DNA of 2,083 nt from a virus (taxonomy: Duplodnaviria; Heunggongvirae; Uroviricota; Caudoviricetes). This document shows positions 1 through 2,083 of this stretch, one piece after another. The position numbers were made by a program, and so were the translations under genes. Positions within the stretch are counted from its first letter, which is position 1. Each line of letters starts with the position of its first letter. The stretch lies in the IMG/VR virus record IMGVR_UViG_2711768034_000008. The stretch is one strand, 5' to 3'. A model generated the notes under the pieces. That model saw nothing but the letters and a program-made list of their open reading frames with translations, made no database searches and was not told the DNA's origin.

Positions 1-68
1 AAGATATGATGTGATGGCATTTTATAAAGTTATTTTTTGAAGTGTAAGATTATACGATATTTTTAGCT

Positions 69-100
69 ACGCCAGAATAATTGCTGGCGTTTTTCTTTTT
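69..100 (+). terminator. Candidate rho-independent terminator (tR'-like) upstream of the lysis genes
   Basis: Seen in sequence: 7-bp stem ACGCCAG (69-75) / CTGGCGT (84-90) with an 8-nt loop, followed directly by TTTTCTTTTT (91-100). Position about 90 nt upstream of the holin start fits the late-operon terminator that Q antitermination reads through in lambdoid phages (inference). Stem is short and not very GC-rich, so strength is uncertain. Confidence 0.4.
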
Positions 101-190
101 GAATAGATGTTCGGGCCTTACGCTAATGTAACTTCTTTCCTTCTTCGAACCAAACCGTGTACACCATCCGTTATCTGCGGAGGTGAGGCT

Positions 191-406
191 ATGAAATCCA
201 TGGATAAGTTAACAACGGGCATCGCCTACAGCACCTCTGCAGGCAGTGCTGGCTACTGGTTTTTACAGTTGCTCGATAAAGTCACGCCCTCACAGTGGGC
301 GGCAATAGGTGTATTGGGTAGTCTGGTATTTGGCATGCTGACGTATCTGACAAACCTTTATTTCAAGATTAAAGAAGACAGGCGTAAGGTTGCGAGAAGA
401 GAGTAA
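191..406 (+). CDS. essQ: Phage class II holin (pinholin), S21 / EssD / EssQ family, 71 aa, with dual-start antiholin/holin motif
   Basis: Translation [71 protein letters not shown]. Same length and architecture as phage 21 S21 and the E. coli prophage holins EssD/EssQ, recalled from memory: weakly hydrophobic Gly/Ala/Ser-rich TMD1, hydrophobic TMD2, basic C-terminal tail. Strong SD GGAGGT at 179-184, 6 nt before ATG 191; second in-frame ATG at 200. Stop TAA 404-406. The symbol essQ is a family-level guess based on pairing with an RrrQ-like endolysin; essD-like is also possible. Confidence 0.9.
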
Positions 407-410
407 TCCA

Positions 411-962
411 ATGACTCAAGACTATGAACTGGTTGTGAAAGGAGTTCGCAATTTTGAGAATAAAGTGGCGGTAACTGTAGCCTTACGGGACAAAAAACAC
501 TTTGACGGTGAAATTTTTGACCTGGACATCTCGCTGGACCGTGTTGAAGGTGCCGCGCTGGAGTTTTATGAGGCAGCAGCCAGAAGGAGCATCAGACAGG
601 TCTTCCTGGATGTTGCTGCCGGGTTATGTGAAGGGGATGAGCAGTCGCCGGAAAAGCGCCCCATAATTTTAGAGGCGCAGAATGTGTGGATAACCTACAA
701 AGGAAAGCTACCGGGAAGAATTACTGGTTCTCTGAAGACGCCACCGACGGCATTGCGGTCAGAAAAAGATGATATTGAATCGCCCATTGAAAAACTGGAG
801 GGCAGCGTCGCTGATCTGAATAAAAAATTGTCGGTGCTGATTCCTTCTGAAGATGAAAAAAAACGCCGCGATGAGCAGTTTGCGGCGTTTTACGATTATT
901 GCATTGAAGTTACTCGCAGGAATTTTGTGAAGATTTTTGAGGAGGGTAAATCTCTTCAGTAA
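411..962 (+). CDS. Hypothetical protein, 183 aa, hydrophilic and acidic, no predicted TM segment; translationally coupled to the holin
   Basis: Long open frame (MTQDYELVVKGVRNFENKVAVTVALRDKKHFDGEIFDLDISLDRVEG...FVKIFEEGKSLQ). ATG 411 lies 4 nt after the holin stop, preceded by an AGAGAG-like weak SD (398-404). Codon usage is broadly E. coli-like. I do not recognise the family. The track's TTG at 390 is a less likely start. Stop TAA 960-962. Confidence 0.6.
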   Translation: MTQDYELVVKGVRNFENKVAVTVALRDKKHFDGEIFDLDISLDRVEGAALEFYEAAARRSIRQVFLDVAAGLCEGDEQSPEKRPIILEAQNVWITYKGKLPGRITGSLKTPPTALRSEKDDIESPIEKLEGSVADLNKKLSVLIPSEDEKKRRDEQFAAFYDYCIEVTRRNFVKIFEEGKSLQ

Positions 963-1170
963 GCTTATTGGCGGACGCTGCAATTAATTCAGGAAGGTCC
1001 GCAAGGTCATCTGTCAGTGGATATGATGAAAAATCGGCGGCAGTTCTGTTAAGAAGCGCTTTAACTAATTCCTTTTCCTTCTCCGGCAACAAGTTGATTA
1101 GAGCTACGACTGCTTGCCTGAGTGCGATTAAATCAGCAAAAGTTTGTTTAGGTAGATTTGTGTAATCCAT
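910..1170 (-). CDS. Hypothetical small protein, 86 aa, acidic and predicted helical, encoded opposite to the lysis operon
   Basis: Minus-strand ORF MDYTNLPKQTFADLIALRQAVVALINLLPEKEKELVKALLNRTAADFSSYPLTDDLADLPELIAASANKLTEEIYPPQKSSQNSCE. ATG at 1168-1170 (plus-strand CAT) preceded by GAGG with a 5-nt spacer (minus-strand AGAGGCGACT-ATG). The region is visibly more AT-rich (roughly 37% GC in a 60-nt sample versus about 53% in the endolysin) and uses rarer codons (CTA, AGG, TTA), as horizontally acquired genes often do. The last 17 codons overlap the 3' end of the 411-962 gene. Family not recognised. Confidence 0.5.
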   Translation of the reverse strand: MDYTNLPKQTFADLIALRQAVVALINLLPEKEKELVKALLNRTAADFSSYPLTDDLADLPELIAASANKLTEEIYPPQKSSQNSCE

Positions 1171-1283
1171 AGTCGCCTCTGTGTTTATCAGATTGACATC
1201 CTCCTCCCGCCAGTGCCCATCACTGGTGAGGTAAGATTTAACATATCCGGGGATTTGAAGCCGATAAATCCTGATAAATATCC

Positions 1284-1820
1284 ATGAACGTAAAAATCAG
1301 ATACAGCCTGTCGGCCGCTGTTCTGGCACTGATTGCCGCCAGTGCTCCTGCCCCTGACATTCTCGATCAGTTTCTGGATGAAAAAGAGGGGAATCACACC
1401 ACTGCATACCGCGATGGCTCCGGCATATGGACCATCTGTCGGGGAGCAACGATGGTGGACGGTAAACCTGTTATTCCGGGAATGAAACTGTCGAAGGAAA
1501 AATGCGCCCAGGTTAACGCCATTGAGCGGGATAAGGCGCTGGCATGGGTGGAGCGCAATATAAAAGTTCCACTGACCGAGCCACAGAAAGCCGGTATCGC
1601 GTCATTCTGTCCCTATAACATTGGCCCTGGTAAGTGTTTTCCGTCGACGTTTTATAAGCGGCTTAATGCCGGTGATCGTAAAGGCGCATGCGAGGCGATT
1701 CGCTGGTGGATAAAGGACGGTGGACGTGATTGCCGCATTCGTTCAAATAATTGTTACGGTCAGGTTATTCGGCGTGACCAGGAGAGTGATCCTACCCACG
1801 TAATATGGACACAGGCCTAA
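1284..1820 (+). CDS. rrrQ: SAR endolysin (phage lysozyme, GH24 T4-lysozyme-like, R21 / RrrD / RrrQ class); 3' end fused to IS3 terminal sequence
   Basis: Translation [54 protein letters not shown]... N-terminus has basic residues followed by an Ala/Ser-rich weakly hydrophobic stretch (signal-anchor-release type). Catalytic triad Glu35 / Asp44 / Thr50 sits at the same positions as in phage 21 R21 (LEG...YKD...WTVC versus EKEG...YRD...WTIC here). The ORF is open to TAA 1818-1820, but from 1787 onward the codons are IS3 terminal-repeat sequence, so the last 10 residues ([10 protein letters not shown]) are not native. Symbol rrrQ is a family-level assignment from memory, not a database hit. No obvious SD upstream of ATG 1284. 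Confidence 0.88.
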
Positions 1821-1825
1821 GCGAG
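1787..1825 (-). repeat. IS3 terminal inverted repeat (orfB-proximal end)
   Basis: Sequence TGATCCTACCCACGTAATATGGACACAGGCCTAAG... starting at 1787 matches my recollection of the IS3 terminus (TGATC... ends). The transposase stop codon (plus-strand CTA at 1817-1819) lies inside it, as in IS3. Exact IR length (about 39 bp) is from memory. Confidence 0.6.
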
Positions 1826-2083
1826 GTTCTTGTTTTCAAATTGTTCCGGACTGAGGCCGCCACACCAACTGTGCCGCCGCCACCGATTGTAATCACATTC
1901 GATATAATTAAACACCGTTGCCCGCATTATTTCCCGGCTGATAAAGTGTTCTCCATGGATACATTCCACTTTCAGCGAATGAAAGAAGCTTTCCACGCAG
2001 GCATTATCGTAGCAGCAACCTTTTGCGCTCATACTTCCACGCAGATTATGCCGCTTCAGTTGCGCCTGATAATCTGCTGAACA
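1817..2083 (-). CDS. insF: IS3 family transposase OrfB (DDE integrase core), C-terminal portion; 5' part lies outside the window
   Basis: Minus-strand translation ...[88 protein letters not shown] with stop TAG at 1817-1819. Contains the conserved YDNAxxESFF motif carrying the catalytic Glu of the DDE triad and the IS3-type C-terminal tail. The frame is open to the window edge, so the Met at 2030-2032 in the ORF track is internal, not the start. Confidence 0.92.

Follow-up and report, generated by a model that had tools for sequence, protein, structure and literature searches.

A ydfR gene fused to a portable convergent module in the lysis cassette of a Qin-type E. coli prophage

The 2083-nucleotide stretch of DNA analyzed here (the window) is the lysis cassette of an E. 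coli prophage of the Qin type (phage-21-type), with 877 bp between the holin and the endolysin genes. The region 411-1283 is probably an accessory part of this cassette, in which the resident gene ydfR is fused to a portable convergent module, and not a foreign two-gene insert; a tuning of RNase E action by the gene pair is proposed as part of the same reading. In phage-21-type cassettes, e.g. those of K-12 Qin and the O157 Stx phages, this slot is normally taken by ydfR, and the order class II holin, YdfR gene, lysozyme was found in the window, K-12 Qin, O157 and phage records. The initial annotation took the whole of 411-1283, with its two genes, for the insert; ydfR being resident in the slot, the extra DNA comprises only about positions 747-1222. 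The ORF positions and the 113-nt spacer at 1171-1283 given in that annotation were confirmed from the sequence, which shows a gap of 877 bp and a convergent overlap of 53 nt. The features of the window are:

191-406, plus strand: essQ (PGAP name), class II holin of the phage 21 S type; Pfam PF04971, E 3.3e-34
411-962, plus strand: long-form ydfR-family gene, 183 aa, intact; DUF1327, E 2.6e-42, and phrog_2091
411-626, plus strand: YdfR N-domain, aa 1-72, three beta strands and a helix, common to the whole family
747-962, plus strand: helical C-terminal extension of YdfR, aa 113-183 (71 aa), fused in frame to the DUF1327 core
856-891, minus strand: GC-rich hairpin followed by a U-run, candidate terminator of the reverse gene; stem 860-869/882-891, 12-nt loop
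910-962, both strands: convergent 3' overlap of the two genes, 53 nt, from the ORF coordinates
910-1170, minus strand: reverse partner, encoding an acidic 86-aa protein with three predicted helices; full-length profile match to phrog_2572, and homologues
1171-1283, minus strand: conserved 5' region of the reverse gene, 113 nt, from cross-module alignment; on the plus strand this is the endolysin leader, which has no Shine-Dalgarno (SD) site
1284-1788, plus strand: rrrQ, SAR endolysin, context only; Pfam PF00959, E 2.7e-24

The window is identical to the corresponding DNA of strain HS through position 1788. The last nine codons of rrrQ are replaced because an IS3 element begins at 1789; the source prophage is cryptic, and the IS3 sits inside rrrQ. 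The holin gene essQ, which is context only and lies outside the module, has a dual start at Met1 and Met4 (MKSM), and no purine-rich SD site precedes the endolysin start at 1284.

The long-form ydfR gene

The 183-aa ORF begins 4 nt past the holin stop codon. The initial annotation could place it in no family and suggested DUF1327 for a check, a guess that proved correct: the protein matches the DUF1327/YdfR model (PF07041) with 143.4 bits against a gathering cutoff of 25 (E 2.6e-42), the match spanning aa 1-112 and profile positions 1-92 of 93, and phrog_2091 covers the full length (183/183 aa, E 8e-112). Relatives of equal length share 78-95% identity, the dN/dS of the forward gene is 0.32, and both genes of the module are intact in PhiR63_1 and 2H10, which are complete phage genomes of plaque-forming type with a working cassette. 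In every RefSeq genome inspected PGAP annotates 411-746 only, as a pseudogene or incomplete YdfR, but the 183-aa ydfR is an intact gene and not a pseudogene. The protein is acidic (pI 5.2), as originally described.

The N-domain, aa 1-72, is the sole part universal across family members, and 100 phage records carry it. The closest point of comparison is YdfR of K-12 Qin (b1555, DUF1327/PF07041), which is likewise encoded between essQ and rrrQ and has the same N-domain (61 of 72 residues identical, 85%); homology to K-12 at the DNA level ends at position 616. K-12 YdfR is only 103 aa long, its C-terminal half is unrelated, and its gene directly adjoins rrrQ, whereas in the 183-aa window protein the N-domain is followed by a second DUF1327 segment (aa 73-112) and the 71-aa helical extension, after which comes the reverse gene. 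AF2 modelling gave a pLDDT of 63-84 for the N-domain and of 52 for the full 183-aa protein, the latter being too poor for a structure search. Residues 1-72 of K-12 YdfR bind the catalytic half of RNase E, as described in a 2026 paper (PMC13232886), according to which RNA binding is also possible, the protein is unexpressed in uninduced K-12, and its overproduction altered few transcripts. The N-domain encoded in the window appears to correspond to this RNase E-binding region, binding having been measured on the K-12 protein only, and the RNase E binding of K-12 YdfR points to modulation of RNA decay rather than lysis.

The C-terminal extension is missing from the 114-aa YdfR of O157. It is homologous to a free-standing 73-aa protein of the Salmonella type (BLASTP E 9e-6, aa 37-71 of both), matches phrog_36381 and phrog_15975, and was modelled by AF2, with low confidence, as two helices (123-143 and 147-182). 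In proteins of 296 aa and 222 aa, the front half of the extension is found with no accompanying reverse gene.

The 86-aa reverse gene

The reverse ORF (1170-910) has GAGG 6 nt before its ATG and a GC fraction of 0.41-0.43, modestly lower than those of the ydfR core (0.49) and the endolysin R (0.52), in agreement with the SD site and AT-richer composition first noted for it. It had likewise been assigned to no family, but phrog_2572 covers all 86 of its 86 aa (E 4.4e-53), and reverse proteins of the Salmonella type also hit this family (E 6e-24 and 8.5e-40). The ORF was found in 18 protein clusters. Its product is acidic (pI 4.6) and was modelled by AF2 with three helices (pLDDT 76); GRAVY values of -0.2 and -0.47 for the 183-aa/86-aa pair mark both proteins as hydrophilic.

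A length of 86 aa alone is not beyond chance, because the mechanical ORF list for the same window also contains ORFs of 74, 69 and 65 aa. The plus-strand 65-aa shadow ORF uses the same wobble positions as the 86-aa ORF, and third-position periodicity does not separate the two, the variable sites of the 86-aa ORF being distributed over codon positions 3:1:2 as 12:6:4. The matter is settled by the quality of the replacements, with a BLOSUM sum of +3 in the reverse frame versus -11 in the antisense shadow frame, and by a stop codon in the shadow frame of one locus (L025); the shadow frame also scores lower in the comparison with these more distant homologues. The 86-aa ORF itself is unbroken in all alleles examined, from E. 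coli genomes and phages, with in-frame indels only and a dN/dS of about 0.3-0.6, and its full-length homologues of 40-50% identity have kept the start, the SD site, the length and the acidity. On this comparative evidence, the 86-aa ORF is a real gene. The Pfam families DUF1823 and GCIP_C scored far under their cutoffs for the 86-aa protein. The DUF1823 label given in PhiR phage records is unsupported because the Pfam match is far below the cutoff; a literature search on the PhiR phages found no paper.

A convergent module and its distribution

One portable convergent module, about 540 bp in size and with overlapping 3' ends, is made up of the C-terminal extension, the reverse gene and the 113 nt upstream of it. 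In Salmonella prophages and gut-type metagenome contigs the order is R, a DUF2514 Rz, a 73-aa forward gene converging on a 93-aa reverse gene, and cos/terminase, and the 3' overlap of the two genes in these versions is 59 nt. The Salmonella module sits downstream of the endolysin, behind Rz, which the forward 73-aa gene overlaps by 1 nt; in another locus (L024) a ydfR fusion is followed by a SAR endolysin. The module was also found beside unrelated holins and endolysins (GH19, holin_8, holin_3_7), its position being always inside a lysis cassette or at its end. One Salmonella locus has most of the reverse gene deleted and ydfR retained.

Compared with the 114-aa O157 form, the extra DNA of the window comprises about 747-1222, with boundaries at 746/747 and ~1222/1223, and contains the last 71 ydfR codons and the 86-aa reverse gene. 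The O157 junction reads CCACCG followed directly by CTGGCC, with the same 50-nt endolysin leader there, and CCACC microhomologies flank the segment in the window at 741-745 and 1217-1221. The 114-aa ydfR forms are most simply read as deletions between these microhomologies; the direction, insertion or deletion, is inferred from 5 nt of microhomology only. The segment is carried by 314 of 5426 complete E. coli genomes (about 6%) and by 8 of the 100 phage records with the YdfR N-domain, and most cassettes of the Qin/phage-21 type are without the module.

Other reverse ORFs occur in the same slot: one of 70 aa (phrog_18136) in 45 genomes and one of 106 aa (phrog_1853) in 27, as compared with 314 for the 86-aa segment. 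They resemble the 86-aa gene in position and orientation and in converging on the 3' end of a YdfR-variant gene, and the 70-aa ORF also shares with it the upstream region from window position 1208 rightwards. Neither BLASTP nor hhalign detected homology among the 86-, 70- and 106-aa ORFs, and a tblastn search of 963-1283 found no remnants of the other reverse ORFs, of the C-domain of the 296-aa protein or of the C-terminal half of K-12 YdfR. The ydfR slot is a mosaic hot spot in which a constant N-domain, reported to bind RNase E, is joined by a variety of exchangeable tails and by three or more unrelated genes on the reverse strand, and its variants provide a natural set for testing the role of YdfR. 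One of the alternative reverse genes is wholly unannotated.

About 115 nt upstream of the reverse gene align in all module types, including the Salmonella copies without an adjacent endolysin, and a hairpin lies at 1208-1228 within the 1171-1283 region. The distal 50 nt of this region, read as the endolysin leader, are kept with 93% identity in O157 cassettes that lack the module. This runs against the initial suggestion that an insertion had displaced the original leader of the SD-less endolysin; judged from the aligned cassettes, a leader without SD is a family trait. Promoter scans upstream of the reverse gene found no sigma-70 consensus (at least 9/12) in the E. coli or Salmonella copies. 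An Rfam scan gave only chance-level matches to ncr1175 and GcvB (E about 0.85), and in the prophage sRNA literature the sRNAs lie upstream of the holin, not in the holin-endolysin gap.

The candidate terminator at 856-891 begins 18 nt past the reverse gene stop and has a 10-bp stem (RNAfold -14.6 kcal/mol, z -1.9). All module types have it at this location, with a weak U-run in the Salmonella types. The alignment shows one compensatory GC-to-AU change, with 95% of cells paired, a covariation signal that was not significant in the shuffle control. The terminator scan missed this hairpin because its loop is longer than 8 nt. The stem doubles as code for a conserved RR..AA peptide.

Possible roles of the gene pair

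In the reading that we prefer, of an accessory part built on the resident ydfR, the forward partner would be expressed from the Q-antiterminated late transcript together with the holin and endolysin, and the reverse partner, moron-like, would be read in the opposite sense to the late operon, starting from a conserved 5' region of its own, at times when the late genes are silent. The two genes may act as a linked pair, either as mutually binding helical proteins or through convergent transcription and an RNA duplex formed by the overlap, and such a pair might tune what YdfR does to RNase E and to late mRNA, rather than serving lysis or defence. Physical overlap alone could, however, keep the two genes together. 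Conserved convergent protein genes with overlapping 3' ends are unusual in a late operon, and could be a simple built-in switch. A more detailed version, to which we give only a small chance of being right, would have the extension as a late helical effector fused to the RNase E-binding YdfR and the 86-aa acidic three-helix protein as an opposite-strand antagonist made when late transcription is off; convergence and the 53-nt overlap would enforce mutually exclusive expression, and the pair would set the timing at which host RNA decay is redirected.

Two kinds of known system invite comparison here. Convergent regulatory pairs with overlapping 3' ends include lambda cII/oop and B. subtilis txpA/RatA, which resemble the present pair in their convergent units, a 3' overlap of about 55 nt and a hairpin within the coding region of the partner; in contrast to them, both partners are conserved proteins here, neither of them being a small hydrophobic toxin or a short non-coding RNA. 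Phage modulators of RNase E include T7 gp0.7, phiKZ Dip and T4 Srd. If the K-12 result transfers, the window protein would be a phage-encoded RNase E binder like these, but it has no sequence or fold similarity to them, and YdfR is a late product, made along with those of the lysis genes.

The initial annotation saw in the gap a moron, a concept reportedly due to Hendrix and colleagues, and this view survives in part. As in morons, the segment is present in some and absent from other homologous cassettes (the 314 of 5426 genomes and 8 of 100 phage records given above), with definable boundaries, and the reverse gene is independently oriented, is lower in GC, has an SD site and a conserved 5' region, and is followed by a terminator-like hairpin with T-run; moreover, two other unrelated reverse ORFs lie at the same position, the pattern that a moron hot spot would show. 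A lambdoid moron of this kind is lambda bor, which lies on the reverse strand immediately behind Rz, and the likeness extends to a small reverse gene in or near the late lysis genes, present or absent, somewhat lower in GC, with an SD site of its own and followed by a hairpin with T-run, the Salmonella copy of the module lying in the exact post-Rz position. Unlike Bor, the 86-aa protein is without signal peptide or lipobox and is predicted to be acidic, cytoplasmic and three-helical; no promoter was recognized for its gene, and the conserved 3' overlap with a forward late gene is absent in bor.

The functions suggested for it found no support. A foreign moron cassette placed in the holin-endolysin gap, whose expression from the prophage would serve superinfection exclusion or anti-phage defence or supply a toxin/antitoxin (TA)-like pair, is, in our judgement, unlikely. 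The 183-aa ORF is the resident ydfR, which leaves no more than its tail and the reverse gene as additional DNA, and the genes are convergent rather than forming an operon, the forward partner being always coupled to late genes. Searched with both proteins and with the extension, PADLOC-DB gave no family at E up to 0.1 and NCBIfam gave no hit, and structure searches returned no match. Neither protein has a membrane segment, and neither contains a toxin or antitoxin domain by Pfam, NCBIfam or PADLOC. The pair differs from type II TA systems because the genes are convergent and without such domains, and from type I systems because both proteins are hydrophilic. In favour of the defence reading, the 86-aa protein is small and acidic and gave a weak collinear PDB sequence-profile match to AcrIIC4 (E 0.12), which is non-significant and structurally unsupported. 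No new defence system emerges from these results, and both proteins are already catalogued as unknowns in phage protein families.

Another explanation is a cytoplasmic lysis-timing device, in which the long YdfR would modulate the pinholin or the SAR endolysin, and the reverse gene or an antisense RNA would restrain leaky endolysin expression in the lysogen. It would fit the translational coupling of the forward gene to its upstream neighbour (the holin here, across a 4-nt gap; Rz in Salmonella, with a 1-nt overlap), the constant location of the module inside the lysis cassette or at its end, and the adjacency of the reverse gene 5' region to the endolysin start in E. coli; antisense RNAs to endolysin genes are known in other phages (review PMC12197685). 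The module nevertheless accompanies unrelated holins and endolysins and is downstream of the endolysin in Salmonella, the majority of such cassettes lack it, neither protein has a membrane segment, and the sole experimental lead on YdfR is RNase E and not the envelope (PMC13232886), all of which makes a role in lysis timing quite improbable.

Decaying DNA, with ydfR as a truncated pseudogene and the 86-aa ORF as a chance or shadow ORF, is largely refuted and can be given hardly any weight: the incomplete-YdfR label of PGAP on 411-746 in all RefSeq genomes inspected, the cryptic source prophage with IS3 in rrrQ, the plus-strand 65-aa ORF with the same wobble positions and the other mechanical ORFs of 65-74 aa would suit it, but the phrog_2091 match is full-length with many intact 183-aa relatives, complete phage genomes carry intact copies of both genes, reverse-ORF homologues of 40-49% identity keep start, SD site and length while L025 has a broken shadow frame, both genes show a dN/dS below 1, and indels are in frame. 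The long ydfR is still called a pseudogene by PGAP, and proper family models are warranted for the intact 183-aa gene as well as for its partner.

Resident ydfR and its mosaic family

The slot between holin and endolysin contains a resident ydfR with a copy of a portable module of two convergent genes fused to it, rather than a two-gene insert that cannot be placed. All ORFs described in the initial annotation were found at the coordinates it gave, including a minus-strand ORF with its own Shine-Dalgarno (SD) sequence and an endolysin lacking one.

191-406, plus strand: holin (PF04971, E 3.3e-34)
411-962, plus strand: 183-aa ORF, starting 4 nt past the holin stop
1170-910, minus strand: 86-aa ORF, with GAGG 6 nt 5' of its ATG and a 53-nt 3' overlap with the forward ORF
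860-891, minus strand: hairpin past the stop of the 86-aa ORF, followed by a U-run on that strand
1171-1283: 113-nt spacer before the endolysin
1284 onward, plus strand: SAR-type lysozyme (PF00959), no SD
1817-2032, minus strand: 71-aa ORF, C-terminus of an IS3 transposase (rve_2)

The reverse ORF is indeed AT-richer, with a GC content of 0.41-0.43 vs. 0.49 for the ydfR core and 0.52 for the lysozyme. The gene order is essQ holin, “YdfR family protein”, “hypothetical protein” on the opposite strand and rrrQ lysozyme. Over 1-1788 the sequence is the same as in the Qin-type cryptic prophage of E. coli HS and in many further strains, and strain H2 shows 100% identity across the entire window.

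For the larger ORF, the earlier view that it fits no family is incorrect. The recommended DUF1327 check identified it as a DUF1327/YdfR protein (143 bits vs. a cutoff of 25), and it is an end-to-end member of phrog_2091; the 86-aa ORF belongs to phrog_2572 over its full length. Neither PHROG family carries a functional assignment. The two proteins were already in catalogues as unknowns, and the apparent novelty lies in the concept of the module, in the fusion and in the structure of the hot spot.

The presence of ydfR between a phage-21-type holin and a lysozyme is the rule, not an insertion. In the K-12 Qin prophage essQ, ydfR (103 aa) and rrrQ are tightly packed, O157 prophages carry a ydfR of 114 aa, and the YdfR N-domain is present in 100 phage records. 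Relatives of 103, 114, 116, 171, 176, 183, 211, 268 and 296 aa have only the first ~70 residues in common, with interchangeable tails beyond, so that the family is a mosaic. PGAP calls the long ydfR (window 411-746; loci L001, L002, L010 and L012-L015) a pseudogene, “incomplete; missing C-terminus”, in all RefSeq genomes inspected. The 183-aa or 211-aa ORF in those loci is intact and matches phrog_2091 end to end, and the label appears to be a systematic annotation error that stems from a family model of short length. The 183-aa ORF is also intact in the complete phage genomes PhiR63_1 and 2H10, and occurs in variant form in those of the PhiR12 series and PhiR5_1.

Extra DNA, portable module and hot spot

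Homology of the window to K-12 covers 162-616 and resumes from 1274, and compared to the O157 form 747-1222 is extra. This surplus consists of the final 71 codons of the 183-aa ydfR, the 86-aa gene and, 5' of the latter, the proximal portion of the upstream region. The proposed two-gene insert at 411-1283 does not hold, since ydfR is resident in the slot and only 747-1222 is additional relative to the O157 form. In the O157 short form (L008 1480-1515) the junction reads CCACCG joined to CTGGCC, its left side corresponding to window 741-746 and its right side continuing from 1223, and CCACC-type microhomology is found at both edges of the segment (741-746 and 1217-1228). The short 114-aa O157 ydfR looks like the product of a deletion of 747-1222 between these microhomologies; such a deletion would cut through the loop of a hairpin at 1208-1228. 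Other short forms share the same SLKTPP followed by different ends (ESQP-stop, EF-stop), which suggests several independent events.

The missing endolysin SD had been read as consistent with an insertion. It is instead a family trait, because in the O157 form the lysozyme has the same SD-less leader of 50 nt (93% identity). A tandem GATAAAT-CCT-GATAAAT lies immediately before the endolysin ATG (1254-1283) and is kept even in Salmonella modules without an adjacent endolysin; it could act as a reverse-gene promoter element or, for the endolysin, as a ribosome standby site. Promoter scans recognised no promoter for the reverse gene.

The gene order in Salmonella prophages, and in related metagenome contigs, runs endolysin, DUF2514 Rz, a 73-aa forward gene, a 93-aa reverse gene and cos/DUF1441/terminase, in cassettes with a GH19 endolysin and unrelated holins. 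Here the 73-aa gene is free-standing, and the 93-aa gene that converges on it overlaps it by 59 nt. The 73-aa product shows homology to the C-terminal extension of the window protein (E 9e-6, residues 37-71 of both), and a dN/dS of 0.32 indicates purifying selection on its gene. Another contig has a K-12-type ydfR with a similar tail fused to it, facing an 89-aa homologue and with a SAR endolysin next. All module versions keep ~115 nt of sequence 5' of the reverse gene, including Salmonella copies without a neighbouring endolysin; in the window this region is 1171-1283, the endolysin leader on the other strand. Every version also has a GC-rich hairpin ~20 nt past the reverse-gene stop (860-891 in the window). 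Comparison of the hairpins showed one compensatory GC-to-AU change, with a shuffle control that was not significant. Since the same pair occurs in other contexts, the unit consists of a forward helical gene, a reverse three-helix gene and the 5' region of the latter, and in the window's copy the DUF1327 core and the forward gene are joined into one.

The holin-endolysin slot is a hot spot. Two further reverse ORFs, unrelated to the 86-aa ORF, occupy the same place in other strains, one of 70 aa (MRDGCLAKII...; phrog_18136; 45 of 5426 complete E. coli genomes) and one of 106 aa (phrog_1853; 27 genomes); no homology of either to the 86-aa family was detected. In locus L011 the 70-aa ORF (2170-2385, minus strand) overlaps the 3' end of the 176-aa ydfR variant and carries no PGAP annotation. 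No reverse gene accompanies the 296-aa ydfR form. In strain RM10466 (L009 2450-3418) the holin is followed by a 222-aa forward gene without a DUF1327 domain, whose protein has the coiled-coil motif of the window extension at its start and the C-domain known from the 296-aa forms at its end, and on which the 106-aa reverse ORF converges. A Salmonella locus with a different holin family, PF16080 (L020 3001-3561), has a deletion after which the 86-aa gene runs, at about codon 25, into the ydfR “SEDE” codons read in antisense; a ydfR of 139 aa remains, and most of the reverse gene is deleted and the gene destroyed. Taken alone, this locus suggests that the reverse gene is dispensable.

Coding status of the reverse ORF

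Length alone is no proof for the 86-aa ORF, because mechanical ORFs in the window also reach 65-74 aa. Of 5426 complete E. coli genomes, 314 contain the DNA segment of the 86-aa ORF (90-100% identity); the ORF itself occurs in 8 phage records and is open in every allele examined. Across alleles, variable sites at codon positions 3:1:2 number 12:6:4, dN/dS is 0.3-0.6 and length variants involve in-frame indels only. In the EKEKE stretch (window 1083-1088 region) whole EK units differ among the aligned alleles, giving 84, 86 or 88 aa; this most likely reflects slippage of a 6-nt repeat, and such indels are therefore weak evidence for reading-frame constraint.

A plus-strand ORF of 65 aa (968-1165), antisense to the 86-aa ORF, begins 5 nt past the ydfR stop, with TTG in the window and ATG in most alleles. 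Having the same wobble positions, it mimics the codon-position and dN/dS signals of the reverse ORF, and it stays open in E. coli alleles. Replacements are more radical in its frame (BLOSUM sum -11 vs. +3 for the 86-aa ORF), and across distant homologues the minus-strand protein aligns better. In Salmonella locus L025 a stop interrupts it, and on this ground it was classed as a shadow ORF.

A profile search of 1.8 billion proteins identified full-length homologues of the 86-aa protein (89-93 aa, 40-49% identity), and a further search added Salmonella members. Family members retain the start codon, the SD site and an acidic pI (4.6-4.7), and AlphaFold2 predicts three helices (mean pLDDT 76). 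The comparative evidence marks the 86-aa ORF as a real gene.

Possible function and flanking features

None of the methods applied gave a direct functional assignment. A defence or toxin/antitoxin role had been suggested, but PADLOC and NCBIfam searches returned no matches, and the reverse gene is a member of no catalogued family of either kind; Rfam gave chance-level matches only. A likeness to AcrIIC4, a collinear but non-significant profile match (E 0.12) with no structural backing, was rejected. In position and orientation, the reverse gene resembles lambdoid morons of the bor type. The convergent 3' overlap is reminiscent of cII/oop and txpA/RatA, with the difference that both partners in the module are conserved proteins.

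The sole experimental lead on function is an interaction of K-12 YdfR residues 1-72 with the catalytic half of RNase E, reported from two-hybrid and co-purification assays (PMC13232886, 2026). The same study reports that RNA co-purifies with K-12 YdfR, that its gene is silent in uninduced cells and that its overproduction alters few transcripts. The window protein is identical to this region at 61 of 72 residues. In the working model, long YdfR would be a late product alongside the lysis proteins, with RNase E or late mRNA as its target and the helical tail as a partner-binding or oligomerisation domain. The acidic 86-aa protein, which would be transcribed against the late operon, may be its counterpart, and convergent transcription with overlap could result in two mutually exclusive expression states.

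The holin N-terminus, MKSM (191-202), offers two possible starts, Met1 and Met4; in phage 21 S the same dual-start layout gives the antiholin and holin forms. A strong terminator-like hairpin with a T-run lies at 69-90, some 100 nt before the holin, where the DNA is AT-rich (GC 0.31). This is the usual place of lambdoid late leaders (tR'-type). The hairpin in 1-190 matched no Rfam family. Prophage “Pas” sRNAs have been placed at this same site upstream of the holin (2026 preprint). The right end of an IS3 element starts at 1789 (TGATCCTACCCACG...) and continues to the window end, replacing the final nine endolysin codons, with the native ALTCWGIEQ swapped for different residues.

What the first reader, a model, noticed from the sequence alone, without database searches (positions are those of the whole stretch)
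910..962. Convergent genes with 53-bp overlapping 3' ends
The plus-strand 183-aa ORF (stop 960-962) and the minus-strand 86-aa ORF (stop 910-912) overlap tail-to-tail by 17 codons. If both are transcribed, the mRNAs are complementary at their 3' ends, which permits transcriptional interference or antisense regulation between late-operon expression and the moron gene. It could also mean one of the two ORFs is a shadow frame. No rho-independent terminator is evident for either gene in this interval.
Basis: seen in the sequence. Interest (0 to 1): 0.45.

Follow-up and report, generated by a model that had tools for sequence, protein, structure and literature searches.

The report
Conserved tail-overlapping convergent prophage gene pair
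Two real genes on opposite strands of an E. coli prophage lysis region share their last 53 bases, and this arrangement, together with a hairpin just past the small gene, is kept in three diverged versions of the same two-gene cassette, so it is an inherited design and not an annotation ghost, although what it does is unknown.

Summary
The + ORF 411-962 (183 aa) and the - ORF 910-1170 (86 aa) overlap tail-to-tail by 53 bp.

The window is the phage-21-type lysis cassette of a Qin-like E. coli prophage: pinholin, a YdfR/DUF1327 fusion, an antisense 86-aa gene, then a SAR-lysozyme cut by IS3.

A 17-codon open tail is unremarkable in a single sequence (P about 0.4). The conservation is what matters:
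- All intact loci among about 97 related ones keep the 53-bp overlap.
- Two distant homologues of the 86-aa protein (41-55% identity) also overlap a convergent partner, by 59 bp (two codons more, same phase).
- This holds even where the cassette sits after Rz instead of between S and R.

The + ORF tail belongs to a roughly 65-aa helical module that also exists as a stand-alone 67-73-aa gene. The "shadow frame" reading is therefore rejected.

A stable hairpin (860-891, followed by a U-run on the - strand) lies 18-23 nt past the small gene's stop in all three types. It sits inside the partner's coding sequence and is absent from a homologue that lacks the small gene.

Best reading: an antisense, moron-like unit whose 3' end and terminator are embedded in a late gene. 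Antisense regulation is plausible but untested. Function is unknown. Interest is moderate.

The parts
191..406 (+). Phage-21-type class II holin (essQ-like pinholin). Context: the first gene of the lysis cassette.
   Evidence: Pfam PF04971 hit, E = 3e-34. RefSeq annotates it essQ, class II holin.
411..962 (+). 183-aa late-operon ORF: a YdfR/DUF1327 domain, a linker and a C-terminal helical module. Its stop is TAA 960-962.
   Evidence: PF07041, 143 bits, residues 1-112. phrog_2091 matches 1-183 of 183, E = 8e-112. Intact 183-aa homologues were found. PGAP calls only 411-746 and marks it a pseudogene.
759..959 (+). C-terminal module of the + ORF (two predicted helices, residues about 123-182). 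It is homologous to stand-alone 67-aa (L093) and 73-aa (L100) genes.
   Evidence: BLASTP of the 67-aa against the 73-aa protein: 43% identity over the last 35 residues, E = 7e-6. phrog_36381 and phrog_15975 also match. AF2 predicts helices 123-143 and 147-182 with low pLDDT.
910..1170 (-). 86-aa acidic three-helix protein gene (phrog_2572; RefSeq WP_001557934.1, hypothetical protein).
   Evidence: phrog_2572 matches 1-86 of 86, E = 4e-53. Distant homologues are P0139 and P0141. AF2 predicts H8-27, H30-48 and H56-74 with a disordered tail 75-86, pLDDT 72. It is the only stop-free frame and has the highest similarity between cassette types.
910..962 (.). Dual-coding overlap. It encodes the last 17 residues of both proteins: + TRRNFVKIFEEGKSLQ*, - (L)TEEIYPPQKSSQNSCE*.
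   Evidence: 53 bp in all intact type A loci; 59 bp in types B and C. There are 6 variable sites, none synonymous in both frames.
856..891 (-). Terminator-like hairpin for the 86-aa gene, inside + ORF codons 150-161 (KKRRDEQFAAF). Arms are 860-869 and 882-891, the loop is 12 nt, and on the - strand a run of 8 U (856-863) follows, of which 4 pair in the stem.
   Evidence: -14.2 kcal/mol on the - strand (z = -4.1) and -18.7 on the + strand. The same hairpin lies 20-23 nt after the stop in types B and C. It is absent from the 296-aa homologue that lacks the small gene.
1176..1180 (-). Shine-Dalgarno-like AGAGG, 5 nt before the ATG of the 86-aa gene.
   Evidence: Read from the sequence. Types B and C have TAAGGA 7 nt before their ATG or GTG.
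1233..1283 (-). Conserved block between the small gene's leader and the R start. It holds the only promoter candidate (weak): -35 TTATCG at 1267-1262, a 16-nt spacer, -10 TATGTT at 1245-1240.
   Evidence: The elements are conserved in types A, B and C while the spacer differs. They fall below the consensus scan threshold. The block also occurs upstream of R in H-19B, which has no antisense gene, and in Stx2 phage 86, which has a different antisense gene.
1284..1788 (+). SAR-endolysin rrrQ, the downstream late gene. It can only be transcribed by reading through the antisense gene. IS3 truncates it at about 1788.
   Evidence: Pfam PF00959, RefSeq rrrQ, and the match to uninterrupted genomes ends at 1788.

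Best explanation
The 53-bp overlap is the junction of a conserved, mobile, convergent two-gene cassette carried in the late (lysis) region of lambdoid E. coli prophages.

The two genes:
- The + gene is a late-operon gene. Its last ~65 residues are a helical module that can stand alone (67-73 aa) or, as here, be fused behind a YdfR/DUF1327 domain.
- The - gene encodes an 86-aa acidic three-helix protein. It has the anatomy of a moron placed antisense to the late operon: its own Shine-Dalgarno and start, a non-coding leader, and a hairpin plus U-run about 20 nt after its stop.
- The small gene's last 17 codons and its terminator are packed inside the partner's 3' coding sequence, so the two proteins share 53 bases.
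- Those bases encode the end of helix 3 plus the predicted disordered tail of the small protein (AF2) and, in the + protein, the end of its last predicted helix (low confidence). Both tails vary in sequence, which is probably why the dual coding is tolerated.

Shown here:
- Both frames are conserved protein families.
- Overlap length, phase and hairpin position are kept in three lineages.

Inferred:
- The small gene is transcribed on its own and stops at the hairpin.
- Q-antiterminated late transcription reads through the hairpin and the whole antisense gene to reach R and Rz.
- The two transcription programmes therefore collide, and their RNAs are complementary over the whole small gene.
- Any regulatory use of that complementarity is a by-product of orientation and is unproven.
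For: Context: holin, YdfR, hypothetical protein (-), rrrQ, rzpQ in E. coli HS and in the deposited complete phage genomes PhiR63_1, PhiR12_1 and 2H10.

The small gene is real:
- phrog_2572 full-length hit.
- An exhaustive HMMER search finds 89-93-aa homologues at 41-55% identity.
- It is the only stop-free frame, and it has the highest amino-acid identity and BLOSUM score of the six frames in all three comparisons between cassette types.
- A Shine-Dalgarno sequence plus start codon is conserved.
- No indel occurs inside 913-1170 in 29 unique sequences, against 6 indel events in the 113-nt leader.

The + tail is real:
- The same C-terminal module occurs in the 169, 171, 176, 183 and 211-aa forms, with only in-frame indels.
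- It occurs as a stand-alone 67-aa gene in L093 and a 73-aa gene in L100.
- The type A and type C modules are 43% identical over the last 35 residues.

The arrangement is conserved:
- The overlap is 53 bp in type A and 59 bp in types B and C, in the same phase.
- Type C sits between Rz (DUF2514) and DUF1441, not between S and R.

The hairpin:
- It lies 18-23 nt after the stop in all three types, at -12 to -16 kcal/mol with z = -3.5 to -4.1.
- Type B carries a G-C to A-U double change that also alters both encoded residues (R to H and A to V).
- Two type A variants keep G-U pairs on the - strand.
- The 296-aa homologue without the small gene lacks the left arm and does not fold.

Presence/absence polymorphism: K-12 Qin and H-19B have no cassette.

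Composition: the cassette has lower GC (0.40-0.46) than R (0.50-0.53).
Against: - There are no expression data of any kind.
- The promoter is only a sub-threshold candidate. The block that holds it also occurs upstream of R in phages without an antisense gene.
- Hairpin covariation is statistically weak: one compensatory pair, no better than shuffles.
- The hairpin loop is 12 nt, and the U-run is poor in types B and C.
- The protein-guided alignment favours the small-gene frame.
- Third codon positions of the small gene and of a + strand shadow ORF (968-1165) coincide, so wobble statistics cannot separate them.
- The small gene has lost its ATG in one widespread haplotype (7 loci, 176-aa class), carries a nonsense mutation in 1 locus, and a CT insertion shifts both tails in one haplotype (4 loci). 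Constraint is modest: 13 synonymous against 20 non-synonymous variants.
- Partner homology for type B is not supported by BLASTP.
- No functional clue came from Pfam, PADLOC or PDB fold search.
Confidence: 0.7

Rival explanations
1. The overlap has no function of its own. Two low-constraint C-terminal tails happen to share DNA because a moron with its terminator recombined into the 3' end of a late gene, and the arrangement persists by inheritance and genome compaction. This is compatible with the anatomy above; it differs only in denying any regulatory role.
For: - A 17-codon open tail is expected by chance (P = 0.38, or 0.95 given the other protein).
- Both tails vary freely between cassette types.
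- Variation in the overlap (0.11 per site) is not clearly lower than in the rest of the small gene (0.15).
- A recombination breakpoint falls in or near the overlap in type C.
- In Stx2 phage 86 a different antisense gene sits in the same slot with a 9-nt gap and no overlap.
Against: - The overlap length changes only by two whole codons across lineages that share 41-55% protein identity.
- The partner's terminal motif (KSLQ, KSTQQG, KLSQQE) and the small protein's L-[TA]-E-x-I are both retained.
- The hairpin position is fixed.
Confidence: 0.45
2. The pair is an antisense-coupled regulatory switch. In the lysogen the small gene's transcript, ending at the hairpin, pairs with and destabilises leaky late mRNA. 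After induction, Q-modified polymerases override the hairpin and silence the small gene by collision and RNA duplex cleavage. The RNase E-binding YdfR domain of the + protein might take part.
For: - The geometry of convergent, fully complementary transcripts.
- The hairpin is stable on both strands.
- The K-12 YdfR N-terminal domain binds the RNase E catalytic half and co-purifies with RNA (PMC13232886).
- The pair moves as a unit between two genomic slots.
Against: - There is no transcript evidence.
- The partner occurs without the YdfR domain (L093 and type C).
- The small transcript encodes a conserved protein and is not just an RNA.
- The start codon is lost in a common haplotype with no obvious consequence.
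Confidence: 0.2
3. One of the two ORFs is not a gene. Either the 86-aa ORF is a shadow of + strand coding, or the + ORF beyond the DUF1327 domain is read-through of a broken ydfR, as the PGAP pseudogene call implies.
For: - PGAP annotates only 411-746 as a truncated YdfR pseudogene.
- A + strand ORF at 968-1165 mirrors the small gene with identical wobble statistics.
- Rare disrupted alleles exist.
Against: - Distant full-length homologues of the 86-aa protein have a conserved Shine-Dalgarno, start and length.
- The mirror ORF varies in length (59, 65 and 115 aa) and scores lower between cassette types.
- The + tail is a conserved module with stand-alone versions and only in-frame indels.
Confidence: 0.06

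Closest known systems
Lambda bor, a moron adjacent to the lysis cassette and transcribed antisense to the late operon (from established knowledge of phage lambda, not tested here)
   Same: A small gene in antisense orientation within or next to the S-R-Rz region of a lambdoid phage. It forms an independent unit with its own translation signals and terminator, and it is present or absent among related phages. The type C cassette occupies the same slot as bor, after Rz and before the packaging genes.
   Different: Bor is a lipoprotein that does not share coding sequence with its convergent neighbour. Here the 3' end and terminator are embedded in the neighbour's coding sequence, the neighbour moves with it as a pair, no lipobox or signal peptide is apparent by eye (not scanned), and expression from the prophage is unproven.
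Lambda cII / oop convergent overlap (from established knowledge)
   Same: Convergent transcripts whose 3' ends overlap by about 50 nt inside a protein-coding 3' end, with a terminator hairpin located within the opposing gene.
   Different: oop is a short non-coding RNA, whereas here the antisense transcript encodes a conserved 86-aa protein. Here the late transcript also covers the whole small gene, not only its end. RNase III dependence is unknown.
YdfR / DUF1327 (PF07041) of the Qin prophage
   Same: Residues 1-112 of the + ORF match PF07041 at 143 bits. It holds the same position directly after the class II holin.
   Different: K-12 YdfR is 103 aa, has no C-terminal module and no antisense neighbour, and overlaps the rrrQ start.
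Stx2 phage 86 orf5/orf6
   Same: The same slot and orientation: a YdfR fusion (268 aa, +) convergent with a small antisense gene (104 aa, -), followed by the same conserved block and R.
   Different: orf6 is not detectably related to the 86-aa protein (hhalign probability 0.1). The genes are 9 nt apart with no overlap, and no hairpin is present.

Membership tests
Moron (independent promoter-ORF-terminator unit inserted in a phage late operon) | Own factor-independent terminator just downstream of the ORF | tested here: met
   A 10-bp perfect stem with a U-run lies 18 nt after the stop, at -14.2 kcal/mol (z = -4.1). It holds the same position in all three cassette types. Caveats: the loop is 12 nt, the U-run is weak in types B and C, and termination itself was not assayed.
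Moron (independent promoter-ORF-terminator unit inserted in a phage late operon) | Own promoter | tested here: inconclusive
   The consensus scan found no hit upstream of 1170 on the - strand. A weak TTATCG-N16-TATGTT is conserved in position across types A, B and C, but the block also occurs in phages that lack an antisense gene.
Moron (independent promoter-ORF-terminator unit inserted in a phage late operon) | Present or absent among otherwise homologous phages, with deviating composition | tested here: met
   The cassette is absent from K-12 Qin and H-19B, and present in E. coli HS, PhiR63_1, PhiR12_1 and 2H10. A place covering at least 80% of window 700-1283 occurs in 294 of 5426 complete E. 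coli genomes. GC is 0.40-0.46 against 0.50-0.53 in R.
Moron (independent promoter-ORF-terminator unit inserted in a phage late operon) | Expressed from the repressed prophage | not testable with these tools
   No transcriptome or proteome data were available, and the literature search found nothing on this gene.
DUF1327 / YdfR (PF07041) | Match to the family profile above the gathering score | tested here: met
   143.4 bits against a cutoff of 25, with residues 1-112 on profile positions 1-92 of 93.
phrog_2572 (86-aa phage protein of unknown function) | Full-length profile match | tested here: met
   E = 4e-53, covering 1-86 of 86. The distant homologues P0139 and P0141 match the same family.
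Type I toxin-antitoxin of the par/Fst kind (convergent transcripts sharing a bidirectional terminator) | Small hydrophobic membrane toxin peptide and a non-coding antitoxin RNA | tested here: not met
   By inspection of the translations, both products are charged helical proteins with no evident hydrophobic segment. Both transcripts would be coding. There are no PADLOC hits.
Canonical intrinsic (rho-independent) terminator | GC-rich stem, loop of 3-8 nt, and at least 5 U in the 8 nt after the stem | tested here: inconclusive
   Stem criterion: met. U-run: met on the - strand of type A (8 U, 4 of them paired). Loop: 12 nt on the - strand, or 8 nt in the + strand fold. U-run in other types: UUUCUGUU in type C and UUGUCGCU in type B.

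The most novel reading that the evidence does not exclude
The pair is a dedicated, mobile sense/antisense module. The embedded hairpin and the fixed 53/59-bp dual-coding junction couple expression of a small prophage-expressed protein to the late lysis operon. The module would act as a lysogeny/lysis switch or a safeguard against leaky lysis-gene expression. It might use the RNase E-binding YdfR domain to which the partner is often fused.
Probability: 0.12. Interest if true: 0.65.

Novelty: new member of a known kind. Interest (0 to 1): 0.4.

Why it matters
- It corrects the public annotation. RefSeq marks an intact, conserved 183-aa gene as a pseudogene fragment and leaves its partner as an isolated hypothetical protein.
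- It provides a clean natural case of long-term antisense dual coding in the phase where no site is synonymous in both genes. A terminator is written into the opposing reading frame, and this is conserved across three lineages and two genomic slots.
- It defines a small, tractable cassette for testing whether antisense-oriented morons modulate late gene expression or lysis. The cassette is present in E. coli HS and in the deposited complete phage genomes PhiR63_1, PhiR12_1 and 2H10.
- If the overlap turns out to be only tolerated, the case is an ordinary product of phage mosaicism and genome compaction.

Tried and rejected
- Pfam on the 86-aa protein gave only a sub-threshold GCIP_C hit. The "DUF1823" label in the PhiR12 records was not reproduced.
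- PADLOC gave no hits for any of six proteins.
- A PDB Foldseek search with the AF2 model gave no match.
- Rfam returned only two chance-level hits, E about 0.8.
- Plasmid collection: no match.
- The species-representative genomes yielded a single E. coli locus.
- Literature: nothing on the small gene or its PHROG family, and one paper on K-12 YdfR.
- Wobble and dN/dS analysis of 29 unique type A sequences could not separate the small gene from its + strand mirror ORF, because their third positions coincide.
- The overlap shows no clear suppression of variation, but power is low at 6 variable sites.
- The formal covariation test of the hairpin did not exceed shuffles: one compensatory pair.
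- A promoter was sought with the consensus scan and by alignment between cassette types. Only a weak candidate emerged, and its block is not specific to the cassette.
- Stx2 phage 86 orf6 was tested as a possible fourth cassette type. It is not homologous and has no hairpin.
- BLASTP does not support homology of the type B partner to type C. That homology rests on synteny, the codon-level match around the hairpin and the terminal motif.

Full report
**What the window is.** The 2083 bases are the lysis region of a Qin-like lambdoid prophage of E. coli, 100% identical to many complete genomes. The order of features is:
- a tR'-like terminator at 69-90;
- a phage-21-type class II holin at 191-406 (PF04971);
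- a 183-aa ORF at 411-962 whose first 112 residues are a YdfR/DUF1327 domain (PF07041, 143 bits);
- an 86-aa ORF on the other strand at 910-1170;
- a SAR-type lysozyme, rrrQ, from 1284, cut at about 1788 by an IS3 end.

RefSeq annotates the - ORF as hypothetical protein WP_001557934.1. It calls only 411-746 of the + ORF, as a pseudogene "missing C-terminus". The same arrangement is present in the deposited complete phage genomes PhiR63_1, PhiR12_1 and 2H10, so it is not confined to decaying prophages.

**The observation.** The coordinates are exact: TAA at 960-962 on the + strand, TTA at 910-912 (TAA on the - strand), 53 shared bases. In one sequence this is not surprising.
- A frame stays open for 17 codons with P = 0.38 at this base composition.
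- 95% of synonymous recodings of the - tail leave the + frame open.

The question is therefore whether both frames are genes and whether the arrangement is maintained.

**Both frames are genes.**

The 86-aa protein:
- It is the full-length family phrog_2572 (E = 4e-53).
- A word-indexed search found only close E. coli relatives. An exhaustive HMMER scan of 1.8 billion representatives found two more clusters, P0141 (89-93 aa, 41% identity) and P0139 (93 aa, 55% over the N-terminal two thirds).
- Between these three types, the small-gene frame is the only one of six without stops. It has the highest identity and BLOSUM score in every comparison (the alignment was protein-guided, which favours it).
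- A Shine-Dalgarno sequence sits before the start in all types: AGAGG 5 nt upstream in type A, and TAAGGA 7 nt upstream in types B and C.
- In 29 unique type A sequences there is no indel inside 913-1170 but six indel events in the 113-nt leader. Variable-site density is 0.27 in the leader and 0.15 in the gene.
- A + strand mirror ORF (968-1165) is open in all three types. Its third positions coincide with those of the small gene, so wobble statistics are identical (13 synonymous in each frame; 20 non-synonymous in the small gene against 19 in the mirror). Its length varies (59, 65 and 115 aa) and it scores lower between types.
- AlphaFold2 on the single sequence gives three helices and a disordered tail from residue 75 (pLDDT 72).

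The + ORF:
- The YdfR family is a mosaic of 103, 114-116, 169, 171, 176, 183, 211, 243, 268 and 296-aa forms.
- The C-terminal segment ...DEKKRRDEQFAAFYDYCIEVTRRNFVK[IA]FEE[GS]KSLQ* is shared by the 169 to 211-aa forms, with only in-frame indels.
- It occurs as a stand-alone 67-aa gene directly after the holin in L093 and as a 73-aa gene in L100.
- These two are 43% identical over their last 35 residues, which include the overlap (E = 7e-6).
- The 183-aa ORF is thus a fusion of DUF1327 with this module, not a read-through artefact. The PGAP pseudogene call is an annotation artefact.

**The arrangement is conserved.**
- Among about 97 type A loci, every locus with both ORFs intact has a 53-bp overlap.
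- In type B (L099, L104-L110) the 89-93-aa gene overlaps a convergent YdfR fusion by 59 bp, again between S and R.
- In type C (L100-L102, L111-L115) the 93-aa gene overlaps the stand-alone 73-aa partner by 59 bp. There the pair lies between Rz (DUF2514) and a DUF1441 gene.
- The 6-bp difference is two codons, so the phase is unchanged: position 1 faces position 1, and position 3 faces position 2. In that phase no site is synonymous in both genes.
- The 6 variable sites in the type A overlap are 2 synonymous only in +, 2 synonymous only in -, and 2 non-synonymous in both.
- Both tails diverge between types but keep short motifs: L-[TA]-E-x-I in the small protein, and KSLQ, KSTQQG or KLSQQE at the partner's end.
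- Variation in the overlap (0.11 per site) is not clearly lower than in the rest of the small gene (0.15).

- Arms 860-869 (AAAACGCCGC) and 882-891 (GCGGCGTTTT) are perfectly complementary, with a 12-nt loop.
- On the - strand the stem is followed by a U-run (8 U, of which 4 pair). It starts 18 nt after the small gene's stop. Free energy is -14.2 kcal/mol, z = -4.1.
- The hairpin lies inside + ORF codons for KKRRDEQFAAF.
- Types C and B have the equivalent hairpin 20 and 23 nt after their stops: AACGCCGC/GCGGCGTT and AACGCCACC/GGTGGCGTT, z = -3.5 and -3.9.
- In type B, a G-C to A-U double change keeps the pair while changing both encoded residues (R to H and A to V).
- Two type A variants keep G-U pairs on the - strand, and one breaks a pair there.
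- Formally this is one compensatory pair and does not exceed shuffles, although 91% of cells pair against 38-72% in slid controls.
- The 296-aa YdfR form has a homologous module but no small gene. It lacks the 15 nt that make the left arm and does not fold.
- The consensus scan missed the hairpin because of its loop length.
- I read it as the small gene's terminator. It is weaker as a terminator on the + strand (UUUU then ACGAUUAUU), and termination was not assayed.

**Promoter.**
- No consensus sigma-70 site lies upstream of the small gene.
- Alignment of the three types shows a conserved block, ATATTTATCAGGnnTTATCnG ... GGnTATnnT, in which TTATC[GT]-N16-TAT[GT][TG]T is conserved while the spacer differs.
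- The same block lies upstream of R in H-19B, which has no antisense gene. It also lies upstream of R in Stx2 phage 86, where a different and unrelated antisense gene (orf6) occupies the slot.
- It may be a shared leftward promoter, part of the R leader, or a recombination linker. I leave this open.

**How it most likely works.**

Shown: a two-gene convergent cassette with dual-coded tails and an embedded hairpin, which moves as a unit and is present or absent among related phages. A place covering at least 80% of window 700-1283 occurs in 294 of 5426 complete E. coli genomes.

Inferred:
- The small gene is an independently transcribed, moron-like unit that stops at the hairpin.
- Late transcription from the Q-modified polymerase must read through the hairpin and the entire antisense gene to express R and Rz.
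- Complementarity therefore spans the whole small mRNA and not only the 3' ends, and the two programmes should interfere.
- Whether that interference is used is unknown.

The K-12 YdfR N-terminal domain binds the RNase E catalytic half and co-purifies with RNA (PMC13232886). This makes an RNA-level role conceivable, but the partner also exists without that domain.

Signs of weak constraint in type A:
- ATG changed to ACG in the 176-aa class (7 loci);
- one nonsense allele;
- a CT insertion at 912 that shifts both tails (one haplotype, 4 loci);
- a +1 frameshift in the + ORF (1 locus).

**Comparison with known systems.**
- The closest analogue in kind is lambda bor, an antisense moron next to the lysis genes. 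Type C sits in the bor slot.
- The geometry resembles lambda cII/oop.
- It is not a type I toxin-antitoxin: there is no hydrophobic peptide and both transcripts are coding.
- No function could be assigned from Pfam, PADLOC, PHROGs (all matching families are of unknown function) or PDB fold search.

**Verdict.** The shadow-frame reading is rejected and the "no terminator" remark is corrected. The antisense-regulation idea remains untested. This is a new, conserved example of a known kind: an antisense moron overlapping a convergent late gene. Interest is moderate (0.4).

Noticed in passing
window 1787-2083: An IS3 end (TGATCCTACCCACG...) truncates the lysozyme gene rrrQ at about 1788. The C-terminal part of the IS3 transposase lies at 1817-2032 on the - strand. 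Most related genomes have the uninterrupted gene.
   Followed up: partly
window 69-90 (+): A GC-rich hairpin with a T-run lies upstream of the holin. This is the position expected for the late-operon terminator tR', on which Q acts.
   Followed up: no
window 411-962; L001 4411-4746: PGAP annotates the intact, conserved 183-aa ORF as a truncated YdfR pseudogene (411-746) in E. coli HS and other genomes. The likely cause is that the YdfR family is a length mosaic of 103 to 296 aa.
   Followed up: yes
window 968-1165 (+): A 65-aa ORF mirrors the 86-aa gene. It is open in all three cassette types (59, 65 and 115 aa). Its third codon positions coincide with those of the 86-aa gene, so substitution statistics are identical. 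It is judged a shadow frame from similarity between types and its lack of a consistent length.
   Followed up: yes
window 1233-1287; L117 1201-1251; L118 1201-1278: A conserved block of about 55 nt next to the R start also occurs in H-19B, which has no antisense gene, and in Stx2 phage 86. There a different 104-aa antisense gene (orf6) is convergent with a 268-aa YdfR fusion. The slot looks like a hot spot for antisense cargo.
   Followed up: partly
window 1270-1286: The lysozyme start codon (1284) has no recognisable Shine-Dalgarno sequence (GATAAATATCC ATG). In K-12 the ydfR stop overlaps the rrrQ start, which suggests translational coupling that is lost here.
   Followed up: no
L100 1335-1779 versus L111 2501-2945: In type C the small gene differs at 1 of 223 nt outside the overlap, while the partner differs at 25 of 163 nt. 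This points to a recombination breakpoint in or near the overlap.
   Followed up: partly
window 1169; 1116; after 912; after 854 (variants in L069-L075, L081, the L055-type haplotype (n=4), L032): Naturally disrupted alleles exist. The small gene's start is ATG changed to ACG in the widespread 176-aa class. There is one nonsense allele. A CT insertion extends the small ORF to 137 aa and changes the + tail. A +1 frameshift hits the + ORF.
   Followed up: partly
window 928-958: An imperfect inverted repeat (TGAAGATTTTT / AAATCTCTTCA, 82% complementary) lies inside the overlap, just before the + stop. It is also present in L093. Its significance is unknown.
   Followed up: no

Follow-up and report, generated by a model that had tools for sequence, protein, structure and literature searches.

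The window, the whole stretch of 2083 bp that was analysed, corresponds to bases 8718–10800 of locus L004 and was taken from contig CXWS01000005.1 of the E. coli draft assembly GCA_001268745.1. It carries the Qin-type lysis genes essQ, a ydfR-family gene and rrrQ, and the reading frame of the last of these runs into one end of an insertion sequence, IS3. The contig stops two bases past the window, 299 bp into the element. Upstream of the lysis module the locus, which is flanked by rspB in the order rspB-int-...-Q, has genes for an integrase and an exonuclease, ydfU and Q, along with three accessory genes that encode a lipocalin, a YbgA-family protein and an AraC-type regulator, and nothing else. 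Neither a repressor gene nor replication genes were found on this upstream part of the contig, and in relatives of the type found in E. coli HS the terminase and tail genes downstream are truncated. The locus belongs to a cryptic lambdoid prophage of the Qin type, which was defective even before IS3 came. From essQ through the ydfR-family gene to rrrQ, the part that the contig covers, gene order and the rspB-side neighbourhood are the same as those of rrrQ (ydfQ) in the Qin prophage of K-12, where it stands with essQ, ydfR, rzpQ and rzoQ. Two differences from K-12 Qin are the 183-aa form of the ydfR product with an 86-aa antisense ORF after it, an arrangement shared with phages PhiR63_1 and 2H10, and the replacement of the last nine residues of RrrQ.

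The first gene of the module (191–406, plus strand) encodes an intact 71-aa holin of the essQ type, predicted to be a class II (P21 S-like) holin from its match to PF04971 (E = 3e-34), and is annotated as essQ in identical loci. The next gene (411–962, plus strand) is the long, 183-aa form of the DUF1327/YdfR family, with PF07041 matched by residues 1–112 and phrog_2091 matched over 183/183 residues. The antisense ORF of 86 aa (910–1170, minus strand) overlaps the 3′ end of this gene by 53 bp; it is without a Pfam match and corresponds to phrog_2572 (86/86 residues, E = 4e-53) and to the hypothetical protein WP_001557934.1. Both are present in phages PhiR63_1 and 2H10 at 97–98% identity, and the same 552-bp YdfR-family gene is annotated as full-length in the complete phage PhiR63_1. 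On these sequence comparisons, the long ydfR form and the antisense ORF are a normal phage module. RefSeq labels the ydfR-family gene of identical loci as "incomplete, missing C-terminus" and covers only its first 336 bp. The idea of a fusion or pseudogene hinted at by this label was rejected on the end-to-end phrog_2091 match and the occurrence of the gene in complete phages. Neither the 183-aa product nor the antisense ORF has a known function. A terminator-like hairpin is located at 69–99 (plus strand), upstream of essQ and past the AraC-type regulator gene, the end of which lies just outside the window. With its 7-bp stem, five GC pairs and T-run, it could be a terminator of the accessory-gene transcript or a Q-dependent late terminator. 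An Rfam scan of the window returned no RNA family.

The right-hand 297 bp of IS3 occupy positions 1787–2083 on the minus strand. Base for base (297/297), this segment agrees with the insF-proximal end of the K-12 MG1655 element that carries the annotation "insertion sequence:IS3C", and it agrees equally (297/297) with the IS3 of strain H2. In a three-way alignment of the window with these two copies, T1787 is exactly where identity begins, and the sequences to the left of it are unrelated in all three. The reference copies of IS3 are 1258 bp long, have imperfect terminal inverted repeats of 39 nt and are annotated with a programmed frameshift. Since the reference arms measure 39 nt, the repeat in the window, which starts with TGATCC at the expected 5′-TG, spans 1787–1825. 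It belongs to the right (IRR, insF-proximal) end, and only this one end of the element is present. The earlier note had placed the start of the terminal repeat at 1787, in frame with the endolysin, and had read the flanking 3 bp as GAG at 1784–1786; both readings are borne out by the alignment and the sequence. If the insertion is a simple one, GAG is the predicted target-site duplication. The TG at 1787–1788 also occurs in native rrrQ, 2 bp being common by chance to the native sequence and the IS end; apparent native homology thus reaches 2 bp into the element, the start of which is still 1787.

The minus-strand ORF at 1817–2083 encodes the C-terminal 88 codons of insF/orfB, a DDE transposase. 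It matches the integrase-core (rve) domain of orfB (rve_2, E = 1e-21; rve_3, E = 2e-10), with the catalytic core itself falling beyond the end of the window. The transposase genes are on the minus strand and read toward rrrQ, in the antisense direction. The insF stop codon (1817–1819, minus strand) overlaps the TAA stop of the interrupted rrrQ frame (1818–1820, plus strand), and the two convergent frames share their last bases.

Uninterrupted versions of the locus are common among E. coli genomes. Over positions 1–1788 the window matches, at 100% identity, the uninterrupted loci of E. coli HS and of numerous other complete genomes. At least 80% of the window is covered in 91 records, and the identical essQ-ydfR-like-rrrQ module (bases 1–1786) is kept uninterrupted in HS and approximately 88 other complete genomes. 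The interrupted allele is rare. Its product, WP_053274312.1, was found on a single contig among approximately 15 billion proteins. A search for the junction in 5426 complete E. coli genomes gave no match, and the left junction was also absent from metagenome contigs and species-representative genomes.

The chimeric rrrQ gene (1284–1820, plus strand) encodes a lysozyme of 178 aa, with PF00959 identified over residues 33–167. Codons 1–168 are native, and the IS3 terminal repeat supplies codons 169–178 and the stop. Native RrrQ of HS and K-12 is 177 aa long and ends in ...RRDQES-ALTCWGIEQ; the chimera has exchanged nine native residues (ALTCWGIEQ) for ten encoded by the IS, as the earlier note had described. 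Residues 1–168 are identical to HS RrrQ (168/168) up to the junction, the Pfam envelope is fully kept, and the protein is 90% identical to K-12 RrrQ. E35, D44 and T50 are unchanged. These residues align to Glu35/Asp44/Thr50 of the P21 and DLP12 endolysins, following the published triad numbering for this type (PMC8228626), and are invariant in 43 sequences. Residues 9–24 at the N-terminus are rich in Ala and Ser (9/16), the same as in the native protein, and a PF04971 holin gene lies upstream. The catalytic triad and the N-terminal domain are untouched, in agreement with the intact triad and SAR domain of the earlier note, and the lysozyme is predicted to be a SAR-type endolysin. R21 of phage P21 and RrrD of DLP12 (PDB 3HDE, 3HDF and 4ZPU) have the GH24 Phage_lysozyme fold in common with the RrrQ of the window, and share with it the Glu35/Asp44/Thr50 positions, an N-terminal segment rich in Ala, Ser and Leu and a P21-type holin encoded upstream. 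RrrQ-type lysozymes are only 37% identical to R21/RrrD and differ from them by an added Cys-rich loop at residues 150–158.

The replaced tail is strongly conserved. Across 42 native homologues, which extend down to 76% identity, L170, C172 and W173 never vary, and conservation reaches at least 90% at A169, G174 and D176. The C-x-W-G motif is present in native RrrQ and in R21/RrrD, being retained even in K-12 RrrD at 37% identity, and is missing from the copy in the window, which lacks the A-L-x-C-W-G tail and is predicted to lack the complete C-terminal helix. AlphaFold models a terminal helix at residues 161–171 of a native-like homologue with a pLDDT of about 74–77, whereas residues 158–178 of the chimera have a pLDDT below 50 and the helix is gone; AlphaFold confidence is no measure of stability, the underlying alignments had little depth (at least 76% identity), and the models serve as a hint. 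The terminal helix carries the invariant residues R163 and R164. In solved T4L-like endolysins, a conserved Arg of the helix bundle forms a salt bridge with the catalytic Glu (PMC8228626), and R163/R164 may be the counterparts of this residue. The lost tail is thus unlikely to be a dispensable appendage.

It had been proposed that the enzyme may still work. The intact triad agrees with that proposal, which was nevertheless too strongly stated, given the strong conservation of the replaced tail and its predicted helical fold. Whether the chimera retains activity is uncertain because the conserved tail is lost and the predicted helix is missing from its model, and lowered stability or activity is the likelier outcome: the last helix would be broken four to five residues past the invariant Arg163/Arg164 and Cys172 is lost, probably reducing one or the other. 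Eight cysteines are invariant in RrrQ-type lysozymes (C52, C74, C109, C118, C136, C150, C157 and C172), far more than RrrD and R21 possess, and the loss of C172 leaves an odd number of cysteines in a periplasmic enzyme.

The interpretation that best accounts for the locus as a whole, and the one that is probably correct, is an IS3 insertion into rrrQ as part of the neutral decay of a defective Qin-type prophage. The 1258-bp element would have transposed into codon 168/169 of rrrQ; its insF-proximal end abuts the gene, and the rrrQ frame reads ten codons into the IS terminal repeat before reaching a stop. By analogy with neighbouring copies of the element, the event was likely a simple insertion of the IS3 type with a 3-bp GAG duplication and with rzpQ and rzoQ intact 1.26 kb further on. 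In that case, the insE-proximal end of IS3 (...GGGTAAGATCA; ...CACTATTGCTGGGTAAGATCA) would be followed by GAGTGCATTAACCTGCTGGGGG (GAGTGCATTAACCTGCTGGGGGATAGAACAGTGAATCAG). The predicted right junction, GGGTAAGATCA-GAG-TGCATTAACC, was absent from the metagenome contigs and species-representative genomes searched.

The preference for a simple insertion is founded on 13 other IS3 copies, all of 1258 bp, located between essQ and ynfN in complete genomes and including the insertion in strain KKo009, because a simple insertion with a clean duplication is the norm among them. Clean duplications flank 11 of the 13 copies. Ten of these are 3 bp long (AAT, CAT, AAT, AAC, TGT, GAA, CTT, TAA, TGC and TTC) and one is 4 bp long (CTGG); a further copy has the imperfect flanks ttt/tat, and the remaining one, in strain A10, lies in rzpQ with no duplication and with a deletion of 1.43 kb from rzpQ to ynfN. 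The nearest analogue of the insertion in the window is rrrQ::IS3 of KKo009 (L006:3058–3582), which has the same orientation, lies 5 bp downstream of the window site and gives a protein tail of ...ESALILPT. Its duplication is CAT, and rzpQ is intact directly beyond the IS3. It is an independent event, differing from the window in having another rrrQ allele (approximately 94% DNA identity) and the short form of ydfR.

The strongest competitor to a simple insertion is that the junction is one boundary of a deletion associated with IS3, or the product of two IS3 copies recombining, and that rzpQ/rzoQ and possibly the whole interval from cspI to ynfN were thereby removed. The A10 copy displays this pattern, with IS3 joining rzpQ to ynfN and no duplication. 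Strain H2 has an IS3 in ynfN that is a possible recombination partner, and for E. coli there is documentation of deletions mediated by IS elements as well as of local hopping (PMC5009759). The same study, however, recorded zero recombination events for IS3 itself, and 11 of the 13 regional copies are simple insertions with clean duplications, which makes a deletion improbable here. The A10 copy is located at L002:7860–9117, and a second region of that locus, at approximately 11240–13850, is a cluster of IS3 fragments. A further IS3 in A10 is nested within an IS3, with flanks that match the insF sequence and the duplication GAA. In strain STEC383 (L005:5253–6510), the IS3 lies inside essQ and is the copy with the 4-bp duplication CTGG in place of the usual 3 bp; the rzpQ gene of that locus is interrupted by a different element of the IS3 family, which lies in the opposite orientation.

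In K-12 Qin, HS and PhiR63_1, the native order is essQ, the ydfR-family gene, rrrQ, rzpQ (with rzoQ embedded), cspI and, further on, ynfN. The GTG start codon of rzpQ overlaps the rrrQ stop codon in native loci. In the window, which ends inside IS3, the spanin genes are not at this native position, as had been claimed for this DNA. IS3 entered 27 bp before the rzpQ start, on the upstream side of its GGGGGA ribosome-binding site as well. After a simple insertion, rzpQ and rzoQ would remain intact with their own ribosome-binding site 1.26 kb further on, and translational coupling would be lost. No terminator-like hairpin was detected on either strand of IS3, a result that lends no support to transcriptional uncoupling of the downstream genes. 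Outward transcription from the IS, which the earlier note had raised as a possible influence on neighbouring genes, found no backing: the four promoter-like sites in the window are at the level expected by chance (3.0), and none faces outward from the IS end. The IS genes are transcribed toward rrrQ, so any read-through from them would be antisense to rrrQ.

A second alternative invokes selection. Under prophage domestication, as the insertion had been described in the earlier note, IS3 hits that cripple or uncouple the endolysin and spanin genes would be favoured by preventing accidental lysis from a cryptic prophage. In keeping with this, the 5426 complete genomes contain at least 13 independent IS3 sites in the interval from essQ to ynfN, and many of these are within rzpQ. 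The allele in the window is nevertheless confined to one contig, approximately 88 genomes retain the identical module intact, several of the recurrent insertions fall in the spacer that follows rzpQ, where no gene is interrupted, and neutrality already predicts the build-up of IS elements in non-essential prophage DNA. Selected silencing is accordingly very improbable. With the locus already defective, the allele in 0/5426 complete genomes and no sign of selection, the label of domestication finds no support. The rarity of the allele and its defective context point instead to selectively neutral decay, and the insertion appears to be recent and private to a single E. coli lineage.

The least credible alternative, a contig end misjoined to an IS3 fragment during assembly, would fit a short-read draft that stops inside a multi-copy repeat, but it is scarcely tenable given that a contig ending one read length into an IS is the normal signature of a true insertion and that, on sequence, a join precisely at the first base of the IS3 terminal repeat between partners sharing only 2 bp is unlike chance or mis-assembly.

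The insertion of IS3 into rrrQ is one of several in this region. Across approximately 3 kb of the Qin-type lysis region, the independent IS3 sites in complete E. coli genomes are found in essQ, the end of rrrQ, rzpQ, the spacer between rzpQ and cspI, and ynfN; they were counted from loci L001, L002, L005–L009 and L012–L017, over a native-locus span equivalent to window positions of about 250 to about 3300. Two symmetric 800-bp searches identified, within approximately 900 bp downstream of rrrQ, ten genomes with IS3 in the orientation of the window and two with the opposite orientation. In those ten genomes, the transposase is antisense to the lysis genes. Transposition of IS3 is rare in mutation-accumulation lines, and nearby sites are preferred by IS elements as a class (PMC5009759). 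The stretch that takes in the end of rrrQ, rzpQ and the region upstream of cspI might be a genuine IS3 hot spot with an orientation preference, though this is doubtful. Such a hot spot would arise either from target choice by IS3, through local DNA structure, the direction of replication or transcription, or local hopping, or from selection against functional endolysin and spanin genes. The alternative is the mere tolerance of insertions in dispensable DNA. If the hot spot is real, the window represents one more hit in it, and if the enrichment holds against a genome-wide baseline, the 3-kb region could serve for studies of how IS3 chooses its targets.

Every component of the locus is already known: the IS3 of E. 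coli, the Qin lysis genes, the SAR endolysins of the P21/DLP12 type and the build-up of IS elements in cryptic prophages. The IS3 of K-12 (IS3 family, IS3 group; insE/insF) has the same TGATCC terminus, 39-nt inverted repeat and insF C-terminus as the window, with 100% identity over its 297 bases, although the window element is known here from its insF-proximal 297 bp alone. K-12 IS3C lies in renD of the cryptic prophage DLP12; the IS3 of the window is likewise in a gene of a cryptic lambdoid prophage, at another site. The window presents ordinary prophage decay and not a new system, and carries little weight beyond annotation. It is also a clean example of cryptic-prophage lysis genes eroded by an IS. 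NCBI files WP_053274312.1 as a plain "lysozyme" despite its IS-derived tail, and such products merit a flag as disrupted. The chimeric product of KKo009 is likewise filed by RefSeq as an intact "lysozyme" (WP_063090933.1).

Follow-up and report, generated by a model that had tools for sequence, protein, structure and literature searches.

The lysozyme gene described here raises the question of whether its product carries at the N-terminus a domain of the signal-anchor-release (SAR) type that stays on the enzyme, or an ordinary Sec signal peptide that is cut off, and whether this particular copy of the gene can still take part in lysis. The DNA analysed, referred to below as the window, is a stretch of 2083 bp. 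Its ORF list and Pfam scans indicated the late-operon lysis cassette of a lambdoid, Qin-type cryptic prophage of E. coli, interrupted at its 3′ end by an insertion element, with the following features (arrows in motifs mark potential cleavage positions).

191 to 406, plus strand: a 71-aa class II holin of essQ type that belongs to the S21 family and is presumed to be a pinholin; it carries the dual-start motif M1-K-S-M4 (PF04971, 'Bacteriophage P21 holin S', 3.3e-34).
411 to 1283, no strand assigned: insert between holin and lysozyme, holding the YdfR-like ORF, the convergent ORF and the ydfR 3′ remnant listed next.
411 to 962, plus strand: DUF1327/YdfR-like ORF, 183 aa (PF07041, 2.6e-42; full-length match to phrog_2091, 183/183).
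910 to 1170, minus strand: convergent ORF of 86 aa (full-length match to phrog_2572, 86/86).
About 1232 to 1287: diverged remnant of the ydfR 3′ end, ending in an ATGA stop/start overlap (DNA alignment to K-12 ydfR-rrrQ).
1284 to 1820, plus strand: rrrQ-type phage lysozyme ORF, 178 aa, the same protein as WP_053274312.1 (PF00959, 2.7e-24; phrog_7 endolysin, 3.3e-59; RefSeq rrrQ annotation; exact look-up).
1284 to 1304, plus strand: n-region MNVKIRY with the basic residues K4 and R6, presumed cytoplasmic (sequence).
1305 to 1355, plus strand: weakly hydrophobic segment, residues 8-24, a putative SAR or uncleaved signal-anchor with Pro-guarded ASA↓P and APA↓P motifs.
1356 to 1388, plus strand: conserved helix running into the catalytic Glu35 at 1386-1388 (invariant residues; AF2 helix 23-35).
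1413 to 1433, plus strand: Asp44 (1413-1415) and Thr50 (1431-1433), the rest of the E-X8-D-X5-T triad (counting, alignment to R21 in 3hde, conservation).
1787 to 2083, minus strand: end of IS3, with its terminal inverted repeat TGATCCTACCCAC... and the transposase C-terminus (rve_2 and rve_3 domains; annotation 'IS3-like element IS3 family transposase').

In a megablast search of 5,426 complete E. coli genomes, many strains, E. coli HS among them, matched window positions 1-1788 with 100% identity; in HS the locus is annotated as essQ, a pseudogene ('YdfR family protein'), a hypothetical protein, rrrQ (lysozyme, WP_001101173.1) and rzpQ. The ORF at 1284-1820, which begins at the first in-frame start codon, is an allele of rrrQ, the endolysin gene of the Qin-type lambdoid cryptic prophage of E. 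coli. Over codons 1-168 it does not differ from the intact allele WP_001101173.1, while codons 169-178 and the stop come from IS3; the window protein and intact HS RrrQ share 96.6% identity, with every difference falling in the last ten residues. Identity was 90-93% to K-12 RrrQ (b1554), 88-90% over 177 aa to the 933W endolysin R and, in tblastn searches of phage genomes, 90-92% to proteins of many Stx1/Stx2 phages, H-19B and Min27. Among T4-type (GH24) lysozymes, the protein is a member of the 933W-R/RrrQ subfamily. Its PF00959 match scored 86.3 bits (cut-off 22.3) and joined protein residues 33-167 to profile positions 2-125 of 125, and phmmer against PDB sequences retrieved R21 (3hde, E = 1.2e-15) and RrrD (4zpu, about 1e-15) with the triad aligned. 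AF2 models recovered the lysozyme fold, with pTM values of 0.81 and 0.74 for the intact relative and the window protein, respectively, and Foldseek placed the AF2 model with the phage lysozymes 7m5i, 3hde, 4zpu and 6et6 (probability 1.0, TM 0.6-0.66). The sole NCBIfam match, to a gene-transfer-agent endolysin model, was sub-threshold (69.5 bits against a cut-off of 315) and uninformative.

The locus is best read as a familiar type of gene in familiar surroundings, a SAR endolysin of the rrrQ / 933W-R type behind an S21-type holin in a Qin-like prophage partly degraded by IS3, and its significance beyond correct annotation is small, since this is a catalogued rrrQ allele. The SAR-endolysin/pinholin reading of the RrrQ/933W-R family is itself already published. 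The R phams of Stx phages have been classed as predicted SAR endolysins, with a pin-holin as partner in 99% of these phages (Pinto et al. 2021, PMC8136144), and the Young laboratory lists 'pZE12-933W-R: phage 933W SAR endolysin' among its plasmids (Chamblee et al. 2022, PMC9239132).

The catalytic residues named by an earlier note on this DNA are present, direct counting giving E35 as GAG at 1386-1388, D44 as GAT at 1413-1415 and T50 as ACC at 1431-1433; all three lie outside the interval 1284-1370 to which that note was attached. Agreement of the numbering with R21 was also borne out, as phmmer aligned residues 31-150 to residues 31-146 of full-length R21 (3hde) with E35, D44 and T50 coinciding. 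In a set of 94 non-redundant, near-full-length relatives, E35 and D44 were invariant and T50 was at least 90% conserved. What did not survive was the use of an 'R21-identical' triad spacing as specific evidence, since the spacing is generic, identity to R21/RrrD is only 36% and the shared numbering is coincidental. In a MAFFT alignment with K-12 RrrD, which is essentially R21, the triad coincides, but it does so through a 6-residue gap in RrrQ and a cancelling 6-residue gap in RrrD, both upstream of Glu35, and among the relatives 23-27 residues precede the ILDQFL motif, which puts Glu at 33-37. The identical absolute numbering is thus a matter of chance, and a special relation to R21 was rejected because identity is low, the spacing is generic, and the numbering varies and agrees only through compensating gaps. 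An E-8aa-D/C-5aa-T spacing is common to the P1, 21, phiKMV, Era103 and T4 lysozymes (PMC4640515; PMC9239132), and the triad marks a T4-type 'true lysozyme' without marking an R21-like enzyme.

R21 of phage 21 and RrrD of DLP12 (3hde, 3hdf, 4zpu) serve as the structural paradigm of SAR endolysins. They share with the window protein the GH24 fold, the E35-D44-T50 triad, the order of basic residues, weakly hydrophobic segment and Pro, the pairing with an S21 pinholin, and a C-x-W-G motif, the last of which is replaced in the window copy. In R21, however, 24 uncharged residues make up the SAR segment, which contains many Gly (IGGGAI) and leads directly into Glu35 without a separate helix, whereas RrrQ has an 18-residue segment followed by a conserved helix of its own. 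In this helix and at its end F30, L31, E33, K34, E35 and G36 are invariant in the 94 relatives; it is the counterpart of the T4 lysozyme N-terminal helix and is distinct from the hydrophobic segment. The released SAR of R21 is said, in work of Sun et al. from 2009, to refold and reposition Glu35. Activation of this type would call for a SAR that is contiguous with the catalytic Glu and supplies the N-terminal helix of the active fold, and in RrrQ the separate helix 23-35 intervenes. Because of the 18-residue segment and the separate conserved helix, activation of RrrQ need not equal that of R21.

The N-terminus itself is as the earlier note had described it, weakly hydrophobic and rich in Ala and Ser from residue 8 to residue 24 (nt 1305-1355), behind the basic K4 and R6. 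Its uncharged stretch is 18 aa long, has a Kyte-Doolittle mean of 1.43 and is 56% Ala/Gly/Ser/Thr, much as in 933W R, so that the sequence pattern of a SAR domain, basic residues followed by a charge-free, weakly hydrophobic segment rich in A/G/S/T, is present. A hydrophobic N-terminus occurs in 94/94 relatives, with L9, S10, L16 and A23 invariant and G20 and A21 conserved in at least 96%, and the feature is therefore not a product of chance. Mean column entropy across the relatives was 0.67 bits in the hydrophobic core, 2.12 bits in the n-region and 0.45 bits in the mature domain; position 6 is R or K in 91/94, the remaining n-region being highly variable. The Pro that had been noted right after Ala-Ser-Ala is likewise there, with A19-S20-A21 followed by P22, and P24 comes right after an overlapping A21-P22-A23. 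Of the 94 relatives, 91 have Pro at position 22 or 24, immediately behind an AXA-type motif (AGASAP, AGAPAS/T or AGAPAP), and only three have none (AGASASA twice, GDASAEK once).

In AF2 models made with the family alignment, a helix at 11-18 is followed by a turn and a helix at 23-35; residues 11-30 have a pLDDT of 95-96 in the intact relative P0004 and of 89-92 in the window protein. Foldseek alignments covered 169-178 columns with full-length R21 as against 140 with SAR-less R21. This model confidence and the alignment length suggest that the N-terminal helix may be packed onto the catalytic body. A lipoprotein signal was considered and rejected, as residues 1-51 contain no Cys and no lipobox.

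The closest phage system is that of 933W. Its endolysin R (AAD25450.1) has the same 25-residue N-terminal layout of basic n-region, core and A-S-A-P, the same E35/D44/T50, eight Cys and an S21-family holin ahead of it. The two differ at the end of the core, which reads AAGASAPE in 933W R and AASAPAPD in the window; in the window protein Pro thereby blocks two AXA sites and the open AGA↓S is missing, and the protein carries Ser in place of the near-invariant Gly20 and in place of Gly8. In 933W the S and R genes are adjacent with a 4-nt spacer, whereas 877 bp separate holin and lysozyme in the window. The earlier note placed a pinholin upstream of the lysozyme, and an S21-type holin was confirmed there by the PF04971 match at 191-406 (3.3e-34); this holin is 92% identical to K-12 EssD (DLP12), 89% to EssQ and 77% to 933W S, and its homology to S21 suggests that it would act as a pinholin. 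RrrQ-type lysozymes preceded by a class II holin, S21-type or related, were found in 933W, K-12 Qin, Klebsiella and other Enterobacteriaceae prophages, and the pairing is a family trait. The idea that the Pro-less relatives go with a different class of holin was dropped, since one of them (P0100) still lies behind a PF04971 holin of the S21 type; for another (P0097), on a short contig, the upstream fragment does not look S21-like.

From these features we infer that RrrQ is exported, escapes cleavage, is tethered to the membrane and is later released. The basic n-region would, together with a short segment rich in Ala, Ser and Leu (residues 7-24), route the protein through Sec, and the Pro right behind the AXA motifs would hinder signal peptidase I, so that the segment is retained and the enzyme held at the periplasmic face of the inner membrane. 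Collapse of the proton-motive force by the S21-type pinholin encoded upstream would then let the weakly hydrophobic segment leave the bilayer, and the released full-length enzyme, its N-terminal helix probably packed on the catalytic body, would degrade murein by means of Glu35, Asp44 and Thr50. The near-universal Pro beside the AXA motif would give a simple account of how a segment the size of a signal peptide escapes cleavage.

Sequence alone does not decide between a SAR domain and a cleavable signal peptide. If the N-terminus were an ordinary Sec signal peptide, signal peptidase I would cut between A19 and S20 or between S20 and A21, a soluble lysozyme starting at about residue 20-21 would accumulate in the periplasm, and its activity would be kept in check by some means other than tethering to the membrane; such restraint is exemplified by Lys44, a secreted endolysin of the Oenococcus phage fOg44 that depends on collapse of the proton-motive force. 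The layout of the segment is tripartite as in such peptides (MNVKIRY, an h-region, then SAPAP), and its 18 aa, Kyte-Doolittle mean of 1.43 and 19-residue Hessa sum of +5.6 kcal/mol fall inside the range of nine classical cleaved E. coli signal peptides (OmpA, PhoA, MalE, LamB, Bla, DsbA, OmpF, PhoE and PelB). Compared with the SAR domains of R21 and P1 Lyz, at 24 residues each, the segment is also clearly shorter and less hydrophobic. Hydrophobicity and length were consequently dropped as a discriminator, because the values overlap completely with those of classical cleaved signal peptides. The catalytic domain, moreover, has an N-terminal helix of its own, so that the hydrophobic segment is not obviously needed for catalysis in the way that it is in R21. 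A scan by the -3/-1 rule showed that four candidate sites lie towards the end of the hydrophobic core and that the Pro argument covers two of them; the claim that Pro blocks signal peptidase I holds at ASA↓P and APA↓P and does not extend to IAA↓S and AAS↓A, weaker sites that are left formally permissive by the absence of Pro at +1. Two further formal matches, LIA↓A and the mid-core sites, are implausible by position. The same scan left AGA↓S unblocked in 933W R and K-12 RrrQ, and textbook sites occur in those relatives that carry AGASAS↓A or ASA↓E. There is also a precedent in T4 RI, whose long-accepted SAR domain is really a cleavable signal peptide and whose PhoA fusion looked SAR-like through a Pro that had accidentally come to stand at +1 (Mehner-Breitfeld et al. 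2021, PMC8385771).

That precedent cuts both ways, because it warns against SAR calls made from sequence and yet demonstrates that a signal peptide with Pro at +1 is exported and left unprocessed. Pro at +1 is a documented block to the E. coli signal peptidase I, LepB (Barkocy-Gallagher & Bassford 1992; Karamyshev 1998, both as cited in passages of PMC8385771), and the constructs dealt with in those passages, MBP +1 Pro mutants and the RI-NTD-PhoA fusion, resemble RrrQ in having a short h-region and an AXA followed by Pro, and were exported but unprocessed. They are engineered artefacts, whereas in RrrQ the arrangement is natural and is kept in 91/94 relatives. Pro after the best AXA site in so many sequences, often at two overlapping sites, would be hard to explain if the segment were cleaved; the h-region, with its four invariant positions, is conserved beyond what a disposable targeting peptide needs, and the model confidence of 89-96 over residues 11-30 also speaks against its loss. 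A freely secreted active muramidase would, in addition, uncouple lysis from the timing set by the holin. Expression of 933W R alone turned a small fraction of cells into spheres, and significantly more when the Mu releasin gp25 was co-expressed (PMC9239132), which is the behaviour of a membrane-tethered enzyme. Membrane release and activation driven by depolarisation or a pinholin is described as the 'definitive test' of a SAR endolysin (PMC9239132). Weighing the sequence evidence, the precedent of PMC8385771 and the 933W R data together, we consider it likely that the RrrQ N-terminus is the SAR domain of an endolysin that works with a pinholin, and quite unlikely that it is a cleaved signal peptide.

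A narrower version of the SAR reading, which we put forward tentatively and would not expect to hold on present grounds, is that the RrrQ/933W-R subfamily has a distinct SAR domain derived from a signal peptide, with an h-region of ordinary signal-peptide length that is protected from cleavage solely by a conserved 'proline guard' at the AXA motif and is followed by an autonomous catalytic domain. Such a conserved proline guard on a segment of signal-peptide size would be only a mildly new angle. If it were true, tethering and release would differ from those of R21, with its repositioned Glu, and of P1 Lyz, with its disulfide isomerisation; a single Pro-to-Ala change would turn a holin-controlled endolysin into a constitutively secreted one; and the rare natural Pro-less variants from prophages of Klebsiella michiganensis and Pluralibacter would represent cleaved enzymes or else prove the Pro dispensable.

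Whatever the N-terminus of the family does, the copy in the window has been altered at its other end. Identity to intact rrrQ stops at nt 1788, and the IS3 terminal inverted repeat (TGATCCTACCCACGTAATATGG...), identical to IS3 ends elsewhere, runs from 1787; aligning the sequence with the uninterrupted HS locus and an IS3 end from strain A10 placed the entry of IS3 at 1787-1789, with a 2-bp ambiguity at the junction (1787-1788). The C-terminal end of the integrase-core transposase was found on the minus strand from about 1817 on (ORF list and Pfam). The reading frame of rrrQ enters the element, and residues 169-177, ALTCWGIEQ, are replaced by ten IS3-encoded residues, whereas the C-terminus is intact in 933W R. 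The complete polypeptide with the conserved C-terminal tail of the subfamily is therefore lacking here. Within that tail all of the 93-94 relatives compared have L170, C172 and W173, and 91/93 have G174; the C-x-W-G motif is kept even in RrrD/R21 at 36% identity. With C172 lost, seven Cys are left in a periplasmic protein whose eight are all conserved in the relatives, and AF2 pLDDT over residues 161-178 is 46-49 in the window protein as against 75-80 in the intact one.

The surroundings of the gene have decayed as well. The Qin prophage of K-12 (essQ-ydfR-rrrQ-rzpQ/rzoQ, with RrrQ as b1554 or YdfQ) has the same order of holin, DUF1327 gene and lysozyme, but there ydfR is 312 bp long and its stop overlaps the rrrQ start (ATGA), whereas in the window ydfR has been rearranged into the 183-aa ORF and the convergent 86-aa ORF. 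Only a diverged remnant of the ydfR-rrrQ coupling junction is left, and translational coupling is lost. No Shine-Dalgarno sequence was found within 25 nt of the rrrQ ATG, and the frame upstream of the start is open for 43 codons without a start codon. K-12 Qin also keeps the rrrQ C-terminus and the spanin genes; in intact loci rzpQ/rzoQ lie directly after rrrQ, and in the window IS3 intervenes and displaces them.

These changes suggest a further explanation, that the N-terminal features are intact while the locus is a dead remnant whose IS3-fused protein is unmade or misfolded and has no muralytic or lysis function in the strain, in which case the SAR question would be moot for the window. The near-invariant tail replaced by IS3, the drop in tail pLDDT, the seven remaining Cys, the upstream frame with neither Shine-Dalgarno sequence nor start codon, and the displaced rzpQ/rzoQ all favour it, as does the finding of the exact protein, WP_053274312.1, on a single contig among 15 billion sequences. 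The only study that literature searches on RrrQ/YdfQ biochemistry brought up, a K-12 rrrQ deletion, showed no phenotype in peptidoglycan or vesicle assays (PMC12287860), which points the same way. On the other side, the Pfam catalytic domain (residues 33-167) is wholly retained, AF2 confidence is not a measurement of stability, and a dead remnant is compatible with the SAR reading of the gene's ancestry, not an alternative to it. On balance we lean towards such a remnant for this strain. Because IS3 has replaced the C-terminal L-x-C-W-G tail and displaced the spanins, and a ribosome-binding site and coupling are absent, the lysis system of this copy is, judged by its sequence, most likely non-functional. 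The functional pairing of the enzyme with the upstream pinholin despite the insert, as proposed in the earlier note, accordingly stands for the family and is doubtful at this locus, given the IS3-replaced 3′ end, the displaced spanin genes, the missing Shine-Dalgarno sequence and the lost ydfR coupling.

The window illustrates how a prophage lysis cassette decays, through truncation by IS3, loss of coupling and separation from the spanin genes; such decay is relevant when inferring whether endolysins of cryptic prophages still contribute to lysis or vesicle formation. The exact rrrQ::IS3 junction was absent from the matches listed in the 5,426 complete E. coli genomes and from GTDB representative genomes, and the nearest case among the matches listed was in strain KKo009, where IS3 had inserted independently at a distance of 5 bp.

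The N-terminus of the window rrrQ allele is less Gly-rich than typical SAR domains because it carries Ser at codon 8 (window 1305), where most E. coli alleles encode Gly8, and at codon 20 (window 1341), where Gly20 is found in 90 of the 94 near-full-length relatives. An identical N-terminus is common among E. coli (HS, PCN061 and others) and, thus, Ser8/Ser20 is not a private mutation of this allele. In rare RrrQ-family members, no Pro is present close to the AXA motif; their sequences are LAGASASAILDQ (first type) and LGDASAEKILDQ, and the genes for these proteins are located at the following positions in the compared loci:

L010-L012 (Klebsiella michiganensis and related contigs), 3001-3540
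L009, 93-626

In the first type, an S21-like holin gene is still located upstream, and its last 20 nt are shared with the beginning of the lysozyme gene. The Pro-less members represent natural test cases for whether or not the Pro is required against cleavage.

Across the family, eight Cys of the RrrQ periplasmic domain are fully or almost fully conserved, and the hydrophobic segment contains none. Disulfides might have a role in the folding or regulation of the enzyme, as in P1 Lyz or Lyz103. The positions are as follows:

residues 52, 74, 109, 118, 136, 150 and 157, Cys of the rrrQ protein
residue 172, additional Cys in the intact allele

Cys172 is lost through the IS3 fusion, leaving an odd number of Cys in the window protein. 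The remaining features of the window are:

69-100 (+), GC-rich hairpin (ACGCCAG...CTGGCGT) with a T-run on its 3′ side
191-202, S21-type dual-start motif Met1-Lys-Ser-Met4 of the holin, with a good SD (GGAGGTGAGG) upstream
411-962 (+), 183-aa ORF with an end-to-end phrog_2091 match (1-183 of 183, 8e-112)
910-1170 (-), convergent 86-aa ORF (WP_001557934.1) with an end-to-end phrog_2572 match
about 1232-1287, diverged ydfR 3′-end remnant directly upstream of rrrQ
1787-2083, IS3 end, cutting rrrQ short beyond codon 168

An independent IS3 insertion was present in the same rrrQ end of strain KKo009 (locus L008, about 2560-2610), only 5 bp further in. Several other strains (H61-H64) carry IS3 within about 70-470 bp downstream, and in strain STEC383 the holin itself carries IS3. 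Together with the IS3 end in the window, these data suggest that the Qin lysis region is a local IS3 hot spot.

The ydfR remnant retains the ATGA stop/start overlap with rrrQ; the would-be ydfR-rrrQ coupling frame has only 43 open codons and no start, and the rrrQ start lacks a Shine-Dalgarno sequence. Further upstream, the 183-aa and 86-aa ORFs overlap by about 50 nt and, instead of being debris, may form a mosaic module. Of the 183-aa ORF, only 411-746 is annotated in RefSeq, where it is a pseudogene of the YdfR family ‘missing C-terminus’. The terminator-like hairpin and T-run lie about 90 nt 5′ of the holin start and could be a late-operon terminator read through by Q antitermination; terminator-like sites as a whole were not enriched relative to shuffles (3 found, 2.1 expected). 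The dual start of the holin gene fits the production of both an antiholin and a holin from a single gene.
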